Positions 1 to 44,559 of a stretch of 44,559 nucleotides of DNA are shown piece after piece. Position numbers and translations under genes: made by a program. The stretch is taken from sequence record PP920553.1; one strand, 5' to 3'. The notes beneath the pieces are model-generated. The model did no database searches. It was not told where the DNA came from and was given only the letters and a program-made list of their open reading frames with translations. How positions within the stretch are numbered: the stretch's first letter is position 1; the number at the start of each line of letters is the position of its first letter. Source of the DNA: Escherichia phage SM_A8.

Positions 1-22
1 ATGTTGCCGATGGTCGGCGCAT

Positions 23-595
23 ATGAACAAAAGGGCTTATATCATGGCAGAAATCAAAGTTAAGGGCCGACGCGCCAAACTGGACGGACGAGTAGCAGTA
101 ACCCCGCGCCGTAAACCAGGCGAGCAAACCGAGCACACCAATCTCGGACCTGAAATCGAGTACGGCAAGCGCCGTAAAGGCGGAAAATGTGGACGCCCTA
201 CTGACTACCGATCCGTTTACTGCGACCAGCTTCGCCGCTATTTTGCCGATGCCGACGCCTGGCAGGTCAATTACTCCGATAAAGGCGCTGCGCAAGTAAT
301 CCCCCGCAACAAAATGCCAACCTTCGGTCGATTTGCCGCGGAAATCGGCGTGGGCGTAGCTTGCCTGTATCGCTGGGCGCGTGCGCATGAGGAGTTCGCC
401 GAGGCGATGGCGGACGCTATGGAGTTGCAGAAAACTTTCCTGATGGAAGCTGGCGGCGTAACCATCGCGGCAGGCTTCGCTACGTTCCTGCTTAAAGCAA
501 ACCACGGCGTCCGCGACGATGTGCCGCTGGATGACGACGAAGATGATAACGGCGACGTCGTAGTGGAACCTACCGGCAAAGGCCAGGGTGAATAA
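23..595 (+). CDS. terminase small subunit (TerS)
   Basis: 190-aa ORF; basic N-terminal region with GRPT motif, TerS-like segment FLLKANHG, acidic C-terminus; stop overlaps TerL start (TAATG at 593-597); alternative start ATG 44. Confidence 0.65.
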   Translation: MNKRAYIMAEIKVKGRRAKLDGRVAVTPRRKPGEQTEHTNLGPEIEYGKRRKGGKCGRPTDYRSVYCDQLRRYFADADAWQVNYSDKGAAQVIPRNKMPTFGRFAAEIGVGVACLYRWARAHEEFAEAMADAMELQKTFLMEAGGVTIAAGFATFLLKANHGVRDDVPLDDDEDDNGDVVVEPTGKGQGE

Positions 596-1980
596 TGCGT
601 AACTATGCGGCAGAACACCGCGCACTGGAACGCGCGATCGCAAAGCGAAACCGACCACCGCGCCCGACACGCGTTGCGCAGGCCGTCCGCCTTTACCAGC
701 CCGATTGCCTTCCCCACCAGGTGGAACTACTGCGCGACACAAAGACCAAAATACTCGGCCTGTGTTCCGGCTTCGGTGGCGGAAAGTCATGGGTCGCGGC
801 GCGTAAGGTTATCCAGCTTCTAACACTGAACCCGGGTCATGACGGCATCGTGACCGAGCCGACTATTCCACTCCTGGTTAAGATCATGTACCCGGAATTG
901 GAAAAGGCTTTCGACGAGGCTGGCTTCCGGTGGAAGTTCAACAAGCAGGACAAGATCTATAGCGTTCTGGTGAAAGGAAAATGGACTCGCGTTATCTGTG
1001 AGTCGATGGAGAACTATACCCGCCTGATCGGGGTTAACGCCGCGTGGATTGTTGCCGATGAGTTCGACACCACGAAGCAAGACGTCGCAATGGCGGCGTA
1101 TCACAAATTGCTCGGTCGTCTGCGTGCGGGCGTGGTCCGTCAGTTTGTCATCGTGTCCACGCCGGAAGGCTTCCGGGCGATGTATCAAATTTTCGAGGTG
1201 GAGAAGGATAGCCAGAAACGTTTGATCCGGGCGAAGACCACGGACAACCACCATTTACCGGCAGACTTTATCGACACGCTTCGCAGTCAGTACCCGGCTA
1301 ACCTGATTGATGCGTACCTGAACGGCCTGTTTGTTAACCTTACGTCGGGCGCGGTGTACAAGATGTTTAATCGCGAGGAGAACGCCAGCACCGAAGAAGT
1401 GCAGCCGGACGACACGCTGATTATCGGTATGGACTTTAACGTCACGAAGATGGCAGCGGTCGTGTACGTCAGACGGCAGCGCATCACCGAAAACAAGGAG
1501 TTCCGCGACGAGATTCACGCAGTGGATGAATTCGTAGACCTGTTTGATACCCCGGCTATGATTGAGGCGATCGAGGAGCGCTACCCCGATCATTGTGCCG
1601 CCGGTCGGGTCGTCGTTTACCCGGATAGCAGCGGCAAGTCTCGCAAGACTGTTAACGCATCGTCGTCAGATATAGCACAACTGGAAGACGCGGGCTTCGA
1701 GGTGGAATACGACAGTGTTAACCCGCCTGTGAAAGACCGATTGATCGCGATGAATACTATGATGTGCAACTCGAAGGGTGTGCGCCAGTATTTTGTCAAC
1801 CTGGATAAATGCCCTACACTAGCGAAATGTCTGGAACAGCAGGTTTACGACCTGAAGAAAGGCGAGCCGGATAAAACCGCCGGTGTGGACCACATGAACG
1901 ATGCCGCGGGCTATCCAATTGCGCACCTGTTCCCAGTGATTCGCCCAATCGCCGTTGTTCCAACTGTAGACTTCTACTAA
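595..1980 (+). CDS. terminase large subunit (TerL)
   Basis: 461-aa ORF; Walker A-like GLCSGFGGGKS, Walker B-like WIVADEFD; directly follows TerS. Confidence 0.85.
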   Translation: MRNYAAEHRALERAIAKRNRPPRPTRVAQAVRLYQPDCLPHQVELLRDTKTKILGLCSGFGGGKSWVAARKVIQLLTLNPGHDGIVTEPTIPLLVKIMYPELEKAFDEAGFRWKFNKQDKIYSVLVKGKWTRVICESMENYTRLIGVNAAWIVADEFDTTKQDVAMAAYHKLLGRLRAGVVRQFVIVSTPEGFRAMYQIFEVEKDSQKRLIRAKTTDNHHLPADFIDTLRSQYPANLIDAYLNGLFVNLTSGAVYKMFNREENASTEEVQPDDTLIIGMDFNVTKMAAVVYVRRQRITENKEFRDEIHAVDEFVDLFDTPAMIEAIEERYPDHCAAGRVVVYPDSSGKSRKTVNASSSDIAQLEDAGFEVEYDSVNPPVKDRLIAMNTMMCNSKGVRQYFVNLDKCPTLAKCLEQQVYDLKKGEPDKTAGVDHMNDAAGYPIAHLFPVIRPIAVVPTVDFY

Positions 1981-1990
1981 GGAAACGACC

Positions 1991-3511
1991 ATGACCGTTA
2001 ACGTAGACAACCAGCACCCGCTCTATGCGCGCATCGCGCCAGAGTGGAAAATGATCCGTGACTGCGTAGCAGGGGAGCGCGCCGTGAAGGCGTGCGGCCC
2101 ATTATACCTGCCACACCCAGCAAGCGGCGACACCACCGACCCTAAATCGCGTGCGCGTTATAAGGCGTATAAGCAGCGCGCCGTCTTCCTGAACGCCACC
2201 GCCCGAACCCTTAACGCACTGTTAGGCGTGGCCTTCGCGAAGCCGGTGAGTATTGACCTTTCCGGGGCAATGGCTGACCTGATTGATGACGTAGACGGCA
2301 GCGGGATGCCACTGGCGCAACTCCTGCGCGGCGCTATGTCGGAAGTGCTGCAATCGGGCCGCGCTGGCTTTATGGTGGACTACGACCGCCAGGCGCATTT
2401 TGACGAACTGGGTAACGTAGTGCCGCAGACAGCCGCTGAAATGGCTGCACACCGCCCGCTTATCCGCCTGTATACGGCTGAGCAGATCATTAACTGGCGA
2501 CAGACCCACGGGGTCGACACGCTAATCGTGCTGAAGGAGACGGACGAAATCAGCACCGAAGATCCGGACGACTTCGCAAACCACGAAGTAACAATCTGGA
2601 CTGAGCTTCGCATGATTAACGGTGCGGCACACGCCCGCCGCTGGTATTACAACGCGGACACGTCCGAAGTGCAAATGGACTTGCCGCGTGGCTTCACCCG
2701 CACCGACCTTGTGCCGCTGGTGGATGCGGACGGTAATGCGCTTACGCAACTGCCATTTTGCTGGTGTGGTGCTGTGGACAACAACGCGACACCGGACGCC
2801 GCACCGCTGGCGGATATTGCGTCCATCAACATTAAGCACTACAACGCCGAAGCCGACGTCGCCGAGATTGCGCACATCGTGGGGCAACCTACCCTCGTTG
2901 CGACTGGTCTGACCCAATCATGGGCGGACAAGAACCTGAAAGGCGGCATCGCGCTTGGGGCAACTAAGGGCGTTATCCTGGGCCAGAACATGGACGCTAA
3001 ACTGATTCAGGCCGAGGAGCGCAACTTGTCTGTTGCGCTGTGTGAGCGACGCGAATTGCAAATGGCTAAACTGGGCGCGGCACTGGTTGAGAAGGGGACC
3101 GCACCTAAGACGGCAACCGAGGCGGCCTACGATGCGCAGACTGATAACAGTATCCTGTCGCTTATTGCCGGTAACGTTGAGAAGGCTTTCAACCGTGCGC
3201 TGCAAATCGTCCAGCTATTCACGGGCGACACCGCCGACCAGCGTGTGACGCTGAATAAGTTCTACACCGAAATCACGGTTGATGCGCAGCTTATGACCGC
3301 GATGATGTCGGGGGTGCAGACTGGCACGGTACGCCTGGCCGATTTCATCAAGTGGATGATGGCGCAGGGCGTCATCGACGACTCGCAAACCGTCGAGCAG
3401 GTGGAAGACGAATTGCGAAATCAGAATCCATTGCCTCAAATGTCCCCTGATGCGGTAGAATCTACCGAAGAAGACCCGGACAAGGTAGCGGACAATGGCG
3501 AAGACAATTAA
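1991..3511 (+). CDS. portal protein
   Basis: 506-aa ORF after TerL, RBS AAGGAAA upstream, acidic C-terminus; call by size and position. Confidence 0.7.
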   Translation: MTVNVDNQHPLYARIAPEWKMIRDCVAGERAVKACGPLYLPHPASGDTTDPKSRARYKAYKQRAVFLNATARTLNALLGVAFAKPVSIDLSGAMADLIDDVDGSGMPLAQLLRGAMSEVLQSGRAGFMVDYDRQAHFDELGNVVPQTAAEMAAHRPLIRLYTAEQIINWRQTHGVDTLIVLKETDEISTEDPDDFANHEVTIWTELRMINGAAHARRWYYNADTSEVQMDLPRGFTRTDLVPLVDADGNALTQLPFCWCGAVDNNATPDAAPLADIASINIKHYNAEADVAEIAHIVGQPTLVATGLTQSWADKNLKGGIALGATKGVILGQNMDAKLIQAEERNLSVALCERRELQMAKLGAALVEKGTAPKTATEAAYDAQTDNSILSLIAGNVEKAFNRALQIVQLFTGDTADQRVTLNKFYTEITVDAQLMTAMMSGVQTGTVRLADFIKWMMAQGVIDDSQTVEQVEDELRNQNPLPQMSPDAVESTEEDPDKVADNGEDN

Positions 3512-4598
3512 TCAACATTTGGCGGATCGCATGATCCGCCGTCACATCTTCACCCAGCGCCTGAGCAATGACCAGGCGCGGAGGGTGCTGGCTATGTGGG
3601 AGAAGTTCCGGCCTACATTACTGGGAAAGCTGACCGAGTTGCTTGATGGCAAATCGTCAATGAACAACAAGGCACTTACCACACTGTTAACGCAACTCGA
3701 CAAGACCGTCAAAACGGAACTGCGCACCGAGTTTAAGGCGTTGGCTGAAAGCCTTCAGGAGTTCGCCGACACCGAGGCTGATTATCTCGCCGACACATTA
3801 ACGGCAGCGATCCAGCCGGTAGTCGCCGTACCGGCGGTCGAGGTGGTTGGCGTAGTGACCGGCGCGCAGATCGCAGCAACGGCAATGAAAAACCCGTTCC
3901 AGGGCAATACCATGATGCAATGGCCTGACTCACTTTCTGAGTGGACCAGGACGCAGATCGGTAATCAGGTGCGGGCGGGATTCATCCAAGGCAAGCCAAC
4001 GATGGAAATTATCGCGGACGTGAGGCGCGCGCTAGGCGGTCGTAGTGCGCAAGCCATCTCAAGCGTTGTTAAGTCCGCAGTAAACCACTATGCGGCGACT
4101 GCCCGCGAACTAATGGTAAAAGCAAATGACGATATTCTCGAAGGTCGCCAATGGTTATCTACATTGGACACACATACTTCTCCCATGTGCCAGCTACGCG
4201 ATCGCCTGTTTTATCCGGTTGATGTTACTCCCGACACCAAAGGAAAGCGCGGCGGGAAAGTGGTGGCGGGGTCACAGTATGGCGCTGGCCCAGGCAAGCT
4301 GCATTATTGCTGCCGGTCGACGGAGACGTGGAAAGTCAAAGGCATGGAAGATTGGCCCAGTGGTAAGCGTCCGGCACTGAAGGCCGACGCGGGTCGATTG
4401 CTGAGTGAGCAGGTAGACGCGCAGACTGATTTCTTCTCATGGGTGCAGCGCCAGCCGCGCCATATCCTGGAAGAATTATATGGAGTGCAACGCGCCGACC
4501 AGATTATGCGCGGCATGAAAGTGCCGAAGATGTTCACCGATTCTGGCGAACTGATGACTATTGCACAGCTTAAAAACCGGGGGTTATGGCGTGATTAA
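3495..4598 (+). CDS. head morphogenesis protein (Mu F / SPP1 gp7-like)
   Basis: 367-aa ORF overlapping portal stop; position and composition typical of minor head morphogenesis proteins. Confidence 0.6.
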   Translation: MAKTINQHLADRMIRRHIFTQRLSNDQARRVLAMWEKFRPTLLGKLTELLDGKSSMNNKALTTLLTQLDKTVKTELRTEFKALAESLQEFADTEADYLADTLTAAIQPVVAVPAVEVVGVVTGAQIAATAMKNPFQGNTMMQWPDSLSEWTRTQIGNQVRAGFIQGKPTMEIIADVRRALGGRSAQAISSVVKSAVNHYAATARELMVKANDDILEGRQWLSTLDTHTSPMCQLRDRLFYPVDVTPDTKGKRGGKVVAGSQYGAGPGKLHYCCRSTETWKVKGMEDWPSGKRPALKADAGRLLSEQVDAQTDFFSWVQRQPRHILEELYGVQRADQIMRGMKVPKMFTDSGELMTIAQLKNRGLWRD

Positions 4599-4920
4599 AT
4601 ATGCAGCGATTGGACTGGTTATCGGTCTGGCGGTAGGATTCTGGCTAGGTGACTCCTATCGCGCTGGCGTAGTGGCGGAGGCGGCGCAAGAAGCGCAAGC
4701 CCAAGCCCAACGGCAGCAAACTAAAGTAATCGAGCGCTCCGTGCAGGCAGAACAAGCCCGCGACGTGGAATACCGGACTATCACAAAAGAGGTTGTTAAA
4801 TATGTTACGCGCCCTAACCGCCCTGATTGTAGTTTTGACGCTGAGCGCGTGCGGATCAAGCAGCGTGCCGTTGATGCCGCTAACGGAGTCGGCACTGCGA
4901 CCGCCGTGCAAGTTCGATAA
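4591..4920 (+). CDS. i-spanin (Rz-like)
   Basis: GTG start overlapping upstream stop; N-terminal TM segment IKYAAIGLVIGLAVGFW then charged Q/A/E-rich periplasmic region; contains an embedded +1 frame lipoprotein gene. Confidence 0.5.
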   Translation: MIKYAAIGLVIGLAVGFWLGDSYRAGVVAEAAQEAQAQAQRQQTKVIERSVQAEQARDVEYRTITKEVVKYVTRPNRPDCSFDAERVRIKQRAVDAANGVGTATAVQVR

Positions 4921-5032
4921 CCCGTCTGCGGACCCCGACGAAGATTTGATGATTGACGTGAAAAATATGGAATGCGGGGCGAAGCTGAGGGCGCAGGTGT
5001 TGGAGTTGCAGCAAATAATTAAGGGGCCGTAA
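4802..5032 (+). CDS. o-spanin (Rz1-like outer-membrane lipoprotein)
   Basis: RBS AAAGAGG 9 nt upstream; signal peptide with lipobox LSAC, proline-rich mature part; +1 frame overlap with Rz-like gene and extends past it. Confidence 0.55.
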   Translation: MLRALTALIVVLTLSACGSSSVPLMPLTESALRPPCKFDNPSADPDEDLMIDVKNMECGAKLRAQVLELQQIIKGP

Positions 5033-5044
5033 TGGCCCCTTTTC
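5022..5044. terminator. hairpin between convergent genes (bidirectional terminator candidate)
   Basis: AGGGGCC-gtaat-GGCCCCT followed by TTTT; sits between Rz1-like stop (5032) and leftward gene stop (5047). Confidence 0.5.
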
Positions 5045-5046
5045 CG

Positions 5047-5811
5047 TTAGCGAGGAATGCCGCAAATCTCGTTGAGTGTTTTCACATCCAGCGCCACCGC
5101 CGTGGATTTTGGCTTGTCCTGGTAAGGGATGAATTGCTCAACTTCGGGCCATGCCTTGATCAGCTTCTTATCGGTATTGTGTATATCCAGCACGCCGGTA
5201 ACAGTTAGTTTGAACGCGTCATACTTAGCCCGCAACTCACGGCGGGCCTTGTCGTTACGGTCCAGGCGCTTGCAGAAATCGTGGTCCGCAGGGTAGTCTA
5301 TGCGACCGCGCGGAAGATATATCGGCAGCGCTTTCCCGTCCTCGTCGACTTCGCACACTGACGCTAACAAAATTTCCTCATACCCTGGCACAATATCGCC
5401 GAGATCGGGAGACAGTTTATTCATGTATTTATACTCCCAGTATCCGCGATGTACTCGGAATCGGTGTCCGTCTCCGCTCAATGACACGGTACGGACGTTT
5501 CCGCCTGCGTTGATTTCGAAAGTGGCGTCGTAAACGCTGCCTATACCATATGGGTTGTCGGCGTCATGTCTATACGTCGCCTTATTGGTGTACACACAGA
5601 CGCCGTACATCTGCGACGGGTCATAGCCGATTGCTTCAATGCGCTCACGTAGCTCGGCGAACGAATGAATGCCTTCCGGCATACAGTCCAGCGTAATGGC
5701 GTACGCCAGATTTCGAGAGTCCATCATGATTGATTTGGCTTCAGTCGCGATTTCGTGGTCGCGCAGTATGTTAGCCAGAATCTGATTTTTAATGTCTTTC
5801 GTCAGTCTCAT
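5047..5811 (-). CDS. hypothetical protein (leftward insert in structural module)
   Basis: 254-aa ORF, ATG with GAGGA RBS; opposite strand to all flanking structural genes; no motif recognised. Confidence 0.6.
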   Translation of the reverse strand: MRLTKDIKNQILANILRDHEIATEAKSIMMDSRNLAYAITLDCMPEGIHSFAELRERIEAIGYDPSQMYGVCVYTNKATYRHDADNPYGIGSVYDATFEINAGGNVRTVSLSGDGHRFRVHRGYWEYKYMNKLSPDLGDIVPGYEEILLASVCEVDEDGKALPIYLPRGRIDYPADHDFCKRLDRNDKARRELRAKYDAFKLTVTGVLDIHNTDKKLIKAWPEVEQFIPYQDKPKSTAVALDVKTLNEICGIPR

Positions 5812-5851
5812 TTTTATGTCCTCATTTTAGGGGCTTTCGCCCCCGATTGGT

Positions 5852-6166
5852 TTAGTTGAATTTGATGTTGCCACCGGTGGAAGTTAAGCGGGCACATACA
5901 GCTTCAACGGCATCGACGCACATGAAATCGTTAAAGGCTTCGACCAGGGCGTTTATGAAAGATGCCGGAACCAGGCCGCAAGCCGGATTATCGAATGTTG
6001 CGGAGTTGATCGCCGCTTTTGCCGCTTCGGAAGCATTCATGCTCTGGCACAGATTCAGCGCTTCCGCGTTACGCATTGCGTGAAAGGTAAAGGTATTCGC
6101 TACGGTAGTTTTATTGAAACGGGCCATTGCGGCGTCTACTGGAGTTGCTACGGTCATGTTAGTCAT
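5852..6166 (-). CDS. hypothetical protein (leftward insert in structural module)
   Basis: ATG at 6166 with GAAGGAAA RBS (track ORF 5852..6226 starts at an upstream TTG); no motif recognised. Confidence 0.5.
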   Translation of the reverse strand: MTNMTVATPVDAAMARFNKTTVANTFTFHAMRNAEALNLCQSMNASEAAKAAINSATFDNPACGLVPASFINALVEAFNDFMCVDAVEAVCARLTSTGGNIKFN

Positions 6167-6201
6167 TTTGTTTTCCTTCATATCTCTGTTGGTGTGCAAC
6201 C

Positions 6202-6231
6202 AATATAATGCAACCAACATACGCAATGCAA
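6202..6231 (-). promoter_or_regulatory. sigma70-like promoter for leftward two-gene insert
   Basis: minus-sense TTGCAT-N18-TATATT; overlaps two GCAACCAA 8-mers; the 21 nt from the -10 onward are identical to the promoter at 39991-40011. Confidence 0.45.
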
Positions 6232-6238
6232 GCGAATT

Positions 6239-6266
6239 TTGCGATTATTTTTATCGCTGATAATAT
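6239..6266 (+). promoter_or_regulatory. sigma70-like promoter upstream of scaffold/capsid genes
   Basis: TTGCGA-N16-TAATAT about 55 nt upstream of scaffold start. Confidence 0.4.
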
Positions 6267-6320
6267 TAAGGCGTGAAGTCAAGCGGGTGGCCCGCTTTGC
6301 CACAATCCCAGGGGGATAGC

Positions 6321-7022
6321 ATGAAACTTACTAAAGCAGAATATGACGCGTTGCCAGAAGGTATGAAGGCGCTTTTTGTTGCCGATGGCGATGGGTATAA
6401 ATCAACCTTCATGACCGCAGAAGAAGTACAGGCGGAAATCAAGGGTCTGAAAGAAAACAACGCTAAGCTGGTGAGCGAGAAGAAAGCAGAAGCCGAACGC
6501 CGCGCCGAAGCTGAGCGCCTTGCGAAAGAGAAAGAGGAAGCCGCCGCGCGCAAAAATGGCGACCTCGAAGCGATCGACAAGTCCTGGAAAGATAAGTTTG
6601 CGAAACACGAAGCAGATACATCGGGAAAAATCGAAGCCTACCGCAAGCAGATCCACGATCTAACCATCGGCAGCGCTGCCAAAGACCTGGCGTCGAAGCT
6701 GTTCGGTAAGAATGCGGGAATCATGCAACGCCACGTAATGGACCGCCTGACGCTGGAAGACGGCGAAGACGGCAGCTTGAAAGTGCGTGTCTTGCAGGAT
6801 GGCAAACCGTCCGCGCTGACTATGGAAGAGCTTGAAAAAGAGTTCCGTAATAACGCCGATTTTGCATCAGTCCTGGCTGGCACGCCAGCCGGTGGCGCGC
6901 CTAGCAAACCGACGCAGGTTGTCGAAGATGTGAAGTCTAAAATTACGATGGGCCATAGCTTCGGTATCACCGATCTCACCAAACAGGCCGGTGAAATCAT
7001 CGCTAAAATGGGTGACGAGTAA
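6321..7022 (+). CDS. scaffolding protein
   Basis: ATG 6321 with GGGGGA RBS (track ORF 6273 has an N-terminal extension); K/E/A-rich coiled-coil-like sequence; immediately upstream of capsid gene. Confidence 0.6.
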   Translation: MKLTKAEYDALPEGMKALFVADGDGYKSTFMTAEEVQAEIKGLKENNAKLVSEKKAEAERRAEAERLAKEKEEAAARKNGDLEAIDKSWKDKFAKHEADTSGKIEAYRKQIHDLTIGSAAKDLASKLFGKNAGIMQRHVMDRLTLEDGEDGSLKVRVLQDGKPSALTMEELEKEFRNNADFASVLAGTPAGGAPSKPTQVVEDVKSKITMGHSFGITDLTKQAGEIIAKMGDE

Positions 7023-7119
7023 GCAGATTGCCCGCGAAAGCGGGCAATTTTGCGAGCGCGTAAAACTAAGGTAACATTAATGCCACTGGGCGAATGCTCA
7101 CAACTCAAAGGATTTCGAT

Positions 7120-8220
7120 ATGTCTTTAACAGTGTTCCAGCGTAAACTCGTTACCGCGGTTACGCAAATGATCCCCGACAACCTGAACGTTTTCAACGCC
7201 GCCGCCAATGGCGCTGTTGTTCTCGGTACTGGTGAAGTGCTGAAGGATGTTGTAGAAAAAATGTCCGTAGGCTTGATCGCCAACCTTGTTACCGACCGTA
7301 ACGCCTACGCCCCTGTCGGCACTCCGGCAACCGCTAAAGTGCTGGCGCGTATGCTGACCAACTCCGTTAACCTATCCGCGAAAGTGGGTCCGGTAGCAAT
7401 CACGAAGGCTATGATGGCTAAGATCGAAACCAACGTTAACAGCGTTGCGGCTGAGATTGCGGCGCAGGCCACTCAAGCGATTATGCTGCATTACCTGAAA
7501 GCGGGTATCGGCGCAAGTAAAGCGGCGATCGAAAGCAACGCAGCGGCAAAATACACCCAACCTGCGCGCGTTGATGGCGTTGGTGGTCGTACCTTCCCGA
7601 CCCTGGCGGACTTCCCGCTGGCGGCGTCTAAGTTCGGCGATCAGGCGTCTTTGATTAAGTCCTGGTTTATGGACGGTGTTACCTGGGCAAACTTCATCGC
7701 ATACCAGGCGCTCCCTTCCGCTGAACAGGTATTCGCAATTGGCGATCTTCAGGTAATGGGTGATGGCCTGGGCCGTCGTTTCATTATCTCCGATGCCGCT
7801 GCCGATGCTATGGGCACGGGTAACATGCTGGGTCTGGTCCCTGGCGCGGTTGCCGTTACCACCAACGGCCTCGATATGCTGGCGCAGGAGAAAGGCGGTA
7901 ACGAGAACATCGAACGCTGGTGGCAGGGCGAGTTCGACTTCAACGTGGCTGTTAAAGGCTACCGTCTGAAGGCGTCCGCTCGTACACCGATCGAAGGCGT
8001 CCGCTCGTTCAAACTGGACGATATTACCACTTCCGCTAACTGGGAACTGGATCAGGGCCAGGTAGACAACGAACCGGCAACCGTTCAGGATGTTGGCGCG
8101 GCGGGTGATGGCGATACTAAAGGTCGTCGTAAGACCCAGGCCGCACAGGCAGTGCCGACCCGTCACATCAAGGAAACCGCTGGCGTACTGGTTACGCTGA
8201 CGGCGACTACCGCGTCTTAA
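7120..8220 (+). CDS. major capsid protein
   Basis: 366-aa ORF after scaffold, RBS AAGGA, followed by a strong intrinsic terminator as is typical for capsid genes. Confidence 0.7.
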   Translation: MSLTVFQRKLVTAVTQMIPDNLNVFNAAANGAVVLGTGEVLKDVVEKMSVGLIANLVTDRNAYAPVGTPATAKVLARMLTNSVNLSAKVGPVAITKAMMAKIETNVNSVAAEIAAQATQAIMLHYLKAGIGASKAAIESNAAAKYTQPARVDGVGGRTFPTLADFPLAASKFGDQASLIKSWFMDGVTWANFIAYQALPSAEQVFAIGDLQVMGDGLGRRFIISDAAADAMGTGNMLGLVPGAVAVTTNGLDMLAQEKGGNENIERWWQGEFDFNVAVKGYRLKASARTPIEGVRSFKLDDITTSANWELDQGQVDNEPATVQDVGAAGDGDTKGRRKTQAAQAVPTRHIKETAGVLVTLTATTAS

Positions 8221-8238
8221 CGGGCGCACATCCCAAAT

Positions 8239-8263
8239 GGGCGGGCTTATGCCCGCCTTTTTT
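8239..8263 (+). terminator. rho-independent terminator after capsid gene
   Basis: GGCGGGC-ttat-GCCCGCC followed by T6. Confidence 0.65.
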
Positions 8264-8278
8264 ATAGGAGTGAATCTA

Positions 8279-8779
8279 ATGTATGGCGACCCGCAAACCT
8301 TTGTCGATTATGCCGCTGCGCGAGGCGTTGAAGTCACGTTGGGCGATGCAACGCGACACCTTACCATCGTTAATGACTTCCTTAACGGCATCACCTGGAT
8401 CGGCGAACAGGCGGACCAGACAGGAATAGACGCATGGCCCCGCATCAATTACCCATCGGACGGGAAGCCGGTGCGCGACACGCTAACCGAAGACGTGGCG
8501 GTAGTGCCTGTCGGGCAGATCGTAGATTTTGCATCAATCCCCATTGCCGTCGAGCAAGCCGCTTACAGGTTGGCGATGTTGGTGGCGGACGAGGTCGATA
8601 TTTCTCCTGTTGGCAGTGGTAAGGAGACTATCCGCGAAACTGTCGGCCCGATCACGATGGAATATGACCCTGCGACGATTGGTAGCGGTGTCTCGTTCCC
8701 GTGGTGGGATGGCTTGCTGGGCCACTGGATTGACTCAGACGGCAACGCAGCGGGTAATTTTGATGTATTCCGGGGGTAA
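8279..8779 (+). CDS. head-tail connector/adaptor protein (putative)
   Basis: ATG 8279 with AGGAG RBS; position between capsid and tail genes. Confidence 0.45.
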   Translation: MYGDPQTFVDYAAARGVEVTLGDATRHLTIVNDFLNGITWIGEQADQTGIDAWPRINYPSDGKPVRDTLTEDVAVVPVGQIVDFASIPIAVEQAAYRLAMLVADEVDISPVGSGKETIRETVGPITMEYDPATIGSGVSFPWWDGLLGHWIDSDGNAAGNFDVFRG

Positions 8780-8865
8780 TATGAATCCTGCATTACTGGC
8801 GGCTATTATCGCCGCAAATACTAAACGCCAACCAGAACCGGAACCACCGGTACAGGAGGATGATA

Positions 8866-9219
8866 ATGGCGGGCTTTAATTACGCGGGGTTAAAGCGGAA
8901 AGTCAATCCGCTGATTAAAAAGTTCGGCATGATGGCTACGGTGACGCGTCCGGGGTCGGTTGACCGCGTAGACGGCGACGAAGTGATAATCCCGCCAACG
9001 TCGTTCGACGTCATCGGTCTTCGAGAGGAGTACAAGCCGAGCGAGATCGACGGGACGCGTATCGTTGCCGGTGATGTGAAGTTTTTGTGTCAGGCCGTCA
9101 AGCAGGTAAAGGTCGGGGATTTGGTTAGCCTGAACAATACAGACTACCGGGTTATCAACCCCAACCCCCTGCAACCGGCGGGCCAGACCATGCTGTTTCA
9201 ACTACAGCTAAGGGGCTAA
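8866..9219 (+). CDS. head-tail joining protein (putative)
   Basis: ATG 8866 with AGGAGG RBS 6 nt upstream; position in neck gene block. Confidence 0.45.
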   Translation: MAGFNYAGLKRKVNPLIKKFGMMATVTRPGSVDRVDGDEVIIPPTSFDVIGLREEYKPSEIDGTRIVAGDVKFLCQAVKQVKVGDLVSLNNTDYRVINPNPLQPAGQTMLFQLQLRG

Positions 9220-9220
9220 C

Positions 9221-9814
9221 GTGGCTGAAGTCTACTCGTTCGCCGCCACTATTGCTACGTGGGTGGATAAGACGAAGGAGAACAACGACAAGGCGGTGCG
9301 GGCGTACGGTATGCAAATACTCGGACGCCTGATCGAGATCTCCCCAGTGGGCGACCCACGCCGGTGGAAAATTAACAGGGCTTACGCGCTTGCACGCGAA
9401 CACGCGAACAAGGTGAACGCCGCGCAGCGCCGCAAGAATGGCGGCAAACTGAAGCGCGGACAGAAGAAGCACGCCAGTGTGCTCATCTCATTCAAAACTA
9501 AAAACGGCAACGTCACGTTCCGCCAGCGTGGCTGGGCTGCGAAGAATTACACCGGCGGACGCTTCCGGGGAAACTGGCAGGTTACGTTCGACCGCCCGGC
9601 TGTCGGCGCTATTGACCGCGTGGACAAGGCAGGAACGGCAACATTAGCCGCAGGGCGTGAAGTGCTGGCGCATTACGATTCCGGTGAATACGGGTCTATC
9701 TGGTTTACTAACAATGTGCCGTATGCGCAGCGACTCGAGTATGGCTGGAGTAAACAAGCGCCAGCGGGGATTGTTCGCGTCGTAGCGGCAGAAATCAATT
9801 CGAAGGTGAAATAA
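9221..9814 (+). CDS. neck / tail completion protein (putative)
   Basis: GTG start with AAGGGG RBS; 197 aa; position before tail terminator-like gene. Confidence 0.45.
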   Translation: MAEVYSFAATIATWVDKTKENNDKAVRAYGMQILGRLIEISPVGDPRRWKINRAYALAREHANKVNAAQRRKNGGKLKRGQKKHASVLISFKTKNGNVTFRQRGWAAKNYTGGRFRGNWQVTFDRPAVGAIDRVDKAGTATLAAGREVLAHYDSGEYGSIWFTNNVPYAQRLEYGWSKQAPAGIVRVVAAEINSKVK

Positions 9815-10236
9815 TGAGCAATACTCTAATCCGCAAGGCGCTTAACAGCGTAGTAGAAGAGTTATCGGTAAGCCTGAGCACTAGCACGCGCCCGATTAGG
9901 GTTAACTGGGAGAACGTGAGCGGCGACCACGCAAACGGCATCGGTGTCTACCTGGAACCATATCTGCTTCCGGCCCCGACCCAGTTTGTGGGCTTACAGC
10001 AGAATGGTCGGATCTATGCTGGCGTATATCAGGTTGCCGTGGTGTTTCCCGCAGGAACTGGAACACAGTACGCGAGCGAACTGGCGGACGCCATCGCTAC
10101 GTCTGATAAGTGGCTGGCGGTGAAGATTTCCGGTGCGTCATTTCAGCTTCAGGACGCGCCATACACCAGTTCAGTGATTGAAGACGTTGATCGCGCCCGC
10201 ATCGTGGTTACAGTACCCTACACCTGTTGCGCCTGA
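9814..10236 (+). CDS. tail terminator protein (gpU-like, putative)
   Basis: 140 aa, start overlaps upstream stop, immediately upstream of major tail protein gene. Confidence 0.45.
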   Translation: MSNTLIRKALNSVVEELSVSLSTSTRPIRVNWENVSGDHANGIGVYLEPYLLPAPTQFVGLQQNGRIYAGVYQVAVVFPAGTGTQYASELADAIATSDKWLAVKISGASFQLQDAPYTSSVIEDVDRARIVVTVPYTCCA

Positions 10237-10297
10237 TTTGGCGCTATTCTGCGCGTGCTGTATCATTAAACCGTATATCTAAACAGGAGCGTTCATT

Positions 10298-11023
10298 ATG
10301 GGTTATCAACTTCCTAACGGGTCTAGCGTCCAGATTGGGTCCGTACTGGGCAACGGCATCGCTGTTACGGCAGCTACCAACGCCGCCGCGTCGATCTCCG
10401 ACCTTACGCAAGGTTGCGTAATTACCTGCGCGGAGTCTCACGGTCTGGCTGTTGGCGACGTTGTTATGTTCACTAAAACCCCGTGGGTCCGTGCGCTGAA
10501 CCGCGCGTTCATCGTTGGTAAAGTATCGGGGAACGACGTTACACTGGCGCGCTTCGATACTCAAGACGCCACCAAATACCCGACCGGTGCTTTCGGCGTA
10601 GGCACACCAGGCGAGGTGGTGAAGGTGTCGAGCTTTATCGACTTCCCGTTTATCACTAACGTCGCCGTGTCTGGTGGCGACCAGCAGACTACTACCTTCC
10701 AGCCGTTGCAGGTGAATACCGCGATTAGTCTGAATACCACGAAAAACCCGTTGGTCCAGACTTACACCTTCACCCATGACGAAGAAGACCCGATCCGCCC
10801 GATTCTGGAAGACCTGGACGACACACAGAAAACCACTGTGATTAAGTTCACTAACCCGGCAGCGGCAAGCGGCAAAGGTGAGATCCGCATTTACCCGGCT
10901 AAGGTGTCTTTCCGGAAGATTCCATCGGCTGAAGTAAACAACGTGGAGACGGTGGAGTCCACTCTGACCATGCAATCCGATATGGTTATTTACCGTAAGG
11001 ACCTGGTTGAAGCGCTGTCGTAA
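10298..11023 (+). CDS. major tail protein
   Basis: 241 aa, strong RBS CAGGAG; followed by terminator and G/GT chaperone pair as in lambda V-G-T-H order. Confidence 0.6.
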   Translation: MGYQLPNGSSVQIGSVLGNGIAVTAATNAAASISDLTQGCVITCAESHGLAVGDVVMFTKTPWVRALNRAFIVGKVSGNDVTLARFDTQDATKYPTGAFGVGTPGEVVKVSSFIDFPFITNVAVSGGDQQTTTFQPLQVNTAISLNTTKNPLVQTYTFTHDEEDPIRPILEDLDDTQKTTVIKFTNPAAASGKGEIRIYPAKVSFRKIPSAEVNNVETVESTLTMQSDMVIYRKDLVEALS

Positions 11024-11053
11024 TTTGGTCGCTTAAATAGCGGGTGTTAATAT

Positions 11054-11076
11054 GGGGCCAGTACGGCCCCTTTTTT
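11054..11076 (+). terminator. rho-independent terminator after major tail gene
   Basis: GGGGCC-agtac-GGCCCC followed by T6. Confidence 0.6.
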
Positions 11077-11092
11077 ATTGGAGAATACTACA

Positions 11093-11455
11093 ATGGCAAA
11101 AGCACCACTCTTCACACTTGACCCTAAGCCGACCTTTAAGCTGCCGATTGAGATCCCGCGCCCCGGTGAAAACGAACCGGGAAAAATGACGTTTACCGTG
11201 CGCCACCGCCCGATCGACGAATTTTCGCAGACCATGCAGGATACTGAGCGCAAGTTGTCGGAATATGACGACAATGATCCTGACGGCTTTAACGTTATGG
11301 TCGAGGCCATCATGCACGTCGCAGAAGGCTGGAATCTGTCGGACGAATTTAACGCGGAGAACGTCCGCCGCCTGGTGGTCAACTATCCGCGCGCGTTCGG
11401 CGTGTTCCACACGTCGTACTATCTCGAACTGATGGGGTTGCGTGAAAAAAACTAA
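11093..11455 (+). CDS. tail assembly chaperone (lambda G-like)
   Basis: ATG 11093 with GGAGA RBS; acidic ~120-aa protein directly upstream of tape measure region; ends in slippery heptamer. Confidence 0.65.
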   Translation: MAKAPLFTLDPKPTFKLPIEIPRPGENEPGKMTFTVRHRPIDEFSQTMQDTERKLSEYDDNDPDGFNVMVEAIMHVAEGWNLSDEFNAENVRRLVVNYPRAFGVFHTSYYLELMGLREKN

Positions 11456-11769
11456 TTGAGGCGGCGCGACGCTTTTATGGCCCGCCGCCACCCTCCGAAG
11501 ATTTAGCCGCAAGTTTATGGGGTGCGGCCCCCGAAGATGTTTGTCCGCCTGTTGCGCTATGGCCCGACAACGCGAAAGTGGTCGCAGTCTTCACAGATTG
11601 CTCCACGCAATGGCGCACCGGTTTTGGTGGCGCATACGGCATCGACTACGGCGTGCTGGAGTGGTTATTTAAGATGCACGGTATCGAAAACGAGCAGCGC
11701 GCGTTTAAAGATATCAAGCTAATGGAGCGAATCGCGCTTGATGAGATGGCGCAGCAGAACCCCGCATAA
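11093..11769 (+). CDS. tail assembly chaperone frameshift fusion (G-T-like), made by -1 ribosomal frameshift
   Basis: -1 frame is open from 11446 to stop at 11769 and overlaps the G stop; the shift site is A_AAA_AAC at 11446-11452. Confidence 0.55.
11446..11452 (+). promoter_or_regulatory. programmed -1 frameshift slippery heptamer A_AAA_AAC
   Basis: zero-frame codons GAA AAA AAC TAA; the -1 frame has TGA at 11443-11445 and is open from 11446. Confidence 0.6.
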
Positions 11770-11771
11770 TG

Positions 11772-12090
11772 AAGCGGGACAGGCGGGACGTCCCGTTTTG
11801 TCCCGCCTCTGTAAAACTGCATATCTACTCACTTCCACTGCATAAACTCAAAACGGGACAAGCGGGACGTCCCGTTTTGTCACGCCCTGTAAATATGCAT
11901 ACCTATGCAGATTTCGTGCATAAACCAAACGGGACAAAAAGCGGGACAAACAAGGGGCGGGACAAAGCGGGACAGCACCCCAGTCCCGCCAGTGCTGCCG
12001 CGGGGTTTAGCCGATCGGGACAGGCGGGACAAAGCCCAGTCTTTCAGACTAGACGGGGGTCAATGGCCCCCCTCGTCTGAGACTGAATAA
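11772..12090. repeat. GCGGGACA repeat array region, including 173-bp element copy A (11918-12090)
   Basis: at least 10 direct CGGGACA/CGGGACG copies plus inverted GTCCCGCC copies; two ~80-bp tandem units (11772-11917) then a 173-bp element ending in a GC-rich hairpin; colinear copy at 39640-39812. Confidence 0.7.
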
Positions 12091-12153
12091 GGTTTGTTTT
12101 GAAATCGCTGATACAATATCCATCGGCAACTGCATAAAAAAGGGGACTGCATA

Positions 12154-14796
12154 ATGGCAGATCAGGCAGCAGGCATCACGCTAAAGGCTGATGTTGCACA
12201 AATCAGAACGGCAAATACTGTGCTGGACACATTTGCGCAGAAATCAGAGAACACAGAACAGAAAGTAAAGAAATTAAACGACACACTAGGCAAGTCGAAA
12301 AAGGTTACTGGCGACGCCGCGGGTGGAATGGAAAAGTTAGCGACTGAATCGCAGCGCGCCGCCGACGGCATGACGAAACAGGAGCGACTCGCCAGCCGAT
12401 TAGGCATGTCGACCAAAAACCTGGGATTTGCTTCACGGAACGCTGCATTCCAGTTACAGGATATTGCAGTAACGCTTGAGATGGGTATGCCGGTGCACCG
12501 CGTTATGCTTCAGCAGTTACCTCAGCTTACTGGGGCGTTTGGCGGACTGGGTAACACGCTGCGATATGTTGCTGGCTTCCTCGGTCCAGTTGGGATCGGC
12601 CTTGCTGCGGTAACGGCAACGTTAGGCGTGGGCGTAGCAATTACGTCCCGCGCAGAGAACCAGGTCGCAGCGCTTAACAAGACGCTGGCGCTGTCAGGTA
12701 ACATTTCCGGCCTCACCGCTAACCAGATCCTTGTGCTGTCGGAGAACGCCGAGCGTATGGGCGGGTCATTCAGTAAGACGCGTGACACAATCCAGGCGCT
12801 GGCAGCAGCGGGTGTGAAAGCGGGCGCTGACTTCGGCGCGCTGGCGAAAGTGGTGAATGACTTTGCGAAGGCGTCTAATCAGCCGATCTCTGACGTGGTT
12901 GAATCCATCTCAAAATTGTCGAACGACCCGGTCGGGGGACTGCGTGCGCTGGCGGATAAGTATCATGTTGTAACCGAAGCGCAGATCCAGCAGGTGCAAT
13001 CGCTTGTAGATATGGGGCGTGAAACGGACGCGGTTGCTCTGGCTAACAAAACCGCAGCTGCGTCGTTCTCCAGCATGACCAGTGAGATCAAGTCCAACAT
13101 GGGTACGCTCGAGCGGTCGATGAACGTCGTCACATCGGCAGCCAAATCCATGTGGGACGCCATCCTGGATGTAGGACGCGCGCAGTCATCGAATGAGTCC
13201 GAGATGAAAGCGCGTGAGTCCTTGCAGCGCATGACCACGGCTTACTATGCCGAGATGAGAGCGGTAAACGCTGCCGGTGGGGTGATGACCGAAGCGCAGA
13301 AAGCGCGTATTAACATGCTTTACAGCGAACTGGTCGCCCAGGAAAAGGTAGTGGCGTCGCTCACCCTGCGCAACCGTGCCGAGCGAGACAGCGCCCGCGC
13401 CGCGGATGAAGCCGCAAAGGCGAACGAGGAGGCAAACCGCACCGCCCGCGACCGCGCCGCGTTTGAGAAGGAGTACGCAACCAACGCGAAGCGGCGAGCC
13501 GACGAGATAGCCCGCCTCAATTTGCTGAAGAAGCGCGGTGTTATTAACGAGAAAGAACTAGCCGAGGCGGTGAAGCAGGTCAACGAGCGCTACAAAGACC
13601 CCGCACCAAAAAAGGCGGCGGCAGTTCGAGTAGATGCCGGGCTGAAAATGCTGGAGGTCGCGCGAAGCGAACTGGCACAGCTGCGAGAATCAGGCAAGCA
13701 GATCGAAGCCAACGCGTCGACGCAGACCCGATCGCAACGCGCTCAATCAGCACTTAACAAGCTGATCGCAGATCATGAACAGTTAATCGCAGCAAGCAAA
13801 GAAAGAGCGCTAACGGCAGCGGAAAAGCAGCAAATTGCGGGTTTCGAGGAGGTTAAATCGGTACGCGAGCAGATCGTCGAAGAAGCCAAATTGCTGGACG
13901 CGAAAGAGAAGCAGATCAAGGCACATGCCCAGGTCGAGACATTCATCAAGAACCAGAACGCCGAGCTAAAAGCCACCGCGGCGGGCTATGCGCTTTCCAC
14001 TCGCGAAGCGGCTAACCTGCGCGAAGAATTGCAGCTAATTGACCGCCTTCAGCGTGTCGGTGCTAACGATACCGATATCGACAAGGCGGTGTCTAAGCTG
14101 CGCGAAGTGCAGGAAGCACAGACCGGTGCTAACGCCTCGCTATGGGATGGCTTCAGCCGCGGGCTTAAGGATAGCGTTGATGAAATGGGTAACGGCTATA
14201 CGCAGATGACGTCACTCACAAAATTCACGTTCGGCGCTATGCAGGACACGATGAACGAGTTTTTCGAGACTGGCAAGCTGAACGCAAAAGATATGGTTAA
14301 GTCCATTCTGAGCGAATTAATAAAGCTGGCTACCTCGCAGGCGTTCAAGTCCATCGTTAGCGCTTTCGGTGGCGACGGCGGCAAAAACGGATTGTTCGGC
14401 GCTATCTTTTCCGGCCTCACTAAGAATGCGGACGGCGGAGCGTACGCAGGGGGCAATCTTGCGGCCTATTCGGGGCAAGTGGTAAGCCAGCCCACCTTTT
14501 TCAGTTATGGCGTCCAGGCGTTCGCTAAGGGCGCAGGATTGATGGGCGAGGCTGGTCCCGAGGCCATCATGCCGCTGAAGCGCGGGCCGGACGGGAAACT
14601 GGGCGTTGCCGCGTCTGGCGCAGGCGGTGGTATGGTCGTGACGACTAACGTTTACACGGGGACCGGTAAAACGGATACCAGTGTCAGCGGGCCGGATCCC
14701 CGTACCGCGCAGGCGTTCGGCAAGCAAATCACCGAGGCGGTGAAGGCCGAGATCGTGAAGGCGACGAAACCGGGTGGTGTACTTTACAAACGATGA
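12154..14796 (+). CDS. tail tape measure protein
   Basis: 880 aa, long A/E/K/Q-rich helical regions, Gly-rich C-terminal part; sits between chaperone and tip genes. Confidence 0.85.
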   Translation: MADQAAGITLKADVAQIRTANTVLDTFAQKSENTEQKVKKLNDTLGKSKKVTGDAAGGMEKLATESQRAADGMTKQERLASRLGMSTKNLGFASRNAAFQLQDIAVTLEMGMPVHRVMLQQLPQLTGAFGGLGNTLRYVAGFLGPVGIGLAAVTATLGVGVAITSRAENQVAALNKTLALSGNISGLTANQILVLSENAERMGGSFSKTRDTIQALAAAGVKAGADFGALAKVVNDFAKASNQPISDVVESISKLSNDPVGGLRALADKYHVVTEAQIQQVQSLVDMGRETDAVALANKTAAASFSSMTSEIKSNMGTLERSMNVVTSAAKSMWDAILDVGRAQSSNESEMKARESLQRMTTAYYAEMRAVNAAGGVMTEAQKARINMLYSELVAQEKVVASLTLRNRAERDSARAADEAAKANEEANRTARDRAAFEKEYATNAKRRADEIARLNLLKKRGVINEKELAEAVKQVNERYKDPAPKKAAAVRVDAGLKMLEVARSELAQLRESGKQIEANASTQTRSQRAQSALNKLIADHEQLIAASKERALTAAEKQQIAGFEEVKSVREQIVEEAKLLDAKEKQIKAHAQVETFIKNQNAELKATAAGYALSTREAANLREELQLIDRLQRVGANDTDIDKAVSKLREVQEAQTGANASLWDGFSRGLKDSVDEMGNGYTQMTSLTKFTFGAMQDTMNEFFETGKLNAKDMVKSILSELIKLATSQAFKSIVSAFGGDGGKNGLFGAIFSGLTKNADGGAYAGGNLAAYSGQVVSQPTFFSYGVQAFAKGAGLMGEAGPEAIMPLKRGPDGKLGVAASGAGGGMVVTTNVYTGTGKTDTSVSGPDPRTAQAFGKQITEAVKAEIVKATKPGGVLYKR

Positions 14797-14803
14797 TAAA
14801 ATG

Positions 14804-14830
14804 GCCCTCACTACAACGTGGGGGCTTTTT
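14804..14830 (+). terminator. hairpin plus T5 abutting the next start codon (attenuator-type terminator candidate)
   Basis: GCCCTCAC-tacaac-GTGGGGGC (one GU pair) followed by TTTTT and then ATG 14831. Confidence 0.4.
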
Positions 14831-15430
14831 ATGTCACAAGGTACAATCACACTAACGAAAGGAAGTAAGACCGTCACGGGCGCGGGAACTGCATTCCTTA
14901 GCGAGATCGGGAAGGTACTCGTGTTCGCCCGCATCGACGGCAACGACTACACCGGCAAAATTGCGGCATTCAACTCGAACACGGTCATTACTCTGAAAGA
15001 TAACTGGGCTGGGCCAACGAAATCCGGTGCGACATATGAGCTAATCGAAGCACACGACCCGCGATCAAACGAATGGCCCTATTACTGGCACATGCAATTG
15101 CAGGGCGGTGGCGACGTGCAGTTAGCTTTCCGGTCGGAGGAATTGCAATTCGGTAATGGCTACGGACAGAACATCGCGGACGGCCCGAACGCCGAAACGA
15201 AACAGTTCCCCGTGCAATTCGTCGGGCTGACTACGGACAAGTGGTGCAACCCTAAACTGGTTTACAACTTCCTTCGCGGGCACTTCGTCAAGCCGTTTGT
15301 CGTCACCGCGCCGGATGGCGAAACAGGTTTATTCGTGGTCGAGCGTTCGAGCTTGTCGTACACGGACAACGGACACCTCACGGCAACCGTATCCGCCACC
15401 CTTAAGACTGCTATTGGATTCGTAAGATGA
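14831..15430 (+). CDS. minor tail protein (gpM position)
   Basis: ATG 14831; N-terminal motif GT-I-T-L-T-K-G-SKTVTG-A-GT-A-F shared with tail fiber N-terminus at 22317. Confidence 0.55.
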   Translation: MSQGTITLTKGSKTVTGAGTAFLSEIGKVLVFARIDGNDYTGKIAAFNSNTVITLKDNWAGPTKSGATYELIEAHDPRSNEWPYYWHMQLQGGGDVQLAFRSEELQFGNGYGQNIADGPNAETKQFPVQFVGLTTDKWCNPKLVYNFLRGHFVKPFVVTAPDGETGLFVVERSSLSYTDNGHLTATVSATLKTAIGFVR

Positions 15431-16215
15431 ATAAACTTTATCGCGAGGCGACGCGCTTTGACCCATCGGGTCGCGTTCGCCTGATTCACATTGACGCGCA
15501 GGACGTGGAACCAGGCGACGGTGCGATCGGCGCGGGCCATCACTATTTCCACTACTGCTTTATTCCGCACACTGCCGAGGATATTGCTGCCGCCGGTGGT
15601 GACGAGGATAAGCTAAAACCTAAATCAATCTTCTTCGGCGGGCAGGAGTTCGAATTTTGGCCCTTCGATTTGTCCGGCCTTAACTTCTCCACATCGACGG
15701 CGGCAGAACCGCAACTAACAATTGTCGATATTGGCGGCATAATAACCCGGCTGTCGCTGAACCACGACCAGCTACTTGGCGCGAAGGTTGAGATCATTGA
15801 TACGTTCGCGAAGTTCCTGGATAACGGGACAGATCCAGACCCGACGCAGAAACGAATTCAGGAGTATTACATCGACTCCCAGGTGGGCCGAAATCCGGGC
15901 AAGCAAATTACCTTCGCACTATCCTCGCCTGCGGATATGGAAGGGCAGGTCGTTCCCCGTCGCCAAATCATGAATATGTGCGAGTGGGCGCTCAACGGGA
16001 AGTACGCCAGCGGGGACGGGTGCACCTGGAACCTTGCGAAGCCTGGTATAAAGTATTATGACGAGCGAGGTAATGAAGTCATCGCGATGAACATGGACCG
16101 ATGCGGCGGCTGTTTGTCAGACTGTTATCTTCGATTTGGGCAAGGGCTTGCGGACCCTAAAGCGGCGGTGCTGGACTTCGGCGGCTTTCCGGGGTCCAGA
16201 TTAATTAAGGGGTAG
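15427..16215 (+). CDS. minor tail protein L-like (tail tip, Fe-S type)
   Basis: 262 aa; start overlaps upstream stop (ATGA); C-terminal cysteine cluster CEW...GDGC...DRCGGCLSDC. Confidence 0.6.
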   Translation: MNKLYREATRFDPSGRVRLIHIDAQDVEPGDGAIGAGHHYFHYCFIPHTAEDIAAAGGDEDKLKPKSIFFGGQEFEFWPFDLSGLNFSTSTAAEPQLTIVDIGGIITRLSLNHDQLLGAKVEIIDTFAKFLDNGTDPDPTQKRIQEYYIDSQVGRNPGKQITFALSSPADMEGQVVPRRQIMNMCEWALNGKYASGDGCTWNLAKPGIKYYDERGNEVIAMNMDRCGGCLSDCYLRFGQGLADPKAAVLDFGGFPGSRLIKG

Positions 16216-16217
16216 TT

Positions 16218-16958
16218 ATGTTAACGAAAAAGGTTAAAAGCGATATAGCCGCACACGTCGCGGCGTGTCTGCCGGAAGAAGCCTGTGGCCTGGTTGTCAT
16301 GGTGGGTCGTAAGCAAGTGTTCGTCCCATGTCTGAACGTATTCGAAGACCCGACCGGCGTGCGCTCCCGCAAAGACGCTTTTACGATTAGTGATATGGCC
16401 TGGATGGATGCCGAGGATATGGGCGACGTCGTGCGCGTAGTCCACTCACACCCGGGTCAGCGCGAGTTAACCCCCTCACTGGGCGACGTTAACGGATGCA
16501 ACGGCAGCGGCGTAGTGTGGACCATCACTAACGAATATGGCGACTTTATTGAGATTGACCCGGAAGACCCGCCGCTGGTAGGCCGCCGATTTGTTCTCGG
16601 GGTTACTGACTGTTACGGCCTCGTCATGGCATGGCACAAAAAGCAGGGCGTAAACCTGCCAGACTTCCGCGTGCCGTATAACTGGTGGGAGACAGGTGAA
16701 AATCTGTATATGGATAACTGGTACGGCGCGGGCTTCAGGGAATGCGAGGAGAATACGCCGGGGGCGATGGTTATCATGCAGATCAGCGCGCCAGTGCCTA
16801 ACCATGCTGGGATATTCCTTCCGGGCAACCAACTACTACACCATATCTACGGCAGCCTGTCGAGCGTGATACCCTTCCGATCAGGATTTTTCCGGGACAA
16901 TGTGGTTAAATGGGTACGTCATAAAGACCTACCAGGGAATATAACAGAATGGCAATGA
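16218..16958 (+). CDS. tail assembly protein K-like (MPN/JAB + NlpC/P60 domains)
   Basis: HSHPG...SLGD JAB-type metal site and C...H NlpC/P60-like motif (VTDCYGLVMAWH). Confidence 0.7.
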   Translation: MLTKKVKSDIAAHVAACLPEEACGLVVMVGRKQVFVPCLNVFEDPTGVRSRKDAFTISDMAWMDAEDMGDVVRVVHSHPGQRELTPSLGDVNGCNGSGVVWTITNEYGDFIEIDPEDPPLVGRRFVLGVTDCYGLVMAWHKKQGVNLPDFRVPYNWWETGENLYMDNWYGAGFRECEENTPGAMVIMQISAPVPNHAGIFLPGNQLLHHIYGSLSSVIPFRSGFFRDNVVKWVRHKDLPGNITEWQ

Positions 16959-17566
16959 CCACATTTAAATTATACGGCGTTTTAGGACGTCGATTCGGTA
17001 AAGTGCATAAGCTGGACTGCTTCACTCCTGGCGAGGGTATCACCGGCCTGTGCGTGAAGTTACCCGGCTTACAGGACTTTCTAATGTCGGCCCACCTGGA
17101 CAATATGATGTTCAAGGTGCGCAAAGGCGACCACACGATGACCGGCTATGATGAGCTGGGCGAGTTCCACGGCAACCGCGTAGTTACCATCGCGCCGGTT
17201 ATGACGGGCGCAAAAAGAGGGTTGGGACAATTGCTGGCGGGTGTCGCGATCGTAGTGGCGTCGTTCTATACGGGCGGACTTGCTACTGCCGCTTTCGGGG
17301 CTTCGGCTGCAACCGCTGCCGCTATCGGGACGGCGACGTTTTCGTTCGGGATGTCGATGGCGCTGGGTGGCGTTATGCAATTGCTGTCGCCACAACCGAA
17401 AGGATTGCAGACAAGGCAGGACGTGGATAACAAAGCGTCGTACGCGTTCGGCGGGCCAGTGAATACAACAGCGCAAGGCACGGCGCTTGGTGTATTATGG
17501 GGCGAGCGTGAGATCGGCGGCGCTATTATTTCAGCCGGAATAGTAACCGAGGACTTGAACGAATGA
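16949..17566 (+). CDS. tail assembly protein I-like
   Basis: 205 aa, Gly/Ala-rich hydrophobic C-terminal half; between K-like and J-like genes. Confidence 0.55.
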   Translation: MAMTTFKLYGVLGRRFGKVHKLDCFTPGEGITGLCVKLPGLQDFLMSAHLDNMMFKVRKGDHTMTGYDELGEFHGNRVVTIAPVMTGAKRGLGQLLAGVAIVVASFYTGGLATAAFGASAATAAAIGTATFSFGMSMALGGVMQLLSPQPKGLQTRQDVDNKASYAFGGPVNTTAQGTALGVLWGEREIGGAIISAGIVTEDLNE

Positions 17567-20500
17567 CGATTATCTACGACGTCACAGGGCATAAAGGCGG
17601 CGGCGGCAAACAGCACACCCCGCAGGAGACGCCAGATAGCCTGCATTCGCTGGCTAAAATCCGCATCTTGCTTGCGCTGGGGGAAGGGGAATTCGAAAGT
17701 ATTACCAGCGCCAGCGAATTGCGGCAGCGTGTTTACCTTGATGGAACGCCGATCCAGAACGCTGACTTGTCCGAAAACTTCCCTGGCGCGCGTGTGGAGT
17801 TCCGCCCCGGCACACAGCACCAGGATGTGATCCACGGATTTTCAGCGGTGGAAAGTGAGCAATCTGTCGGCGTAAAACTGGAAAACGGTACGCCGTGGGT
17901 ACGCCAGATTAACGATACCAGTCTGGACGCCGTTCGCATTCGCATCGGAATTCCGGCCCTGTACACTAACGAAGATAATGGCGACCTGGTTGGCGGACGC
18001 ATTGACTATAAGATCGTTGTGTATACGGATAACGCCGACCCGCGTGAGTTCAGATTCGCCGCCGTTGGTAAAACAATGTCGCTGTATGAGCGCGACCACC
18101 GCATCGAATTACCGCCGAACGTGAATACCGGCTGGCGCGTGGAGGTGCACCGCATAACGGCAGACTCCACATCGGCGAAAGTGGTTAATGATATCCGGGT
18201 GCAGTCCATCACTGAGATTATTGACGCCCGCCTGCGTTACCCGCTAACCGCGCTGTTGTTTGTGGAGTTCGACGCCAAAGCGTTCCAGAACATCCCGCGC
18301 GTGTCCATCAAGTGCAAAGGTCGCAAAGTTCTAATACCGAACAACTACGACCCGATCAATCATACCTATTCCGGGGACTGGGACGGCACGTTTAAACGCG
18401 CATGGACGGATAACCCTGCGTGGCACTGGTACGATATTTGTATTACTGAGCGCTTCGGCCTCGGTCGGCGTATCAAACCGCAAATGCTAAACCGATACGC
18501 GCTCTACCAGATTGCGCAGCGCTGCGATCAGTTGGTCAGCGACGGCAACGGTGGTAGAGAAATCCGCTTTAAGAATGATATGTACATTCAGTCACAGACG
18601 GATGCCTGGACCGTGCTTAAGGATTTAGCCGCCATCTTCGCCGGAATGACCTGGTGGGGCAACCAGATGTTGAATATCGTAAGTGACCAGCCGGTCGCAG
18701 CGGTATCGCACACTATCACCAACGCCTCGGTTATTGATGGCAGATTAGACTACGCGTCAGGGAGCCAGAAAACTCGCTATTCCACGTTCGCTGTAGCATA
18801 CGGCAACCCGAAGAACCACTATGAAGATGCTATAGCAACGGGGCAACGTGTCGAACTGGTACGCCGCCATAAGATTAACCGTCTTGATATTACGGCGATC
18901 GGCTGTACGCGTGAATCTGAAGCGCAACGTCGCGGGCACTGGGCGCTAATTTCCAACCAGCTTGACCAGCAAGTTAGCTTTAAAGTTGGCATGGAAGGGT
19001 TATTCTTTATTCCCGGTAGCGTAGTCGCGATCGCGGATACAAACATTTCTGGCGGTTTTGAGACGCGCGGCGGTCGACTGTTGTCGGACCCCGGAAATCG
19101 TACCGTGCTGAACACGGACAGCGAAATCACATTCCGCACTGGCGATAAGTTCCTGGTACGCACCGATAGCGGTAATGTGGAGACTCGCGAGATCGCCAGC
19201 GTCAACGGCAACAAGGTAACGCTAAAAACCGCACTGGACGCCAACCCTATTCCTGACCAGCCGTTTTGCGTTGATGGCGACGATATCCAGTTGCAGAAAT
19301 TCCGCATCACCGACCTGGAGTATGACGACTCTACGAGCACTTTCTCGGTGCGCGGGATTGAGTACAACGATAGCAAGTATGATGCCGTTGATAATGGCGC
19401 GCGCCTTGATCCGGGTATCTTTACGCAAGTGCCTGACGGGGTAATGAAGGGGCCGGAATCCGTGACCATTACCCCGTCGCAGATTTCATCGCAAGGCCAG
19501 CTAATCACCAACGTGGATATTGTGTTCCCGCCGGTGAAGGATGCCGTGGTGTATGAAATCCAGTGGAGGCGTACCAGCCTTCAGAATATGGAAATCCAGT
19601 GGGGTAACGACTGGGTGAATATCCCACGCACGGCGTCGAATGGGGCGCACATCCCTAACGTGTTCTCCGGTAACTACCAGGCACGCGTCCGCGCGATCGG
19701 TATGGGCGAGATTTCATCTCCGTGGGTGTCGTCCGCCATCACGCCGGTGGAAGGTCGTCTCGGTGGGCTTAACGCACCAATCATCACCAACGCTATTTCG
19801 GGCCTTCACCAGATCTTGTGGAAGTGGAACCACAACAACGCCGCTACTGATATCTCGTACACCGAGCTTGAAGTGCGCAAGACCGGTGAGACTGAATGGA
19901 AATTCCTTACCAACGTCCCATACCCGGGGTCGGAGTATGCGCAAACGTCGCTGGAGTTCGGCATCTATCAGCAGTTGCGCGCCCGTGTAGCGGATAAAAT
20001 CGGCAACCTGTCGGACTGGTCGGCCCCGTTTGAAGGGCAGGTGAGTGACAATGTTGACGAGTATATGAAGGGGCTGGACGACGAGTTCTTGACTTCTGAG
20101 GACGGTAAACGCTTCCAGGAAGCGATCGACACCATGCCGCAAGGCATTTATGAGGCTATGCTCACCGACGCACAGCAGTTGTTTAACGCCCGCGCCGAGT
20201 ACCAGGGGATTTACGCAGAAATCAAGGTGGCGTATAACGTGGCGGCAGATGCCCACCAGGCGGTAGCGCAACTGGAAACGTTGATCGGTACTCGCCTTGA
20301 CGATGCTGAAGCGGCAATCCACACGTTGCAGACAGCGCAGAGTACGCAGGAACAAGCGTTCGCCCAGTACCAGCAAACCGTCTCTGCTAAGTTTGGCGAA
20401 CAGGAAGCCGCAATCCAGCAGGTGCAAACGGCGACAAGTGACGTAGCAAGCGCGCTTGCGGAGTATAAGACACAGGTCGCGGCGCAGTTCGGTCAGCAGT

Positions 20501-20982
20501 CCGCAGCTATCGAGCAGAAGATGACGTCCTCGTTTAACCACTCCGGTGGTAGCGCAACTTACAGCCTTAAGGCTGGCGTGACGTATAACGGGACTTACTA
20601 CGATGCCGGTATGCAGCTTTCCGTTGTGACGTCTGGCAACGCGGTTAAATCGCGTATTGCGTTCAAGGCGGACCAGTTCTACATCATGCATCCGTCCAAT
20701 GGGACGCTGTCGTCTGCGTTTATTGTGGACGGTGGCGCGGTGTATATCGACACGGCACGCATCAAGAACGCGTCCATCAACTTCGCGCAGATAACAGACA
20801 CGCTGCAATCGAATAACTACGACGGCAGCACGCTAGGCTGGCGCTTAGGGAAAGATGGAACGTTTATCAACCTGGGCACCGGTAGCGGCGGCGGGATGAA
20901 ACAGACGAACACAAGAATCAGCGTGAAGGACGGAAACGGCGTTCTCCGCGTGCAAATTGGCGAGCTTACTGGTAGCTGGTAG
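17563..20982 (+). CDS. central tail fiber / host specificity protein J-like
   Basis: 1139 aa; position and size match lambda J; start overlaps upstream stop. Confidence 0.8.
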   Translation: MTIIYDVTGHKGGGGKQHTPQETPDSLHSLAKIRILLALGEGEFESITSASELRQRVYLDGTPIQNADLSENFPGARVEFRPGTQHQDVIHGFSAVESEQSVGVKLENGTPWVRQINDTSLDAVRIRIGIPALYTNEDNGDLVGGRIDYKIVVYTDNADPREFRFAAVGKTMSLYERDHRIELPPNVNTGWRVEVHRITADSTSAKVVNDIRVQSITEIIDARLRYPLTALLFVEFDAKAFQNIPRVSIKCKGRKVLIPNNYDPINHTYSGDWDGTFKRAWTDNPAWHWYDICITERFGLGRRIKPQMLNRYALYQIAQRCDQLVSDGNGGREIRFKNDMYIQSQTDAWTVLKDLAAIFAGMTWWGNQMLNIVSDQPVAAVSHTITNASVIDGRLDYASGSQKTRYSTFAVAYGNPKNHYEDAIATGQRVELVRRHKINRLDITAIGCTRESEAQRRGHWALISNQLDQQVSFKVGMEGLFFIPGSVVAIADTNISGGFETRGGRLLSDPGNRTVLNTDSEITFRTGDKFLVRTDSGNVETREIASVNGNKVTLKTALDANPIPDQPFCVDGDDIQLQKFRITDLEYDDSTSTFSVRGIEYNDSKYDAVDNGARLDPGIFTQVPDGVMKGPESVTITPSQISSQGQLITNVDIVFPPVKDAVVYEIQWRRTSLQNMEIQWGNDWVNIPRTASNGAHIPNVFSGNYQARVRAIGMGEISSPWVSSAITPVEGRLGGLNAPIITNAISGLHQILWKWNHNNAATDISYTELEVRKTGETEWKFLTNVPYPGSEYAQTSLEFGIYQQLRARVADKIGNLSDWSAPFEGQVSDNVDEYMKGLDDEFLTSEDGKRFQEAIDTMPQGIYEAMLTDAQQLFNARAEYQGIYAEIKVAYNVAADAHQAVAQLETLIGTRLDDAEAAIHTLQTAQSTQEQAFAQYQQTVSAKFGEQEAAIQQVQTATSDVASALAEYKTQVAAQFGQQSAAIEQKMTSSFNHSGGSATYSLKAGVTYNGTYYDAGMQLSVVTSGNAVKSRIAFKADQFYIMHPSNGTLSSAFIVDGGAVYIDTARIKNASINFAQITDTLQSNNYDGSTLGWRLGKDGTFINLGTGSGGGMKQTNTRISVKDGNGVLRVQIGELTGSW

Positions 20983-20986
20983 TATA

Positions 20987-21005
20987 GGGGCTTCGGCCCC
21001 TTTTT
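20987..21005 (+). terminator. rho-independent terminator after J-like gene
   Basis: GGGGC-ttcg-GCCCC followed by T5. Confidence 0.6.
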
Positions 21006-21018
21006 AACGAGGTTATTT

Positions 21019-21321
21019 ATGGCATTCGGTATCGCAACGTGGGACGCGCAAGGACGCCCAAACAACTACGGCATTAAACCGGTAAGCGTGATCGGAAGGA
21101 TTCATCTTGCGGAAGGACAAAAATCAGGCGCATGGTCATTCCCTGTACCGGCGGGGATGAAGGTCGGATACGTGGTCGCACTGGATAAAGGCGCGGTCGG
21201 GCCAGGCCGCAGAATAACCGCCAGCGGGAACACTATCACGGTTTCCGCGGCAAGTGCGGTAGGTGGCGGGGTTTACTCCGCATCTGAATGTGACGTTATT
21301 GTTTTTGTGGAGCGAGCATAA
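21019..21321 (+). CDS. hypothetical protein (tail-associated by position)
   Basis: 100-aa ORF downstream of J-like gene; start overlaps the next gene. Confidence 0.5.
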   Translation: MAFGIATWDAQGRPNNYGIKPVSVIGRIHLAEGQKSGAWSFPVPAGMKVGYVVALDKGAVGPGRRITASGNTITVSAASAVGGGVYSASECDVIVFVERA

Positions 21322-21995
21322 TGGCTAATTACGGCGCGTTGATTGACTTACCAAACGGCAACCCGTTTATCACACCAGAATCGACGCCGTTTTGTCTATT
21401 CCGCCGTGTGGTTGTTGGGTCTTCGGCTAACGGCACTGCGCAGTCGGCGGCTGCCGATATTAATTTGGGTGGTGACTACCCTGCAATAGCGTTTGTGAAA
21501 ACTACGCACACCGCCCAGCCGACCGTCGTAGGGTCTTCTCGCGTTGGTAATGTGGTGAAGGTGAGCGCCAGCAATCCATTCGGGCAAGGCTTCACGATGA
21601 CGGCTTACATCTTTGCCATATTCCCACAGACCCTTCCGCGGTGGGGCTTCGCTATTTGGGATAAGACGGGGAAGCTAGTGCTTACTAATGAGAGTCGCGT
21701 ACTAAGCGATTTAGTTACCGTCGGATCGCCAGGCGCTAACGGGGGGATTAACATTGACCAGACGCTAAATGGCAGCTACGCCGTCGCTCCGGGCATATTG
21801 GGGTCTACGCTGATCCGGTTTTTTGTGCAGGGCCAGCCGCAAGTAATATCGGTAACGGCGTACACGGGGGCCAGATTTGATGGGTCGCGAACGCGTATAT
21901 CGGCAGCGTCGTCGGGGAACGCCACGGGGGATGTGGTGGGGTATACTAACAACGGCAACGCGATTATGGCGATTAACACGGCCAATTATGATTGA
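21321..21995 (+). CDS. hypothetical protein (tail-associated by position)
   Basis: 224-aa ORF, Gly/Ser/Thr-rich; no motif recognised. Confidence 0.5.
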   Translation: MANYGALIDLPNGNPFITPESTPFCLFRRVVVGSSANGTAQSAAADINLGGDYPAIAFVKTTHTAQPTVVGSSRVGNVVKVSASNPFGQGFTMTAYIFAIFPQTLPRWGFAIWDKTGKLVLTNESRVLSDLVTVGSPGANGGINIDQTLNGSYAVAPGILGSTLIRFFVQGQPQVISVTAYTGARFDGSRTRISAASSGNATGDVVGYTNNGNAIMAINTANYD

Positions 21996-21999
21996 AGAA

Positions 22000-22020
22000 A
22001 GCCCCGAAAGGGGCTTATTT
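22000..22020. terminator. bidirectional terminator candidate
   Basis: AGCCCC-gaaa-GGGGCT then TATTTG; between convergent genes and overlapping the lipoprotein stop codon. Confidence 0.5.
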
Positions 22021-22236
22021 GCAGGTTGTGCTTTTGAAATGGTCTACAGACACGTACTGGAAGCTGAACGGATAGCCAGCCCTTAGCATTTTATGCCCGG
22101 AGAAGTCTGCAACACCATACACAGGGACCGCATAATCCATACCGCCAGTGTGGTATGTCGCCTCGCAGATCTTGCCAGGCATCGTGGAGCATCCTACCAG
22201 CACCGCAACTACACAGGCTAAAAGTAAAGTTTTCAT
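22015..22236 (-). CDS. small lipoprotein, putative receptor-blocking superinfection exclusion protein (Llp/Cor-like)
   Basis: 73 aa; signal peptide MKTLLLACVVAVLVGC with lipobox, two further Cys; RBS AGGGGA; own promoter; sits between host-specificity gene block and tail fiber on the opposite strand. Confidence 0.55.
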   Translation of the reverse strand: MKTLLLACVVAVLVGCSTMPGKICEATYHTGGMDYAVPVYGVADFSGHKMLRAGYPFSFQYVSVDHFKSTTCK

Positions 22237-22267
22237 GGTATCATCCCCTATATTTGGTTGAGTTTTA

Positions 22268-22295
22268 ATATTACACCACTCAACCAGGATTGCAA
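22268..22295 (-). promoter_or_regulatory. sigma70-like promoter for the lipoprotein gene
   Basis: minus-sense TTGCAA-N16-TAATAT; the -35 is part of an 8-mer copy (22292-22299). Confidence 0.4.
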
Positions 22296-22316
22296 CCAAT
22301 TTACGAGGATTTAGCT

Positions 22317-24032
22317 ATGGCAGCGGGTACGCTATCAGTAACGAACAACAGCAAGGCGGTAGTAGGGGTCGGCACGACGTTTACCGCGTTTAAAGCTGGC
22401 GACTTCTTAACGCTGGTGGTAGGACAAGTCCCATACACCGTGGCAATCGCGTCCATTGAAAGCGCAACCGCGCTCACGCTGGTGTTGCCGTTCGACGGCC
22501 CAACGGCAACCGGCCTTGCGTGGGATGGCGTTAAGCGCGACACCATGTCACTGGCGACGATGGGCGTTACCGTACAGGCACAAAAAGCATTGCGCTTGAT
22601 GATCGCAGATGAAAACAACTGGCGTGCAATCTTCGGCGACGCTGAAGAAATCACCGTGACGCTACCTAACGGGCAGGTTATGCAGGGAATGTCATGGGGC
22701 TATCTGTCGTCTTTGCTTAAGAACGTAGACCCAGTTGAGATGCGCGACCTGCAACAGCAAGCCGTAACAGCGAAAAACCAGGCAGTTACGGCTAATGGGC
22801 AAGCGGAAGCGGCACGCGACGCTGCCGTAACAGCGAAAAACCAGGCAGTTACGGCTAAGGGGCAAGCGGAAGCGGCACGCGACGCTGCGAACACGGCTAA
22901 GACTGGCGCGGAGGCGGCCCGCAATCAGGCCGAACAATTCGCTAATAGTGTTAATACTGAAAACCTACTTGCGAAGGCCAACAACTTAAGCGATGTTGCG
23001 GATATGGGTGTAACGCGCGAAAACATTGGCGTAGACCGCCTATCGCAAAACATAACCAGCGGCGAAACACAAATCAGGACTGCGGCGAAGAATAAATGGA
23101 TCTTCGTTAAGGAAAATGGCGACTGGGGCGGGTGGGATAATGCCAACAATAAAGCCATGCCGCTGCCGATTGCATTCGGTGGTACGGGGCGCGGCGATAA
23201 CGTCGCCGAGTTCCGCCAATTCAAATCAAACGGCGACACCCAAGATGGGTTAATCATTACGCAGAACGACAACGGATTCGGTGGTGTGGGCTGGGCCGAT
23301 TCCGCGGATAAAGTACGCTGGCGTATGGGCATCGACGAAGCCTCTGGCCATTTTAAAATATACTCATACGACTCCGCGGGAGCGTATCGAGACACCGTCC
23401 TCGAGATCACCGGAGTAGGAGTCGGTGGCATGGTGTGGTCCCGTGATATTACCGTGCGCCCGACGACGGCAGTTCCTGCGCGGTCTTTCGTTCTAAACAA
23501 CGGAAAAGCTACCGTCCCGGCTGGTAACTTCCGCACGATGTGGGATACGGTTAATATCAATAGTAACCAGATCTATAAATATTTTGAGAAGGGAGACGGC
23601 ACTGGCTTTACAGTCAATTGGCCCTCATCTGGTGGTGTTATTGCCCTCCAGGGTACATCAGGAAGGGACTTTAAGAAAGATATTACCGACGCGGACGTTA
23701 CCGAAGCGGTTGCACGCATTGAACAAATGCGCATGGTGCGCTACGTGTATAAGGACGATGTGAAGGAGCGCGTCCGCTTCGGCATCATTGCCGAAGAAGC
23801 AGAAGAGATTGCGCCTCAATACATCAAACACCGTGAGGAGACGTACGATGTGGAGGTGGACCCCGAGACTAACGCCATCGTCGGGGGTAAGACGCGCGAC
23901 CGTCCGTCGGTGGACGTTAACCCTATCGTGATGGACTTGATGGGGTGCGCACAATATGCGATCGCTGAGTGTAAACGCCTGGCGGCGGAAGTGGAGGATT
24001 TGAAAGCCGAGATCGCGGCGTTGAAGAAATAA
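22317..24032 (+). CDS. tail fiber protein with C-terminal intramolecular chaperone (peptidase S74-like) domain
   Basis: ATG 22317 with GAGGA RBS (track start 22290 is TTG); 63-bp tandem repeat at 22761-22886; C-terminus matches the S74 chaperone pattern (RFGIIAEEAEEIAPQYI ... LAAEVEDLKAEIAALKK). Confidence 0.7.
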   Translation: MAAGTLSVTNNSKAVVGVGTTFTAFKAGDFLTLVVGQVPYTVAIASIESATALTLVLPFDGPTATGLAWDGVKRDTMSLATMGVTVQAQKALRLMIADENNWRAIFGDAEEITVTLPNGQVMQGMSWGYLSSLLKNVDPVEMRDLQQQAVTAKNQAVTANGQAEAARDAAVTAKNQAVTAKGQAEAARDAANTAKTGAEAARNQAEQFANSVNTENLLAKANNLSDVADMGVTRENIGVDRLSQNITSGETQIRTAAKNKWIFVKENGDWGGWDNANNKAMPLPIAFGGTGRGDNVAEFRQFKSNGDTQDGLIITQNDNGFGGVGWADSADKVRWRMGIDEASGHFKIYSYDSAGAYRDTVLEITGVGVGGMVWSRDITVRPTTAVPARSFVLNNGKATVPAGNFRTMWDTVNINSNQIYKYFEKGDGTGFTVNWPSSGGVIALQGTSGRDFKKDITDADVTEAVARIEQMRMVRYVYKDDVKERVRFGIIAEEAEEIAPQYIKHREETYDVEVDPETNAIVGGKTRDRPSVDVNPIVMDLMGCAQYAIAECKRLAAEVEDLKAEIAALKK

Positions 24033-24038
24033 ATAGAA

Positions 24039-24060
24039 GGGGCCATGCGGCCCCTTTTTT
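24039..24060. terminator. terminator hairpin between convergent tail fiber and leftward operon
   Basis: GGGGCC-atgc-GGCCCC followed by T6. Confidence 0.6.
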
Positions 24061-24634
24061 AGTTTGAGTTTTCCCAGTCCATTTTGCGCCGCACCAGCGG
24101 GCTTTCGTAATATTCCTTTCCTTCCACTTCCACCAAAGGCCAGTCGTTCACAATCACGTACGGCTCCGCGATATCCTCAATCACGCCGTGCGCGCTTTGC
24201 GGCACTAACGACACACCAACCAGGATAACACCGGCAACACGACGGGCGAGATACTCGCGAGCGCAGCGTGCCTCTACCAGTCCGCGACGGATGCCGCTGG
24301 TGGCCTTAACTTCGTAGGTCCATACGGCATCGATCACATGCTCCCTGAAGTCTGGTCCTGATTTAACCTTGCGCTTTCCGACCATGATGATATCTCCGCG
24401 ATCAATGGTATTGGCGCTAAACAGGCCGGTACGCATGAGCAAGCCTTGAGGGATACAACTGCGCCCGCCCGCCTGCCCCTCAAGGTACATGCCTGCAAAC
24501 ATTTCGCCCAGCACACCGACCAGTCGGCTTTGCTTGCACGCGTCGGACTTTAAGCGCCATTGGTCAAACTCGATGCTTGCTATCATTGCCGCTAGGTGGA
24601 ATTGTTTACCAGATATTTCGTATTCGCCGTACAT
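24059..24634 (-). CDS. hypothetical protein, possible PD-(D/E)XK-type nuclease
   Basis: 191 aa; weak E ... GDIIMV ... YEVK pattern; last gene of leftward module. Confidence 0.45.
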   Translation of the reverse strand: MYGEYEISGKQFHLAAMIASIEFDQWRLKSDACKQSRLVGVLGEMFAGMYLEGQAGGRSCIPQGLLMRTGLFSANTIDRGDIIMVGKRKVKSGPDFREHVIDAVWTYEVKATSGIRRGLVEARCAREYLARRVAGVILVGVSLVPQSAHGVIEDIAEPYVIVNDWPLVEVEGKEYYESPLVRRKMDWENSN

Positions 24635-24676
24635 CGTGTGGTCCTCATTGATGCGGGCCGAAGCCCGCGATTAGAA

Positions 24677-25198
24677 TTATTTCAGTGCGCCAGTCACCAG
24701 TGTTTTTTCCATGTTGCGGAAGTCTTCCGGCGTCATGAGGATTTTAGACCCGTCTTCGCCAGTGAGCACAACCATAGGCTGGACGTCCTGGGCTACGACG
24801 CCGAAATTGGCGGCTTTGACAGTCTTGCCCGCAGATGCCGAAGGATGCCACGTTCCGCCGGTGGCGATGGGCCAGCCTTTAAGGCTGTCGTATTGCGCTG
24901 CCGTTGTATCGACCTGAATCTCATCATGCACGGTCATGTAAGACTCGCCCAGCAAGGCCGCATACGCCACCAGGTCGACGATATTGTCTTCCTGGTGCTT
25001 ACGGTGCTGGCGCACCAGCTTCAGGCAGATCAAGAAGGTCCAGGCTTCTTGCTCGGTAAGGTCGCGCCCGGTAAGCGCGTTAAACACGGCGGCGACCTGT
25101 TTAGCGCTGCGTTCTTCTTTCGCGTTGTCATAGCCGTTTTCTTTCCCGCGCTGTTCCATAGTGGTGGCGGCGTTTTTGCAGTATTCGTATGCTTTCAT
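24677..25198 (-). CDS. hypothetical protein
   Basis: 173-aa ORF downstream of the operator-bearing promoter at 25244-25273; no motif assigned with confidence. Confidence 0.55.
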   Translation of the reverse strand: MKAYEYCKNAATTMEQRGKENGYDNAKEERSAKQVAAVFNALTGRDLTEQEAWTFLICLKLVRQHRKHQEDNIVDLVAYAALLGESYMTVHDEIQVDTTAAQYDSLKGWPIATGGTWHPSASAGKTVKAANFGVVAQDVQPMVVLTGEDGSKILMTPEDFRNMEKTLVTGALK

Positions 25199-25243
25199 TA
25201 TGTGGTCCCTTTTAGCGTGTGGCCATATTGCCCCGACGCGTTA

Positions 25244-25273
25244 ACTATAGTGCAACCAACCTGTTGGTTGCAA
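25244..25273 (-). promoter_or_regulatory. sigma70-like promoter overlapped by 22-bp inverted repeat TGCAACCAA-cctg-TTGGTTGCA (operator candidate)
   Basis: minus-sense TTGCAA-N18-TATAGT; perfect 9-bp palindromic arms at 25251-25259 and 25264-25272. Confidence 0.45.
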
Positions 25274-25374
25274 GTGAATTTTGCAACGTTTATCGCATAT
25301 ATTTTCGGGACCAGATCGCTGCACGCCCGACGAATCGCCGCGATGTTCTTCTCGCAATCTTCAATGATGACCAG

Positions 25375-25731
25375 TTAAGACACGCCCGCGTAGCAGACCA
25401 TTTTGAACACGGCGCACGCCTTAAACTCTGGCGGCGGGGTGTCGTCCAGCATGTGGCGCATAAACAACCGGCCAACCGGGAAGACCTCCAATTGCTCGGC
25501 GGTGGTGTCCCAACATTCGCGCTGCCGGTTGGTCAGATACGCGATCTCGAAGCCTTGCTCTTTATACATGCGCAGTAGCGGCAGCATATCCATGTTCAGG
25601 TCTTCGCGGACGTGCGCTTTGTGCCACTTCGCCCAAAAGGTGGATTTCGTTTTTATCCCAGGCACCAGGTCGGCACGGGCATCGCTTGAACCGTTAATAA
25701 CGCCATCCAAATCGCAAATCAGTAATTTCAT
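25375..25731 (-). CDS. HAD-superfamily phosphatase-like protein (small)
   Basis: N-terminal MKLLICDLDGVI matches HAD motif I (DxDG); start overlaps upstream stop (ATGA). Confidence 0.5.
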   Translation of the reverse strand: MKLLICDLDGVINGSSDARADLVPGIKTKSTFWAKWHKAHVREDLNMDMLPLLRMYKEQGFEIAYLTNRQRECWDTTAEQLEVFPVGRLFMRHMLDDTPPPEFKACAVFKMVCYAGVS

Positions 25732-25952
25732 TTTAGGCTCTCAATAAGGGTTGCTCGGGCGCTACGCGCGGTGTAAGAGTTGCACACGAAATGACAACGT
25801 CGGGTCATGACAAGCCAACCGGTGAGGTCAAGGCCCAGGATGTATTCGGGGCGAGACGCGCGCACCACACGATTGCGTCGCGGATCAATACCGTAGTCTT
25901 TTTGCATTTGGTCTACTACCGCGGGGTCGCGGTCAACGATTAAGATATTCAA
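25728..25952 (-). CDS. hypothetical protein
   Basis: 74-aa ORF translationally coupled on both sides. Confidence 0.4.
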   Translation of the reverse strand: MNILIVDRDPAVVDQMQKDYGIDPRRNRVVRASRPEYILGLDLTGWLVMTRRCHFVCNSYTARSARATLIESLK

Positions 25953-26418
25953 GGAGTTCTCCTTCGCTCATTATTTCAATTTGTGCGCTGCCGATGGGAG
26001 GCGCTTCGTCAAATATTATCAATTGCTGGCATTTGTTATTGCTCGGCCCGACTTCACCGGTGACGGCGTGAATGAATCTAATCCGCCAGTCCAGAAGAAT
26101 TATCAGGTTTGCAGTCTTCCTGGCCAACTTCGCCCACTTCGTCGACGTGTCCTGATTCAGCAGCATGACAGTCCTGCGTCCGTGCGCTGCACACTCGACC
26201 CACGGCAGCGGATCGGAATACGGCGGGTTGCACCACTTCCACCCTTTCAACTCTGACCAGTCCGCATCTAGCGCGCTGTGCTCTGCCGTGAAGTAACGCG
26301 GTAGCAGATGGTTGGCGTCGCTTGCCGCCATATCGTAACGGAATCGGAACTTACGGCGCAGCGGTTTAAATAAAGCTGGCGGCGTGCGCCAGCTATCCTT
26401 CTGCTCATTCTTCGTCAT
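25933..26418 (-). CDS. DNA N6-adenine methyltransferase (phage Dam family)
   Basis: NPPY catalytic motif (WKWCNPPYSD) and N-terminal WRTPPALF motif typical of small phage Dam enzymes. Confidence 0.75.
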   Translation of the reverse strand: MTKNEQKDSWRTPPALFKPLRRKFRFRYDMAASDANHLLPRYFTAEHSALDADWSELKGWKWCNPPYSDPLPWVECAAHGRRTVMLLNQDTSTKWAKLARKTANLIILLDWRIRFIHAVTGEVGPSNNKCQQLIIFDEAPPIGSAQIEIMSEGELLEYLNR

Positions 26419-26523
26419 GGTCGGTGTCTATCGCATAAAGTGGGATCTTATCGCCTTTTCTGATGACGCGTTGCACGCGCTTTGATTCCTCGGCGCTAAG
26501 CGGGCGCCCAACCGGACACCCTC

Positions 26524-26552
26524 AATATAATGCAACCAATATGATTATGCAA
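26524..26552 (-). promoter_or_regulatory. sigma70-like promoter upstream of Dam gene
   Basis: minus-sense TTGCAT-N17-TATATT built from two GCAACCAA copies (26532-26539, 26549-26556). Confidence 0.4.
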
Positions 26553-26557
26553 CCAAT

Positions 26558-26881
26558 TTACGCATAAAAGTTCGTGTCGCGTGCAACGTCTACCAGGTAA
26601 AGGTTGCTTATGCGGTTGCCGTAGTGCCCTGGAGTGCGCTGGCGGCACACAACGGCGAAGCCTGGAGGGATTGTATTGCCCGTCGCAATAATCCACGCCA
26701 CGCGTGCGCCAGACAGCGTCTTGCCGTTGCATTCGATACGGGTTCCGCCATCGGCGGTGTTGATGTTGCCAATCTTGCATCCGGTGGACTTCAGACGGAT
26801 GACTCCGGTTTTGCTGTCGTATGTGAATAGCTGATTGGTCATTGCCACTGAAAAGTCGATTGCGTCGAATGCAGTATTCAT
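26558..26881 (-). CDS. small HNH-like endonuclease (degenerate, putative)
   Basis: 107 aa; GK...ARVAW...GNRISNLYLV pattern resembles HNH_3; start ATGA-coupled to upstream gene, GAGGA RBS. Confidence 0.35.
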   Translation of the reverse strand: MNTAFDAIDFSVAMTNQLFTYDSKTGVIRLKSTGCKIGNINTADGGTRIECNGKTLSGARVAWIIATGNTIPPGFAVVCRQRTPGHYGNRISNLYLVDVARDTNFYA

Positions 26882-27588
26882 TTTAAATTTTCCTCGTTAA
26901 CCGCTATCGCGAAGCCGCGCGGGGTGAGTGAGCGGATTAATTTTGTACGAGCGGATTTACCACCGAGGCGACTATACTGCTTCGAGTACCCTTTTTCAAC
27001 GAAAACAGGTTTCTTCTCGGGCATACGGAAGCCGTTTCCAGTCCATAAGCAGGTCAGCTTCGGATATGAATCGCGGGCGTTGATGTATTCAGGGAAGAGC
27101 GGGTGTACGTCATCCTCTGGCAGATATCCGCCATACTCCCACGGGTCAAACGAGTGGTCCGGCTTACGCCACTGGGTGGAAAGCACGCTGCGCGGATTCT
27201 CAATCATATATGGCACTTCGAAGAAATCACCCAGGTAAGCTGCGATCTTCGCGGTGCGCACCGCCTTAAGCTGGAAGGCAGGGTCGCGGGCGCGTTTGCG
27301 CGGGAAAGCTGGCGCACCGCTAACCGCCAGATCCGTACACGGCGGGAATGCGTAAATGATATCCGGCGTGCCGAAATCGCCATTCATCGCGCGATCCACG
27401 AAGTCCAGGTCGATAAACTCATTACGATAGCGAATGCCGCGGCCATAGATCCGGTAGTCCAGGTAAGACCCGTGATCGGCTTCGGAGTAGTTGAAGCAAT
27501 AACACTTATGCCCCATCTCGGCAGCACGCTCAATCATCAAGCCGCTGCCGTCAAACAATGACCAGATTGTCATTTTAGCAATAGTCAT
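26878..27588 (-). CDS. cytosine-C5 methyltransferase-like protein (short)
   Basis: motif I-like LFDGSGL, motif IV-like FPPCTDLAVSG (PC motif), motif VI-like ENP; only 236 aa so the target recognition region may be minimal. Confidence 0.5.
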   Translation of the reverse strand: MTIAKMTIWSLFDGSGLMIERAAEMGHKCYCFNYSEADHGSYLDYRIYGRGIRYRNEFIDLDFVDRAMNGDFGTPDIIYAFPPCTDLAVSGAPAFPRKRARDPAFQLKAVRTAKIAAYLGDFFEVPYMIENPRSVLSTQWRKPDHSFDPWEYGGYLPEDDVHPLFPEYINARDSYPKLTCLWTGNGFRMPEKKPVFVEKGYSKQYSRLGGKSARTKLIRSLTPRGFAIAVNEENLK

Positions 27589-29009
27589 TTGCGCGCCTTT
27601 TTAGCTTTCATGTATTCCATTAAATCGTCCTGTATATCTCGCTTACTGTCGCGACGTTCGGCGACCAGTTCATCCAGTGTGCCGCGCGCCTGGATAATGT
27701 AGACGAATACCGGACGAGGGTGCCCAGCTTGCATCTGGCGGACAGGCCCGATACGTTCCACGATCTGCGCAAAGTGCTCATAGTTCCAGGTGTCGGAAAA
27801 GATAGCAAGGTGGTGTCCCCCATCCTGCAAGTTAAGGCCGTGACCCGCCGATGCCGGGTGCGCGAACATGATGGGGATCTCGCCCCTGTTCCACGCTTCC
27901 ATATCCTTATTGCCCTGCTTTCCTTTACCCAACGCGACGCCGTGCGGGAATTTCTTCTTAAGACGTGCTAAGTCATGCTTGTACTGGTATGCGACGAGCA
28001 ACGGCGCGCCGTTCAACTCCTCCACGATACTTTCCAGCGCGTCCAGTTTAGCGTCGTGGATTTTAACCCATTCGTCGGTGCGCTCGCCGTCTTCGTCGAC
28101 CTTATACACGGCCCCGGAAGCAAGCTGAAGGCACTTAATAGTCTTCGAAGCAGCGTTCGCCGCCTCCACCGTTCCGCTTTCCAGTTCGGCAAATAGCTCC
28201 GCCTCAAACTGGTCATAAATCTTGCGGGCTTTCTTCGGCAGGTCCACAACAACCGGCGTATAGATTGGCTTGTCACACCCGAAGTATTCAGCCGCATCAA
28301 CGGTGAGCGACACGTCGGACAGGCGTTGTTGTATTTCCTTCTCGGAGTTTTTTAGCGGGGCGTGCTGCATAGTGAAGCTGCCAGGCTTAACCGGCTTGCT
28401 AATAAACCAGCGGTCTGTGAATGCCTTATAACTACTGCCGAGGCGTTCGCCACCGTCGACAAACCACGTCTGACCCCACAGGTCTTTCAGTCCGTTTGGT
28501 GCGGGTGTGCCGGTTAGGTTAATCCAGCGCTTGACGTGCTTATGTGCAATAGCCGCCAGTGCGCGAGCGCGCTTGCTGCCTTGCTTGCTGCGGTAGCCTT
28601 TCAGCTTAGTGGATTCATCGGCAACAACGACCGTAAAGGGCCACTCGTCGCCGCAATACTCTACAAGCCACTCAACCACATCATAGTTAACGCAAACCAC
28701 GTTAGCGTCGCTCTCCAGCGCTGCAATGCGGTCCTTCTCTGGACCAGTGCCGTCTACTACCAGCAGGGCTGGGAAGCGCCATTTCTCCTGCTCCGGGGGC
28801 CAGGTGCCGGACGCAACGCGCAGCGGGGCCAGCACCAGTACGCGGTCCTCCTGGTTGGACAGGATACCCGTCTGGAACATTTTATTCAGCGCCCACATAG
28901 TCGCGCCGGTTTTACCCGACCCCATTGTCGCCCATATATTGCATCGCTTATGCTTGAGGATGAACGCGGTTATCAACTTCTGATATTCGCGACGTCGGAA
29001 ACGTGCCAT
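27585..29009 (-). CDS. SNF2-family (superfamily 2) DNA helicase
   Basis: start at MARFRRR (ATG 29009, RBS AAGGCGGAA); Walker A ATMGSGKTG, DExx box VVADEST, SNF2 motif LTGTPAPNG. Confidence 0.75.
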   Translation of the reverse strand: MARFRRREYQKLITAFILKHKRCNIWATMGSGKTGATMWALNKMFQTGILSNQEDRVLVLAPLRVASGTWPPEQEKWRFPALLVVDGTGPEKDRIAALESDANVVCVNYDVVEWLVEYCGDEWPFTVVVADESTKLKGYRSKQGSKRARALAAIAHKHVKRWINLTGTPAPNGLKDLWGQTWFVDGGERLGSSYKAFTDRWFISKPVKPGSFTMQHAPLKNSEKEIQQRLSDVSLTVDAAEYFGCDKPIYTPVVVDLPKKARKIYDQFEAELFAELESGTVEAANAASKTIKCLQLASGAVYKVDEDGERTDEWVKIHDAKLDALESIVEELNGAPLLVAYQYKHDLARLKKKFPHGVALGKGKQGNKDMEAWNRGEIPIMFAHPASAGHGLNLQDGGHHLAIFSDTWNYEHFAQIVERIGPVRQMQAGHPRPVFVYIIQARGTLDELVAERRDSKRDIQDDLMEYMKAKKARK

Positions 29010-29013
29010 TTCT

Positions 29014-29232
29014 TTATTCCGCCTTTTTCCAGACTTCGGTTTCACTGTTCCAGTTCCTTTTTGTGGCGTCGTAGTTGGTGCGGTGACCGATGTGCACACC
29101 CGTCGCCCGGAAGCTCTTAAATTTTTGCCAGCATACCGTCAACGGCAGCGGGTCATTCAGTCCCGCAATAAACCATACGCGATCGCCTGGTTTACATTCG
29201 CCCAGCTTGGTGAGTCGGTAATGTTCTTTCAT
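29014..29232 (-). CDS. hypothetical protein
   Basis: ATG 29232 with GGGAG RBS; stop 4 nt upstream of helicase start. Confidence 0.45.
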   Translation of the reverse strand: MKEHYRLTKLGECKPGDRVWFIAGLNDPLPLTVCWQKFKSFRATGVHIGHRTNYDATKRNWNSETEVWKKAE

Positions 29233-29275
29233 CGTCATGTCTCCCAAAAATGGCGGGACAAGCCCGCCGTATTGA

Positions 29276-29449
29276 TTATTCTTGTTCTGCGCGATAGCGG
29301 CGCTGCCGTTCGCGCTCTTTCTTATTGCGGCACGATTTGCACTCAGCCCGATGACCGTCTGGACTTCGCGCAGTCTTACCGGTGTATTTGTGGAACTGGG
29401 ACAGCGGCTTGATGCAGCCGCAATTACTACAACGTTTTTCTTCAATCAT
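29276..29449 (-). CDS. small zinc-ribbon protein
   Basis: 57 aa with CxxC ... CxxC (CSNCGC ... CKSC); GAGGA RBS. Confidence 0.45.
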   Translation of the reverse strand: MIEEKRCSNCGCIKPLSQFHKYTGKTARSPDGHRAECKSCRNKKERERQRRYRAEQE

Positions 29450-29489
29450 TTCTAAAATCCTCGGTAGTGCTATCCGGCACACTATACCG

Positions 29490-29768
29490 CTACGCGACCA
29501 ATTCAGCAACCAATAAATCACAGTCGGCTATGTTGTCGATAACGCGAACGTCAGCACCGCGGCGGGCCATTCGCTCGTGCTCACGTACCTGGTGCGGCTT
29601 CGGTTTTCCTCCGGGGCGCTTCACTTCGACGAACACTATTTTGCCGTTGATGATAATAATCAGGTCGGGCGCACCTGCGCGCCCCTCCCATGCCAGTTTT
29701 CGGCAGAATCCGCCTACCTCTTTCACCCGTCGCATCAGGTGATTTTGCACCTTGCCTTCTGGTGTCAT
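29490..29768 (-). CDS. VRR-NUC domain nuclease
   Basis: PD-(D/E)XK pattern: GAPDLIIII ... EVKRPGGK ... Q; ATGA-coupled to upstream HNH gene. Confidence 0.6.
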   Translation of the reverse strand: MTPEGKVQNHLMRRVKEVGGFCRKLAWEGRAGAPDLIIIINGKIVFVEVKRPGGKPKPHQVREHERMARRGADVRVIDNIADCDLLVAELVA

Positions 29769-30367
29769 TGTCGGCTTTTCCTTACGGCAGCGATGGCAGG
29801 TCCGATAAACTTCTTCATTTCGTCCGGGGTAAACCGGTCCCCGCGGGCTATGTTGCACTCTACGCAGCACGGCACGCAGTTATCTTTCGTATGGCCTACT
29901 GCGTTGTCGAGTCGGTCCGCGCCATTGTCGCCGGTGAATCCGCAGTATGCGCATGGTTGAGAAGTAAGGCGTAGCACGTCCTCGGTGGTTAGGTCGGTGT
30001 TTAACCCCTTCCTTTCGTCCGCCTTACGGTACTGAAAGAGCTTATAGTAAGCTCGGATCTCTGGTGTCCGGCGGTTGTACTCACGGCGGGACTTATTAGA
30101 GCACGACCGGCATTCTTTACAAATGTGTGACTGGCTTGCCCTGTTTCCGGGCCGGAAGTTTTCCGGCGTAAGCGGCTTGCGTTCCCCGCACTGACGGCAC
30201 GTTACGATCTCCCCGGTATACTCTCGCCATACTTCGCGCGGCGGCGCTCCTCTTTCCTTATCTCGTCTCTCTTTCTTATACGACGCCATGCATTTGGCGC
30301 ACCACGACTGACCCTTGTTGAAAGCGGACTCGTCTTTATCCGTATTACAACGCCCACAATGTTTCAT
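29765..30367 (-). CDS. HNH endonuclease with N-terminal zinc-ribbon repeats
   Basis: several CxxC pairs, then C-terminal HNH motif DRLDNAVGHTKDNCVPCCVECNIARG. Confidence 0.6.
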   Translation of the reverse strand: MKHCGRCNTDKDESAFNKGQSWCAKCMASYKKERRDKERGAPPREVWREYTGEIVTCRQCGERKPLTPENFRPGNRASQSHICKECRSCSNKSRREYNRRTPEIRAYYKLFQYRKADERKGLNTDLTTEDVLRLTSQPCAYCGFTGDNGADRLDNAVGHTKDNCVPCCVECNIARGDRFTPDEMKKFIGPAIAAVRKSRQ

Positions 30368-30434
30368 ATACACCCCCGAAAAAGAAAACGCCAGACAATA
30401 TTGCCCGACGTTTCCGCTAAAAGCAACATTTCCG

Positions 30435-32726
30435 CTACTTGCGGTATCGATACATACAATCACCTTCGGCGGCAAGTGGGAAGCCTTTCGCCCAAATAGG
30501 CAGGTCGCACATCAGCGCGCAAAGCTCCTCTGTCGTGTAGTCGTCGGTGTCCGGCACTTCTGTGATCAATTCATCATGCACCGATAGAACGATTTCATAG
30601 CCCGCAGCTTCAACGCCAGGCATTGACCAGGCGAGAATATCACGGCACAACGCCTGTACTATGTTCTCCGTCAGTTTGCCGCCGTAGGTATACTGGAAGC
30701 CCCACTGGCGCGTCGTCTGATTCTCGCCCTGATATTTAATGCGTGTGCTGGTGCGCTTCTTGCCGGTGTCTTCGTCAATCTCGGTCGTGACAGACAGCGC
30801 GATGCCCGGGTAGCTCATGATGCGCCCCGACGGCAACTCAATTTTCAACCACCACCCCGCGGCGTTCGGGTCGTCGCGCTCCTCGTCAAAGGTTGGGTCG
30901 TGCTTCGCCTTCGTACGGACAATCTTGAGCGCTTTTCTACCGTCCGGGCGAACGTTCGCACCAGCCCAGTATGCTTTGCCCGGATTGCGGATTGCACACA
31001 ACACCGCGTCCTCAAGCTCGGCCCAAAATGCTACCGTCTTCGGGTGAGCCTCACGCCACATACGTTTGATCGCGTCACAAGTCAGCCATACGTTTTTCGG
31101 CAGTATGTATGTTGGACGCTCGTCTTTCTTGCCTGGCTTCGGCGGGCGTTTCGCTTCGTTAATACGAGCGTATTCATAACCGCGTTTCGCCGCCGCCCAA
31201 ATGTGATCGGGGAATGTGCCCTTCATCACGTCCGCCATAGTGTAAAGGTCGAGGCCCAGGTTTTTAGCGAACTGCAAGAACGCCGCGACTCCGCCACCAT
31301 AGCCCAGTCCCAATTCGCACGCCTTACCGATCTGGCGTAAGTCCTTGCGGTTGGCTTTAATGTAGTCCGGGTCCAGGCCGAACATCTTACCGGCAGTCTC
31401 ACAATAGATATCGCGACCGGCCATAAACACCATTAGCGCGGTTTTCTCGCCCGCGATCCAGGCAAGTCCACGCCCTTCCACGTTGGAGAAGTCCGCTACG
31501 ACAAACTTCTTACCCTTAGCCGGAATAATGCACCCGCGAACGGTCGAGGCCGTTAACTTCGATATGTCATACGCCCAGTGTGCAGTCCCGCGTAACAGGG
31601 AGTTGATGCCGTTGGTGAGCATGTGCGACCGCACCCAATAAGAAACGTCGCTCTCGCCATCACGGCGCTTAATCTTCCCTTCGTGGTCGTCGCTATACTC
31701 GCCGCGTGCCAGGTTTTGCGGCTGGAAGCCCTTACCGGCCCAGCGTAGCGTGCGCTTTGCCCCACCATACTGAAGACAACCACGGCGGCGACCATCGGCG
31801 GACAGGCCATTGACAAGCGGATTGTATTTAGTAGATGCCGTTGATGACGCACCGAGGCGCATTTCGATAAGCGCTTTGCCTTCGTCGGGGAAATCCGGGT
31901 CTTCAAGCAGGTCGTTAAGTGTGGATTTCTGCGCGTTGTGGATCGTGAACGCCGGGGCGATATCACGCAGGATTGGCAGGAAGTCATTGCCGGTCAGCTT
32001 ACCGCCAAATCGCTCCCAGGCTTCTTCCTTCAATTCTTCCTTATGCGCCTGCACCGCTTTGATCGCGGCGTTCGCCAGGTCAACGTCCACATAGAAGCCG
32101 CGGTCGTTGATCAACTGGTCGATAAGCAGGATTTCATCTTCCTTCGGAGTATTACCCCAGTCCGGTATGCGCCAGTAGACTTCACGCATTGCGATAATAT
32201 CCAGCGCGGCATAGCGCAGAAATTTGGCCCACTCTTCTGGGTGAGTCTCGCGAGTGTAGCGGCGGATTTTGTAGGTCTTAGGGGTAGGCTTACAGAATCG
32301 TTTAATCAGCGCCTTGCCTGCCTTATCCTTCGCGTGCTCTGCGTCAACGCCCAGCACCTGGCACTGCATATCGAGGCTGCCGGGGAGAGCGTGGCGAAAG
32401 GCCATAATCATGGTGTCTTCGATCTGGCTTACCGGCAGGTCAATACCCCACTTCTCGCGAATGACCAGGCGGTCAAACAGGAGGCCGTTAGCCATCACTA
32501 TTTTTGCTTTCTTGCGGGATACCCTGCGGAGCGCCTTGCGCAGTTCACGCGGCATTGTTGGGGACTCGGTGCAATCCCATGTCTGCACGCGGCCCTCATC
32601 GATGGCGTAGGTGCAAATCATAATCTCGGTGGTTGGGTGCTCTGCGTAGGCATATGCGCCCACTTTCTTCAGATCCACCCCGCTAAATGTCTCGGTATCG
32701 AGAAAAAGTCGTTCGAAGTCTTTCAT
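30435..32726 (-). CDS. family A DNA polymerase (Pol I-like) with 3-5 exonuclease domain
   Basis: Exo I motif FLDTETFSG, O-helix-like RQIGKACELGLGYGGG, motif C SVHDE; 763 aa. Confidence 0.85.
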   Translation of the reverse strand: MKDFERLFLDTETFSGVDLKKVGAYAYAEHPTTEIMICTYAIDEGRVQTWDCTESPTMPRELRKALRRVSRKKAKIVMANGLLFDRLVIREKWGIDLPVSQIEDTMIMAFRHALPGSLDMQCQVLGVDAEHAKDKAGKALIKRFCKPTPKTYKIRRYTRETHPEEWAKFLRYAALDIIAMREVYWRIPDWGNTPKEDEILLIDQLINDRGFYVDVDLANAAIKAVQAHKEELKEEAWERFGGKLTGNDFLPILRDIAPAFTIHNAQKSTLNDLLEDPDFPDEGKALIEMRLGASSTASTKYNPLVNGLSADGRRRGCLQYGGAKRTLRWAGKGFQPQNLARGEYSDDHEGKIKRRDGESDVSYWVRSHMLTNGINSLLRGTAHWAYDISKLTASTVRGCIIPAKGKKFVVADFSNVEGRGLAWIAGEKTALMVFMAGRDIYCETAGKMFGLDPDYIKANRKDLRQIGKACELGLGYGGGVAAFLQFAKNLGLDLYTMADVMKGTFPDHIWAAAKRGYEYARINEAKRPPKPGKKDERPTYILPKNVWLTCDAIKRMWREAHPKTVAFWAELEDAVLCAIRNPGKAYWAGANVRPDGRKALKIVRTKAKHDPTFDEERDDPNAAGWWLKIELPSGRIMSYPGIALSVTTEIDEDTGKKRTSTRIKYQGENQTTRQWGFQYTYGGKLTENIVQALCRDILAWSMPGVEAAGYEIVLSVHDELITEVPDTDDYTTEELCALMCDLPIWAKGFPLAAEGDCMYRYRK

Positions 32727-32893
32727 TGCTTTATCCTCACTACGGCGTCAGCGCTGCCGATCATGGAGAAGATACCGTCGGAAAGGGTTATCTCCTCGCC
32801 GTTGTTACGAACCTCGGCAACGGTGAAATACTCGCCCAGCAGTTTAGACCATACCTGCATTCCGACTTTTACTTCGCTGGCTTTAATGCGCAT
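32723..32893 (-). CDS. small hypothetical protein coupled to DNA polymerase
   Basis: 56-aa ORF (MRIKASEVKVGMQVWSKLLGEY...) not in the ORF track; its stop overlaps the polymerase ATG (ATGA). Confidence 0.4.
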   Translation of the reverse strand: MRIKASEVKVGMQVWSKLLGEYFTVAEVRNNGEEITLSDGIFSMIGSADAVVRIKQ

Positions 32894-32951
32894 TTTTCAT
32901 TGTCCTATTAAAAAGCCCGCATTAAGCGGGCTTGAATAGTGGGCTTTGCCC

Positions 32952-33734
32952 TTAACGGCGGCGACGTTTACGTGGTGCTTCGTCTTCGTCGTCGTCCTCA
33001 TCTTCGTCATCGCGTGGCTTACGACGTTTGCGAGGTTTTTCATCTTCCTCATCGTCGTCGTCATCGCGGCGCTTGGATTTCTTGGACTTGCGCGGCTTGT
33101 CATCTTCATCATCGTCATCACGACGTTTTGACTTTTTGGACTTGCGCGGTGCTTCGTCTTCGTCGTCGTTGTCCAGGTCTTCATCGGAGCAAGAAGACCC
33201 GCCACCTCCGAAGGCTTCGCCGTCTTCACGGAATCGCAGACCCAGCAAGCCAGCACCGAGTCCCTTGCCGTTGGTATTGTTCCACGCCCAAATATCCAGG
33301 GACACATTGCAATAACAACCGGAGTAGATCTCCTGGCCTTCAATCTCGTCGCCGTCGATGGTCAGACCTTGTTCAGTCTGCTTCTCGCCGAGTGACGTTT
33401 GAATGATTGGTTGTTTGAACGATTTGGCGTTGATGTACAACATGCCTTCAAATTCTTCGGTTACTTCGTCACGCTCGTCACCGTCGCGAACTGCGCATTC
33501 CTTAGAATCCTGGGCGTAGTGGCGGTCCATCCACTTATCAGCATTCTTCTCGGATTTCAGCTTGTCGGTGAGCACTGCGCGCGCTGCCGCTTCCACTTTG
33601 TCCACCTGCGGATCTTCTTTATCAAGAAGAATCACTGCACGGTATGCCGGTTTTTGTCCATCCTGTTTAGGGGTATCACGTTCCCAAATTTTAAGGAAAC
33701 ATACGCGCACATTTTTCAGGTTGACTTTAGCCAT
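32952..33734 (-). CDS. hypothetical protein with repetitive charged C-terminal tail (possible ssDNA-binding protein)
   Basis: ATG 33734 with GAGGA RBS; N-terminus MAKVNLKNVRVCF; C-terminal alternating poly-D/E and PRKSKKSKRR blocks from tandem DNA repeats. Confidence 0.5.
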   Translation of the reverse strand: MAKVNLKNVRVCFLKIWERDTPKQDGQKPAYRAVILLDKEDPQVDKVEAAARAVLTDKLKSEKNADKWMDRHYAQDSKECAVRDGDERDEVTEEFEGMLYINAKSFKQPIIQTSLGEKQTEQGLTIDGDEIEGQEIYSGCYCNVSLDIWAWNNTNGKGLGAGLLGLRFREDGEAFGGGGSSCSDEDLDNDDEDEAPRKSKKSKRRDDDDEDDKPRKSKKSKRRDDDDDEEDEKPRKRRKPRDDEDEDDDEDEAPRKRRRR

Positions 33735-33798
33735 TTTCCAATTCCTCATTTTCACATATATCGGGGTTATTATGAGCCACCCCGTTCGGCTTGGTTGC

Positions 33799-33827
33799 TA
33801 ATCTACTTGGTTGCGCCTGATCGGTCA
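33799..33827 (-). promoter_or_regulatory. sigma70-like promoter for SSB-like gene
   Basis: minus-sense TTGACC-N17-TAGATT with GCAACCAA copies in the spacer and just after the -10. Confidence 0.45.
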
Positions 33828-34067
33828 AGCATTTTCATTAAAAAGATTTCTGGTCACGTAGTTGGTAGCGTTCTCGATCCAGCTTAACGGCGGGCGGTCG
33901 ATGTTCTTCTCCACCCAGTCGACGGCAGCGTCACTATATCCGTTGTCAAGCCAGCGGGTCGGATGGCGAATCATCCACGCCACCATTAACACGCCTTGCA
34001 CGCAATGCAGGATAAAGCCCAGCGCTCCGAGCAAAAACATCAATAAGATTGCGAATACTTTATTCAT
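33825..34067 (-). CDS. small membrane protein
   Basis: 80 aa with N-terminal hydrophobic segment AILLMFLLGALGFILHCVQGVLMVAWM. Confidence 0.45.
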   Translation of the reverse strand: MNKVFAILLMFLLGALGFILHCVQGVLMVAWMIRHPTRWLDNGYSDAAVDWVEKNIDRPPLSWIENATNYVTRNLFNENA

Positions 34068-35490
34068 TGCTTAAGTCCTCGTCAGTAGCTACAGACCACG
34101 CAGGGCGCGGGTCGTCAATTGGTGCTAATACCGGTTTAGCCGGTGCGCGCGTGATTTTATCACACAGCTTCGCCCACACTTTCGGCTTCTCGTCCTTCAG
34201 TACCTTCTCGGCATCCGTAGGACTGAGCAATGTTTCTTTGTACATCACATCGCGCTTGATCCGGGCCTTCGTGAAGATTTCTATCACTTCTCTCTCGTCC
34301 GCCCACTTCCGGATCCCTTCCTTACCGGCAACCATCTTGAGGCCCAGCGATTCGCCATCCCCCGCCATTACCGCTTTGAATACCGCGGACTCGATAGCTT
34401 TGATGTGCTGGCGCATTGCGTCCAGGCCTTCATAAGCCTTGCGCAGTTCTGCGGCGGTCATAGCGCCGGGGGCCGCTTCTTTCTTGCCACGCTTCGCACG
34501 TCGGGCCGCCTTCCGGGCTTCGCGGGCCATATTGCGGTCGTGATTGGCGCATTCTTCCTCGGTCGCCACGCTCACGTCGTCGCCCAGGTCTTCGTCGGTT
34601 GCCGTTGGAGGTGTCATCGTGTCGATTGCGGCCTTAGCGCGGGCACTACACTGATCCGCAAATCGACACCACTGGCACGCATCAACGCTGGGCCGGAAGT
34701 CTGCGCGGGTGAGTCCCTTCTTGCCTCGGGAATACGCCTCCAGTGCGGCAATAGCGCGCTTGGATGCAAACTTCGCGAATATCTCCAGCGCTTCTACCGA
34801 AATATCCCACTCCGACGCCCCGCCGCAATACGGCTGGAAGATAACCAGGCGAACGGTCGTAATGTCGTACATAGTTTGCAGCTTGCGTAGCAGGCCGAGC
34901 GCGTACAACATAAGCTGTTTGTTTTCTTTCGCCTCGACCTTATGCCGCCCGGTCTTCAGGTCGCCAACAATCAGCATGTACGTTCCATCGGTCTTTTTCA
35001 TGACCATGACCATATCGGCGGTACCGAACGTTTTAATCCTGTTGCCGTCGATCTCGTAGCCTGAGTGAAGGACGCGGGTCAGATCGGCGCGCATCTCAAG
35101 CTGGACAAACTCTGCCACTTCGAGGAGCGGTCGCCAGTGGTCGATGTACGCGTCGCACTGTTTCACCATATCGTCGTTGACAAGTACGCCGCCTTTCGGT
35201 GCTTTCGGGTGTGCCTTTACTGGCCCCTTTCCTTCGTTCTCGACGTAACACCCTTTATACGTCTTTGCGGTTATCAGCTTTTCACCGGCGATAATGCGGT
35301 TTAGCACGACTTCAGATACGGTGTGCATACTCGTACCGTTAATCGCGGCTTGCCCGGATTCGTTCGGGATACCTTGTTCTACCACCAGGGCGGCGGGGCA
35401 ACCCATCCATTTTTTAGCACCGGACGGGCCGAGTAATGAGTGTTCCGTGTTGCTACCGGATTGCGTTTTACGTTTTGGTTTAATCGCCAT
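34060..35490 (-). CDS. RecB/Cas4-like exonuclease (PD-(D/E)XK nuclease with Cys cluster)
   Basis: 476 aa; cysteine cluster CQWCRFADQC typical of Cas4/AddB-type nucleases; charged C-terminal region. Confidence 0.6.
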   Translation of the reverse strand: MAIKPKRKTQSGSNTEHSLLGPSGAKKWMGCPAALVVEQGIPNESGQAAINGTSMHTVSEVVLNRIIAGEKLITAKTYKGCYVENEGKGPVKAHPKAPKGGVLVNDDMVKQCDAYIDHWRPLLEVAEFVQLEMRADLTRVLHSGYEIDGNRIKTFGTADMVMVMKKTDGTYMLIVGDLKTGRHKVEAKENKQLMLYALGLLRKLQTMYDITTVRLVIFQPYCGGASEWDISVEALEIFAKFASKRAIAALEAYSRGKKGLTRADFRPSVDACQWCRFADQCSARAKAAIDTMTPPTATDEDLGDDVSVATEEECANHDRNMAREARKAARRAKRGKKEAAPGAMTAAELRKAYEGLDAMRQHIKAIESAVFKAVMAGDGESLGLKMVAGKEGIRKWADEREVIEIFTKARIKRDVMYKETLLSPTDAEKVLKDEKPKVWAKLCDKITRAPAKPVLAPIDDPRPAWSVATDEDLSNE

Positions 35491-35669
35491 TATTCCACCC
35501 GTGTAAACTGGACAATTACATATTTCACATTAGCCAGGCCCGCTTTTTCGACTCGGCGCTTAACTTCATTTTGCGCGTCCACAAAGCAATTGCTTGCGTT
35601 GGTGTTTTCAACAATAAAAGAAGTGTGATCGTTTAATTCGTGGCAAGTTGCCATGACGAAGAATTTCAT
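35490..35669 (-). CDS. hypothetical protein
   Basis: 59-aa product from ATG 35669 within track ORF 35490..35750. Confidence 0.4.
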   Translation of the reverse strand: MKFFVMATCHELNDHTSFIVENTNASNCFVDAQNEVKRRVEKAGLANVKYVIVQFTRVE

Positions 35670-35920
35670 TATTTTGTCTCCCAGCGGTCGATTGTTTTTG
35701 CTTCGGATGCAACTGCGAAGCGAACATATTCCAGATTTGAATCCGCCCAAATATAAAAGTCGGGATTAATAAAGGTGGTGCGCTTGATTTGCGCGGGGGT
35801 GTTGCGGCGTTTGTCTATTACGGCAACGCGCGATTGAAAGCTGCCGATGCGTTCGAATAGCCAATAATAAGGGCGTTGGTCGCGTGAATCCACCGCCTCG
35901 ATTAGCGTGAAGCGTGCCAT
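35669..35920 (-). CDS. hypothetical protein
   Basis: 83-aa ORF; no motif recognised. Confidence 0.45.
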   Translation of the reverse strand: MARFTLIEAVDSRDQRPYYWLFERIGSFQSRVAVIDKRRNTPAQIKRTTFINPDFYIWADSNLEYVRFAVASEAKTIDRWETK

Positions 35921-35930
35921 TGTCTCGTCC

Positions 35931-35960
35931 TCTAAAAAGAGGCCCGCTAATCTGCGGGCC
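35931..35960 (-). terminator. intrinsic terminator after first leftward early gene
   Basis: minus-sense GGCCCGCAGATTAGCGGGCC followed by TCTTTTT. Confidence 0.5.
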
Positions 35961-35968
35961 GGAATATA

Positions 35969-36484
35969 TTAATCTTCCAGTTCGAAATAGGTTTCGACGA
36001 TTTCTTTTAGCTCTTTGTGGAAGTCTTCGACGTCGTCATCTTCCAGCTTGGCGATTGATTTGATCTCGAACGATTCCAGCAGGTCGTCGAATTCGTCGTT
36101 CGCGTCATCATCATCACCGCCTGCAATAATAGCGGCATACTGCTTGATTTCGTCGCGCATTTCGACCAGCGGATCGGCATCTTTCTTACCTTTGCCTTTC
36201 GCCGGTGCTTTCTTAGCCTTAGCCGGTTTTTCGTCTTCGGCATCGTCGTCGTCATCTTCTACGACTTCTTTTTTAGCCTTACCTTTCGCCGGTGCTTTTT
36301 TAGATTTAGCCGGTTTTTCGTCTTCAGCTTCATCGTCGTCATCTTCGACAACTTCTTTTTTGGCCTTAGACGGCTTCTTGTCTTCCTGCTTACCAACGGC
36401 AGCGCCAACGGTTTCATAATGCTTTGCAATGGTTTCCAGTGCTACTACGCCGCGAGTGATCAGGTTTACGATTTGCTCAAACAT
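35969..36484 (-). CDS. acidic/lysine-rich repeat protein (first gene of leftward early operon)
   Basis: ATG 36484 with GGAGAT RBS; two 29-aa repeats (KKEVVEDDDDEAEDEKPAKSKKAPAKGKA) from an 87-bp tandem DNA repeat; poly-D C-terminal region. Confidence 0.55.
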   Translation of the reverse strand: MFEQIVNLITRGVVALETIAKHYETVGAAVGKQEDKKPSKAKKEVVEDDDDEAEDEKPAKSKKAPAKGKAKKEVVEDDDDDAEDEKPAKAKKAPAKGKGKKDADPLVEMRDEIKQYAAIIAGGDDDDANDEFDDLLESFEIKSIAKLEDDDVEDFHKELKEIVETYFELED

Positions 36485-36679
36485 GGTATATCTCCGATTG
36501 GTTAAGTTTAGGTGTCGGCAGTTAACTTCGTCGGTGGCCTTAACATATTGCCAGGTTACGCGTTCTCCCGTTCGGGTAGTGGACCTGGTTATATAATCAC
36601 GGTTGGGAATCCTGACACTTCGATCCGGCCCCTGCGTTGCCCCTCTCCAGTTTGCGTCCTGCATCCTGTCGACGGAGTG

Positions 36680-36708
36680 AATATTAGATTGGTTGCAGAA
36701 GGGAGTCA
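36680..36708 (-). promoter_or_regulatory. leftward early promoter (P2)
   Basis: minus-sense TTGACT-N17-TAATAT with a GCAACCAA copy in the spacer; about 190 nt upstream of first leftward gene. Confidence 0.5.
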
Positions 36709-36719
36709 ACAACTAATTT

Positions 36720-36754
36720 CAAAAAAAAAGCGCCGAGGCAAAATGCACCGGCGC
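36720..36754 (-). terminator. rho-independent terminator on minus strand
   Basis: minus-sense GCGCCG-13 nt loop-CGGCGC followed by T10 (plus strand A10 at 36720-36729). Confidence 0.55.
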
Positions 36755-36778
36755 TAACCAATAAGAGACAATGAGACG
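36720..36778 (-). ncRNA. candidate small RNA (~55 nt) from P1 to the terminator
   Basis: predicted transcript starts ~7 nt after the -10 and ends at the T10 tract; no ORF or RBS inside. Confidence 0.25.
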
Positions 36779-36784
36779 GGAATT

Positions 36785-36813
36785 ATTATTACACGCGTGC
36801 GCGCCCGTTTCAA
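36785..36813 (-). promoter_or_regulatory. leftward promoter (P1) directly upstream of the minus-strand terminator
   Basis: minus-sense TTGAAA-N17-AATAAT. Confidence 0.45.
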
Positions 36814-36825
36814 TATCCAAAGGAC

Positions 36826-36854
36826 TTGACACCTTGTGGTTTTAGGTGTAGTTT
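36826..36854 (+). promoter_or_regulatory. rightward promoter for HTH gene and primase
   Basis: TTGACA-N17-TAGTTT about 30 nt upstream of ATG 36886; divergent from P1. Confidence 0.45.
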
Positions 36855-36885
36855 CATTGGTCATTAACCAACAGGAGACTGAATT

Positions 36886-37215
36886 ATGAATATCAAAGAA
36901 GCAATTGAAGTGTTATCTAATGCAATCCGCGGCGAAGCGGGTAAATCCTGGTATTACACAAATGCGGTGGATACTCTGTTATTTGAAGTGTCCAGATTAT
37001 CGCGTGCTGAGAAGGAGCTTACCGCGAAGCTAGAATTGCTCAACGGCACGGCAGCAAGCAAGCTGCAAAAACACAATGAAGAAATGGAAGAATACAAAAA
37101 ACAGGTTATCCGTCTACGTGAGGAAGGTAAATCCTGGGCGATGATCGCCGAGTTGACCGGAATTAATCAGAGCACAGTGCGCTCCTGGGTACGCAATAAT
37201 AAAACTTCAAAGTAA
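36886..37215 (+). CDS. HTH DNA-binding protein (putative transcriptional regulator)
   Basis: 109 aa; C-terminal helix-turn-helix KSWAMIAELTGINQSTVRSWVRN; first gene of rightward operon. Confidence 0.6.
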   Translation: MNIKEAIEVLSNAIRGEAGKSWYYTNAVDTLLFEVSRLSRAEKELTAKLELLNGTAASKLQKHNEEMEEYKKQVIRLREEGKSWAMIAELTGINQSTVRSWVRNNKTSK

Positions 37216-37225
37216 GGCAACGGCA

Positions 37226-39490
37226 ATGAGCTTGATTAAATTCGCTGTAACACGACCCGCTAAAAAAGGCGAAAAAGCCAGGGCGGAAAACTTCCAGATG
37301 ACGACCGAAGAGTTTTTCGAATTTATCAATGATGCGAAAGAAATCTCCTCGGTGCATATCAACAAAACGGAAGATAAAGCGGAGTATGCGCGCCGCAAGC
37401 GTAAGGCTGATGGGATTGTGGCTTATACCAGTGACGGCTTACGCCGCAAGACCAGTGCGGTGGACCGCTCGATCCTGTTCTTCGATATTGACCGTACCGA
37501 CACCCGCACCCTACGCCGCTGCCGTAAGGCTTTCATCGACGCGGGGCTGGAGCACGTATTTCACACCACAACCGGCGACCGCCACCCGCTGAAAGGCGGC
37601 ACGCGTTGCGCTCGTTTCCTGGTGCTCACTGACAAGCCTGTACCGGCGGAAGACCTGGGCCGCGTCCAGTATGCACTATTACACCAACTGGGCCTGTCAG
37701 ATGTGGACTTCGACGATTGCACGAAAGACACAAACCGCCTTATGTACCTGCCTCACCAGCAATCGGTTGTTAAGTGTCACTACGGCAAACGTGCCCGCGT
37801 CCGTCGTCTGCTTCGCCTGGCTGATAAGCTGGGGGTGGAAAAAGAGGAAGTACGCCGCGAGCTTACCCAGGGCGACGACGCAGTGGCAGACGGCATTCTG
37901 GACTGGTGCTTCCAGGCAGGATTCGAACCGCTGTCGTCCGGTCGTGGTTATGAAGTGCCATGCCCGAACGAACACCTGCACAGTGGTGAAGGGTCCACCG
38001 CTATCATGGTTAAGGATGGCGAGATCCGTTTCAAGTGTATGCACACCGGCAACGAGTGTTGCTCGGAACTGAACAGACACCAGCACCTGGCGCTACGTCT
38101 CATCGGGATACCGGACCACCTGAACGTCGAGCCGCACAACATGTCCCGTAAGCAAATCGCCGCCATCCTCCCAGGGCTGGACGACGAGGAAGTCGAATCC
38201 TTATATGAACATATTGTGGATGCGGTTGGCGACGGCGAAGAATACGGCGTGTGCACCGATGCGGATCTGGATAACGAGCCGGTTGCGCTGTTCAGTAAGC
38301 ACGACCCGATCATAGAAGGCCTGGTCAACTTCAAATCGACCTGGTATATGGCTGGCGAGTCGAACATCGGTAAATCGTTCTACGTGCTTGGGCAGATGGG
38401 CGCGGTTGCCGCTGGTATTCCGTTCGGCGGTGCGAAGGTCGTCCAGTCTCATTGCTTCTATTTCGACGCGGAAGGTGGCGAAGCCTCTAACCAGCGCAAA
38501 GAAGCATTGCAGATTAAATATGAGCACGACCTGGACAAGCTGCACATTATAGACCTGCAGTCACGCGGCTGGGATATCACCAGCAAATCAGGCTTGCGCG
38601 AAGTTATCAGCTTTATCAACCGCACCGCTAACGGCGAACCGGTTGGCCTGGTGGCGTTCGACTCACTCAACCAGACTGTTGCGTTGCGGTCCGCGGATGC
38701 TAAACCGTTCGACGAGAACAACGCCAGCGATATGGGTGAAGTGGTCAAAGCGCTGAAGGCCATCGCGGAAAATACAGGTGGCAGTGCGGGCGTCATTCAC
38801 CACCCGGCGAAAGGTGCAAACGGCAGCAGATCCCCCCGCGGGTCCGGCGCGCTGCATGGTGCTGTCGATTCCGCGTTCTTCCTGGAGCAACCGGACGACA
38901 ACCAGCCCGGACAATTGAACCTGTATCATGAGAAGGCACGTAACGGCATTAAGCAAGCGCCGCGCGGCTTCGTCCTGCTCAAGTGCAAGGTTAAGGTGGA
39001 TCTCCGCAAGTCCGAAGCGTTCGAAGCCCACCAGTCCACCAGCACCGGGCCGGACTTCGGCGATGTGGTTGCCGGTTGGGACGTCAAGCCAATTGCCTCC
39101 ACGCCACGCGACGAGACTCTTTACCTCGTACCGGTCGCCCTGGCACCGTTCGCCATCGAACAGGCGAAGGCTGCGGGCAAGGCCGCAGTTAAGGAGGAGA
39201 ACGCCGCAGGCCCGCGCAACGAAAAAGAGAAAGTGCTTTATGCGGCGCTGGAAAAACTGATGGAAGATAACCCGGACCATACCGGATTCAGTAAATCGGC
39301 AATTGTCCGCCAGGCTGGACTAGCGAAAGGTGGCACATCGACGAAGGCAATCGACGATATGGTCGAGCGCGGCGTACTAGGTTTTTACACAGACCCACAC
39401 ACCGGGGCCATCTATGGGTCGTCTAATATCGTCATCAAAACGAATATACCCATCACGCTTTCGGCGACCGATGACGACCTGAAAGATTAA
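37226..39490 (+). CDS. DNA primase / RepA-DnaB-like helicase fusion protein
   Basis: 754 aa; zinc-binding cluster CPNEHLHSGE...CMHTGNECC; Walker A GESNIGKS, Walker B-like LVAFDSLNQ, VIHHPAKG motif. Confidence 0.7.
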   Translation: MSLIKFAVTRPAKKGEKARAENFQMTTEEFFEFINDAKEISSVHINKTEDKAEYARRKRKADGIVAYTSDGLRRKTSAVDRSILFFDIDRTDTRTLRRCRKAFIDAGLEHVFHTTTGDRHPLKGGTRCARFLVLTDKPVPAEDLGRVQYALLHQLGLSDVDFDDCTKDTNRLMYLPHQQSVVKCHYGKRARVRRLLRLADKLGVEKEEVRRELTQGDDAVADGILDWCFQAGFEPLSSGRGYEVPCPNEHLHSGEGSTAIMVKDGEIRFKCMHTGNECCSELNRHQHLALRLIGIPDHLNVEPHNMSRKQIAAILPGLDDEEVESLYEHIVDAVGDGEEYGVCTDADLDNEPVALFSKHDPIIEGLVNFKSTWYMAGESNIGKSFYVLGQMGAVAAGIPFGGAKVVQSHCFYFDAEGGEASNQRKEALQIKYEHDLDKLHIIDLQSRGWDITSKSGLREVISFINRTANGEPVGLVAFDSLNQTVALRSADAKPFDENNASDMGEVVKALKAIAENTGGSAGVIHHPAKGANGSRSPRGSGALHGAVDSAFFLEQPDDNQPGQLNLYHEKARNGIKQAPRGFVLLKCKVKVDLRKSEAFEAHQSTSTGPDFGDVVAGWDVKPIASTPRDETLYLVPVALAPFAIEQAKAAGKAAVKEENAAGPRNEKEKVLYAALEKLMEDNPDHTGFSKSAIVRQAGLAKGGTSTKAIDDMVERGVLGFYTDPHTGAIYGSSNIVIKTNIPITLSATDDDLKD

Positions 39491-39600
39491 TTTGTGCGCG
39501 CATTGGTTGCCGATATGGGAATTCCCATATCGCTAAAAGATTAAATTTTGCGCGCATTGGTTGCCATTTAGGGTGTTTTTATCCCGCCGCATTGGTTGCC
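39484..39600. repeat. iteron-like repeats and perfect 20-bp palindrome downstream of primase (origin-like region)
   Basis: three CGCATTGGTTGCC copies (39499-39511, 39553-39565, 39588-39600), inverted copy at 39872-39884; palindrome GATATGGGAATTCCCATATC at 39512-39531; AT-rich stretch 39601-39650. Confidence 0.5.
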
Positions 39601-39639
39601 GTGTAGTGTAAATATATTGAATAGTTATGCAGTTTTATT

Positions 39640-39812
39640 GCATAAAGTAAGCGGGACAAAAAGCGGGACAAACAAGGGGCGGGACAAAGCGGGACAGCAC
39701 CCCTGTCCCGCCACGGATGGCGCGGCTTCCAGAGGAGCGGGACAGGCGGGACAAACCCCAGTCTTTCAGACTAGACGGGGGTCAGTGGCCCCCCTCGTCT
39801 GAGACTGAATAA
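39640..39812. repeat. 173-bp repeat element copy B with GCGGGACA array and GC-rich hairpin
   Basis: colinear with 11918-12090, no indels; CGGGACA copies at identical offsets (12, 24, 40, 50, 98, 107); central ~26 nt diverged. Confidence 0.7.
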
Positions 39813-39967
39813 AATCCGGGGATTGCAAAATACACGGCAGCATGATGCTAAGTGCGGTCGTCGATGAACTAGGCAACCAATGCGGGTTGTATTATGCTGA
39901 GTGAAAAATGCGGTTTGCAGTTGCAGCAGATAGCGATCAACTTTTTCATGCGCGTGATTAATATTGG

Positions 39968-39996
39968 TTGCGTTCACCCCGGCACCATGCTATATT
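39968..39996 (+). promoter_or_regulatory. rightward early promoter
   Basis: TTGCGT-N17-TATATT; TTGGTTGC copies overlap the -35 and follow the -10; 21-mer TATATTGGTTGCACACCAACA matches the minus strand at 6187-6207. Confidence 0.5.
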
Positions 39997-40024
39997 GGTT
40001 GCACACCAACATGAGGACTGAACA

Positions 40025-40330
40025 ATGAGAGCACTAATCTGGAATTACACAATGGCGGTGGCAAAGCTGTACGAAGCGAAGCACACAAACGGCAACGCAG
40101 ACGACGCGCGCCAGGTTGTCATCCTGGCCCAGCAGGGAATCCTGGACGCGTTCGACGATATGTTTGCCAGCCTGGACGAACTGGAACCGCTGCGCGTGGC
40201 AATCTGCGAATATGCGATGGCATTTGCCCGTGAACGCCTGGCGTATCGCTTCGGGATCGGCGAGACGGCAGTGACAAACGTTGCCCGGATTAAAGCCCAG
40301 CGTGAGCTATTCGCCCAGCTTGCGAAATAA
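40025..40330 (+). CDS. hypothetical early protein
   Basis: 101-aa ORF with GAGGA RBS downstream of promoter. Confidence 0.5.
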   Translation: MRALIWNYTMAVAKLYEAKHTNGNADDARQVVILAQQGILDAFDDMFASLDELEPLRVAICEYAMAFARERLAYRFGIGETAVTNVARIKAQRELFAQLAK

Positions 40331-40339
40331 GAGGCCAAA

Positions 40340-40615
40340 ATGACCCGTAGGCGCGCAAAACAGCTTTCGTGGCATATTCCCCTGCATTGCATACGAATAT
40401 GGGCGGAGAATGCGGTTGAGGGTGAATCGGTATTCTGGTGCTATCGCGACGACGTAAAGCCGTTGACGCAGACTCGCTACTTGCACCAGTTCGCAGCGCA
40501 ACACGATTTCAGGGTGCGGACTTCCTTGCAACCAATGGGAATACGTATTACATTACGCCGGAAGCCCGCCGTTGAGCGGGTAGGCAAACACTGGAGACTG
40601 AGCAAATGTTCTTAG
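40340..40615 (+). CDS. hypothetical early protein
   Basis: 91-aa ORF. Confidence 0.45.
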   Translation: MTRRRAKQLSWHIPLHCIRIWAENAVEGESVFWCYRDDVKPLTQTRYLHQFAAQHDFRVRTSLQPMGIRITLRRKPAVERVGKHWRLSKCS

Positions 40616-40740
40616 ACGGAATATCGCAGGTGTTTATCGACCTGCATATGTGCGTACTTGACTACGAACAAAACGGCATCGCTACGGTATGCGATGGCGA
40701 CTATAAGACTGTTGACGAGATTGAGGAGACTGAGCAATGA
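40606..40740 (+). CDS. small acidic hypothetical protein
   Basis: 44-aa ORF with GGAG RBS, stop overlaps the next ATG (ATGA); not in ORF track. Confidence 0.35.
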   Translation: MFLDGISQVFIDLHMCVLDYEQNGIATVCDGDYKTVDEIEETEQ

Positions 40741-41291
40741 GATTACTATTCCGCCGCAAATCAGACGGGCGCATACTGAAGCCGATCCAGACCCTGGATT
40801 CCTACGTCCGCTTGCACCACGCGGCAAGCGATCGGGTATTCCGCGCATCGAAGGGCACATTGCCGCAGTTCTTCGAAGTCCTCACACACGATATTGAGCG
40901 CGGCGATGTGTTGCGTGATATTCGCGACGGGCAATTGTGGGTCGTGGAGCACACCTCCCAGCACGGCTTGCGGTTGAAGTCCGGTATCTTGTTGAAGGGG
41001 ATGACGTACTTCGGCCTCGTAAATTACGAGCGAGTGGGTCGCAAATACAGCCTTCGGGACCGCCAGCCTCATGAGCGCGTGGAGTTCCGCAAGTCGCAGC
41101 CCGCGTATGCCACTTACGACGCGAGCAAAGTGATGGAGCCGATCCGCCAGGCCACGCGAGAGATAGTCAATCGCTTTGATGCCGTGACGAATGCACAGCG
41201 CCATGCGCAGGAATACGGCGTTGGATTCATCCGGGTAGAACGAGACGGCAGCATGAAAGCCATCGACCCGCGCTCGGTGATTCTGAAATGA
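40737..41291 (+). CDS. hypothetical early protein
   Basis: 184-aa ORF, ATGA-coupled upstream and downstream. Confidence 0.5.
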   Translation: MRLLFRRKSDGRILKPIQTLDSYVRLHHAASDRVFRASKGTLPQFFEVLTHDIERGDVLRDIRDGQLWVVEHTSQHGLRLKSGILLKGMTYFGLVNYERVGRKYSLRDRQPHERVEFRKSQPAYATYDASKVMEPIRQATREIVNRFDAVTNAQRHAQEYGVGFIRVERDGSMKAIDPRSVILK

Positions 41292-41428
41292 GTGCGACGA
41301 TCCGTGATATGCTGATGCATAACCGCTTCGAGATAGGCGGTCGGGTATCTCGCAATTACTTCGTGGCGCGTGCATGGGCGCGCCATATTGGCAAACCGGA
41401 AGGGGCAATTCGATGCTACACGAAATGA
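41288..41428 (+). CDS. small hypothetical protein
   Basis: 46-aa ORF, ATGA-coupled on both sides; not in ORF track. Confidence 0.3.
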   Translation: MSATIRDMLMHNRFEIGGRVSRNYFVARAWARHIGKPEGAIRCYTK

Positions 41429-41700
41429 TATATTGGTTTGGTATGGCCAGCATGTTATGCCTGGTTACGGGAGTGCTTGGCGCAATATGGGTATTCCTGG
41501 TATGGCCCGCCGTGGAAGCCGCCAGCATTACCCGCATGACGTTAGAGATATACAAGCGCCGTGGAATCACGGAGCACCCGACCAGGGTGCGCATGTGGTG
41601 GCTGTGGTATCGCGATATGATAGGCGGGCGAACATTCGAAGCCATCCGGTCGGGTGGATGGGAGTGGAACGGCGTCGGCAAGTGGTCCATTTTCGATTAA
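41425..41700 (+). CDS. small membrane protein
   Basis: 91 aa; hydrophobic segment MLCLVTGVLGAIWVFLVWPAV; Trp-rich C-terminus. Confidence 0.4.
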   Translation: MIYWFGMASMLCLVTGVLGAIWVFLVWPAVEAASITRMTLEIYKRRGITEHPTRVRMWWLWYRDMIGGRTFEAIRSGGWEWNGVGKWSIFD

Positions 41701-41718
41701 TTATGCAAGCGTGATATA

Positions 41719-41752
41719 GTCCCAGTGAGATAAAACTTACTGGGACTTTTTT
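41719..41752 (+). terminator. intrinsic terminator abutting the holin start codon
   Basis: 8-bp stem GTCCCAGT / ACTGGGAC, 12-nt loop, T6, then ATG 41753. Confidence 0.55.
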
Positions 41753-42043
41753 ATGGATAAGCTAAACGAGTGGTTATTCGCCCTTGCGTGTCTTGCTGGC
41801 GGCTTCGTAGGCGCACGCATTCATGGCGAGGCAACGAAAGGGCCGTTGAACTTCGTTTTATATGTCGTAGTTGGCTTCCTGTGTGCCATATTTGGCGCAC
41901 CGGCTATTGCCGAGTGGGCTGGTTTGTCGGGGGAGCGCACTGTCGCCGGTTTTGGCTTCGTAACCGCAATCTTCTGGATGCCAATCGCCGACCGGATCAG
42001 GGAGACTATTGAGTCGTTCCGACTTCCGGGGGGTGCAAAATGA
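41753..42043 (+). CDS. holin-like membrane protein (three predicted TM segments)
   Basis: 96 aa with three hydrophobic segments and charged C-terminus; upstream of endolysin with overlapping starts. Confidence 0.45.
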   Translation: MDKLNEWLFALACLAGGFVGARIHGEATKGPLNFVLYVVVGFLCAIFGAPAIAEWAGLSGERTVAGFGFVTAIFWMPIADRIRETIESFRLPGGAK

Positions 42044-42285
42044 TTATCTCCGTCCTGTTGTTTGTTATCATCGGGGCTTCGTCCCTGTTTAACGTGTATG
42101 CGCCGTCCGTCCGGGATGGCATTTTCGGTCGGGTGCTGTATCTGTTAACGGCAATGGTCTGTATTATCGGATTGCTGCAAACAGGCGACGTATCGGATAC
42201 CACCTGGACCGCGTTAATCTGGCTGTTTGCATTGCGCACCCTGCGTAATGCTGTTTTGAATGGGGTAAAACATGCGATTCAGTGA
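42040..42285 (+). CDS. membrane protein (second holin or antiholin candidate)
   Basis: 81 aa, three hydrophobic segments; ATGA-coupled between holin-like gene and endolysin. Confidence 0.4.
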   Translation: MIISVLLFVIIGASSLFNVYAPSVRDGIFGRVLYLLTAMVCIIGLLQTGDVSDTTWTALIWLFALRTLRNAVLNGVKHAIQ

Positions 42286-42763
42286 CAACGGTCTACGATT
42301 TACGGCAGCATGGGAGCAATTCAGCCCAGTGCCGTATTTTGCGACTAAGAAAGAGCAGGCCCGCGGCCTGTATACCTGGGGCTATGGTCACACCGGCACT
42401 AATCCGCCGCGGAGCATTACCCGTGCGGAAGCACTGGAGCTACTCAAGCGCGACGTGGCGTATGCCGAGAACTGGGTAAACAAGTACGCACACCCGAGCA
42501 TCAACCAGGCGCAATTCGACGCGCTGGTGGACCTGGTTATCAATGCCGGTCCTGGTCCGATCATGCCGGACGACGTCGCCGGAGACTTCGACGATGCGAT
42601 CCGCCTGGGTGACTGGGCAAAGGTCCGTGCTACGCTGCCACAATTCCGCAAGCAAGGCGGGGCAGTGCTCAAGGGGCTTGTCCGTCGTGCAATCGGCAGG
42701 CAGGCACTATTTGATGGTAAGCAGTGGGACGTTGCCGAGAAAATCGGGCGAAACGCCGCATAA
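42272..42763 (+). CDS. endolysin (GH24 lysozyme-like)
   Basis: catalytic Glu context AAWEQF, GYGHTG, ITRAEALELLKRD, INQAQFDALVDLVINAG, GLVRRAIGRQALF match the P22/lambda lysozyme pattern. Confidence 0.8.
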   Translation: MRFSDNGLRFTAAWEQFSPVPYFATKKEQARGLYTWGYGHTGTNPPRSITRAEALELLKRDVAYAENWVNKYAHPSINQAQFDALVDLVINAGPGPIMPDDVAGDFDDAIRLGDWAKVRATLPQFRKQGGAVLKGLVRRAIGRQALFDGKQWDVAEKIGRNAA

Positions 42764-42779
42764 TACGAGGAGACACAGT

Positions 42780-43092
42780 ATGTTAAAAAGCATTCTTGAT
42801 CATAACGCCGACGCGCTCGCCGCGCTGGCTAAAACCGAAGACCCAGGCGCTCGCCGCGCTGGCTAAAACCGAAGACCCAGGCGCTCGCGCCATTATCGCG
42901 GACACTATCAGTCATGCTGGCGTATTTGACGCGAAGCTGCCTAGCCCGCCGCCACAGGCGCTCGCCGCGCTGGCTAAAACCGAAGACCCAGGCGCTCGCG
43001 CCATTATCGCGGACACTATCAGTCATGCTGGCGTATTTGACGCGAAGCTGCCTAGCCCGCCGCCACAGGAAGAATCTGACCCAGTGACGTAA
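42780..43092 (+). pseudogene. repeat-protein gene with apparent frameshift inside tandem repeats
   Basis: ATG 42780 with GAGGAG RBS reads 28 codons to TAA 42864-42866; the rest (two 111-bp repeat units ending at TAA 43090-43092) continues in the +1 frame; one 36-bp sub-repeat copy is 2 nt short. Confidence 0.4.
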
Positions 43093-43100
43093 ACAATCAA

Positions 43101-43123
43101 GCCCGGTTAATTCCGGGCTTTTT
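43101..43123 (+). terminator. rho-independent terminator
   Basis: GCCCGG-ttaatt-CCGGGC followed by T5. Confidence 0.6.
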
Positions 43124-43187
43124 ATTGCTTGACTCGCAACCAACACAGGGGCCATACTGCAACCAATCAACTGGAGGAGTAATCAAG

Positions 43188-43268
43188 ATGGCACGTAAAG
43201 ATATTTGGGTATTAGCGATCTGGACCACCGCGGCTTTTATCGGCATGGTTATTTGCGAATTGATATAG
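43188..43268 (+). CDS. small hydrophobic peptide (26 aa)
   Basis: strong RBS GGAGGAG 8 nt upstream; MARKDIWVLAIWTTAAFIGMVICELI; promoter-like TTGACT-N18-CATACT with 8-mer copies upstream. Confidence 0.3.
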   Translation: MARKDIWVLAIWTTAAFIGMVICELI

Positions 43269-43329
43269 CCCGCCGCCATATGGACCGTGGTATATTGTCC
43301 ACGGTCAACTAATCAGGAATTAATTAAAT

Positions 43330-44472
43330 ATGCACCCGCAAACTAAAATTACCGATGAGCAATTGATCGCAGAAATTCAGGCCGGAACTACGGTTAAAGA
43401 GATTGCGAAGAAGTACGGCATTGCACTTCGAAATGTCTACATGCGCAAAGCCCGCCTGTCGAAAAAAGGCATTGGACACGGCAACGATGCCGTAATACGC
43501 AAGCGCGTTGCCGATGGGTTTGGGGTTAAGCGCGTATCGGCCCTGGTGCGCGGCAATGGCGAAGAGGTCATGTCGTGGGTCATCACTGAGCAGGACAAAG
43601 AGCGCCAACTCGAAGCCATGCGCGCGGTTGTCGAGGGTATGAACAGCGAAATCACACCGGCAGCGCCAGTAAAAGCCCCGCCAGTACCGATCCAGGCGCT
43701 CGACTTGCTCAACCTGTACACCGTGTCAGACTTCCACCTGGGCATGTTGGCATGGGGCGAGGAGACTGGCGAAGATTGGGATATGGCGATCGCCGAAGAC
43801 CTGTTCTACCGCTGGTTTGTCGAAGCCTTCGCCCGCGCCCCGGACGCAGGCACTGCCGTAATTAATATTCTCGGGGATATGGCGCACTTTGATAGCCTCG
43901 ATGCTGTCACTCCGGCAAGTGGTCACATACTGGACGCTGACACCCGCTACCAGAAACTGGTCCGATACATGATTCGCATGGTGCGCAACGTCGTCGAACT
44001 GGCGCTGCAAAAACACCACAAAGTCAAACTGCTAATCGTCCAGGGAAATCATGACGAGACGGGTATGATTTGGCTGGCGGAGATGTTCAATACTATGTAC
44101 GAGAACGAGCCGCGCGTCGATGTGGATACGTCCCCGGACGTCTACAAAATGGTGCAGCACGGTAAGACCACGCTATTCTTCCACCATGGGCACAAAGCGC
44201 GCTTTGACGCTATCGAAACCGTCATGATTTCTAAATTCAGACAGGCTTTCGGATCCAGTGAGTACAGCTACGCGCACATAGGCCACCTGCACCACCAGAA
44301 GATTGTAGAATCCCGCAACATGATTGTTGAACAGCACCGGACGCTCGCAGCGAAAGACGCCTACGCCAGTCGTGGCGGTTGGATGTCCGGTCGCAGCGCA
44401 AACGTCATTACCTACAGCGCCAACTACGGCGAAGTAGCGCGCTTAACCATTAGCCCGGAAATGTTGAAGTAA
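43330..44472 (+). CDS. HTH domain fused to calcineurin-like metallophosphoesterase (Mre11/SbcD-like motifs)
   Basis: N-terminal HTH-like TVKEIAKKYGIALRNVYMRKARL; phosphoesterase motifs SDFHLG, GDMAHFD, GNHDE, HHGH, GHLHH. Confidence 0.65.
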   Translation: MHPQTKITDEQLIAEIQAGTTVKEIAKKYGIALRNVYMRKARLSKKGIGHGNDAVIRKRVADGFGVKRVSALVRGNGEEVMSWVITEQDKERQLEAMRAVVEGMNSEITPAAPVKAPPVPIQALDLLNLYTVSDFHLGMLAWGEETGEDWDMAIAEDLFYRWFVEAFARAPDAGTAVINILGDMAHFDSLDAVTPASGHILDADTRYQKLVRYMIRMVRNVVELALQKHHKVKLLIVQGNHDETGMIWLAEMFNTMYENEPRVDVDTSPDVYKMVQHGKTTLFFHHGHKARFDAIETVMISKFRQAFGSSEYSYAHIGHLHHQKIVESRNMIVEQHRTLAAKDAYASRGGWMSGRSANVITYSANYGEVARLTISPEMLK

Positions 44473-44559
44473 CGGCAGCCAGTAATCCTCCCAGCCTGCC
44501 GATTTGGTGGGCTTTTTTGTGCCTGTTATAATCCCACTTAGATGGCAGGGCCGTCTCCT

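What the first reader, a model, noticed from the sequence alone, without database searches (positions are those of the whole stretch)
11772..12090. Dense GCGGGACA array and 173-bp element between chaperone and tape measure genes
About 320 bp contains at least 10 direct CGGGACA/CGGGACG copies plus inverted GTCCCGCC copies, including the palindromic core GGGACGTCCC. It is organised as two ~80-bp tandem units (11772-11917) followed by a 173-bp element (11918-12090) ending in a GC-rich imperfect hairpin (AGACGGGGGTCAATGGCCCCCCTCGTCT) with no T tract. A colinear copy of the 173-bp element lies 27.7 kb away at 39640-39812. The track ORF 11769..12080 is probably a translation artefact of the repeats. 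Such an iteron-like array inside the tail module is unusual; it could be a protein-binding array (replication, packaging or late activator), an RNA element, or a recombination substrate.
Basis: seen in the sequence. Interest (0 to 1): 0.75.

Follow-up and report, generated by a model that had tools for sequence, protein, structure and literature searches.

The report
Second replication-origin iteron array in tail genes
The repeat-dense stretch between the tail chaperone and tape measure genes of this E. coli Dhillonvirus is most likely a second copy of the phage's replication-origin binding-site array for its own primase-helicase; that origin design turns out to be shared, with different repeat sequences, by many otherwise unrelated phages.

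Summary
Window 11772-12090 holds 10 direct and 3-4 inverted CGGGAC(A/G) copies, two 79-bp tandem units and a ~200-bp element repeated at 39606-39815 (88% identity). That element ends in a GC hairpin with no T tract. The window is a Dhillonvirus, and all 158 related phage records carry the element, typically twice.

The motif marks a replication module. In dozens of unrelated viral contigs a CGGGACA array starts 0-110 bp after the stop codon of a RepA-like primase-helicase gene, followed by an iteron-armed palindrome. Homologues chosen by protein alone show the same layout with other heptamers (CCGGACA, CGTAACA, TGCAACA, TCCGACA and more). Proteins over 90% identical in the body but with different iterons differ sharply in the last ~100 residues. 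In the window protein those residues model as a winged helix.

Copy B (39640-39812) is therefore the gene-adjacent origin. The flagged region A is a conserved distal second copy plus two 2+2 iteron palindromes. Eiauvirus and one uncultured lineage also keep two copies, each with its own iteron.

I found no support for an RNA, terminator, packaging site or coding ORF. This is a new variant of a known kind (SaPI Rep/ori-like and P4 ori/crr-like). Binding and origin activity are inferred, not shown.

The parts
11774..11806 (+). Region A, palindrome 1: two direct iterons (11775-11781, 11784-11790) and two inverted iterons (11789-11795, 11799-11805). It begins 5 nt after the stop codon (11767-11769) of the tail-chaperone DUF1799 frame.
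   Evidence: DNA hairpin -12.9 kcal/mol, z = -3.2. The same 2+2 layout is seen in other lineages.
11808..11852 (.). AT-rich spacer 1 (64% AT vs 45.5% for the genome) with TGCATA at 11818 and TGCATAA at 11839. It is flanked by inverted iterons on the left and direct iterons on the right.
11853..11886 (+). Region A, palindrome 2: direct iterons 11854-11860 and 11863-11869, inverted iteron 11868-11874, and a degenerate TGTCACG. It is the tandem copy of palindrome 1, 79 bp away.
   Evidence: (D8)
11887..11928 (.). AT-rich spacer 2 (64% AT) with the inverted repeat TATGCA-N7-TGCATA (11904-11922). This is the start of the stretch duplicated at copy B.
11929..11990 (+). Four direct GCGGGACA iterons (11930, 11942, 11958, 11968) and one degenerate inverted iteron (AGTCCCGCC, 11982-11990).
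   Evidence: The iterons are near-invariant across 32 A/B copies while the spacers vary.
11991..12014 (.). Copy-A-specific core (CAGTGCTGCCGCGGGGTTTAGCCGAT). It is conserved among A copies and differs from the B-type core.
12015..12031 (+). Two direct iterons (12016-12022, 12025-12031).
12037..12085 (.). GC-rich imperfect hairpin or cruciform (CAGTCT..AGACGGGGG-loop-CCCCCCTCGTCT..AGACTG) with no T tract. Stems are invariant and the loop is variable.
   Evidence: A homologous hairpin is present in eiAU-183 region A.
11769..12080 (+). Mechanical ORF (103 aa) across the repeats; not a gene.
   Evidence: Frame-breaking 1-nt indels between A copies of related phages. It is annotated inconsistently across records.
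37226..39490 (+). Primase-helicase, 754 aa: AEP-like N-terminus (DxD at residues 87/89), a Cys/His zinc motif, a RepA-like helicase domain (AAA_25) and a C-terminal winged helix (about residues 666-737). It is the proposed iteron-binding initiator.
39606..39650 (.). Copy B AT-rich segment (78% AT) with TTATGCA-N7-TGCATAA (39625-39645). The GAATAGTTATGCA box is shared with Cornellvirus.
39651..39753 (+). Copy B iterons: four direct (39652, 39664, 39680, 39690), one inverted (39704-39710), a B-specific core, and two direct (39738, 39747).
39759..39807 (.). Copy B GC-rich hairpin.
   Evidence: -13.4 kcal/mol, z = -3.7

Best explanation
Region A is a second, distal copy of the phage's replication-origin module.

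The 7-bp CGGGACA units are iterons. They are double-stranded DNA sites recognised by the C-terminal winged-helix domain of the phage's own AEP-primase/RepA-like helicase (window 37226-39490). The ancestral site is copy B, which lies just downstream of that gene.

Inferred mechanism: initiator-helicase subunits are recruited by the iterons and assemble around the adjacent AT-rich segments. In region A these segments are bracketed by oppositely oriented iterons. The DNA is then melted, the helicase loads itself and the fused primase primes. The GC-rich hairpin may extrude from unwound DNA as a loading or priming signal.

Region A therefore acts either as a second origin or as a cis-acting partner of copy B, like P4 crr. 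It sits in a non-coding gap that late transcription probably reads through.

Shown here: the sequence anatomy, its conservation, the linkage of array to gene across phages, the co-variation of iteron with the C-terminal domain, and the winged-helix fold prediction. Inferred: actual binding, melting, origin firing, and whether A and B cooperate.
For: 1. Both copies are conserved across the genus. All 158 related phage records match at >=80% coverage, with 369 places in total. Iterons are near-invariant while spacers drift, including in the divergent lineages L033 and L224/L225.

2. A scan of IMG/VR for three spaced CGGGACA copies returned >=120 loci, only 6 of them Dhillonvirus. The commonest neighbouring protein, found in 49 loci at a median distance of 13 bp, is an AAA_25 primase-helicase; this cluster includes the Dhillonvirus protein. 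The arrays start about -20 to +110 bp from its stop codon, are co-oriented with the gene, and are followed by a [2 direct]-GC core-[2 inverted] palindrome.

3. A sample chosen without reference to the motif gave 80 loci by protein similarity. Of 76 with enough downstream DNA, 40 have >=4 CGGGAC copies at the stop codon. Nearly all of the rest show the same architecture with a different heptamer: CCGGACA, GGGGACA, GGAGACA, CCAGACA, CGTGACA, CGCAACA, CGTAACA, TGCAACA, TCCGACA or CGAAACA.

4. Specificity maps to the C-terminus. Among protein pairs >=90% identical over the body, pairs with the same iteron are 73-100% identical in the C-terminus (median 94, n=101). Pairs with different iterons are 25-62% identical there (median 54, n=18). 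These include two independent swaps, CGTAACA/TGCAACA and CGGGACA/TCCGACA.

6. Closer relatives tell the same story. Cornellvirus FSL SP-031 (protein 44% identical) has GGGGAGA x6 plus 1 inverted after the gene, preceded by the same GAATAGTTATGCA box. Eiauvirus has CGCCCCG clusters both after the helicase-primase gene and between the chaperone and the tape measure gene, with a 52-bp 88% A/B duplicate and a homologous hairpin. The uncultured lineage L235 (49% identical) has ACTCGCAA 2+2 palindromes after the gene and again about 9.8 kb away in the head module.

7. The layout matches the experimentally characterised SaPI Rep/ori design: iterons immediately 3' of rep, a C-terminal winged-helix domain that reads them, an AT-rich centre, and opposed iterons (paper PMC9371898).
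Against: - No experiment shows binding or origin activity for any member of this family.
- The C-terminal-swap evidence comes from a distant branch. It shares only the helicase core and a weakly conserved C-terminal region with the Dhillonvirus protein (23-30% identity over about 230 aa).
- In Dhillonvirus the array starts about 160 bp after the stop codon, and the terminal hairpin lacks iteron arms, so its architecture is derived.
- Cornellvirus manages with one copy and Kagunavirus has no array after the gene, so a second copy is not universally needed.
- GC skew follows gene orientation and says nothing about origins.
Confidence: 0.65

Rival explanations
1. The element acts as RNA. Options are a small RNA or 3'-UTR/leader element made from the TGCATAAA-like promoter and ending at the GC hairpin (for example a protein sponge with repeated GGGACA motifs), or an attenuator or processing site that tunes tape-measure expression.
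For: All direct repeats are in the sense orientation of the flanking genes. A weak promoter-like TTGAAT-N18-CATAAA precedes copy B, and a stable hairpin closes both copies. Region A must be transcribed to express the downstream tail genes, since no promoter was found before the TMP gene.
Against: - No Rfam family and no tRNA or tmRNA match.
- The consensus scans found no sigma-70 promoter at the element and no T tract after the hairpin.
- RNAalifold on 22 copies gives a covariation term of +0.15, and only 1 of 33 predicted pairs shows a compensatory (both-sides) change.
- Inverted copies and 2+2 palindromes are typical of double-stranded DNA sites.
- Across phages the heptamer changes together with a winged-helix domain of the adjacent protein.
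Confidence: 0.1
2. The arrays are packaging signals, that is terminase small-subunit binding sites of the cosB or pac type.
For: Four records (PTXU06, Zar3M, WFI, PEC9) end about 110 bp downstream of copy B. The eiAU-183 record is broken inside its region A. In about 11 unrelated contigs a small-terminase-like gene lies about 1 kb from the array.
Against: - The tight linkage is to the primase-helicase stop codon (median 13 bp), not to terS.
- In this window terS (23-595) is 4.7 kb from copy B and 11 kb from region A.
- The record ends are not independent: three come from one laboratory, and the abstract of the PEC9 paper mentions PTXU06, so its record may have been oriented on it. Other records are cut elsewhere, and a PhageTerm cos call for EE09 falls elsewhere too.
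- Repeats of about 200 bp also break assemblies.
- The iteron co-varies with the helicase C-terminus.
Confidence: 0.06
3. The iterons are operator or enhancer sites for a different phage DNA-binding protein that controls transcription, for example the 109-aa HTH protein at 36886-37215. In that case region A regulates distal late genes.
For: An HTH gene precedes the helicase-primase gene in Dhillonvirus and its relatives. Region A lies just upstream of the TMP gene. A second motif, ATTGGTTGC, shows that the phage has at least one other site-specific binder.
Against: The canonical family keeps the array at the helicase stop codon. The iteron switches exactly when the helicase C-terminal domain is swapped, in otherwise 91-98% identical proteins. 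CGGGACA occurs only at A and B and not at other intergenic regions, unlike ATTGGTTGC.
Confidence: 0.1
4. Region A is a functionless duplication or selfish repeat, or merely a substrate for recombination between A and B.
For: The A and B copies share patchy variants (8- vs 9-bp spacing of the last two iterons) in discordant combinations. This suggests occasional exchange between copies.
Against: Region A is retained in all 158 records, with A-specific and B-specific cores each conserved. Two-copy designs with lineage-specific iterons occur in Eiauvirus and in L235. Iterons are conserved more strongly than spacers.
Confidence: 0.07

Closest known systems
SaPI Rep/ori (self-loading initiator-helicases of Staphylococcus aureus pathogenicity islands)
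   Same: The origin lies immediately downstream of the rep/helicase gene and holds 6-12 short (5-6 bp) iterons. A C-terminal winged-helix domain reads the iterons and sets specificity. There is an AT-rich segment with opposed iterons on each side, and the primase may be fused (PriRep5). No loader is needed (PMC9371898).
   Different: - The helicase here is RecA-fold and RepA-like (AAA_25), not an AAA+ MCM-like helicase.
- The iterons are 7-8 bp.
- The canonical module ends in a GC-core palindrome rather than being split by a central AT tract.
- The hosts are tailed phages, not satellites.
- Dhillonvirus has a second copy 27.7 kb away.
- Nothing here has been tested biochemically.
Satellite phage P4 alpha protein with ori and crr (from my own knowledge: Flensburg & Calendar 1987; Ziegelin et al. 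1993; Yeo et al. 2002)
   Same: One polypeptide combines primase, helicase and a C-terminal winged-helix origin binder. Two separated clusters of the same short repeat lie kilobases apart on one genome.
   Different: P4 alpha has a different primase and an SF3 helicase, with no Pfam or sequence match here. The P4 repeat is TGTTCACC. Whether A and B are both required in cis is unknown. I could not retrieve a paper on crr in the library.
IncQ plasmid RSF1010 oriV with RepA, RepB' and RepC
   Same: The helicase domain is the closest structural match to RSF1010 RepA (1nlf and 1g8y; target-normalised TM-score 0.67-0.70). An AEP-type primase works with it. The origin combines iterons with GC-rich hairpins, as with ssiA and ssiB (the hairpin comparison is from my own knowledge).
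   Different: In RSF1010 the iterons are 20 bp and are bound by a separate RepC protein, primase and helicase are separate proteins, and two ssi hairpins lie on opposite strands. Here there is one fused protein and one hairpin per copy.
GenBank annotation of Sodalis phage SO-1 (NC_013600): repeat_region 'region A' and 'region B'
   Same: These are the same two loci. They were already noted as direct, inverted and palindromic repeats with mutual similarity.
   Different: This is an annotation only. It gives no link to the primase-helicase, no comparative evidence, and I found no publication on it.

Membership tests
Iteron origin of a self-loading initiator-helicase (SaPI Rep/ori type) | Multiple short iterons immediately downstream of the initiator-helicase gene | tested here: met
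   Copy B: 6 direct and 1 inverted CGGGACA at 162-263 bp after the stop at 39490. In the canonical relatives the arrays start 0-110 bp after the stop. Region A itself is distal and is not gene-adjacent.
Iteron origin of a self-loading initiator-helicase (SaPI Rep/ori type) | C-terminal winged-helix domain that determines iteron specificity | tested here: met
Iteron origin of a self-loading initiator-helicase (SaPI Rep/ori type) | AT-rich segment flanked by at least two iterons on each side pointing in opposite directions | tested here: inconclusive
   Region A has two 64%-AT spacers, each bracketed by inverted and direct iterons. Copy B has a 78%-AT segment with iterons on one side only.
Iteron origin of a self-loading initiator-helicase (SaPI Rep/ori type) | Helicase homologous to SaPI Rep (AAA+ / MCM-like) | tested here: not met
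   The Pfam hit is AAA_25 and the best structural matches are RSF1010 RepA and RecA-fold proteins. So the system works like a SaPI origin but is not a homologous family member.
Iteron origin of a self-loading initiator-helicase (SaPI Rep/ori type) | Specific binding, melting and origin activity demonstrated | not testable with these tools
   Needs EMSA or footprinting, ori-plasmid assays, and marker-frequency analysis.
P4 ori/crr two-site origin | Two separated clusters of the same iteron on one genome | tested here: met
   Region A at 11775-12031 and copy B at 39652-39753, 27.7 kb apart. Also found in Eiauvirus and in L235.
P4 ori/crr two-site origin | Both sites required in cis for replication | not testable with these tools
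   Requires a deletion analysis.
P4 ori/crr two-site origin | Initiator homologous to P4 alpha | tested here: not met
   No P4-type primase or helicase family was hit. phmmer against PDB sequences found only a marginal RepA match.
IncQ (RSF1010) oriV | RepA-type hexameric helicase | tested here: met
   AAA_25 at 6e-19. Foldseek to 1nlf and 1g8y at E about 1e-10.
IncQ (RSF1010) oriV | 20-bp iterons bound by a separate RepC, and paired ssiA/ssiB hairpins on opposite strands | tested here: not met
   The iterons are 7-8 bp, no RepC-like gene was seen among the proteins scanned near copy B, and there is one hairpin per copy in one orientation.
Structured non-coding RNA (Rfam family, or CsrB-like sponge) | Match to a curated RNA family, or a conserved structure supported by covariation | tested here: not met
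   0 Rfam hits at gathering threshold. RNAalifold covariation term +0.15, and 1 of 33 predicted pairs shows a compensatory change.
Intrinsic terminator | GC-rich hairpin followed by a T tract | tested here: not met
   The hairpin is present, but it is followed by GAATAAGG or GAATAAAA. The scan reports no + strand terminator there.
cos/pac packaging site | Located at or next to the virion DNA termini or the terminase genes, and bound by TerS | tested here: inconclusive
   Some records end about 110 bp from copy B, but terS is 4.7 kb away and the ends are not independent. No read data are available.

The most novel reading that the evidence does not exclude
The Dhillonvirus pair is the visible tip of a previously undescribed, widespread phage origin module. 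Its parts are an AEP-primase/RepA-helicase/winged-helix fusion protein, heptamer iterons, most ending in ...ACA, that start at the gene's own stop codon, and an iteron-armed GC hairpin that may act as a single-strand priming site. In several siphophage lineages the module has been duplicated into the late or structural operon and both copies are maintained. That would imply an obligatory two-site mechanism: crr-like looping or handcuffing, dual origins that drive the switch to concatemer synthesis, or coupling of fork or helicase loading to late-gene expression.
Probability: 0.25. Interest if true: 0.75.

Novelty: new variant of a known kind. Interest (0 to 1): 0.6.

Why it matters
Replication origins are unknown for most lytic coliphages, including those now used as model collections (BASEL) and in therapy.

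This analysis gives a concrete, testable origin assignment for a whole genus, with two sites and a named binding domain. It also gives a simple rule that predicts origins and initiator specificity in hundreds of uncultured phage genomes: read the repeated heptamer at the stop codon of the RepA-like primase-helicase gene.

The natural C-terminal domain swaps paired with iteron switches form a ready-made recognition code for a winged-helix initiator. They could also guide the engineering of orthogonal phage replicons.

The recurrent second copy inside structural operons raises a mechanistic question about why one origin is not enough.

Tried and rejected
- **RNA families and tRNAs:** the Rfam gathering scan and ARAGORN found nothing.
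- **Promoter and terminator scans of both loci:** no convincing promoter or + strand terminator. TGCATAA is only mildly enriched, 12 hits vs 5.9 expected. It is better read as an inverted repeat in the AT-rich segment than as a -10 box.
- **RNA covariation:** none.
- **GC skew:** it tracks gene orientation only.
- **Literature:** nothing on GCGGGACA, Dhillonvirus promoters or origins, HK578, SO-1 repeats, a phage 16-3 origin or P4 crr. The NrS-1 prim-pol recognition sequence is TTTGGTTA/GTG, not this motif.
- **Failed scans:** A hand-made degenerate DNA pattern returned 0 hits in the collection although it matches 16 held loci locally, so I treat that as a limit of the tool.
- **A possible link to separate replication proteins:** phmmer of the window helicase-primase against the separate winged-helix-like replication proteins (the 'ITVCNYDKYQ' group, which carry CGGGACA copies inside their own gene) found no hit.
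- **Genome termini:** EE09's PhageTerm cos sequence is absent from the window apart from 1-2-mismatch chance-level hits. Record ends near copy B were judged weak evidence.
- **Kagunavirus (RP180, K1G):** no array after the helicase-primase gene.

Full report
**What is there.** The window is a Dhillonvirus, an HK578-like E. coli siphophage. A 461-bp query across the finding matches 158 phage records, 152 of them over at least 80% of its length.

Ten direct CGGGAC(A/G) copies and three exact inverted copies, plus one degenerate inverted copy, lie in 11775-12031. Seven more copies lie in 39652-39753. Only eight other hits occur in the remaining 44 kb. The window total is 28 against 15.8 +/- 3.7 in shuffles.

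Two 79-bp-spaced units are each built around a 2-direct/2-inverted iteron palindrome: 11772-11807 and 11851-11886. After them comes a stretch of about 200 bp that is repeated colinearly at 39606-39815 with 88% identity. Each copy ends in a GC-rich hairpin (-13.4 kcal/mol as DNA, z about -4) with no T tract.

ORF 11769-12080 is not a gene. Region A copies from different phages differ by several single-nucleotide indels.

**Context.** Region A begins 5 nt after the stop codon of the DUF1799 frame of the tail assembly chaperone, and it ends 64 nt before the tape measure gene.

Copy B lies 116 bp after the stop of a 754-aa 'replicative helicase-primase' (37226-39490; Pfam AAA_25; PHROG 3228). It sits inside a 530-bp non-coding region that also carries six ATTGGTTGC copies.

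The GenBank record of Sodalis phage SO-1 already marks both loci as 'region A' and 'region B' repeat regions with mutual similarity. It gives no functional evidence, and I found no paper on them.

**The decisive lead.** I scanned IMG/VR for three closely spaced CGGGACA copies. The scan returned at least 120 loci, of which only six are Dhillonvirus. Many show a common design: 3-7 direct copies, then a palindrome of two direct iterons, a CCCC-T(A/T)(A/T)AG-GGGG core, and two inverted iterons.

I clustered all ORFs within 3.5 kb of these arrays. The dominant neighbour, in 49 loci at a median distance of 13 bp, is an AAA_25 primase-helicase, and this cluster includes the Dhillonvirus protein. The arrays begin between about -20 and +110 bp from that gene's stop codon and point the same way as the gene.

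**A motif-blind control.** I aligned six of these proteins and retrieved 80 loci by protein similarity alone. Of 76 with enough downstream DNA, 40 carry at least four CGGGAC copies at the stop codon.

Nearly all of the others show the same architecture built from a different heptamer: CCGGACA, GGGGACA, GGAGACA, CCAGACA, CGTGACA, CGCAACA, CGTAACA, TGCAACA, TCCGACA, CGAAACA or ACGGACA. All of these keep the 3' ...ACA.

This is the pattern expected when an initiator and its iterons co-evolve. It is not expected for a host-factor site or a generic structural signal.

**Which part of the protein reads the repeat.** I compared protein pairs that are at least 90% identical over everything except the last ~105 residues.

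| Iteron core in the pair | n pairs | C-terminal identity, range | C-terminal identity, median |
|---|---|---|---|
| Same | 101 | 73-100% | 94% |
| Different | 18 | 25-62% | 54% |

The different-iteron pairs include two independent domain swaps. One is CGTAACA vs TGCAACA (body 93-98%, C-terminus 54-62%). The other is CGGGACA vs TCCGACA (body 91-96%, C-terminus 25%).

A 20-sequence alignment that includes the window protein shows a conserved C-terminal block, with near-invariant R695, R707 and L712 in window numbering.

AlphaFold models of the window protein show four parts:
- an AEP-like N-terminal domain (invariant DxD at residues 87/89);
- a Cys/His zinc motif;
- a helicase core whose best PDB matches are RSF1010 RepA entries 1nlf and 1g8y;

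**Closer relatives of the Dhillonvirus protein.**
- Cornellvirus FSL SP-031 (44% identity) has six direct and one inverted GGGGAGA right after the gene. They are preceded by the same GAATAGTTATGCA box as in Dhillonvirus. It has no second copy near its tape measure gene.
- Edwardsiella phage eiAU-183 has CGCCCCG clusters after the helicase-primase gene and also between the chaperone and the tape measure gene. The two share a 52-bp 88% duplicate, and region A carries a hairpin homologous to the Dhillonvirus one.
- An uncultured 40-kb phage (protein 49% identical) has ACTCGCAA 2+2 palindromes after the gene. A clearly homologous second copy lies 9.8 kb away, after a head-morphogenesis gene.
- Two other relatives have yet other repeats in the same gap.
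- Kagunaviruses have none there.
- Cultured Rhizobium phage 16-3 has a textbook canonical module with GCGTGACA after p101.

So the second, distal copy recurs in at least three lineages, always with the lineage's own iteron. It is not universal.

**Within the genus.** In 32 A and B copies from 16 genomes the iterons are near-invariant while the spacers drift. The 26-nt cores are A-specific or B-specific and are each conserved, so there is no wholesale concerted evolution. The spacing variant of the last two iterons (8 vs 9 bp) occurs in discordant A/B combinations, which suggests occasional exchange. The hairpin stems are invariant and the loops vary.

**Interpretation.** The best-supported reading is that CGGGACA units are double-stranded DNA iterons for the winged-helix domain of the phage's self-loading primase-helicase. 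Copy B is the gene-adjacent origin. Region A is a conserved second origin-type site.

Region A in fact has the more 'origin-like' geometry. It holds two 64%-AT spacers (genome 45.5% AT), each bracketed by inverted and direct iterons. This is the arrangement reported for SaPI origins (PMC9371898).

Whether A fires as an origin, or cooperates with B as crr does with ori in P4 (my recollection; no paper retrievable), cannot be decided here. Binding, melting and priming are inferred.

**Rivals.**
- An RNA element is not supported: no Rfam hit, no covariation, no canonical promoter or terminator, and palindromic site organisation.
- A packaging site is unlikely. The linkage is to the helicase gene rather than to terS, and the record ends near copy B are few and not independent.
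- A different reader protein, such as the upstream HTH, cannot be excluded for Dhillonvirus itself. It is disfavoured by the C-terminal swap data from the wider family.
- A functionless duplication is contradicted by retention in 158 of 158 records and by parallel two-copy designs elsewhere.

**Novelty and score.** The kind is known: an iteron origin read by a winged-helix domain of a self-loading initiator-helicase, sited next to its gene (SaPI, P4). The new points are:
- the protein chassis (AEP primase plus RepA-like RecA-fold helicase);
- the heptamer-plus-GC-palindrome layout;
- the breadth of the family, with about 480 relatives in one scan;
- the natural specificity swaps;
- the maintained second copy inside structural operons.

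I rate it a new variant of a known kind, with interest 0.6. It is a useful and readily testable origin assignment rather than a categorically new system.

Noticed in passing
window 39502, 39556, 39591, 39873(-), 39963, 39994; also 6196(-), 22292(-), 26532(-), 26549(-), 29506(-), 36688, 40528(-), 43159(-): A second motif, ATTGGTTGC, has 14 exact copies (28 allowing one mismatch vs 12 expected). Six of them flank copy B, and others sit in pairs near gene boundaries. In eiAU-183, TGGTTGC occurs 31 times, clustered after the helicase-primase gene and in its region A. It resembles the NrS-1 prim-pol recognition sequence TTTGGTTA (PMC8718748). It may be an operator, a promoter element or a priming site.
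   Followed up: partly
window ~39922: Four GenBank records (PTXU06, Zar3M, WFI, PEC9) end at the same point about 110 bp downstream of copy B. Other records (PNS1, Maverick, eiAU-183) are broken inside region A. This could be a real terminus, but more likely reflects assembly breaks or re-orientation on a reference.
   Followed up: partly
L016, L018, L027, L031, L048, L086, L092, L095, L112, L115, L117 (IMG/VR loci): Fifteen contigs carry CGGGACA copies inside the coding region of a winged-helix-like replication protein (motif '...ITVCNYDKYQ'), which resembles the lambda O gene with its internal ori. In three of them (L018, L027, L048) this gene directly follows a shorter primase-helicase, suggesting split and fused versions of the same module.
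   Followed up: partly
L234 (Rhizobium phage 16-3, record 56249-56620): A cultured temperate phage has at least 8 direct and at least 6 inverted GCGTGACA copies and a terminal iteron-armed GC palindrome straight after the p101 primase/RecA-family ATPase gene. I found no literature on its origin.
   Followed up: partly
window 39612-39631 and L206 13783-13815: The box GAATAGTTATGCA just upstream of the iteron array is conserved between Dhillonvirus and Cornellvirus although their iterons differ. It forms an inverted repeat with TGCATAA. It may be a DNA-unwinding element or a site for a conserved or host factor.
   Followed up: no
window 11430-11770: The tail chaperone ORF (11078-11455, Phage_TAC_4) ends at an A-rich run (GTGAAAAAAACTAA). 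The DUF1799 frame continues to 11769 in the -1 frame, which looks like a lambda G/GT-type programmed frameshift.
   Followed up: no
window 42813-43056: A 111-bp tandem duplication (96% identity) with an embedded 42-nt triple repeat lies in the region of ORFs 42796-43092 and 42543-42866.
   Followed up: no
window 22761-22886: A 63-bp tandem duplication (98% identity) lies inside the 580-aa ORF 22290-24032; the syntenic SO-1 gene (gp25) is annotated as a tail fiber protein.
   Followed up: no
window 32968-33186 and 36075-36377 (- strand genes): Imperfect repeats encode acidic and basic low-complexity tails. They lie in the Enc34-type ssDNA-binding protein gene and in the 247-aa ORF 35969-36712.
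   Followed up: no
window 27263-27272 (-): By my rough coordinate mapping (not checked by alignment), the PhageTerm 'COS 5'' sequence reported for Dhillonvirus EE09 (ATCTTAAGGG) falls near window 27.1 kb, inside a replication-module gene, where the only match has 2 mismatches. That cos call is probably not a conserved terminus.
   Followed up: partly

What the first reader, a model, noticed from the sequence alone, without database searches (positions are those of the whole stretch)
22000..22300. Opposite-strand lipoprotein next to receptor-binding genes: candidate Llp/Cor-type superinfection exclusion
A 73-aa protein with signal peptide and lipobox (LVGC) plus two further cysteines is encoded on the minus strand between the J-like/tail-associated genes and the tail fiber. 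It has its own promoter (TTGCAA-N16-TAATAT) and a bidirectional terminator. Size, lipidation signal and position match receptor-blocking lipoproteins such as T5 Llp and phi80/N15 Cor.
Basis: partly seen in the sequence, partly recalled or inferred. Interest (0 to 1): 0.6.

Follow-up and report, generated by a model that had tools for sequence, protein, structure and literature searches.

The report
Cor receptor-blocking lipoprotein of a Dhillonvirus

The parts
17563..20982 (+). J-like tail tip gene (1139 aa). Roughly its last 130 nt (from about 20855) are specific to the receptor cassette.
   Evidence: ORF list. Pfam GpJ domains are recorded on the identical metagenome contigs. Homology to the LptD-type phage Oekolampad stops at 20854.
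21019..21321 (+). N15 gp22-like gene (100 aa; PHROG 557, historically named 'outer membrane protein'). First of two putative receptor-binding-module genes.
   Evidence: PHROG 557 E=1.1e-32. It is 100% aa identical to Envy and 53-73% to T1, phi80 and N15.
21321..21995 (+). N15 gp23-like gene (224 aa; PHROG 425, 'membrane associated protein'). Second putative receptor-binding-module gene.
   Evidence: PHROG 425 E=4.6e-70. It is 100% aa identical to Envy and 54-64% to T1, phi80 and N15.
21999..22016 (.). G+C-rich hairpin between the convergent gp23-like and cor genes. It overlaps the cor stop codon and is a probable bidirectional terminator.
   Evidence: Free energy -14/-12.4 kcal/mol, z -2.9/-3.4. 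Stem conserved, loop GAAA/TTTC flipped, with a G-C to U-A compensatory pair in SM_W22, JLBYU37 and Teewinot. T1 has an annotated terminator at the same position. Not called by the rule-based scanner.
22015..22236 (-). cor: 73-aa prelipoprotein. Signal peptide is aa 1-15 (22192-22236), the lipobox Cys16 codon is 22189-22191, and the mature protein is 58 aa with C24 and C72.
22244..22249 (-). Shine-Dalgarno AGGGGA, 7 nt upstream of the cor ATG.
   Evidence: Read from the sequence. Conserved in relatives.
22267..22295 (-). Candidate sigma-70 promoter for cor. The -35 is TTGCAA (22295-22290). The -10 is either TAATAT (22273-22268, N16; window-specific) or the extended -10 TGT-AATATT (22275-22267, N17; conserved as AATACT in relatives).
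   Evidence: The 95% identical spacer in Oekolampad precedes a leftward lipoprotein-plus-RBP gene pair, which argues for a real leftward promoter. This is inference.
22317..24032 (+). Lateral tail fibre gene (571 aa from the ATG at 22317), transcribed divergently from cor.
   Evidence: PHROG 1980 E=9e-133. Relatives' annotations.

Best explanation
The ORF at 22015-22236 (-) is the cor gene of a virulent FhuA-targeting Dhillonvirus.

Proposed steps, all inferred unless marked otherwise:
1. The prelipoprotein is exported, lipidated on Cys16 and cleaved by signal peptidase II.
2. [quoted passage not shown]
3. The 58-residue mature domain is a small beta-rich fold, probably clamped by a C24-C72 disulfide. 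It binds the periplasmic face or plug of the ferrichrome transporter FhuA, as T5 Llp does.
4. Binding drives FhuA into a state whose extracellular loops (EL7/EL8 in the Llp complex) no longer accept the phage's receptor-binding module.
5. This blocks superinfection by this phage and by other FhuA phages. It also keeps progeny virions from being wasted on FhuA in lysed-cell debris.

The gene is its own transcription unit. It is antisense to the late tail operon, driven from the 80-bp spacer it shares with the tail fibre gene, and insulated from the convergent gp23-like gene by a shared hairpin.

Shown here: the ORF, the lipobox, family membership, cassette context, purifying selection and the Llp-like predicted fold. 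Not shown here: lipidation, localisation, FhuA binding, the exclusion phenotype and promoter activity.
For: Family membership. PHROG 1119 'Cor superinfection exclusion protein' E=2.4e-24 over residues 1-73. NCBIfam NF047972 equivalog at 56.3 bits against a cutoff of 31. Identity is 47% to T1 Cor and 38-40% to phi80, N15 and HK022 Cor. C16, C24, C72 and R-A-G-Y-P-F are invariant across those sequences. The three cysteines, G54 and P56 remain invariant in 90 homologues, where A53, Y55 and F57 are at least 90% conserved.

Context. The layout matches T1: J, gp22-like, gp23-like, terminator, then cor on the opposite strand. The same cassette is present in phi80, N15 and HK022.

Receptor. The gp22/gp23-like proteins are 100% identical to those of Envy. 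They are 97-100% nt identical to JLBYU37, JLBYU60 and Teewinot. All four are reported to be FhuA-dependent, and the last three need FhuA loop 8 (PMC10373560). The Cor cassette in BASEL Drexlerviridae and Dhillonvirus phages co-occurs with FhuA use (PMC13164509; PMC8594841).

Profile links to Llp. hmmsearch of PDB sequences puts Llp first at E=0.0036. hhalign gives probability 87.5% full length with both disulfide cysteines aligned. In that alignment Cor G54-Y61, which includes part of the conserved RAGYPF motif, pairs with Llp mature residues 39-46. That Llp segment occupies the space of the FhuA switch helix (PMC9586334).

Coding constraint. dN/dS is 0.07-0.26.
Against: No experiment on any Dhillonvirus Cor was found, so function is transferred from temperate-phage Cor proteins and from Llp. 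Pfam has no model for the family. Pairwise BLASTP to Llp finds nothing, and part of the profile score comes from the signal peptide. The Foldseek E-value for Llp is only 0.055, and small beta-barrels (Tudor, SH3) score nearby. The molecular mechanism of Cor is stated to be unresolved (bioRxiv 10.64898/2026.03.26.714494). A 2018 paper, known here only by its title, reports that Cor interacts with several outer membrane proteins. The promoter is weak by consensus. This allele's signal peptide is atypical for the genus.
Confidence: 0.85

Rival explanations
1. It is a Cor-family lipoprotein and does exclude FhuA phages, but not by an Llp-like periplasmic plug jam. Instead it acts through, or needs, other outer membrane proteins such as OmpA or porins, or it lowers the amount or assembly of FhuA.
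For: The Cor mechanism is explicitly called unresolved. [quoted passage not shown] Sequence identity to Llp is only about 26%.
Against: The model's best structural match is the FhuA-bound conformation of Llp. The conserved Cor motif aligns with the Llp segment that contacts the FhuA plug region. [quoted passage not shown]
Confidence: 0.12
2. The lipoprotein blocks a different receptor, for example BtuB, another TonB-dependent transporter, or LptD, rather than FhuA.
For: Cor-like proteins are reported in BtuB-using Markadamsvirinae and in a Tempevirinae phage (PMC13164509). Dhillonviruses as a genus use FhuA, LptD, LamB or BtuB.
Against: The adjacent receptor-binding-module proteins are 100% identical to those of FhuA-dependent Envy and nearly identical to those of JLBYU37, JLBYU60 and Teewinot. 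The LptD-type Dhillonvirus Oekolampad carries a different cassette and an unrelated lipoprotein, PHROG 4281. The Rtp45 chain 9rps_D matches only through the signal peptide, at E=4.5.
Confidence: 0.04
3. It is a lysis or other housekeeping lipoprotein (an o-spanin, Rz1-like), or a decaying unexpressed remnant, and is not an exclusion factor.
For: It is a small outer-membrane lipoprotein, as o-spanins are. Its promoter is weak by consensus. The GenBank record of the closest allele, SM_S22, does not annotate it at all.
Against: A separate embedded i-spanin/o-spanin pair is present at 4561-4920 and 4793-5032, with PHROG Rz-like spanin hits at E=2.6e-36 and 2.7e-26. The ORF has no spanin family hit. 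Strong purifying selection, dN/dS 0.07 on aa 37-73, argues against decay. All 12 aligned relatives have an intact gene.
Confidence: 0.02

Closest known systems
Cor of phage T1 (Drexlerviridae; gene ST30)
   Same: It belongs to the same protein family, at 47% identity with the same invariant cysteines and RAGYPF motif. The locus layout is the same: J, gp22-like, gp23-like, a terminator overlapping the cor 3' end, and cor on the opposite strand in a virulent siphophage.
   Different: Downstream of T1 cor come recombination genes, after a 527-bp spacer. Here an 80-bp spacer is followed by the divergent tail fibre gene. The cassette proteins are only 53-54% identical.
Cor of temperate phages phi80, N15, HK022 and the mEp phages. 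The literature read here reports that prophage Cor proteins exclude FhuA-dependent phages and functionally inactivate FhuA.
   Same: The family is the same, at 38-40% identity, as are the lipobox, the cysteines and the motif. The gp22/gp23/cor cassette also lies downstream of J.
   Different: In those phages cor is on the same strand as the tail genes and acts as a lysogenic-conversion 'moron'. Here, as in T1, it is on the opposite strand in a phage with no annotated integrase or repressor in collinear relatives. Those proteins carry a 3-residue insertion after the lipobox region.
Llp of phage T5 (lytic conversion lipoprotein; PDB 8A60, 7QJF)
   Different: No pairwise sequence similarity is detectable, and it is a different PHROG/NCBIfam family by sequence. 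Llp is divergent from the single RBP gene oad (pb5). cor is convergent with the gp23-like gene and divergent from the tail fibre gene.
Rtp45 / Oekolampad bas18_0026 (LptD-blocking superinfection exclusion lipoprotein; PDB 9RPS)
   Same: It occupies the same slot in the Dhillonvirus genome. The upstream spacer is the same, and in most Dhillonviruses the signal peptide is identical (MKTLIMICAVLLSGC). The logic is the same: a small periplasmic lipoprotein blocks the phage's own receptor (PMC12685063).
   Different: The mature protein is unrelated (PHROG 4281). It targets LptDE and is co-transcribed with its RBP gene on the minus strand.

Membership tests
Cor superinfection-exclusion lipoproteins (PHROG 1119; NCBIfam NF047972 lamb_exclu_cor) | Full-length profile match above the curated threshold. 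| tested here: met
   NCBIfam gives 56.3 bits against a cutoff of 31, over residues 1-72. PHROG 1119 gives E=2.4e-24 over residues 1-73.
Cor superinfection-exclusion lipoproteins (PHROG 1119; NCBIfam NF047972 lamb_exclu_cor) | Type II (lipoprotein) signal peptide with a lipobox cysteine and no Asp at +2. | tested here: met
   The sequence reads MKTLLLACVVAVLVGC|ST. C16 is invariant in 9 and in 90 aligned homologues.
Cor superinfection-exclusion lipoproteins (PHROG 1119; NCBIfam NF047972 lamb_exclu_cor) | Two conserved mature-domain cysteines and the (R)AGYPF motif. | tested here: met
   C24, C72, G54 and P56 are invariant, and A53, Y55 and F57 are at least 90% conserved, in 90 sequences. R52 through F57 are invariant against T1, phi80, N15 and HK022.
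Cor superinfection-exclusion lipoproteins (PHROG 1119; NCBIfam NF047972 lamb_exclu_cor) | Location directly after the J / gp22-like / gp23-like genes (the FhuA cassette). | tested here: met
Cor superinfection-exclusion lipoproteins (PHROG 1119; NCBIfam NF047972 lamb_exclu_cor) | Expression excludes FhuA-dependent phages and inactivates FhuA transport. | not testable with these tools
   This needs efficiency-of-plating, ferrichrome and albomycin assays. FhuA use by phages with an identical cassette comes from the literature (PMC10373560).
Cor superinfection-exclusion lipoproteins (PHROG 1119; NCBIfam NF047972 lamb_exclu_cor) | Lipidation and outer-membrane localisation. | not testable with these tools
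   Only the sequence signals are present.
T5 Llp (lytic conversion lipoprotein) | Detectable sequence homology to Llp. | tested here: inconclusive
   BLASTP finds no alignment. The Cor profile against PDB sequences puts Llp first at E=0.0036, but only over residues 1-42 including the signal peptide. hhalign gives probability 87.5% and 27% identity full length.
T5 Llp (lytic conversion lipoprotein) | The same three-dimensional fold. | tested here: met
T5 Llp (lytic conversion lipoprotein) | Binds the periplasmic face or plug of FhuA and closes EL7/EL8. | not testable with these tools
   No complex prediction or experiment was available here. A published AF3 model exists for KanT1 Cor only.
Rtp45-type LptD-blocking lipoprotein (PHROG 4281) | Sequence similarity of the mature domain. 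| tested here: not met
   The 9rps_D match is E=4.5 over the signal peptide only. The Oekolampad protein has a different mature sequence and a different PHROG.
o-spanin (Rz1-like outer-membrane lipoprotein) | Spanin profile match, and a position embedded in or adjacent to an i-spanin gene. | tested here: not met
   The ORF has no spanin hit. The phage's spanin pair is at 4561-5032.

The most novel reading that the evidence does not exclude
In Dhillonviruses the promoter, Shine-Dalgarno and signal peptide of the exclusion-lipoprotein gene are a fixed backbone 'adaptor'. Its junction at the lipobox cysteine codon serves as the right-hand recombination boundary for swapping whole receptor cassettes: the J C-terminus, the RBP genes and the mature exclusion lipoprotein, for example FhuA/Cor against LptD/Rtp45-like. 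This window's phage breaks that rule. It has a replaced signal peptide, unmatched in sequenced phages, plus two C-to-T changes in the promoter core, one of which turns TAATAC into TAATAT. Together these could mean retuned expression or export of Cor.
Probability: 0.3. Interest if true: 0.3.

Novelty: new member of a known kind. Interest (0 to 1): 0.15.

Why it matters
It matters mainly as a correct annotation. The gene marks this phage as an FhuA user and predicts that infected cells become refractory to T1, T5, phi80 and related phages, which is relevant when designing phage cocktails. It adds one more, slightly unusual, allele to a family whose molecular mechanism has still not been shown directly. 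Its model's closest structural match is FhuA-bound Llp, and its conserved motif aligns with the Llp segment that contacts the FhuA plug region. Together these give a concrete, testable binding hypothesis. The finding opens no new question.

Tried and rejected
- Pfam gave no hit, so the family had to be identified through PHROGs and NCBIfam.
- The first single-sequence homologue search returned only 5 close proteins. An alignment query was needed to reach 267.
I therefore relied on conservation and comparative arguments.
- I looked for the origin of the unusual signal-peptide DNA. There was no match in 50,697 phage records beyond SM_S22 at 78%, and no exact 20-mer in IMG/VR. The origin remains unknown.
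- Rfam found nothing in the whole window, so no known RNA element explains the region.
- The spanin reading was rejected.
- Positive selection on the variable N-terminal part of mature Cor was considered and rejected. dN/dS is 0.26, so the constraint is relaxed but still purifying, and the pattern looks like mosaicism.
- The inverted repeat around the -10 is not significant as an RNA fold, with z -1.7.
- The 2018 Cor/outer-membrane-protein paper could not be read.
- One row of the DNA alignment (SM_S22) used wrong coordinates and was ignored.

Full report
**What the window is.** The 44,559-bp window is a complete genome of a Dhillonvirus, an HK578/SO-1-like E. coli siphophage. Its first 25 kb align over 93-98% of their length at 92-94% identity with phages SM_W22, JLBYU60, EC115, GeorgBuechner and others. 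It is collinear with the annotated JLBYU60 genome, which carries no annotated integrase or repressor. A protein identical to the one in question occurs only on three metagenome contigs, two of about 44.6 kb and one of 10.9 kb, with the same neighbouring genes. These are probably the same phage.

**The observation.** On the minus strand an ORF runs from the ATG at 22236 to the TAA at 22015-22017. It encodes 73 aa.
- The N-terminus MKTLLLACVVAVLVGC has a positively charged start, a hydrophobic core and a lipobox L-V-G-C16.
- Residue +2 is Ser, so there is no Lol-avoidance signal.
- The mature 58-residue part has two more cysteines, C24 and C72.
- AGGGGA lies 7 nt upstream of the ATG.

The frame is under purifying selection. 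Pooled over ten Dhillonviruses with the same cassette type, dN/dS is 0.07 for aa 37-73 and 0.26 for aa 17-36. The plus-strand mini-ORFs annotated here in one GenBank relative, SM_S22, are therefore mis-calls.

**Promoter.** It is only 8 of 12 to consensus and was not called by the scanner. Sites of that quality occur about 1.4 per kb on this strand. In all 12 aligned relatives and in Oekolampad the second hexamer reads TAATAC. A reading that is conserved across the genus is TTGCAA-N17-TGT-AATA(T/C)T, an extended -10.

**Hairpin.** The hairpin at 21999-22016 overlaps the cor stop codon. It folds at -14 and -12.4 kcal/mol on the two strands, with z-scores of -2.9 and -3.4. Its T-tails are short. 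Its stem is conserved while the loop flips between GAAA and TTTC, and one pair changes G-C to U-A in three relatives. T1 has an annotated terminator at the equivalent spot. A bidirectional terminator is therefore plausible.

**What it is.** Pfam has no model for the family.
- PHROG 1119 'Cor superinfection exclusion protein' matches full length at E=2.4e-24.
- The NCBIfam equivalog NF047972 'phage exclusion lipoprotein Cor' scores 56.3 bits against a cutoff of 31.
- In alignment the protein is 47% identical to T1 Cor and 38-40% to phi80, N15 and HK022 Cor. The lipobox Cys, C24, C72 and R-A-G-Y-P-F are invariant.
- The three cysteines, G54 and P56 stay invariant in 90 diverse homologues, most of them named 'cor protein' or 'phage exclusion lipoprotein Cor' by their sources.
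- tblastn finds the gene in 233 phage records, and many relatives already annotate it as Cor.

**Context.** Immediately upstream are the J-like tail tip gene (17563-20982) and two small genes, at 21019-21321 (100 aa, PHROG 557) and 21321-21995 (224 aa, PHROG 425). These are homologues of N15 gp22 and gp23. [quoted passage not shown] The BASEL study treats this locus as the bona fide receptor-binding-protein locus with its cognate exclusion gene (PMC8594841).

The J/gp22/gp23/cor order is the same in T1, phi80, N15 and HK022. Among 85 loci surveyed, cor lies on the opposite strand in the T1-like and Dhillonvirus loci and in two further contigs (L052, L053), and on the same strand in the phi80-, N15- and HK022-like ones. 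A 2026 paper already describes this 'cor cassette' and its association with FhuA use, including in BASEL Dhillonviruses (PMC13164509).

**Which receptor.** The window's gp22-like and gp23-like proteins are 100% identical to those of phage Envy. They are 97-100% identical at the DNA level to those of JLBYU37, JLBYU60 and Teewinot. Envy is reported to be FhuA-dependent. The other three were shown to depend on FhuA, specifically on its loop 8 (PMC10373560). Oekolampad, the LptD-using Dhillonvirus, has a different cassette in the same slot: an RBP of PHROG 1265 plus an unrelated lipoprotein of PHROG 4281. I therefore infer that this phage uses FhuA and that its Cor targets FhuA.

**How it probably works.** An AlphaFold2 model built on 90 homologues is confident for the mature domain, with pLDDT 94-96 over residues 21-70 and four beta-strands.
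- Foldseek ranks 8a60_B second, with the best TM-scores but a weak E-value of 0.055, among Tudor/SH3-like small barrels.
- By sequence, pairwise BLASTP sees nothing.
- The Cor profile ranks Llp first among PDB sequences at E=0.0036.
- hhalign aligns the two full length at 87.5% probability, with both non-lipobox cysteines paired.

In the hhalign alignment Cor residues 54-61, which include part of the conserved RAGYPF motif, correspond to mature Llp residues 39-46. The numbering comes from the T5 mat_peptide annotation. In the crystal structure that Llp segment occupies the space of the FhuA switch helix. Llp binding to the periplasmic plug then folds loops EL7 and EL8 inward and blocks the phage RBP (PMC9586334). 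The Dhillonvirus relatives need loop 8, so an Llp-like 'reverse allostery' would suffice to exclude them.

This chain is inference. The literature itself says the Cor mechanism is not yet resolved, although it groups Cor and Llp structurally. The rivals, in order of plausibility, are action through other outer membrane proteins, another target receptor, and a spanin or a dead gene. The last two are poorly supported: a separate spanin pair sits at 4561-5032, and the gene is under constraint.

**Expression.** cor is convergent with the late tail and cassette genes and divergent from the tail fibre gene (22317-24032). The 80-bp spacer is 90-94% identical across the 12 aligned Dhillonvirus relatives. 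It differs at only 4 positions from the spacer of Oekolampad. In Oekolampad the lipoprotein gene is followed on the same strand by the RBP gene, so a leftward promoter in this spacer is needed there to make a structural protein. This supports, but does not prove, a functional promoter here. Timing is unknown. T5 llp likewise has its own annotated promoter region next to the RBP gene.

**Comparison and novelty.** The gene is a member of the Cor family. All sequence-level defining features were tested and met; the functional ones could not be tested. It works like T5 Llp but is not an Llp-family member by sequence. The cassette, its FhuA association, its presence in Dhillonviruses and the Cor-Llp fold similarity are all already published or annotated.

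**Things seen in passing.**
1. This allele's signal peptide, MKTLLLACVVAVLVGC, differs from MKTLIMICAVLLSGC. The latter is shared by all 12 other Dhillonvirus cor genes aligned and even by Oekolampad's unrelated LptD-type lipoprotein. Its DNA (22189-22221) has no counterpart in the phage collection or in IMG/VR.
2. Homology between FhuA-type and LptD-type Dhillonviruses resumes exactly at the lipobox. The left boundary lies about 130 nt before the end of J. The signal peptide plus spacer therefore act as a fixed linker for cassette exchange.
3. Synonymous divergence in cor (dS about 0.44-0.48) is 6-10 times that of the adjacent gp22/gp23-like genes (0.04-0.07). This indicates a mosaic boundary near the hairpin.
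4. The window has two unique C-to-T changes on the cor strand in the promoter core, at 22268 and 22278.

Noticed in passing
window 22189-22236 (-): The signal peptide of this Cor allele, MKTLLLACVVAVLVGC (one residue longer), differs from MKTLIMICAVLLSGC, which is shared by all 12 other Dhillonvirus cor genes aligned. The DNA is only about 60% identical to theirs. It has no match in 50,697 phage records beyond SM_S22 at 78%, and no exact 20-mer in IMG/VR. Its origin is unknown.
   Followed up: partly
window 20855-22221; L092 (Oekolampad) 1145-2500; L091 (GeorgBuechner) 1687: The receptor cassette has sharp boundaries. Homology between FhuA-type and LptD-type Dhillonviruses ends about 130 nt before the J stop and resumes exactly at the lipobox Cys codon of the exclusion lipoprotein. 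Unrelated mature lipoproteins (Cor and the PHROG 4281 protein) therefore share one signal peptide, Shine-Dalgarno and promoter spacer.
   Followed up: partly
window 21019-22236: Among phages with the same cassette type, synonymous divergence is 0.04-0.07 in the gp22/gp23-like genes but 0.44-0.48 in cor. cor and the receptor-binding-module genes therefore have different histories, with a mosaic junction near the hairpin at 21999-22016.
   Followed up: partly
window 22256-22285: An 8-bp inverted repeat, GGTTGAGT...ACTCAACC, brackets the candidate -10 element. In relatives it is 7 bp, because position 22278 is G there rather than A. As an RNA fold it is not significant (z -1.7). It could be a protein-binding site.
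   Followed up: partly
window 22268 and 22278: Two positions in the cor promoter core are A in the window (T on the cor strand) but G in all 12 aligned relatives and in Oekolampad. One converts TAATAC to TAATAT, which could be a promoter-up change.
   Followed up: no
L086 (SM_S22, PP627283.1) 2471-2707: The GenBank annotation of SM_S22, whose mature Cor is the closest match in the phage collection (96.6% aa), lacks cor and instead lists two small wrong-strand 'hypothetical proteins'.
   Followed up: yes
window 4561-4920 and 4793-5032 (+): An embedded i-spanin/o-spanin pair (o-spanin lipobox LSAC) sits among the head morphogenesis genes. It is about 38 kb from where the collinear relative JLBYU60 has its holin and lysozyme genes (42.3-43.3 kb), which is an unusual split of the lysis functions.
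   Followed up: partly
L019-L037, L039, L044, L054, L058, L080, L083 (IMG/VR loci): About 25 Cor-encoding viral contigs (38-46% identity) show no gp22/gp23-like genes within 5 kb. In these, cor also occurs outside the canonical cassette.
   Followed up: no
L009-L011 (YD-2008.s-like Dhillonviruses): There is a second Dhillonvirus variant of the cassette. Its gp22-like protein is 72% and its gp23-like protein only 53% identical to the window's, but it is still paired with an opposite-strand Cor of 73-75% identity. Whether these phages also use FhuA was not checked.
   Followed up: no

What the first reader, a model, noticed from the sequence alone, without database searches (positions are those of the whole stretch)
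22317..24032. Tail fiber with a 63-bp in-frame tandem duplication and a C-terminal intramolecular chaperone domain
The 63-bp unit at 22761-22823 is repeated at 22824-22886 with one substitution (protein AVTAKNQAVTA(N/K)GQAEAARDA x2). The C-terminal ~120 residues match the self-cleaving chaperone pattern of phage fibers and tailspikes. The receptor-binding part lies between them, so this is the most likely host-range determinant and a recombination hotspot.
Basis: partly seen in the sequence, partly recalled or inferred. Interest (0 to 1): 0.4.

Follow-up and report, generated by a model that had tools for sequence, protein, structure and literature searches.

The report
Phage side fibre with duplicated shaft

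Summary
Bases 22761-22823 and 22824-22886 are a 63-bp in-frame tandem duplication that differs at one base (T22796 vs G22859; N160 vs K181). The gene (22317-24032, 571 aa) is the lateral tail fibre of a Dhillonvirus-like siphophage. Its last 124 residues are a Peptidase_S74 intramolecular chaperone (Pfam 44.9 bits against a cutoff of 22). S448 and K453 are invariant, and T447-S448...K453 copies the phage T5 pb1 cleavage site.

New here:
- A metagenomic contig (L011) carries the single-copy allele, about 100% identical over roughly 600 bp apart from a clean 63-bp gap. The duplication is therefore recent, and it was found in no other collection searched.
- The repeat lies in an Ala-rich heptad coiled coil (aa 142-211), and 21 aa is three heptads.
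- In 98 of 99 homologues the shaft length falls in a single residue class modulo 7 (38 to 136 aa).
- The gene is a patchwork: a genus-wide N-terminus, a rare shaft type, and a distal module shared with T1-like ADB-2 and T5-like LtfB fibres, whose receptor is attributed to O81 O-antigen.

One caveat: the fibre is one of two host-range loci, not the only one. Overall this is a new allele of a known kind and of low interest.

The parts
22305..22309 (+). Ribosome-binding site GAGGA, 7 nt upstream of the ATG
   Evidence: Read directly from the sequence. Most relatives annotate the equivalent ATG as the start.
22317..24032 (+). Lateral tail fibre gene: 571-aa precursor (61.5 kDa), stop codon included
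   Evidence: ORF; phrog_1980 tail fiber E 9e-133; orthologues in Dhillonvirus genomes annotated '(lateral) tail fiber protein'; masses.
22317..22739 (+). N-terminal domain (aa 1-141), conserved across the genus; presumed virion-attachment part
   Evidence: 86-98% nucleotide identity to all 11 compared dhillonviruses. The protein is nearly invariant over aa 1-148. The attachment role is inferred from PMC8594841 and from LtfA in PMC10713586.
22740..22949 (+). Ala-rich heptad coiled-coil shaft (aa 142-211, 10 heptads)
   Evidence: In 10 of 10 heptads position 1 is A or M and position 4 is A, L or F. AlphaFold predicts one continuous helix over 139-211 with pLDDT 71-88. Homologue shaft lengths are quantised in sevens.
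22761..22823 (+). Repeat copy 1 (aa 149-169, AVTAKNQAVTANGQAEAARDA); carries the derived T22796 (Asn160)
   Evidence: TRF and direct comparison. This copy is the segment missing from single-copy allele L011.
22824..22886 (+). Repeat copy 2 (aa 170-190, AVTAKNQAVTAKGQAEAARDA); identical to the single copy in L011
   Evidence: Lys at this position is also the state in Sponge-type single-copy shafts.
22950..23657 (+). Distal part of the mature fibre (aa 212-447): NLSDVAD collar motif plus a beta-rich, presumed receptor-binding region
   Evidence: Shared at 74% aa identity with the T1-like ADB-2 fibre and at 78% (aa 312 onward) with T5-like DT571/2 LtfB. Strands are predicted but at low confidence. 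Receptor binding is inferred.
23307..23486 (+). Recombinant patch inside the distal region (aa ~331-390): SECphi18-type sequence
   Evidence: 91-97% identity to SECphi18 against 63-78% to all other close relatives, including L011.
23655..23675 (+). Predicted autocleavage site: T447 | S448 G R D F K453 (Ser codon 23658-23660, Lys codon 23673-23675)
   Evidence: S448 and K453 are invariant in 52 homologues. The Pfam S74 match starts at profile position 2 = aa 449. The arrangement matches T5 Thr1263-Ser1264...Lys1269 (PMC4690869). Coordinates.
23658..24029 (+). Intramolecular chaperone domain (aa 448-571, 14.1 kDa), ending in a long helix at 536-570
   Evidence: Pfam PF13884. PDB 8hqz_d LtfA C-terminus, E 9e-46, and MyRF ICA 7dc3, E 1e-3. 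Foldseek hits 7dc3, 3gw6 and 3gud at probability about 1.0. pLDDT 63-85.
24035..24058 (.). GC-rich hairpin terminator shared with the convergent downstream gene (24059-24634, minus strand)
   Evidence: The terminator scan finds it on both strands.
17563..20982 (+). Context: gpJ-like central tail fibre / tip attachment protein (1139 aa)
   Evidence: Pfam FNIII-A_GpJ, Phage-tail_3 and Phage_Tail_Tip.
21019..22236 (.). Context: putative terminal-receptor RBP locus (100-aa and 224-aa ORFs on the plus strand) and a cor-like lipoprotein gene (22015-22236, minus strand). This is the other host-range locus.
   Evidence: ORFs. Equivalent genes in SECphi18, SM_W22 and Sponge are annotated as Cor superinfection exclusion protein. 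The role of the locus is from PMC8594841.

Best explanation
The gene encodes the lateral (side) tail fibre of a Dhillonvirus-type siphophage. Each chain has four parts: (i) a genus-conserved N-terminal domain (aa 1-141) that presumably anchors the fibre to the tail; (ii) a parallel, presumably trimeric, alanine-rich coiled coil (aa 142-211); (iii) a collar and beta-rich distal region (aa 212-447) that presumably binds a surface glycan, most likely an O-antigen, as reversible primary receptor; (iv) a 124-residue Peptidase_S74 intramolecular chaperone (aa 448-571). The chaperone nucleates trimer folding and then removes itself by Ser448/Lys453-catalysed cleavage of the T447-S448 bond, leaving a mature fibre of about 47.3 kDa. 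The 63-bp tandem duplication is a recent, lineage-specific slippage or illegitimate-recombination event with only 2 bp of junction microhomology. It added exactly three heptads (21 aa, about 3 nm of helix) to the coiled coil. It is tolerated because it preserves the heptad register, as do nearly all other insertions and deletions in this shaft across the genus. It lengthens the fibre but should not alter receptor specificity. Shown here: the duplication, the single-copy allele, heptad quantisation, chaperone homology with a conserved dyad, and the mosaic structure. Inferred: trimer state, cleavage, receptor identity, and any phenotypic effect of the extra length.
For: Duplication and frame. 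Single-copy allele L011 is about 100% identical over 22617-23216 except for a 63-bp gap, and its copy equals window copy 2, so T22796 arose after the duplication. Heptads: 10/10 have A/M at position 1 and A/L/F at position 4. A continuous helix is predicted over 139-211 at pLDDT 71-88. The related LtfA fibre forms a three-helix coiled coil just after its N-terminal domain (PMC10713586). Shaft length between the DPVE[ML] and NLxDx anchors is 3 mod 7 in 98/99 homologues and in 11/12 length classes, 38 to 136 aa. Relatives show independent duplications of 14 aa and 35 aa and a 63-aa deletion, all multiples of 7. Chaperone: Pfam 44.9 bits vs cutoff 22; S448 and K453 invariant; 8hqz LtfA C-terminus E 9e-46 and MyRF ICA E 1e-3; fold matches to three solved IMC/ICA domains; T-S-x4-K as in T5 pb1 (PMC4690869). 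Fibre identity and synteny. Distal module is 78% identical to LtfB, whose receptor is attributed to O81 O-antigen (PMC4728585, PMC10713586).
Against: No experimental data exist for this phage. The AlphaFold monomer model is poor overall (mean pLDDT 54, and below 50 across most of aa 270-449), so the receptor-binding fold is not established. Alanine at both core positions is unusual for a stable coiled coil, and the oligomeric state was not modelled. The upstream 'folding sensor' residues of T5 (Arg1250, Asp1239) were not mapped here. The O81 attribution for LtfB is itself genetic and indirect, and the window differs from LtfB at 22% of positions, so the receptor may differ. The two-copy allele was seen only in this window, so it rests on one assembly.
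Confidence: 0.85

Rival explanations
1. The extra three heptads are adaptive: shaft length is a tuned 'reach' parameter that sets how far the receptor-binding tip extends through O-antigen or capsule layers of different thickness. On this view the duplication was selected on a particular host rather than being a tolerated, near-neutral length polymorphism.
For: The same distal module (over 70% identity) occurs with five shaft lengths: 38, 59, 80, 101 and 115 aa. Ten of 18 distal-module clusters carry more than one length. This shows frequent, surviving length changes that are independent of receptor-module type.
Against: The same pattern is expected if any in-register indel is simply neutral. 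There is no correlation with host data and no phenotype. The most common lengths (101 and 122) dominate across many module types, which argues for weak stabilising selection rather than tuning.
Confidence: 0.2
2. The duplication is an assembly or sequencing artefact, and the real phage carries one copy.
For: The two-copy junction was found in no other phage record, in none of the three contig collections scanned for it, and in no catalogued protein. The same window holds another, perfectly identical, 111-bp tandem duplication at 42844-43069, which could hint at an assembler problem.
Against: The copies differ at one base, which assemblers do not invent. The whole array is 126 bp and can be spanned by single short reads. 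The insertion is exactly in frame and in heptad register. Analogous natural duplications exist in relatives from independent laboratories.
Confidence: 0.05
3. The C-terminal domain is a degenerate, non-cleaving relic, or works as a retained structural cap, so the virion carries the full-length protein.
For: Cleavage has not been shown for any Dhillonvirus fibre. Some auto-chaperone-like C-termini, such as the P22 tailspike caudal fin, are not removed (PMC4690869, Discussion).
Against: The Ser and Lys are invariant in 52 homologues even though the preceding domains are unrelated. The domain is 92-100% conserved at nucleotide level among close relatives. The motif T-S-x4-K is identical to that of the experimentally cleaved T5 pb1 (PMC4690869).
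Confidence: 0.05
4. This fibre is the principal host-range determinant of the phage, rather than an accessory primary-receptor binder.
For: In DT57C and DT571/2 the lateral fibres are essential on strains that make O-antigen (PMC4728585). The lateral fibre locus is one of the two most variable regions of Dhillonvirus genomes (PMC8594841, S2A Fig legend).
Against: Terminal receptor specificity (FhuA, LptD, LamB and others) in small siphoviruses, including Dhillonvirus, maps to the RBP locus downstream of gpJ (PMC8594841). That locus is present here at 21019-21995, next to a cor-like gene. T5-type lateral fibres are dispensable on rough strains (PMC4728585).
Confidence: 0.3

Closest known systems
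Lateral tail fibres of Dhillonvirus phages SECphi18 (YP_010844208), SO-1 gp25, Oekolampad gp27, EE09 and SM_W22
   Same: Same genomic position (after gpJ, the RBP locus and the lipoprotein/cor gene; convergent with a 191-aa gene). Same N-terminal 148 aa. Same distal module and chaperone (90-100% nucleotide identity over most of 22947-24032)..
   Different: Their shafts belong to another sequence family (AAASEAAAQGFRNEAEGF...) and differ in length from the window's (38, 101 or 115 aa against 80). The window also carries a SECphi18-type patch at 23307-23486 that the others lack.
Unnamed fibre P0001 on Logan contig SRR10580544_65 (locus L011)
   Same: The only other protein with the AVTAKNQAVTAKGQAEAARDA shaft type joined to this distal module. 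DNA is about 100% identical from 22617 to 23216.
   Different: It has one copy of the 63-bp unit (549 aa). It differs in the 23217-23516 patch (72-88% identity) and by one codon at 23421-23423.
[quoted passage not shown] 2015, PMC4690869)
   Same: Same logic: a side fibre of a siphophage that binds O-antigen reversibly, with the receptor-binding domain directly followed by a C-terminal intramolecular chaperone of about 130 aa. That chaperone cleaves at Thr-Ser with a Lys five residues downstream. The proximal part of the T5-type fibre LtfA is a three-helix coiled coil (PMC10713586).
   Different: pb1 has 1396 aa with an unrelated bullet-shaped receptor domain. phmmer did not detect pb1 itself. 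The N-terminal attachment domain is unrelated.
DT57C / DT571/2 LtfB and LtfA (T5-like branched fibres; PMC4728585, PMC10713586, PDB 8hqz)
   Same: LtfB aa 513-764 are 78% identical to window aa 312-570, covering the distal receptor region and the chaperone. The LtfA C-terminus matches the chaperone at E 9e-46.
   Different: LtfB attaches to LtfA rather than to the tail and has a different N-terminal two-thirds. Its receptor (O81-type O-antigen) is attributed genetically and may not carry over to the window protein.
Endosialidase (K1F endoNF) and GA-1/phi29 gp12 intramolecular chaperones; MyRF ICA domain (PDB 3gw6, 3gud, 7dc3)
   Same: Same Pfam family (PF13884) and same fold by Foldseek (probability about 1.0; TM 0.54 to 3gud).
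   Different: Only 14-24% sequence identity. The domains they fold are tailspikes, appendages or a eukaryotic transcription factor, not this fibre.

Membership tests
Peptidase_S74 / C-terminal intramolecular chaperone (IMC) domain | Significant match to the family profile above the curated threshold | tested here: met
   PF13884, E 1.5e-11, 44.9 bits against a cutoff of 22, aa 449-502 = profile positions 2-56 of 58.
Peptidase_S74 / C-terminal intramolecular chaperone (IMC) domain | Catalytic Ser at the domain boundary with a Lys five residues downstream (T5: Ser1264/Lys1269) | tested here: met
   S448 and K453 are 2 of only 12 invariant columns in 52 diverse homologues. The preceding residue is Thr447, as in T5 Thr1263 (PMC4690869).
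Peptidase_S74 / C-terminal intramolecular chaperone (IMC) domain | IMC fold: a mixed alpha/beta unit ending in a long helix that forms the trimeric coiled coil | tested here: met
   The model over aa 450-570 has pLDDT 63-85 with a helix at 536-570. Top Foldseek hits are 7dc3, 3gw6 and 3gud, all IMC/ICA domains. This is a monomer model only.
Peptidase_S74 / C-terminal intramolecular chaperone (IMC) domain | Position at the extreme C-terminus of a trimeric fibre or spike protein | tested here: met
   The domain spans aa 448-571 of 571, in a protein matching tail fibre families.
Peptidase_S74 / C-terminal intramolecular chaperone (IMC) domain | Autoproteolytic release after folding, so that the mature virion protein lacks the domain | not testable with these tools
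   Needs SDS-PAGE or mass spectrometry of virions. Predicted masses are 47.3 kDa mature against 61.5 kDa precursor.
Peptidase_S74 / C-terminal intramolecular chaperone (IMC) domain | Upstream Arg/Asp 'folding sensor' that forms the oxyanion hole (T5 Arg1250, Asp1239) | not tested
   There is no reliable alignment or model of aa 400-447 (pLDDT below 50). R406 and D410 are conserved among close relatives, but equivalence was not established.
Dhillonvirus lateral tail fibre (phrog_1980) | Full-length profile match and the genus-conserved N-terminal domain | tested here: met
   phrog_1980, E 9.3e-133, aa 1-571. aa 1-148 are nearly invariant across 11 phages.
Dhillonvirus lateral tail fibre (phrog_1980) | Conserved genomic position: gpJ, RBP locus, lipoprotein/cor gene, fibre, then a convergent 191-aa gene | tested here: met
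   The window gene order matches SECphi18, SM_W22, EE09, Sponge, Over9000 and L011.
Parallel trimeric alpha-helical coiled-coil shaft | Heptad periodicity with small or hydrophobic residues at two core positions | tested here: met
   10/10 heptads over aa 142-211. Indels across 99 homologues are quantised in sevens, with one exception.
Parallel trimeric alpha-helical coiled-coil shaft | Continuous alpha-helix | tested here: met
   DSSP helix 139-211, pLDDT 71-88.
Parallel trimeric alpha-helical coiled-coil shaft | Three parallel chains | not testable with these tools
   Inferred from the trimeric IMC family and from the LtfA three-helix coiled coil (PMC10713586). No multimer prediction tool was available.
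O81-O-antigen-binding LtfB-type receptor module | Sequence homology of the distal region to DT571/2 LtfB | tested here: met
   78% identity and 89% positives over window aa 312-570.
O81-O-antigen-binding LtfB-type receptor module | Binding to O81-type O-antigen | not testable with these tools
   This needs adsorption and host-range assays. The attribution for LtfB itself is genetic (PMC4728585).

The most novel reading that the evidence does not exclude
Shaft length in Dhillonvirus lateral fibres is an evolvable 'ruler'. Heptad-quantised duplications and deletions (38 to 136 aa between fixed anchors) arise often by slippage in the low-complexity Ala/Thr/Gln-rich coding repeats. They would be selected to match the depth of the O-antigen or capsule layer of the current host, independently of the receptor-binding module. 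On this reading the window's three-heptad duplication would be a caught-in-the-act example, with its one-copy parent still circulating.
Probability: 0.2. Interest if true: 0.45.

Novelty: new member of a known kind. Interest (0 to 1): 0.2.

Why it matters
The practical value is in annotation and engineering. The report gives exact domain boundaries, a predicted cleavage site (T447|S448) and a candidate receptor class for a phage fibre. It also shows that the shaft accepts insertions or deletions of whole heptads, and that the distal module can be swapped between Dhillonvirus, T1-like and T5-like fibres. These are useful rules for designing chimeric fibres. The one-copy/two-copy allele pair would allow a direct test of whether fibre length affects adsorption. 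None of this changes current understanding of tail fibres. Self-cleaving chaperones, mosaic fibres and register-preserving coiled-coil indels are all established ideas.

Tried and rejected
1. phmmer of the whole protein and of the C-terminal 142 aa against PDB sequences did not reach T5 pb1, endoNF or GA-1 gp12 directly. The link to those came only from Pfam and from the fold search.
2. The AlphaFold2 monomer model built from a 52-sequence alignment was too poor in aa 270-449 (pLDDT 25-55) to say anything about the receptor-binding fold, so I ran no further fold searches on it. Foldseek hits outside the chaperone (OspA, beta-propellers and others, E above 0.01) were disregarded as noise.
3. 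NCBIfam gave only a meaningless sub-threshold hit to a MarR-type regulator. The Pfam DUF1843 and DUF4230 hits are below their cutoffs.
4. I searched for other carriers of the two-copy junction using a back-translated ARDA|AVTAKNQA pattern. IMG/VR, JGI metagenomes and GTDB genomes gave 0 matches. The positive control in the window matched once, at 22812-22846. An exact-protein look-up found nothing.
5. A literature search for heptad-quantised duplications in tail fibres found nothing specific.
6. My first anchor patterns for measuring the shaft were too strict and missed about half of the homologues. The relaxed anchors gave the figures I quote.
7. The promoter scan around the gene found nothing above the level of shuffled sequence.
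8. I considered a diversity-generating retroelement or a phase-variation mechanism and dropped both. The variation is a single exact duplication in a structural shaft rather than adenine-directed substitutions in the binding region, and I did not look for a reverse transcriptase gene.
Full report
**Observation.** The window has a 63-bp unit at 22761-22823 that is repeated head-to-tail at 22824-22886. Tandem Repeats Finder scores it 249 (period 63, 2.0 copies, 98% matches). A base-by-base comparison finds a single difference, T22796 against G22859. The array starts at codon 149 of the ORF that begins at ATG 22317, so it is in frame. The gene limits are also as stated. A GAGGA ribosome-binding site lies 7 nt before the ATG. 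The TAA stop ends at 24032. A GC-rich hairpin terminator at 24035-24058 is shared with a convergent gene.

**What the gene is.** The window is a Dhillonvirus-type siphophage genome. Its first 25 kb match 113 phage records over at least 80% of their length at 90-95% identity, with Escherichia phage SM_W22 closest at 94%. The 571-aa product matches PHROG 1980 'tail fiber protein' end to end (E 9e-133). It occupies the same position as the annotated '(lateral) tail fiber protein' genes of SECphi18, SO-1, Oekolampad, EE09 and SM_W22. That position is after the gpJ-like tip protein (17563-20982; Pfam FNIII-A_GpJ, Phage-tail_3, Phage_Tail_Tip), two small ORFs and a cor-like lipoprotein gene, and before a convergent 191-aa gene.

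**The chaperone domain.**
- Pfam PF13884 (Peptidase_S74, 'chaperone of endosialidase') matches aa 449-502 at 44.9 bits, against a curated cutoff of 22.
- The last ~150 residues match the C-terminus of DT57C LtfA (PDB 8hqz) at E 9e-46, and the MyRF ICA domain (7dc3) at E 1e-3.
- In a 52-sequence alignment of homologues with very different distal domains, only 12 columns are invariant. Two of them are S448 and K453.
- The local sequence is LQGT447-S448-GRDF-K453. In phage T5 pb1 the scissile bond is Thr1263-Ser1264 and Lys1269 activates the serine. The Ser1264Ala mutant does not cleave (PMC4690869).
- An AlphaFold2 monomer model is poor overall (mean pLDDT 54) but reaches 63-85 over aa 450-570. 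Its best Foldseek matches in the PDB are all intramolecular chaperone domains: MyRF ICA 7dc3, endosialidase IMC 3gw6 and GA-1 gp12 IMC 3gud (TM 0.54).
- I therefore predict cleavage between T447 and S448. This would give a 47.3-kDa mature fibre and a 14.1-kDa released chaperone from a 61.5-kDa precursor. Cleavage itself is inferred, not shown.

**Where the repeat sits.** Residues 142-211 read as ten consecutive heptads: MRDLQQQ, AVTAKNQ, AVTANGQ, AEAARDA, AVTAKNQ, AVTAKGQ, AEAARDA, ANTAKTG, AEAARNQ, AEQFANS. Position 1 is A or M in all ten, and position 4 is A, L or F in all ten. The model predicts one unbroken helix over 139-211 with pLDDT 71-88, the most confident part of the protein. In the cryo-EM structure of DT57C, the lateral fibre LtfA forms a three-helix coiled coil directly after its N-terminal attachment domain (PMC10713586). 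So the 21-aa repeat unit is exactly three heptads. The duplication should extend the coiled coil by about 3 nm without disturbing its register. The repeat is in the shaft, not in the receptor-binding part.

**The duplication is recent and lineage-specific.** A search of 5.8 billion protein clusters returned, as best hit, a 549-aa protein (P0001) from a 27.5-kb Logan contig. At DNA level its gene is about 100% identical to the window from 22617 to 23216, except for a clean 63-bp gap at 22761-22823. Its single copy is identical to the window's second copy (AAG, Lys). Lys is also the state in the more distant single-copy shafts of Sponge, EP23, Over9000 and StarDew. T22796 (Asn160) is therefore a substitution that arose after the duplication. 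Only 2 bp (GC) are shared at the junction, which points to slippage or illegitimate recombination rather than homologous exchange. The two-copy junction was not found in INPHARED phages, IMG/VR, JGI metagenomes or GTDB genomes (positive control). The exact protein is absent from the 15-billion-sequence collection.

**Heptad-quantised length variation.** I measured the distance between two conserved anchors, DPVE[ML] at the end of the N-terminal domain and the NL[SNTA][DG][VLI] collar motif, in the window protein and its 120 best homologues.
- Of the 99 with both anchors, 98 have a length equal to 3 modulo 7.
- The length classes are 38, 59, 66, 80 (the window, unique), 87, 94, 101, 108, 115, 122 and 136 aa.
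- The single exception is EC115 at 116 aa, which has one extra residue.
- Relatives show their own independent events: a 14-aa duplication in Oekolampad and EE09, a 63-aa deletion in SM_W22, and a 35-aa repeat in Sponge, EP23 and StarDew. All are multiples of seven.
- The same distal module (over 70% identity) occurs with shaft lengths 38, 59, 80, 101 and 115. Ten of 18 distal-module clusters carry more than one length.

This is what a register constraint on a coiled coil predicts. Whether particular lengths are selected cannot be decided from sequence.

**Mosaic structure.** Sliding identity against eleven relatives shows the following patches.

| Window region | Closest sequences |
|---|---|
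| 22317-22766 | Conserved in all (86-98%) |
| 22767-22946 (shaft) | Close only to L011 (100%); 37-76% to the rest |
| 22947-23216 | All SO-1-type fibres (90-100%) |
| 23307-23486 | SECphi18 only (91-97%, against 63-78% for the others, including L011) |
| 23487-24032 | Shared by all SO-1-type fibres (86-100%, mostly 92% or higher) |

Beyond the genus, the distal module from aa ~170 onward is 74% identical to the fibre of T1-like phage ADB-2, which has an unrelated N-terminus. From aa 312 onward it is 78% identical to LtfB of T5-like DT571/2. It is 86% identical to a protein on a 196-kb E. coli chromosomal contig (P0015). [quoted passage not shown] The 'recombination hotspot' reading is therefore supported.

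**Function and host range.** By analogy with T5 pb1 and DT57C LtfA, the specificity region lies directly before the cleavage site (PMC4690869, PMC4728585). The receptor-binding part should therefore be within aa ~240-447. The LtfB relative is attributed to O81-type O-antigen (PMC4728585, PMC10713586), which gives a candidate receptor class but not an identification. The BASEL authors propose that Dhillonvirus lateral fibres bind O-antigen glycans as primary receptor. They assign terminal-receptor specificity (FhuA, LptD, LamB) to the RBP locus downstream of gpJ (PMC8594841). That locus is present here at 21019-21995, next to a cor-like lipoprotein gene. So the fibre is one of two host-range loci. 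By analogy with T5-like phages it is probably dispensable on rough laboratory strains (PMC4728585).

**Comparison with known systems, and novelty.** In mechanism and in family membership this is a Peptidase_S74-bearing lateral tail fibre, a well-described class. Its orthologues in at least nine sequenced phages are already annotated as tail fibres. New items are the particular allele (a rare shaft type, the duplication and a SECphi18-type patch), the identification of its single-copy parent, and the quantitative heptad rule for this genus. I did not find that rule stated in the searched literature, but it follows from textbook coiled-coil geometry. I classify the finding as a new member of a known kind, with low interest.

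**Limits.** There is no experimental evidence for this phage. No multimer modelling was possible. The receptor-binding region could not be modelled with confidence. The two-copy allele rests on a single assembly.

Noticed in passing
window 42813-43069: A second in-frame tandem duplication in the same genome: 111 bp x 2.0 at 42844-43069, 100% identical (37 codons), overlapping a 34-bp x 2.2 array at 42813-42888. It lies inside ORF 42796-43092 (+), just downstream of ORF 42272-42763, which I read as endolysin-like from its sequence alone; no domain search was run. Perfect identity means it is either very recent or an assembly artefact.
   Followed up: partly
window 36180-36368: An 87-bp x 2.2 tandem repeat (87% matches) inside a 247-aa acidic, lysine-rich ORF on the minus strand (35969-36712). 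The repeat encodes a KKEVVEDDDD-AEDEKPAK-KKAPAKGK unit.
   Followed up: partly
window 11775-11974 and 39649-39696: A 79-bp x 2.1 repeat and short arrays built on GCGGGACAA-type motifs occur at two distant places in the genome. They may be regulatory repeats or protein-binding sites.
   Followed up: no
window 22317-22535 (fibre aa 1-73): The first 73 residues resemble the N-terminus of PDB 23gd_B 'Distal tail protein gp20' (E 2.7e-4) and phrog_9922 'minor tail protein'. This hints that the fibre's attachment domain is a module shared with tail-tip proteins of other phages.
   Followed up: no
P0061 (Escherichia phage EC115 fibre), shaft region: This is the only one of 99 homologues whose shaft is out of heptad register (116 aa, one extra residue). 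The sequence AETAKKTGAETARDA looks like a deletion junction that left an 8-residue 'skip'.
   Followed up: partly
L003 and L005 (Oekolampad, EE09), L004 (SM_W22), L007/L008/L010 (Sponge, EP23, StarDew) fibre genes: Independent register-preserving events occur in relatives: a 14-aa duplication (QLKADTQAIKDQTT), a 63-aa deletion, and a 35-aa repeat (…GQAESARDAANTAKTGAE.AR…).
   Followed up: yes
P0015 (E. coli contig of 196 kb), P0017 (phage ADB-2), P0054 (DT571/2 LtfB): The same distal receptor-plus-chaperone module sits on unrelated N-terminal domains in an E. coli chromosomal protein I presume to be prophage-encoded (context not examined), a T1-like phage and a T5-like phage. This suggests module exchange across phage families and possibly lifestyles.
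   Followed up: partly
window 21019-22236: The putative terminal-receptor locus consists of 100-aa and 224-aa ORFs with no Pfam match, plus a 73-aa lipoprotein with a lipobox (LVGC) on the minus strand that relatives annotate as Cor superinfection exclusion. SO-1 and Oekolampad carry a different cassette here (a 966-nt minus-strand gene), so this locus is also swapped between relatives.
   Followed up: partly

What the first reader, a model, noticed from the sequence alone, without database searches (positions are those of the whole stretch)
25244..25273. Perfect inverted repeat TGCAACCAA-N4-TTGGTTGCA overlapping a promoter (operator candidate) for the terminal leftward module
The 22-bp site at 25251-25272 has perfect 9-bp palindromic arms and overlaps the -35 and spacer of a minus-strand TTGCAA-N18-TATAGT promoter upstream of genes 24677-25198 and 24059-24634. 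Dyad symmetry over a promoter is the classic repressor-operator arrangement, implying these two genes are regulated separately from the rest of the leftward operon.
Basis: seen in the sequence. Interest (0 to 1): 0.55.

Follow-up and report, generated by a model that had tools for sequence, protein, structure and literature searches.

The report
Phage-wide 9-bp promoter box, paired
The palindrome is real, but it is two inverted copies of a 9-bp box (TGCAACCAA) that sits on about ten promoters of this E. coli phage and its relatives, so it most likely belongs to a genome-wide regulatory circuit and is not a private switch for two genes.

Summary
The window is a Dhillonvirus (HK578/SO-1-like E. 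coli siphophage). The 22-bp palindrome TGCAACCAA-cctg-TTGGTTGCA is at 25251-25272.

Three results change the interpretation.

1. The half-site is a dispersed element. GCAACCAA occurs 22 times in the window against 1.9 expected. Most copies are intergenic and overlap the -35, spacer or -10/+1 of about ten sigma-70-like promoters, in either orientation and as single, direct or inverted copies.

2. In 16 of 17 relatives both arms are invariant while the 4-nt centre varies. In one lineage of about ten isolates, the inverted copy is replaced by a direct copy. Dyad symmetry and hairpin formation are therefore dispensable.

3. The box is syntenically conserved in four whole genomes. It is also enriched in relatives of about 74% nucleotide identity. 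It is absent from a sister clade, which also lacks the only recognisable helix-turn-helix (HTH) protein of the phage. That protein (36886-37215) is the first rightward early gene.

Best reading: these are operator boxes of a phage-encoded global regulator, probably a repressor and possibly this HTH protein. No binding or transcription was measured here. This is a new member of a known kind, of moderate interest.

The parts
25264..25272 (-). Box copy A (reads TGCAACCAA on the minus strand). With T25273 it forms the -35 hexamer TTGCAA. In relatives it encodes the last codons (C-N-Q) of the upstream phosphatase gene.
   Evidence: Invariant in 17 of 17 relatives, including synonymous positions.
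25260..25263 (.). Variable 4-nt centre of the palindrome: CAGG here on the minus strand, TAGG in most relatives, where TAG is the stop codon of the phosphatase gene, and CCTA in two.
   Evidence: 0 of 4 columns invariant.
25251..25259 (+). Box copy B (TGCAACCAA on the plus strand, TTGGTTGCA in the direction of transcription). It occupies about -22 to -14 and ends 1 nt before the -10.
   Evidence: Invariant in 16 of 17 relatives; replaced by a direct copy in L004.
25244..25273 (-). Promoter-like site P4: TTGCAA (25273-25268), 18-nt spacer, TATAGT (25249-25244).
   Evidence: 9 of 12 positions match. -10 invariant at 5 of 6 columns. TTGC tetramers inside boxes have a good -10 at 16-18 nt in 4 of 25 cases, against 1 of 563 for other TTGC tetramers.
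25219..25234 (-). Conserved GC-rich hairpin (GGGGC-N6-GCCCC in relatives; one pair broken in the window) just downstream of the predicted start site, followed by the ribosome-binding site AAAAGGG (25213-25207).
   Evidence: Five conserved pairs but only one compensatory change, so RNA structure is not demonstrated.
24677..25198 (-). First gene downstream of P4: 173 aa, DUF6378 (phrog_9871), function unknown.
24059..24634 (-). Second and last gene of the unit: 191 aa, phrog_10558, no Pfam or PDB match.
24035..24058 (.). Bidirectional intrinsic terminator that closes the leftward unit and the convergent tail-fibre gene.
25261..25731 (-). Upstream HAD-type phosphatase gene. In this window it is interrupted by a premature TAA at 25375-25377.
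6195..6217 (+). Two direct box copies (6195-6203, 6209-6217) over the spacer and the -10/+1 of minus-strand promoter P1 (6231-6202, TTGCAT-N18-TATATT). They lie about 25-45 bp upstream of the -35 of a plus-strand promoter-like site at 6239-6266.
22291..22299 (+). Single box that supplies the -35 (TTGCAA) of minus-strand promoter P5 (22295-22268), in front of the cor-like gene.
26531..26556 (+). Two direct copies 17 bp apart over the -35 and spacer of minus-strand promoter P3 (26552-26524). PaulFeyerabend has three copies here.
29505..29513 (+). Box (AGCAACCAA) inside the 3' end of the VRR-NUC gene. It supplies the -35 of promoter P9 (29509-29481, TTGCTG-N17-TATAGT).
33791..33815 (-). Two copies (33807-33815 in the spacer, 33791-33799 at the -10/+1 edge) of promoter P7 (33828-33800, TTGACC-N17-TAGATT), in front of the SSB gene.
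36689..36697 (-). Box in the spacer of promoter P8 (36709-36681, TTGACT-N17-TAATAT), the main leftward early promoter. HK578 annotators list the equivalent site as a promoter.
39503..40003 (.). Cluster of six boxes (39503-, 39557-, 39592-, 39872+, 39964-, 39995-) downstream of the helicase-primase gene. The last two lie over the -35 and the -10/+1 of promoter P2 (39968-39996, plus strand). The first four share the longer form CGCATTGGTTGCC. This may be an origin region.
40527..40535 (+). Box inside gene hyp54 that supplies TTGCAA for a weak internal promoter-like site P10 (40526-40554).
43135..43166 (+). Two copies (43135-43143 after the -35, 43158-43166 at the -10/+1 edge) of plus-strand promoter P6 (43129-43158, TTGACT-N18-CATACT).
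36886..37215 (+). Candidate box-binding protein: 109 aa, first gene of the rightward early operon. The predicted structure has a long helix (22-79) followed by a C-terminal HTH (84-108). Residues 47-106 are almost invariant and the N-terminus is hypervariable.

Best explanation
The palindrome is a pair of inverted copies of a genus-wide 9-bp regulatory box, T-GCAACCAA. At this site the two copies lie over the -35 hexamer and the -22 to -14 part of the spacer of an internal sigma-70-type promoter (P4). P4 can start transcription of the last two leftward genes. The box recurs at about ten other promoters of the phage, always inside the RNA-polymerase footprint (over the -35, abutting the -10, or across the -10/+1). 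It also occurs as a cluster next to the helicase-primase gene. The most likely mechanism is that a phage-encoded sequence-specific DNA-binding protein occupies each box independently, one DNA-binding domain per box, and so blocks promoter recognition. It would act as a global repressor or shut-off factor that co-ordinates these promoters. The best candidate is the 109-aa coiled-coil-plus-HTH protein encoded by the first rightward early gene (36886-37215). Its own leader carries a canonical box in more distant relatives, which suggests autoregulation. Shown here: the sequence, its conservation, the recurrence and positions of the box, and the co-occurrence of box and HTH gene. Inferred: that a protein binds, which protein it is, and the sign of regulation.
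For: (1) The box is strongly over-represented: GCAACCAA occurs 22 times against 1.89 +/- 1.39 expected, and there are 11 exact copies of the 9-mer. About 17 of the 24 sites with at most one mismatch lie in the 8.5% of the genome that is intergenic. (2) The sites are syntenic in four complete genomes, with 19-22 copies each, while their flanks vary. (3) At the site in question, all 18 arm columns are invariant in 16 of 17 relatives, including synonymous codon positions. None of the 4 centre columns is invariant, and only 19 of 45 columns of the 5' UTR are. (4) The slur05 lineage of about ten isolates has two direct copies instead of the inverted pair, with the -35 and -10 preserved. This favours a modular box over a dyad or a hairpin. 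(5) Boxes overlap promoter-like sites: 7 of 22 copies fall in strict-consensus promoter footprints that cover 2.2% of the genome. TTGC tetramers inside boxes are followed by a good -10 at 16-18 nt in 4 of 25 cases, against 1 of 563 for other TTGC tetramers (p = 1.2e-5). By inspection the boxes occupy three positions, over the -35, at -22 to -14, and at -8 to +2, in either orientation. (6) Centre-to-centre spacing of paired copies ranges from 9 to 31 bp with no helical phasing. (7) The only HTH protein detected among about 30 small proteins scanned is the 36886-37215 product, which matches HTH_23 and Sigma70_r4_2 above their cut-offs. Its HTH half is almost invariant across all 24 homologues found among 5.8 billion proteins, while its N-terminus is not alignable. 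(8) In relatives of about 74% nucleotide identity (L049, L051), GCAACCAA is again among the three most frequent 8-mers, with 14 and 13 copies per 20 kb. It lies on TTGAC-type promoters and in the leader of the HTH gene itself. (9) Among 77 loci anchored on the DNA polymerase gene, every locus with polymerase identity of at least 81% has 3-9 boxes per 10 kb and, where the region is covered, the HTH domain. About 55 loci with polymerase identity of 66% or less have neither. (10) The palindrome is not found in E. coli. It has only 15 scattered hits in 596 Gb of bacterial genomes, about the chance level.
Against: No binding, transcription start or expression data exist for any Dhillonvirus in the literature I could search. 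The link between the HTH protein and the box rests on co-occurrence within a single clade, which is effectively one evolutionary event, and on the absence of other recognisable DNA-binding proteins. Small proteins without Pfam hits could equally be the binder. HK578 keeps the boxes although its HTH domain is only 44-48% identical. The sign of regulation is uncertain. Several box-bearing promoters have weak -35 hexamers (TTGCAT, TTGCGT) that are themselves part of the box, which is what an activator-dependent promoter would look like. A repressor acting on nearly all non-immediate-early promoters of a virulent phage needs a rationale, such as an early-to-late switch, that was not tested. Some promoters share long identical stretches: P1 and P2 share 21 nt. 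Part of the recurrence therefore reflects duplication of promoter cassettes.
Confidence: 0.55

Rival explanations
1. The boxes are positive promoter elements. An early phage protein, for example the sigma-region-4-like HTH protein, binds them and recruits or re-targets host RNA polymerase to middle and late promoters whose -35 hexamers are weak. This would resemble T4 MotA at MotA boxes or lambda CII at TTGC repeats.
For: In P2, P3, P5 and P9 the -35 is the TTGCNN inside the box, which matches only 3-4 of 6 positions of TTGACA, while the -10 is good. The candidate protein resembles ECF-type sigma region 4 and is expressed from a box-free consensus promoter (PR_IE 36826-36854). The copy at -22 to -14 ends exactly 1 nt before the -10 in five promoters, a precision that suggests contact with polymerase.
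Against: Boxes also sit in the spacer or across +1 of promoters with near-consensus -35 TTGACT or TTGACC (P6, P7, P8), where an activator is neither needed nor well placed. Both orientations occur at the same position. Spacing and copy number vary from one to three copies, 9-31 bp apart. Activators normally need a fixed geometry.
Confidence: 0.2
2. The boxes are iteron-like binding sites of the replication initiator, either the HTH protein or the adjacent helicase-primase. The cluster at 39.5-40.0 kb is the origin, and the promoter-associated copies are secondary, coupling replication and transcription.
For: Six copies lie within 500 bp immediately downstream of the helicase-primase gene, next to other repeats (GCGGGACA) and a 20-bp palindrome. 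The HTH gene directly precedes the helicase-primase gene in all relatives.
Against: Most copies are dispersed singly or in pairs exactly on core promoter elements all over the genome. The clustered copies carry a distinct extended form (CGCATTGGTTGCC), and two of the six are themselves on promoter P2. No origin has been mapped.
Confidence: 0.1
3. One reading: a private, dyad-symmetric operator bound by a dimeric repressor that controls only the terminal two-gene module.
For: Perfect 9-10-bp arms overlap the -35 and spacer. The inverted arrangement with a 4-nt centre is kept in 16 of 17 relatives.
Against: The half-site is a 22-copy dispersed element. A viable lineage of about ten isolates has a direct repeat here. 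Other promoters of the same operon carry the same box.
Confidence: 0.05
4. The boxes bind a host (E. coli) transcription factor or nucleoid protein that the phage exploits. One example is CytR, whose octamer GTTGCATT occurs in direct or inverted repeats (from memory).
For: Some copies contain GTTGCATT exactly (6.2k, 26.5k). The boxes stay invariant although the phage HTH protein varies, as in HK578.
Against: The invariant part of the box is GCAACCAA. The CCAA lies outside the CytR octamer, and the positions matching its TT are not conserved. No exact palindrome occurs in E. coli among one genome for each of 185,579 bacterial and archaeal species. The box is absent from sister-clade phages of the same size and organisation whose hosts I did not check.
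Confidence: 0.05
5. The palindrome acts as an RNA or DNA hairpin: an intrinsic terminator, an RNase site or a recombination signal.
For: As RNA it folds at -11.7 kcal/mol, z = -3.1. The scan flags it as terminator-like on the plus strand.
Against: There is no U-tract on the transcribed minus strand, and nothing is transcribed rightward into it because the convergent fibre gene ends at the 24035-24058 terminator. The arms show no compensatory changes, only invariance. The slur05 lineage cannot form the hairpin: -4.1 kcal/mol for a different pairing.
Confidence: 0.03

Closest known systems
Phage P1 C1 repressor and its dispersed asymmetric operators (from memory; not tested here)
   Same: A short asymmetric site is repeated many times around the genome. 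It lies on promoters of many operons and occurs singly or as overlapping or inverted pairs, so that one protein co-ordinates scattered transcription units.
   Different: P1 is temperate and C1 maintains lysogeny. Its operator is 17 bp (ATTGCTCTAATAAATTT). No C1 homologue was detected here. Dhillonviruses carry no annotated integrase or immunity repressor. Binding has not been shown here.
Mycobacteriophage L5 gp71 'stoperators' (from memory)
   Same: About 20-30 copies of a 13-bp asymmetric site lie in short intergenic regions across the genome, bound by a single HTH repressor.
   Different: Stoperators have one orientation relative to transcription and block elongation. Here the orientation is mixed, 12 forward and 8 reverse relative to local transcription by my count, and the sites lie on core promoter elements.
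Classical dyad operators over promoters (lambda OR/OL, lac, LexA boxes)
   Same: At this one site there is a perfect inverted repeat overlapping the -35 and spacer of a promoter.
   Different: Symmetry is not conserved (direct-repeat variant). The half-site functions as a stand-alone unit elsewhere, and the spacing between copies is not fixed.
T4 MotA boxes / lambda CII TTGC repeats (activator-dependent phage promoters; from memory)
   Same: A phage-specific sequence replaces or overlaps a weak -35 next to a good -10. The candidate protein has a sigma-region-4-like HTH.
   Different: MotA and CII sites have a fixed position and orientation. Here the boxes also lie in spacers and across +1 of consensus promoters, in both orientations.

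Membership tests
Sigma-70-type promoter | -35-like and -10-like hexamers separated by 16-18 nt upstream of a gene | tested here: met
   TTGCAA-N18-TATAGT at 25273-25244, 9 of 12 positions match. The gene start is at 25198 with the ribosome-binding site AAAAGGG.
Sigma-70-type promoter | Hexamers and spacing conserved in relatives | tested here: met
   The -35 is invariant and the -10 is invariant at 5 of 6 columns in 17 sequences. The spacer is 18 nt, or 17 nt in the direct-repeat variant.
Sigma-70-type promoter | Experimentally mapped transcription start | not testable with these tools
   No Dhillonvirus transcript-mapping data found.
Dyad-symmetric repressor operator | Inverted half-sites at fixed spacing overlapping a promoter | tested here: met
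   9-bp arms, 4-nt centre, over the -35 and spacer.
Dyad-symmetric repressor operator | Symmetry maintained wherever the site is conserved | tested here: not met
   L004/slur05 and about nine further isolates carry two direct copies at the homologous position. Other sites are single or direct with spacings of 9-31 bp.
Dyad-symmetric repressor operator | Cognate dimeric DNA-binding protein shown to bind | not testable with these tools
   There is only a candidate HTH protein with a predicted long helix.
Dispersed asymmetric operator regulon (P1 C1 type) | Many copies of one asymmetric site scattered over the genome, far above chance | tested here: met
   22 copies against 1.89 expected, syntenic in four genomes.
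Dispersed asymmetric operator regulon (P1 C1 type) | Sites coincide with promoters of several operons | tested here: met
   Promoters P1-P10.
Dispersed asymmetric operator regulon (P1 C1 type) | Homologue of C1 (or of L5 gp71) encoded | tested here: not met
   Pfam, PHROGs and NCBIfam scans of about 30 proteins give only a generic HTH_23/Sigma70_r4_2 protein. Foldseek finds only generic HTH folds, E >= 0.37.
Stoperators (L5 gp71 type) | Single orientation relative to the direction of transcription | tested here: not met
   12 forward and 8 reverse among the 20 non-chance copies (positions, gene map).
Intrinsic terminator | GC-rich hairpin followed by a U-tract on the transcribed strand | tested here: not met
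   On the minus strand the hairpin is followed by CUAUAGUUAACG. Only the untranscribed plus strand has a weak T-run. The hairpin is lost in L004.
MerR-type spacer operator | Dyad centred in an over-long (19-20 nt) spacer, with a MerR-family protein present | tested here: not met
   The spacer is 18 nt, or 17 nt in the variant. No MerR-family hit appeared in any protein scan.
Host CytR operator | Octamer GTTGCATT as the conserved unit | tested here: not met
   The conserved unit is T-GCAACCAA. The positions equivalent to the terminal TT of the CytR octamer vary among sites.
Replication-origin iterons | Cluster of repeated initiator-binding sites next to the replication genes | tested here: inconclusive
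   Six boxes lie in 39503-40003, downstream of the helicase-primase gene, but most copies are dispersed on promoters and no origin has been mapped.

The most novel reading that the evidence does not exclude
A stand-alone, sigma-region-4-like HTH protein with a long coiled-coil helix and a hypervariable N-terminus is the master regulator of a virulent siphophage. It would read a 9-bp box placed at three discrete positions of host sigma-70 promoters (over the -35, abutting the -10, across +1), in either orientation, and in a cluster at the replication origin. It would so switch about ten promoters and perhaps couple transcription to replication. Such a regulatory logic has not been described for lytic coliphages of this group.
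Probability: 0.25. Interest if true: 0.6.

Novelty: new member of a known kind. Interest (0 to 1): 0.42.

Why it matters
Dhillonviruses (SECphi18, the BASEL phages Bas14-18, HK578) are now routine tools in anti-phage defence research and phage engineering, yet their transcription programme is uncharted. A single conserved box marking about ten promoters, plus a candidate regulator, gives three things. First, a testable map of the transcription units. Second, a handle for engineering, because the promoters and an orthogonal operator/regulator pair can be reused. Third, an explanation of why module boundaries, where genes are gained and lost between isolates, coincide with these boxes. For this particular site it changes the expectation: the DUF6378 gene and its neighbour should follow the same temporal control as the replication and modification genes and should not form an independently regulated module.

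Tried and rejected
(1) RNA hairpin or terminator. Folding gives -11.7 kcal/mol, but there is no U-tract on the transcribed strand, no compensatory changes, and the hairpin is absent in the slur05 lineage.

(2) Known RNA families. There were no Rfam matches in the whole window.

(3) Host operator. A pattern scan of one genome for each of 185,579 bacterial and archaeal species gave 15 scattered, unrelated hits, none in E. coli. Each hit locus holds only the two or three copies that the palindrome itself supplies. The single non-Dhillonvirus IMG/VR hit is an AT-rich terminator in a jumbo phage.

(4) Literature. Searches for the motif in both orientations, for Dhillonvirus or HK578 promoters, and for transcriptomes returned nothing relevant. 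I read the Tmn, Avs2/Ksap1, Ioannina and BASEL papers for regulatory information and found none.

(5) Identifying the binder by fold. The AlphaFold2 model of the HTH protein has mean pLDDT 83.5, but Foldseek against PDB gave only generic LuxR/GerE, transposase or resolvase HTH matches (E >= 0.37). A PDB profile search gave nothing interpretable.

(6) Function of the two downstream genes. They match DUF6378 and phrog_10558 only, with no PDB sequence relatives.

(7) Covariation in the 5'-UTR hairpin. Five conserved pairs show only one compensatory change, so this is inconclusive.

(8) MerR-like, sigma-54, NtrC, IHF and CytR resemblances. I considered these from memory and rejected them because spacing or the conserved positions do not fit.
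Full report
**What the window is.** The 3.5 kb around the finding is 90-93% identical to 166 phage records, almost all of them Escherichia phages of the genus Dhillonvirus: SO-1, Oekolampad, SECphi18, HK578 and others. The window is collinear with Oekolampad, whose annotation I transferred by tblastn. The finding lies at the distal end of the leftward replication and modification operon, between a HAD-type phosphatase gene and two genes of unknown function. The first is 24677-25198, DUF6378. The second is 24059-24634, phrog_10558. A bidirectional terminator at 24035-24058 closes the unit.

- TGCAACCAACCTGTTGGTTGCA is at 25251-25272. It can be read as 9-bp arms around a 4-nt centre, or as 10-bp arms with 2 nt between them.
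- The consensus scan independently reports a minus-strand TTGCAA-N18-TATAGT site at 25273-25244.
- One arm therefore includes five of the six -35 positions, and the other ends one base before the -10.
- A perfect inverted repeat of this size is not rare by itself. The window has seven against about 1.9 expected. The weight of the finding has to come from other evidence.

**Conservation at the site.**
- I collected the homologous region from 14 IMG/VR contigs, found through the DUF6378 protein and so not selected for the palindrome. I added Oekolampad, SECphi18, HK578 and PaulFeyerabend.
- In 16 of 17 distinct sequences all 18 arm positions are invariant. None of the four centre positions is invariant, the base between the arm and the -10 varies, the -10 is invariant at 5 of 6 positions, and only 19 of 45 positions of the 5' UTR are invariant.
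- In most relatives the TAG at the centre of the palindrome is the stop codon of the phosphatase gene. The upstream arm encodes its last three codons, and these never vary even at synonymous positions.
- The exception is informative. In L004 (phage slur05) the downstream arm is replaced by a direct copy, giving TTGCAACCAA-taa-TGCAACCAA-c-TATATT. The -35 and -10 are kept and the spacer is 17 nt.
- This variant is present in about ten isolates: slur05, slur06, JLBYU60, JohannBuxtorf, TH11, TH13, McMelon, Pandora71. It cannot form the hairpin.
- The conserved unit is therefore the 9-mer, not the dyad.

**The 9-mer is a dispersed element.**
- TGCAACCAA occurs 11 times exactly, and its core GCAACCAA 22 times, against 1.89 +/- 1.39 expected from dinucleotide-preserving shuffles.
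- About 17 of the 24 sites with at most one mismatch lie in the 8.5% of the genome that is intergenic.
- The intergenic regions inside the structural-gene operon (7.0-12.2 kb) have none apart from one 1-mismatch variant.
- The copies are syntenic in the window, Oekolampad, HK578 and PaulFeyerabend, with 19-22 per genome, while the flanking bases differ. PaulFeyerabend has three tandem 17-bp units where the others have two.
- In two more distant relatives of about 74% nucleotide identity, GCAACCAA is again among the three most frequent 8-mers, with 14 and 13 copies in 20 kb.

**Where the boxes sit.** Read in the direction of the downstream gene, the boxes fall on sigma-70-like promoters:

| Promoter | Coordinates (strand) | Hexamers | Box position |
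|---|---|---|---|
| P1 | 6231-6202 (-) | TTGCAT-N18-TATATT | spacer and -10/+1 |
| P2 | 39968-39996 (+) | TTGCGT-N17-TATATT | -35 and -10/+1 |
| P3 | 26552-26524 (-) | TTGCAT-N17-TATATT | -35 and spacer |
| P4 (this site) | 25273-25244 (-) | TTGCAA-N18-TATAGT | -35 and spacer |
| P5 | 22295-22268 (-) | TTGCAA-N16-TAATAT | -35 |
| P6 | 43129-43158 (+) | TTGACT-N18-CATACT | after the -35 and -10/+1 |
| P7 | 33828-33800 (-) | TTGACC-N17-TAGATT | spacer and -10/+1 |
| P8 | 36709-36681 (-) | TTGACT-N17-TAATAT | spacer |
| P9 | 29509-29481 (-) | TTGCTG-N17-TATAGT | -35 |
| P10 (weaker) | 40526-40554 (+) | TTGCAA-N17-TACATT | -35 |

- The boxes occupy three positions: over the -35; at about -22 to -14, ending one base before the -10 (P1, P3, P4, P7 and the slur05 variant); and at about -8 to +2. 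Each position is used in either orientation.
- In strict-consensus terms, 7 of 22 boxes fall in promoter-like footprints that cover 2.2% of the genome.
- TTGC tetramers inside boxes are followed by a good -10 at 16-18 nt in 4 of 25 cases, against 1 of 563 for all other TTGC tetramers (p = 1.2e-5).
- The two divergent consensus promoters at the early switch region lack a canonical box. These are PR_IE at 36826-36854 and PL_IE at 36813-36785.
- Six boxes are clustered at 39503-40003, downstream of the helicase-primase gene.

**Candidate binding protein.**
- Pfam, PHROGs and NCBIfam scans of about 30 small or unannotated proteins found one DNA-binding domain. It is the 109-aa product of 36886-37215, the first gene transcribed from PR_IE and immediately upstream of the helicase-primase gene. 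It matches HTH_23 at 29.3 bits and Sigma70_r4_2 at 29.1 bits, both above their cut-offs.
- Only 24 homologues exist among 5.8 billion proteins. Residues 47-106 are almost invariant, while the first 45 residues cannot even be aligned.
- AlphaFold2 (mean pLDDT 83.5) predicts a 58-residue helix followed by the HTH. Fold search gives only generic HTH matches.
- Between the window and the relatives of about 74% nucleotide identity, the HTH half is 83-87% identical. That is as conserved as the large terminase and the DNA polymerase, and more conserved than the neighbouring helicase-primase at 66-68%.
- In those relatives a canonical box lies in the leader of the HTH gene itself, as TATATT-N9-GCAACCAA-...ATG. 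In the window the equivalent place holds a degenerate pair, CATTGGTCATTAACCAACAGG at 36855-36875.
- I examined 77 loci anchored on the DNA polymerase gene. All those with polymerase identity of at least 81% have 3-9 boxes per 10 kb and, where the region is covered, the HTH domain. About 55 sister-clade loci with polymerase identity of 66% or less have neither.
- This co-occurrence fits the hypothesis, but it amounts to a single phylogenetic event.

**Mechanism.**
- What is shown: a 9-bp sequence under strong DNA-level constraint, repeated on core promoter elements throughout the genome, in any orientation and with variable spacing, and restricted to the clade that encodes one particular HTH protein.
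- What I infer: a protein binds each box on its own, one DNA-binding domain per box, possibly two domains tethered by the long helix. The variable spacing of 9-31 bp and the mixed orientation rule out a rigid dimer.
- Every box lies inside the region covered by RNA polymerase, including the spacers and start sites of promoters with near-consensus -35 hexamers. Occlusion, that is repression or timed shut-off, is therefore the most economical reading.
- I put about 0.8 on the boxes being a binding site for a trans-acting protein. Given that, I put about 0.6 on repression, and about 0.45 on the 36886-37215 protein being the binder.
- The main rival is activation at promoters with a weak -35. That fits P2, P3, P5 and P9 but not P6-P8.
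- An origin-iteron role for the 39.5-40.0 kb cluster may coexist with either reading.

**Comparison with known systems.**
- The arrangement works like the dispersed asymmetric operators of phage P1 C1, or like the L5 gp71 sites. Both comparisons are recalled from memory and not tested here.
- It is not a member of either family. No homologous repressor is present, the orientation is mixed (unlike stoperators), and annotated Dhillonvirus genomes list no integrase or immunity repressor.
- It fails the test for a classical dyad operator, because symmetry is not conserved. It also fails the test for an intrinsic terminator.
- I found no description of the box in the searchable literature.

**Verdict.**
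There is an operator-like site on a real-looking promoter. It is not a private dyad operator, however, and it does not imply separate regulation.
- It is a new member of a known kind, of moderate interest (0.42). It is useful mainly because these phages are widely used models without a transcription map.

Noticed in passing
whole window (e.g. 1473, 2295, 3110 ... 44472): The octamer ACGGCARC occurs 51 times against 4.9 +/- 2.2 expected. 39 copies are on the plus strand and 12 on the minus strand. They are spread roughly every kilobase through coding regions regardless of gene orientation. ACGGCAAC is also the most frequent 8-mer in most of the sister-clade phage loci that lack the GCAACCAA box. 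It looks like a separate strand-polar genome-wide signal, perhaps Chi-like, a primase site or a packaging-polarity signal.
   Followed up: partly
25375-25377: The HAD-type phosphatase gene upstream of the palindrome has a premature TAA where Oekolampad and SECphi18 have GAA. This truncates it to 118 of 156 codons. The normal TAG stop at the palindrome centre is also changed to CAG. It is either a pseudogene in this isolate or a sequencing error.
   Followed up: partly
39644-39753 and 11781-11880; 11916-12077 vs 39617-39799: A second repeat family, GCGGGACA(A), occurs in at least seven copies between the helicase-primase gene and hyp53, and again upstream of the tape-measure gene. The annotated small ORFs there (hyp18, hyp52) are 67% identical paralogous stretches made largely of these repeats, so they may be non-coding repeat regions and not genes.
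   Followed up: no
39512-39531: A perfect 20-bp palindrome, GATATGGGAATTCCCATATC, lies between two CGCATTGGTTGCC boxes just downstream of the helicase-primase gene, in the possible origin region.
   Followed up: no
36721-36813 (minus strand): The leftward consensus promoter PL_IE (TTGAAA-N16-TAATAAT) is followed about 30 nt later by a strong intrinsic terminator, GCGCCG...CGGCGC-T9. It would therefore make a short leader RNA unless antiterminated. The 36-aa 'hyp49' ORF annotated in relatives overlaps both early promoters and is probably not a gene.
   Followed up: partly
5852-6166 (minus strand): A 104-aa ORF with no family match is inserted, relative to Oekolampad and PaulFeyerabend, directly next to the P1 box pair. 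Genes are likewise missing or extra next to the P3 boxes: the hyp33 and hyp34 genes of Oekolampad are reduced to a fragment here. Mosaic boundaries coincide with box-bearing promoters.
   Followed up: partly
6239-6299 (plus strand): A fully conserved promoter-like site, TTGCGA-N16-TAATAT, is followed by the hairpin GCGGGTGGCCCGC-TTTG just upstream of the scaffold and capsid genes. It lies a few tens of bp downstream of the P1 box pair. It may be a late promoter with a leader terminator, which would suggest antitermination control.
   Followed up: no
36886-37023 (codons 1-46 of the HTH gene): The N-terminal 45 residues of the HTH protein are so variable among 24 homologues that they cannot be aligned, while residues 47-106 are almost invariant. 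This pattern suggests diversifying selection or domain swapping on the N-terminus.
   Followed up: partly
5047-5811 (minus strand) and 24677-25198 (minus strand): Two box-controlled genes belong to 'nucleotide modification associated' families: Nmad5 (E = 2.8e-55) and DUF6378. They add to the Dam-like and Dcm-like methyltransferases of the same phage. The function of this set was not explored.
   Followed up: no
L019 (PaulFeyerabend) 26950-26991: The 17-bp unit TATGATTA-TGCAACCAA is present three times in tandem in PaulFeyerabend, against twice in the window, Oekolampad and HK578. In HK578 one of the two copies carries a mismatch (TTGGCTGCA).
   Followed up: yes

What the first reader, a model, noticed from the sequence alone, without database searches (positions are those of the whole stretch)
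25933..27588. Adenine (Dam, NPPY) and cytosine-C5-like methyltransferases flanking a small HNH-like gene
A Dam-family methyltransferase (25933-26418) and a short C5-methyltransferase-like protein (26878-27588) bracket a 107-aa HNH-like ORF, all translationally coupled within the leftward operon. Two orphan methyltransferases suggest anti-restriction by self-methylation. The C5-like protein at 236 aa may lack a full target recognition domain and could have a different activity or substrate.
Basis: partly seen in the sequence, partly recalled or inferred. Interest (0 to 1): 0.5.

Follow-up and report, generated by a model that had tools for sequence, protein, structure and literature searches.

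The report
Two orphan phage DNA methyltransferases, known kind
This stretch of a Dhillonvirus-type coliphage carries an ordinary small phage Dam adenine methylase and a very short cytosine-C5 methylase, whose close relative has already been shown to make 5-methylcytosine and to set off a bacterial retron defence, on either side of a small relic of a homing nuclease that has lost its catalytic residues.

Summary
The three ORFs exist exactly where stated. The window is a Dhillonvirus-like genome, about 93% identical in DNA to published phages that already annotate these genes.

- **Dam (161 aa):** a clear member of the phage Dam family, PF05869, with an NPPY motif.
- **Experimental link:** it is 54% identical over its full length to the 236-aa Dcm of phage KarlJaspers/K42. 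That enzyme, expressed alone, puts 5mC on retron Ec86 msDNA and triggers the retron. The short length is therefore a family trait (about 2,900 clusters), not a defect.
- **Coupling:** only partial. ATGA overlaps link helicase to C5 and C5 to the 107-aa gene. A 139-nt gap, a deletion scar, precedes Dam.

No cognate restriction enzyme was found. Anti-restriction is plausible but untested. Ordinary; low novelty.

The parts
27585..29099 (-). SNF2-family helicase, the upstream neighbour. Its stop codon overlaps the start of the C5 methyltransferase gene (ATGA).
   Evidence: Pfam SNF2-rel_dom 8e-11. ORF coordinates and sequence. The same order occurs in phages B2, EK99P-1 and contig L005.
26878..27588 (-). 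Short (236 aa) Dcm-like DNA cytosine-C5 methyltransferase. SAM-binding FDGSG lies at residues 12-16, catalytic Cys84 in PPC, Glu130 in ENP, and there is a conserved minimal recognition region at about residues 150-215. An alternative start at Met6 is used in some relatives (231 aa).
26558..26881 (-). 107-aa protein related to the N-terminal half of the homing endonuclease I-HmuI (HNH_3-type). It lacks the catalytic Asp-His and the C-terminal DNA-binding domain, and is found only in Dhillonviruses. It is coupled to the C5 gene by an ATGA overlap.
26419..26557 (-). 139-nt non-coding gap. It holds a tandem pair of the repeated motif ATTGGTTGCAT (26530-26540 and 26547-26557). It also holds the 3' remnant of a 154-aa gene lost through a 386-nt deletion, with the junction at about 26502-26507.
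   Evidence: Sequence. blastn against phage B2 gives two pieces with a 386-nt gap in the window. The lost gene is phrog_10530.
25933..26418 (-). Small (161 aa) phage Dam-family N6-adenine DNA methyltransferase with an NPPY motif (residues 64-67).
   Evidence: PF05869 1e-36, 126.6 bits against cut-off 28.1. phrog_111 1.6e-55. TIGR01712 89.2 bits, below its 97.05 cut-off. 30% identical, E 5e-14, to the KarlJaspers Dam-like methyltransferase. dN/dS 0.14.
25728..25952 (-). 74-aa ORF of unknown function that overlaps the 3' end of Dam by 20 nt. It is the next gene of the operon.
   Evidence: ORF list. The same 225-nt gene with the same overlap is annotated in B2 and EK99P-1.

Best explanation
The region is part of the leftward replication and DNA-metabolism operon of a Dhillonvirus-type coliphage. 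It encodes two stand-alone (orphan) SAM-dependent DNA methyltransferases.

**Dam.** The 161-aa protein is a phage Dam-family enzyme that makes N6-methyladenine. Its target is most likely GATC, as in characterised phage members of this family; that is an inference.

**C5 methyltransferase.** The 236-aa protein belongs to a large family of unusually compact, phage-borne 'Dcm-like' C5-cytosine methyltransferases.
- It uses the standard chemistry. Cys84 of the PPC motif attacks C6 of a flipped-out cytosine, Glu130 of ENP protonates N3, and the methyl group comes from SAM bound at FDGSG.
- Target recognition must rest on a conserved loop region of about 50 residues rather than a full recognition domain.
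- It works alone, without the neighbouring protein.

**Likely consequences.** Phage and host DNA become methylated during infection. This should protect against restriction enzymes that cut the unmethylated target sites. It also makes the phage detectable by the retron Ec86/Eco1 defence, which senses cytosine methylation of its msDNA.

**107-aa gene.** The gene between the two methyltransferases is a truncated, catalytically disabled descendant of an I-HmuI-type homing endonuclease. It has been retained under purifying selection within this genus, and nothing links it functionally to either methyltransferase.

**Shown and inferred.**
- Shown here: gene structures, family membership, fold, and conservation of catalytic residues.
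- Shown elsewhere for a 54%-identical homologue: 5mC formation and retron triggering.
- Inferred: target sequences, the anti-restriction role, and inactivity of the 107-aa protein.
For: - **Identity of the phage.** The DNA is 91-94% identical to Dhillonvirus genomes that annotate the same genes.
- **Dam.** PF05869 126.6 bits, phrog_111, NPPY in the translation, and homology to the KarlJaspers Dam-like methyltransferase (a T1-like Drexlerviridae phage).
- **C5 enzyme, sequence.** Motifs I, IV and VI are invariant in 32 homologues. PF00145 is hit by 8 of 32 family members, and by P0023 above the gathering score.
- **C5 enzyme, experimental link.** It is 54% identical, without large gaps, to the 236-aa KarlJaspers Dcm. 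The K42 version forms 5mC on msDNA when expressed alone and triggers retron Ec86; a quadruple mutant including the catalytic Cys does neither. A later paper restates this.
- **Family size and length.** There are 2873 clusters in the 90%-identity collection and 817 representatives in the 50%-identity library; most listed full-length members are roughly 215-260 aa.
- **Selection.** All three genes are under purifying selection.
- **Orphan status.** No restriction enzyme or cofactor-synthesis gene was found among the neighbours scanned.
- **107-aa protein.** It is unrelated to the genes next to the C5 gene in other phages.
Against: - The window protein itself does not reach any curated C5-methyltransferase model. 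A profile comparison with E. coli Dcm is not significant.
- Membership therefore rests on motifs, predicted fold and transitive homology.
- The target sequence is unknown. CCWGG was assumed by analogy in the retron study, not mapped. In that study msDNA carried little 5mC in dcm+ MG1655 without the phage enzyme. The phage enzyme therefore cannot be simply equivalent to host Dcm.
- GATC and CCWGG are neither avoided nor enriched in the window (O/E 0.81 and 0.95), which says nothing either way.
- Dhillonviruses are described as comparatively sensitive to the restriction systems tested in the BASEL study, so a protective role is undemonstrated.
Confidence: 0.82

Rival explanations
1. The short C5-like protein has a different activity or substrate from DNA cytosine methylation. 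Examples would be tRNA/RNA m5C formation like Dnmt2, or transfer of a group other than methyl, such as carboxymethyl from Cx-SAM like phage CmoX.
Against: A 54%-identical homologue of the same length produces 5mC on DNA in vivo. CmoX systems carry a phage CmoA and usually CmoY, and none was found among the window's non-structural genes. The best structural matches are DNA enzymes.
Confidence: 0.06
2. The 107-aa protein is a functional partner of the C5 methyltransferase. It would either supply target recognition in trans, as in split C5 methyltransferases, or act as the nuclease half of a compact restriction-modification or homing cassette.
For: The two genes share an ATGA overlap. This order is conserved throughout the genus, including the divergent contig L005. 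The methyltransferase has a minimal recognition region. The 107-aa gene is under purifying selection.
Against: The K42 Dcm is active when expressed alone. The 107-aa family has only 6 clusters, on contigs up to Dhillonvirus genome size (15-46 kb), whereas the methyltransferase family has 2873. In KarlJaspers and in contig L006 the genes next to the methyltransferase are unrelated. The catalytic Asp-His is missing.
Confidence: 0.07
3. The methyltransferases are active, but protection from restriction is not their main role. They might time replication or packaging, block host mismatch repair or Vsr repair, or counter another defence system. Alternatively they may be largely redundant passengers on Dam+ Dcm+ hosts.
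For: The usual K-12 host already has Dam and Dcm. The BASEL study found no link between the methyltransferases carried by the related Drexlerviridae and their restriction resistance, and described Dhillonviruses as comparatively restriction-sensitive. K42 mutants lacking dcm still form plaques, and were selected for on retron-bearing cells. The genes sit in the replication operon.
Against: Both genes are conserved and under strong purifying selection across the genus and in many unrelated phage groups, which implies a benefit. The restriction systems tested in BASEL do not target GATC or CCWGG, so they could not have revealed protection. That last point is my reading of the enzyme list.
Confidence: 0.25

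Closest known systems
Dcm of Escherichia phage KarlJaspers (Bas06, bas06_0055) and its K42 strain, the trigger of retron Ec86/Eco1
   Same: Same length (236 aa), 54% identity end to end, and the same catalytic Cys, Glu and Lys positions (C82/E128/K175 correspond to C84/E130/K177). It is the same compact, phage-borne family, phrog_757.
   Different: It comes from a different phage family (Drexlerviridae against Dhillonvirus) with different neighbouring genes. K176 is Leu178 in the window protein. The window protein itself is untested.
Classical C5-cytosine DNA methyltransferases (PF00145: E. coli Dcm, M.HhaI, M.HaeIII, DNMT3A/B catalytic domain)
   Different: The window protein is 50-230 residues shorter than the shorter classical and DNMT3-domain chains listed. 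There is no significant sequence match to PF00145 or to E. coli Dcm. Motif VIII is only partly recognisable (WRK), and there is no large recognition domain.
Phage Dam family PF05869 / TIGR01712 (the small Dam enzymes of T1-like, HP1 and Stx phages)
   Same: Strong Pfam match, NPPY motif and small size. 30% identity to the KarlJaspers Dam-like methyltransferase (a T1-like Drexlerviridae phage).
   Different: It scores below the NCBIfam equivalog cut-off (89.2 against 97.05). It is about 70 residues shorter than the T1-type enzyme. GATC specificity is assumed from my knowledge of family members, not tested.
I-HmuI (PDB 1u3e), an HNH_3-type homing endonuclease of phage SPO1
   Different: I-HmuI D74-H75 align with C79-R80 (or R80-Q81). 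The protein stops 67 residues short and lacks the C-terminal helix-turn-helix domain. The Pfam HNH_3 score is below cut-off.

Membership tests
C5-cytosine DNA methyltransferase (PF00145-type) | Motif I, FxGxG SAM-binding loop near the N-terminus | tested here: met
   The sequence LFDGSG is present, and F12, G14, S15 and G16 are invariant in 32 homologues.
C5-cytosine DNA methyltransferase (PF00145-type) | Motif IV, Pro-Cys with the catalytic cysteine | tested here: met
   P82-P83-C84 is invariant. C84 aligns with C82 of the K42/KarlJaspers Dcm. C82 is one of four residues mutated together in the inactive K42 mutant.
C5-cytosine DNA methyltransferase (PF00145-type) | Motif VI, ENV with the glutamate that protonates N3 | tested here: met
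   E130-N131-P132 is invariant. E130 aligns with E128 of the K42 Dcm.
C5-cytosine DNA methyltransferase (PF00145-type) | Motif VIII, QxRxR | tested here: inconclusive
   Only W140-R141-K142 ('QWRKP') is present, and W140 and R141 are invariant. I had no residue-level structural superposition to confirm equivalence.
C5-cytosine DNA methyltransferase (PF00145-type) | A sizeable target-recognition domain between motifs VIII and IX | tested here: not met
   The protein is 236 aa in total, and 178-197 residues align to the catalytic cores of known enzymes. About 50 residues remain (around 150-215), mostly coil in the model but highly conserved.
C5-cytosine DNA methyltransferase (PF00145-type) | Score above the curated Pfam/NCBIfam threshold | tested here: not met
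   The window protein has no hit even at E 10. However, 8 of 32 close homologues hit PF00145 at E<=0.01, and P0023 (63% identical) scores 28.5 against a gathering score of 22.
C5-cytosine DNA methyltransferase (PF00145-type) | C5-methyltransferase fold | tested here: met
C5-cytosine DNA methyltransferase (PF00145-type) | Formation of 5-methylcytosine in DNA | not testable with these tools
   This has been shown by LC-MS for the K42 Dcm. KarlJaspers, whose genome is 95.4% identical to K42, encodes a Dcm 54% identical to the window protein.
Phage Dam N6-adenine methyltransferase (PF05869) | Pfam model above the gathering score | tested here: met
   126.6 bits against 28.1, covering residues 2-142 of the protein and positions 4-151 of the 169-position model.
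Phage Dam N6-adenine methyltransferase (PF05869) | (D/N)PP(Y/F) catalytic motif | tested here: met
   The translation reads C-N-P-P-Y-S at residues 63-68.
Phage Dam N6-adenine methyltransferase (PF05869) | NCBIfam TIGR01712 equivalog cut-off | tested here: not met
   89.2 bits against a cut-off of 97.05. It is a family member but not a certified equivalog.
Phage Dam N6-adenine methyltransferase (PF05869) | GATC specificity and m6A formation | not testable with these tools
   There are 160 GATC sites in the window, O/E 0.81, which is uninformative.
HNH endonuclease (HNH_3 / I-HmuI type) | Pfam HNH_3 above the gathering score | tested here: not met
   E 0.11, 12.6 bits against 24.8, and only residues 60-77 match.
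HNH endonuclease (HNH_3 / I-HmuI type) | Catalytic His (general base) and the adjacent Asp (I-HmuI D74-H75) | tested here: not met
   In the MAFFT alignment with 1u3e_M these positions are C79-R80. With an ungapped register counted from the NL motif they are R80-Q81. R80 and Q81 are invariant in the family.
HNH endonuclease (HNH_3 / I-HmuI type) | Fold similarity to a solved HNH endonuclease | tested here: inconclusive
HNH endonuclease (HNH_3 / I-HmuI type) | C-terminal DNA-binding (helix-turn-helix) domain of I-HmuI-type enzymes | tested here: not met
   The protein ends at residue 107, whereas I-HmuI has 174 residues.
Type II restriction-modification system | A cognate restriction endonuclease encoded next to the methyltransferase | tested here: not met
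   The neighbours are an SNF2 helicase, the degenerate HNH relic, a HAD phosphatase-like protein, DUF6378, and replication and recombination genes. Related phages show the same gene order without a restriction enzyme.
CmoX-type DNA cytosine C5-carboxymethyltransferase | A co-encoded Cx-SAM synthase (CmoA), usually with CmoY | tested here: not met
   The defining features come from PMC12783734. No such gene was found among the non-structural ORFs scanned. The structural module at 1-24000 was not scanned by profile.

The most novel reading that the evidence does not exclude
The compact phage 'Dcm-like' enzymes may not be functional copies of host Dcm.

In the retron Ec86 study, msDNA in dcm+ MG1655 carried little 5mC until the phage enzyme was expressed. 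CCWGG specificity was assumed there, not mapped.

The 236-aa family could therefore have its own specificity or substrate preference. Possibilities are the outer cytosine, a shorter motif, or hairpin or single-stranded DNA, read by a recognition loop of about 50 residues and perhaps through dimerisation as in DNMT3, its best structural match.

That would make it, to my knowledge, the smallest sequence-specific DNA C5 methyltransferase, with an undescribed way of reading DNA.

Separately, the catalytically dead I-HmuI relic, kept under selection, may have been recruited as a DNA-binding regulator.
Probability: 0.3. Interest if true: 0.5.

Novelty: already known. Interest (0 to 1): 0.2.

Why it matters
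The practical value is limited. The result corrects an over-reading: the short C5 enzyme is a normal member of a widespread and experimentally validated phage family, not a crippled or repurposed one. It also corrects an annotation that is propagated in GenBank, because the 'putative HNH endonuclease' of Dhillonviruses lacks the catalytic Asp-His.

The result predicts that this phage would be sensed by retron Ec86/Eco1, for example in E. coli B/BL21. That is relevant when choosing or engineering therapeutic phages.

The one open question is the true sequence specificity of this minimal methyltransferase family and how about 50 residues achieve it.

Tried and rejected
1. **Direct sequence links from the 236-aa protein to known C5 methyltransferases.** All gave nothing significant: Pfam at E 10, NCBIfam, PDB phmmer and profile search, and hhalign against E. 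coli Dcm. Only predicted structure, motifs and transitive homology made the link.
2. **The 107-aa protein as a recognition subunit acting in trans.** Rejected. The family is restricted to Dhillonviruses. The neighbours of the methyltransferase in KarlJaspers and in contig L006 are unrelated. The K42 enzyme works alone.
3. **Fusion partners.** Nine longer family representatives (292-453 aa) had no Pfam domain at all, so they gave no functional hint.
4. **Motif counts.** GATC, CCWGG and other palindromes gave no clue to specificity. CTAG and GGCC/GGWCC are low, but that is common in enterobacterial sequences.
5. **Residue-level geometry.** I could not check it because the predicted coordinates are not exposed to scripts.
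6. **Literature search for a mapped methylome of Dhillonvirus or of this family.** It found nothing.
7. **Consensus promoter scan.** It did not flag the gap upstream of Dam.
Full report
**What the window is.** A 2.1-kb query spanning the finding matches 157 phage records. Nearly all are Escherichia/Dhillonvirus phages of about 44-45 kb, at 91-94% identity. The window (44,559 bases) is therefore essentially a Dhillonvirus-type genome. The published relatives B2 and EK99P-1 already annotate the same run of genes on the same strand: DNA helicase, 'putative DNA cytosine methyltransferase C5', 'putative HNH endonuclease', one or two small genes, and 'DNA methyltransferase'.

**Checking the observation.**
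- The ORF list confirms the three minus-strand ORFs at exactly the stated coordinates.
- The helicase stop and the 236-aa start share an ATGA (27585-27588). So do the 236-aa stop and the 107-aa start (26878-26881).
- The 107-aa gene and Dam are separated by 139 non-coding bases (26419-26557), so 'all translationally coupled' is only partly true.
- That gap is a scar. Aligned with phage B2, the window lacks 386 bases, with the junction near 26502-26507. The deletion removes most of a 154-aa gene (phrog_10530, labelled 'DNA ligase') that the examined relatives B2 and EK99P-1 and a divergent contig carry, and whose presence in the other listed relatives is implied by their longer matched spans.
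- Compared with that divergent contig (L005), all three genes show far fewer non-synonymous than synonymous changes. For the C5-like gene pN is 0.145 against pS 0.758. dN/dS is about 0.31 for the 107-aa gene and about 0.14 for Dam. All three are real genes under selection.

**Dam.**
- The 161-aa protein matches Pfam PF05869 (phage Dam) at 126.6 bits against a cut-off of 28.1, and phrog_111 at 1.6e-55.
- It carries C-N-P-P-Y-S.
- It falls just short of the NCBIfam equivalog threshold, 89.2 against 97.05.
- It is 30% identical (E 5e-14) to the longer Dam-like enzyme of the T1-like phage KarlJaspers.
- From my own knowledge, characterised phage enzymes of this family (T1, HP1, Stx-phage Dam) methylate GATC. 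That was not tested here.
- The window has 160 GATC sites, neither avoided nor enriched.

**The short C5-like protein.**
- By sequence it is invisible to the curated resources. It has no Pfam hit even at E 10, no NCBIfam hit and no PDB hit, and a profile comparison with E. coli Dcm is not significant.
- It nevertheless belongs to a very large and uniform family: phrog_757 at 7e-84, 2873 clusters at 90% identity and 817 representatives at 50% identity. Most listed full-length members are roughly 215-260 aa.
- Members occur in many phage types, including Dhillonvirus, Klebsiella siphophages and large Salmonella/Escherichia myophages.
- In an alignment of 32 members the invariant residues are those that define C5 methyltransferases: F12/G14/S15/G16 (motif I), P82-P83-C84 (motif IV) and E130-N131-P132 (motif VI). 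There is also a strongly conserved C-terminal third.
- Eight of the 32 members hit PF00145 at E<=0.01. One of them, 63% identical to the window protein, scores above the gathering score.
- The AlphaFold model is confident, with pLDDT 90.9 and pTM 0.89.
- About 50 residues are therefore left for target recognition. DNMT3, the best match, is from my own knowledge also the classical enzyme with the smallest such region.

**Experimental link.**
- A preprint on retron Ec86 isolated escape mutants of phage K42, a strain of KarlJaspers. All four mutants disrupted a 711-bp dcm gene.
- Expression of that Dcm alone was toxic only in cells carrying the retron.
- LC-MS showed high 5mC on msDNA with wild-type Dcm, but not with a quadruple C82A/E128A/K175A/K176A mutant.
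- 34 of 35 retron-sensitive phages encoded such a Dcm (bioRxiv 10.1101/2023.08.16.553469). A 2026 paper repeats the conclusion.
- I fetched KarlJaspers (MZ501090; accession from the BASEL supplement). Its 711-bp 'Dcm-like C5 cytosine methyltransferase' is 54% identical to the window protein over 234 residues with one 2-residue gap, E 2e-86.
- C82, E128 and K175 align with C84, E130 and K177.
- The family is therefore an active DNA C5 methyltransferase that needs no partner. The speculation about a different activity or substrate is not supported.
- A carboxymethyl-transfer alternative (CmoX-like) would require a phage CmoA. None was found among the non-structural genes.

**What remains open for the C5 enzyme.**
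- The retron study assumed CCWGG by analogy with host Dcm. It showed only that mutating the CCTGG of the msDNA abolished defence.
- The same experiments were done in dcm+ MG1655, where msDNA without the phage enzyme had little 5mC. The phage enzyme is therefore not simply redundant with host Dcm.
- Its true motif and substrate preference are unmapped.
- The window has 159 CCWGG sites at O/E 0.95, which is uninformative.

**The 107-aa 'HNH-like' protein.**
- It hits phrog_99 ('HNH endonuclease') at 7e-16. Pfam HNH_3 scores only E 0.11, below threshold, and covers residues 60-77.
- Its family is tiny: six clusters, on contigs up to Dhillonvirus genome size (15-46 kb).
- I verified the I-HmuI sequence against 1u3e_M and aligned it. 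The N-terminal sheet and the 'GN..NL' segment align.
- The catalytic D74-H75 of I-HmuI (roles from my own knowledge) correspond to C79-R80, or to R80-Q81 in an ungapped register. R80 and Q81 are invariant in the family.
- The protein ends 67 residues before I-HmuI does and lacks its C-terminal DNA-binding half.
- It is best described as a truncated, probably inactive homing-endonuclease relic retained under selection.
- I considered that it might supply DNA recognition to the minimal methyltransferase. The pairing exists only in this genus, the genes next to the methyltransferase in other phages are unrelated, and the K42 enzyme acts alone.

**Function.**
- Both methyltransferases are orphans inside the replication and recombination operon. 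That operon includes an SNF2 helicase, DNA polymerase, a Gp2.5-like ssDNA-binding/annealing protein, an exonuclease, VRR-NUC, an endonuclease VII-like protein and a Lar-like protein.
- Protection of progeny DNA from restriction enzymes that cut the unmethylated sites is the standard and most likely benefit, but it is an inference.
- The BASEL study found no link between the methyltransferases of the related Drexlerviridae and their restriction resistance, and described Dhillonviruses as comparatively restriction-sensitive. As I read the enzyme list, the systems tested there do not recognise GATC or CCWGG.
- A demonstrated consequence for the family is a cost: detection by retron Ec86/Eco1.

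**Verdict.** The speculative part is contradicted by published experiments on a close family member, and the HNH label is overstated. The genes are already annotated in dozens of near-identical genomes. Interest is low. The residual interest lies in the unmapped specificity of this minimal C5 methyltransferase family.

Noticed in passing
window 26530-26557, 25251-25272, 6195-6217, 22291-22299, 36689-36697, 39963-40003, 40527-40535, 43158-43166: The 9-mer TTGGTTGCA occurs 11 times against 0.45 expected, and no shuffle reached that count. By the crude ORF map, most copies lie in gene-boundary regions (in gaps between ORFs or within the first or last few codons of one). They include a tandem pair right after the 107-aa stop and upstream of Dam, an inverted pair (TGCAACCAAC CT GTTGGTTGCA) at 25251-25272, and pairs 30-50 nt upstream of ATG starts. 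It may be a phage promoter or regulator-binding motif. In the gap, TTGCAT-17 nt-TATATT can be read as a weak sigma-70-like promoter.
   Followed up: partly
window 26419-26557 (junction about 26502-26507): Relative to phage B2 there is a 386-nt deletion. It removes most of a 154-aa gene (phrog_10530, labelled 'DNA ligase' in some records) that lies between the 107-aa gene and Dam in the examined relatives B2 and EK99P-1 and in the divergent contig L005. The gene's last ~30 codons survive as non-coding DNA.
   Followed up: yes
window 29765-30475 (- strand): An endonuclease VII / HNH-like ORF (phrog_1035, 6e-42) sits between the VRR-NUC gene and the DNA polymerase gene. The helicase-to-polymerase interval is 1336 nt here against 759 nt in phage B2. 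This suggests an inserted homing-endonuclease-type gene.
   Followed up: no
window 29276-29521 (- strand): An 81-aa zinc-finger-type ORF matches the 'Lar-like restriction alleviation protein' family (phrog_5558, 1.5e-17). It is a possible second anti-restriction function in the same operon, and EK99P-1 annotates a homologous gene.
   Followed up: no
literature (bioRxiv 10.1101/2023.08.16.553469), relevant to window 26878-27588: In the retron Ec86 study the msDNA had low 5mC in dcm+ E. coli MG1655 until the phage Dcm was expressed. The CCWGG specificity of the phage enzyme was assumed rather than mapped. The paper never mentions the host Dcm.
   Followed up: partly
window 26878-27588, start region: There are two possible starts, Met1 (MTIAK) and Met6 (MTIWSL). 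Met1 gives the ATGA overlap with the helicase stop, whereas B2 and most homologues start at the equivalent of Met6, giving 231 aa.
   Followed up: no
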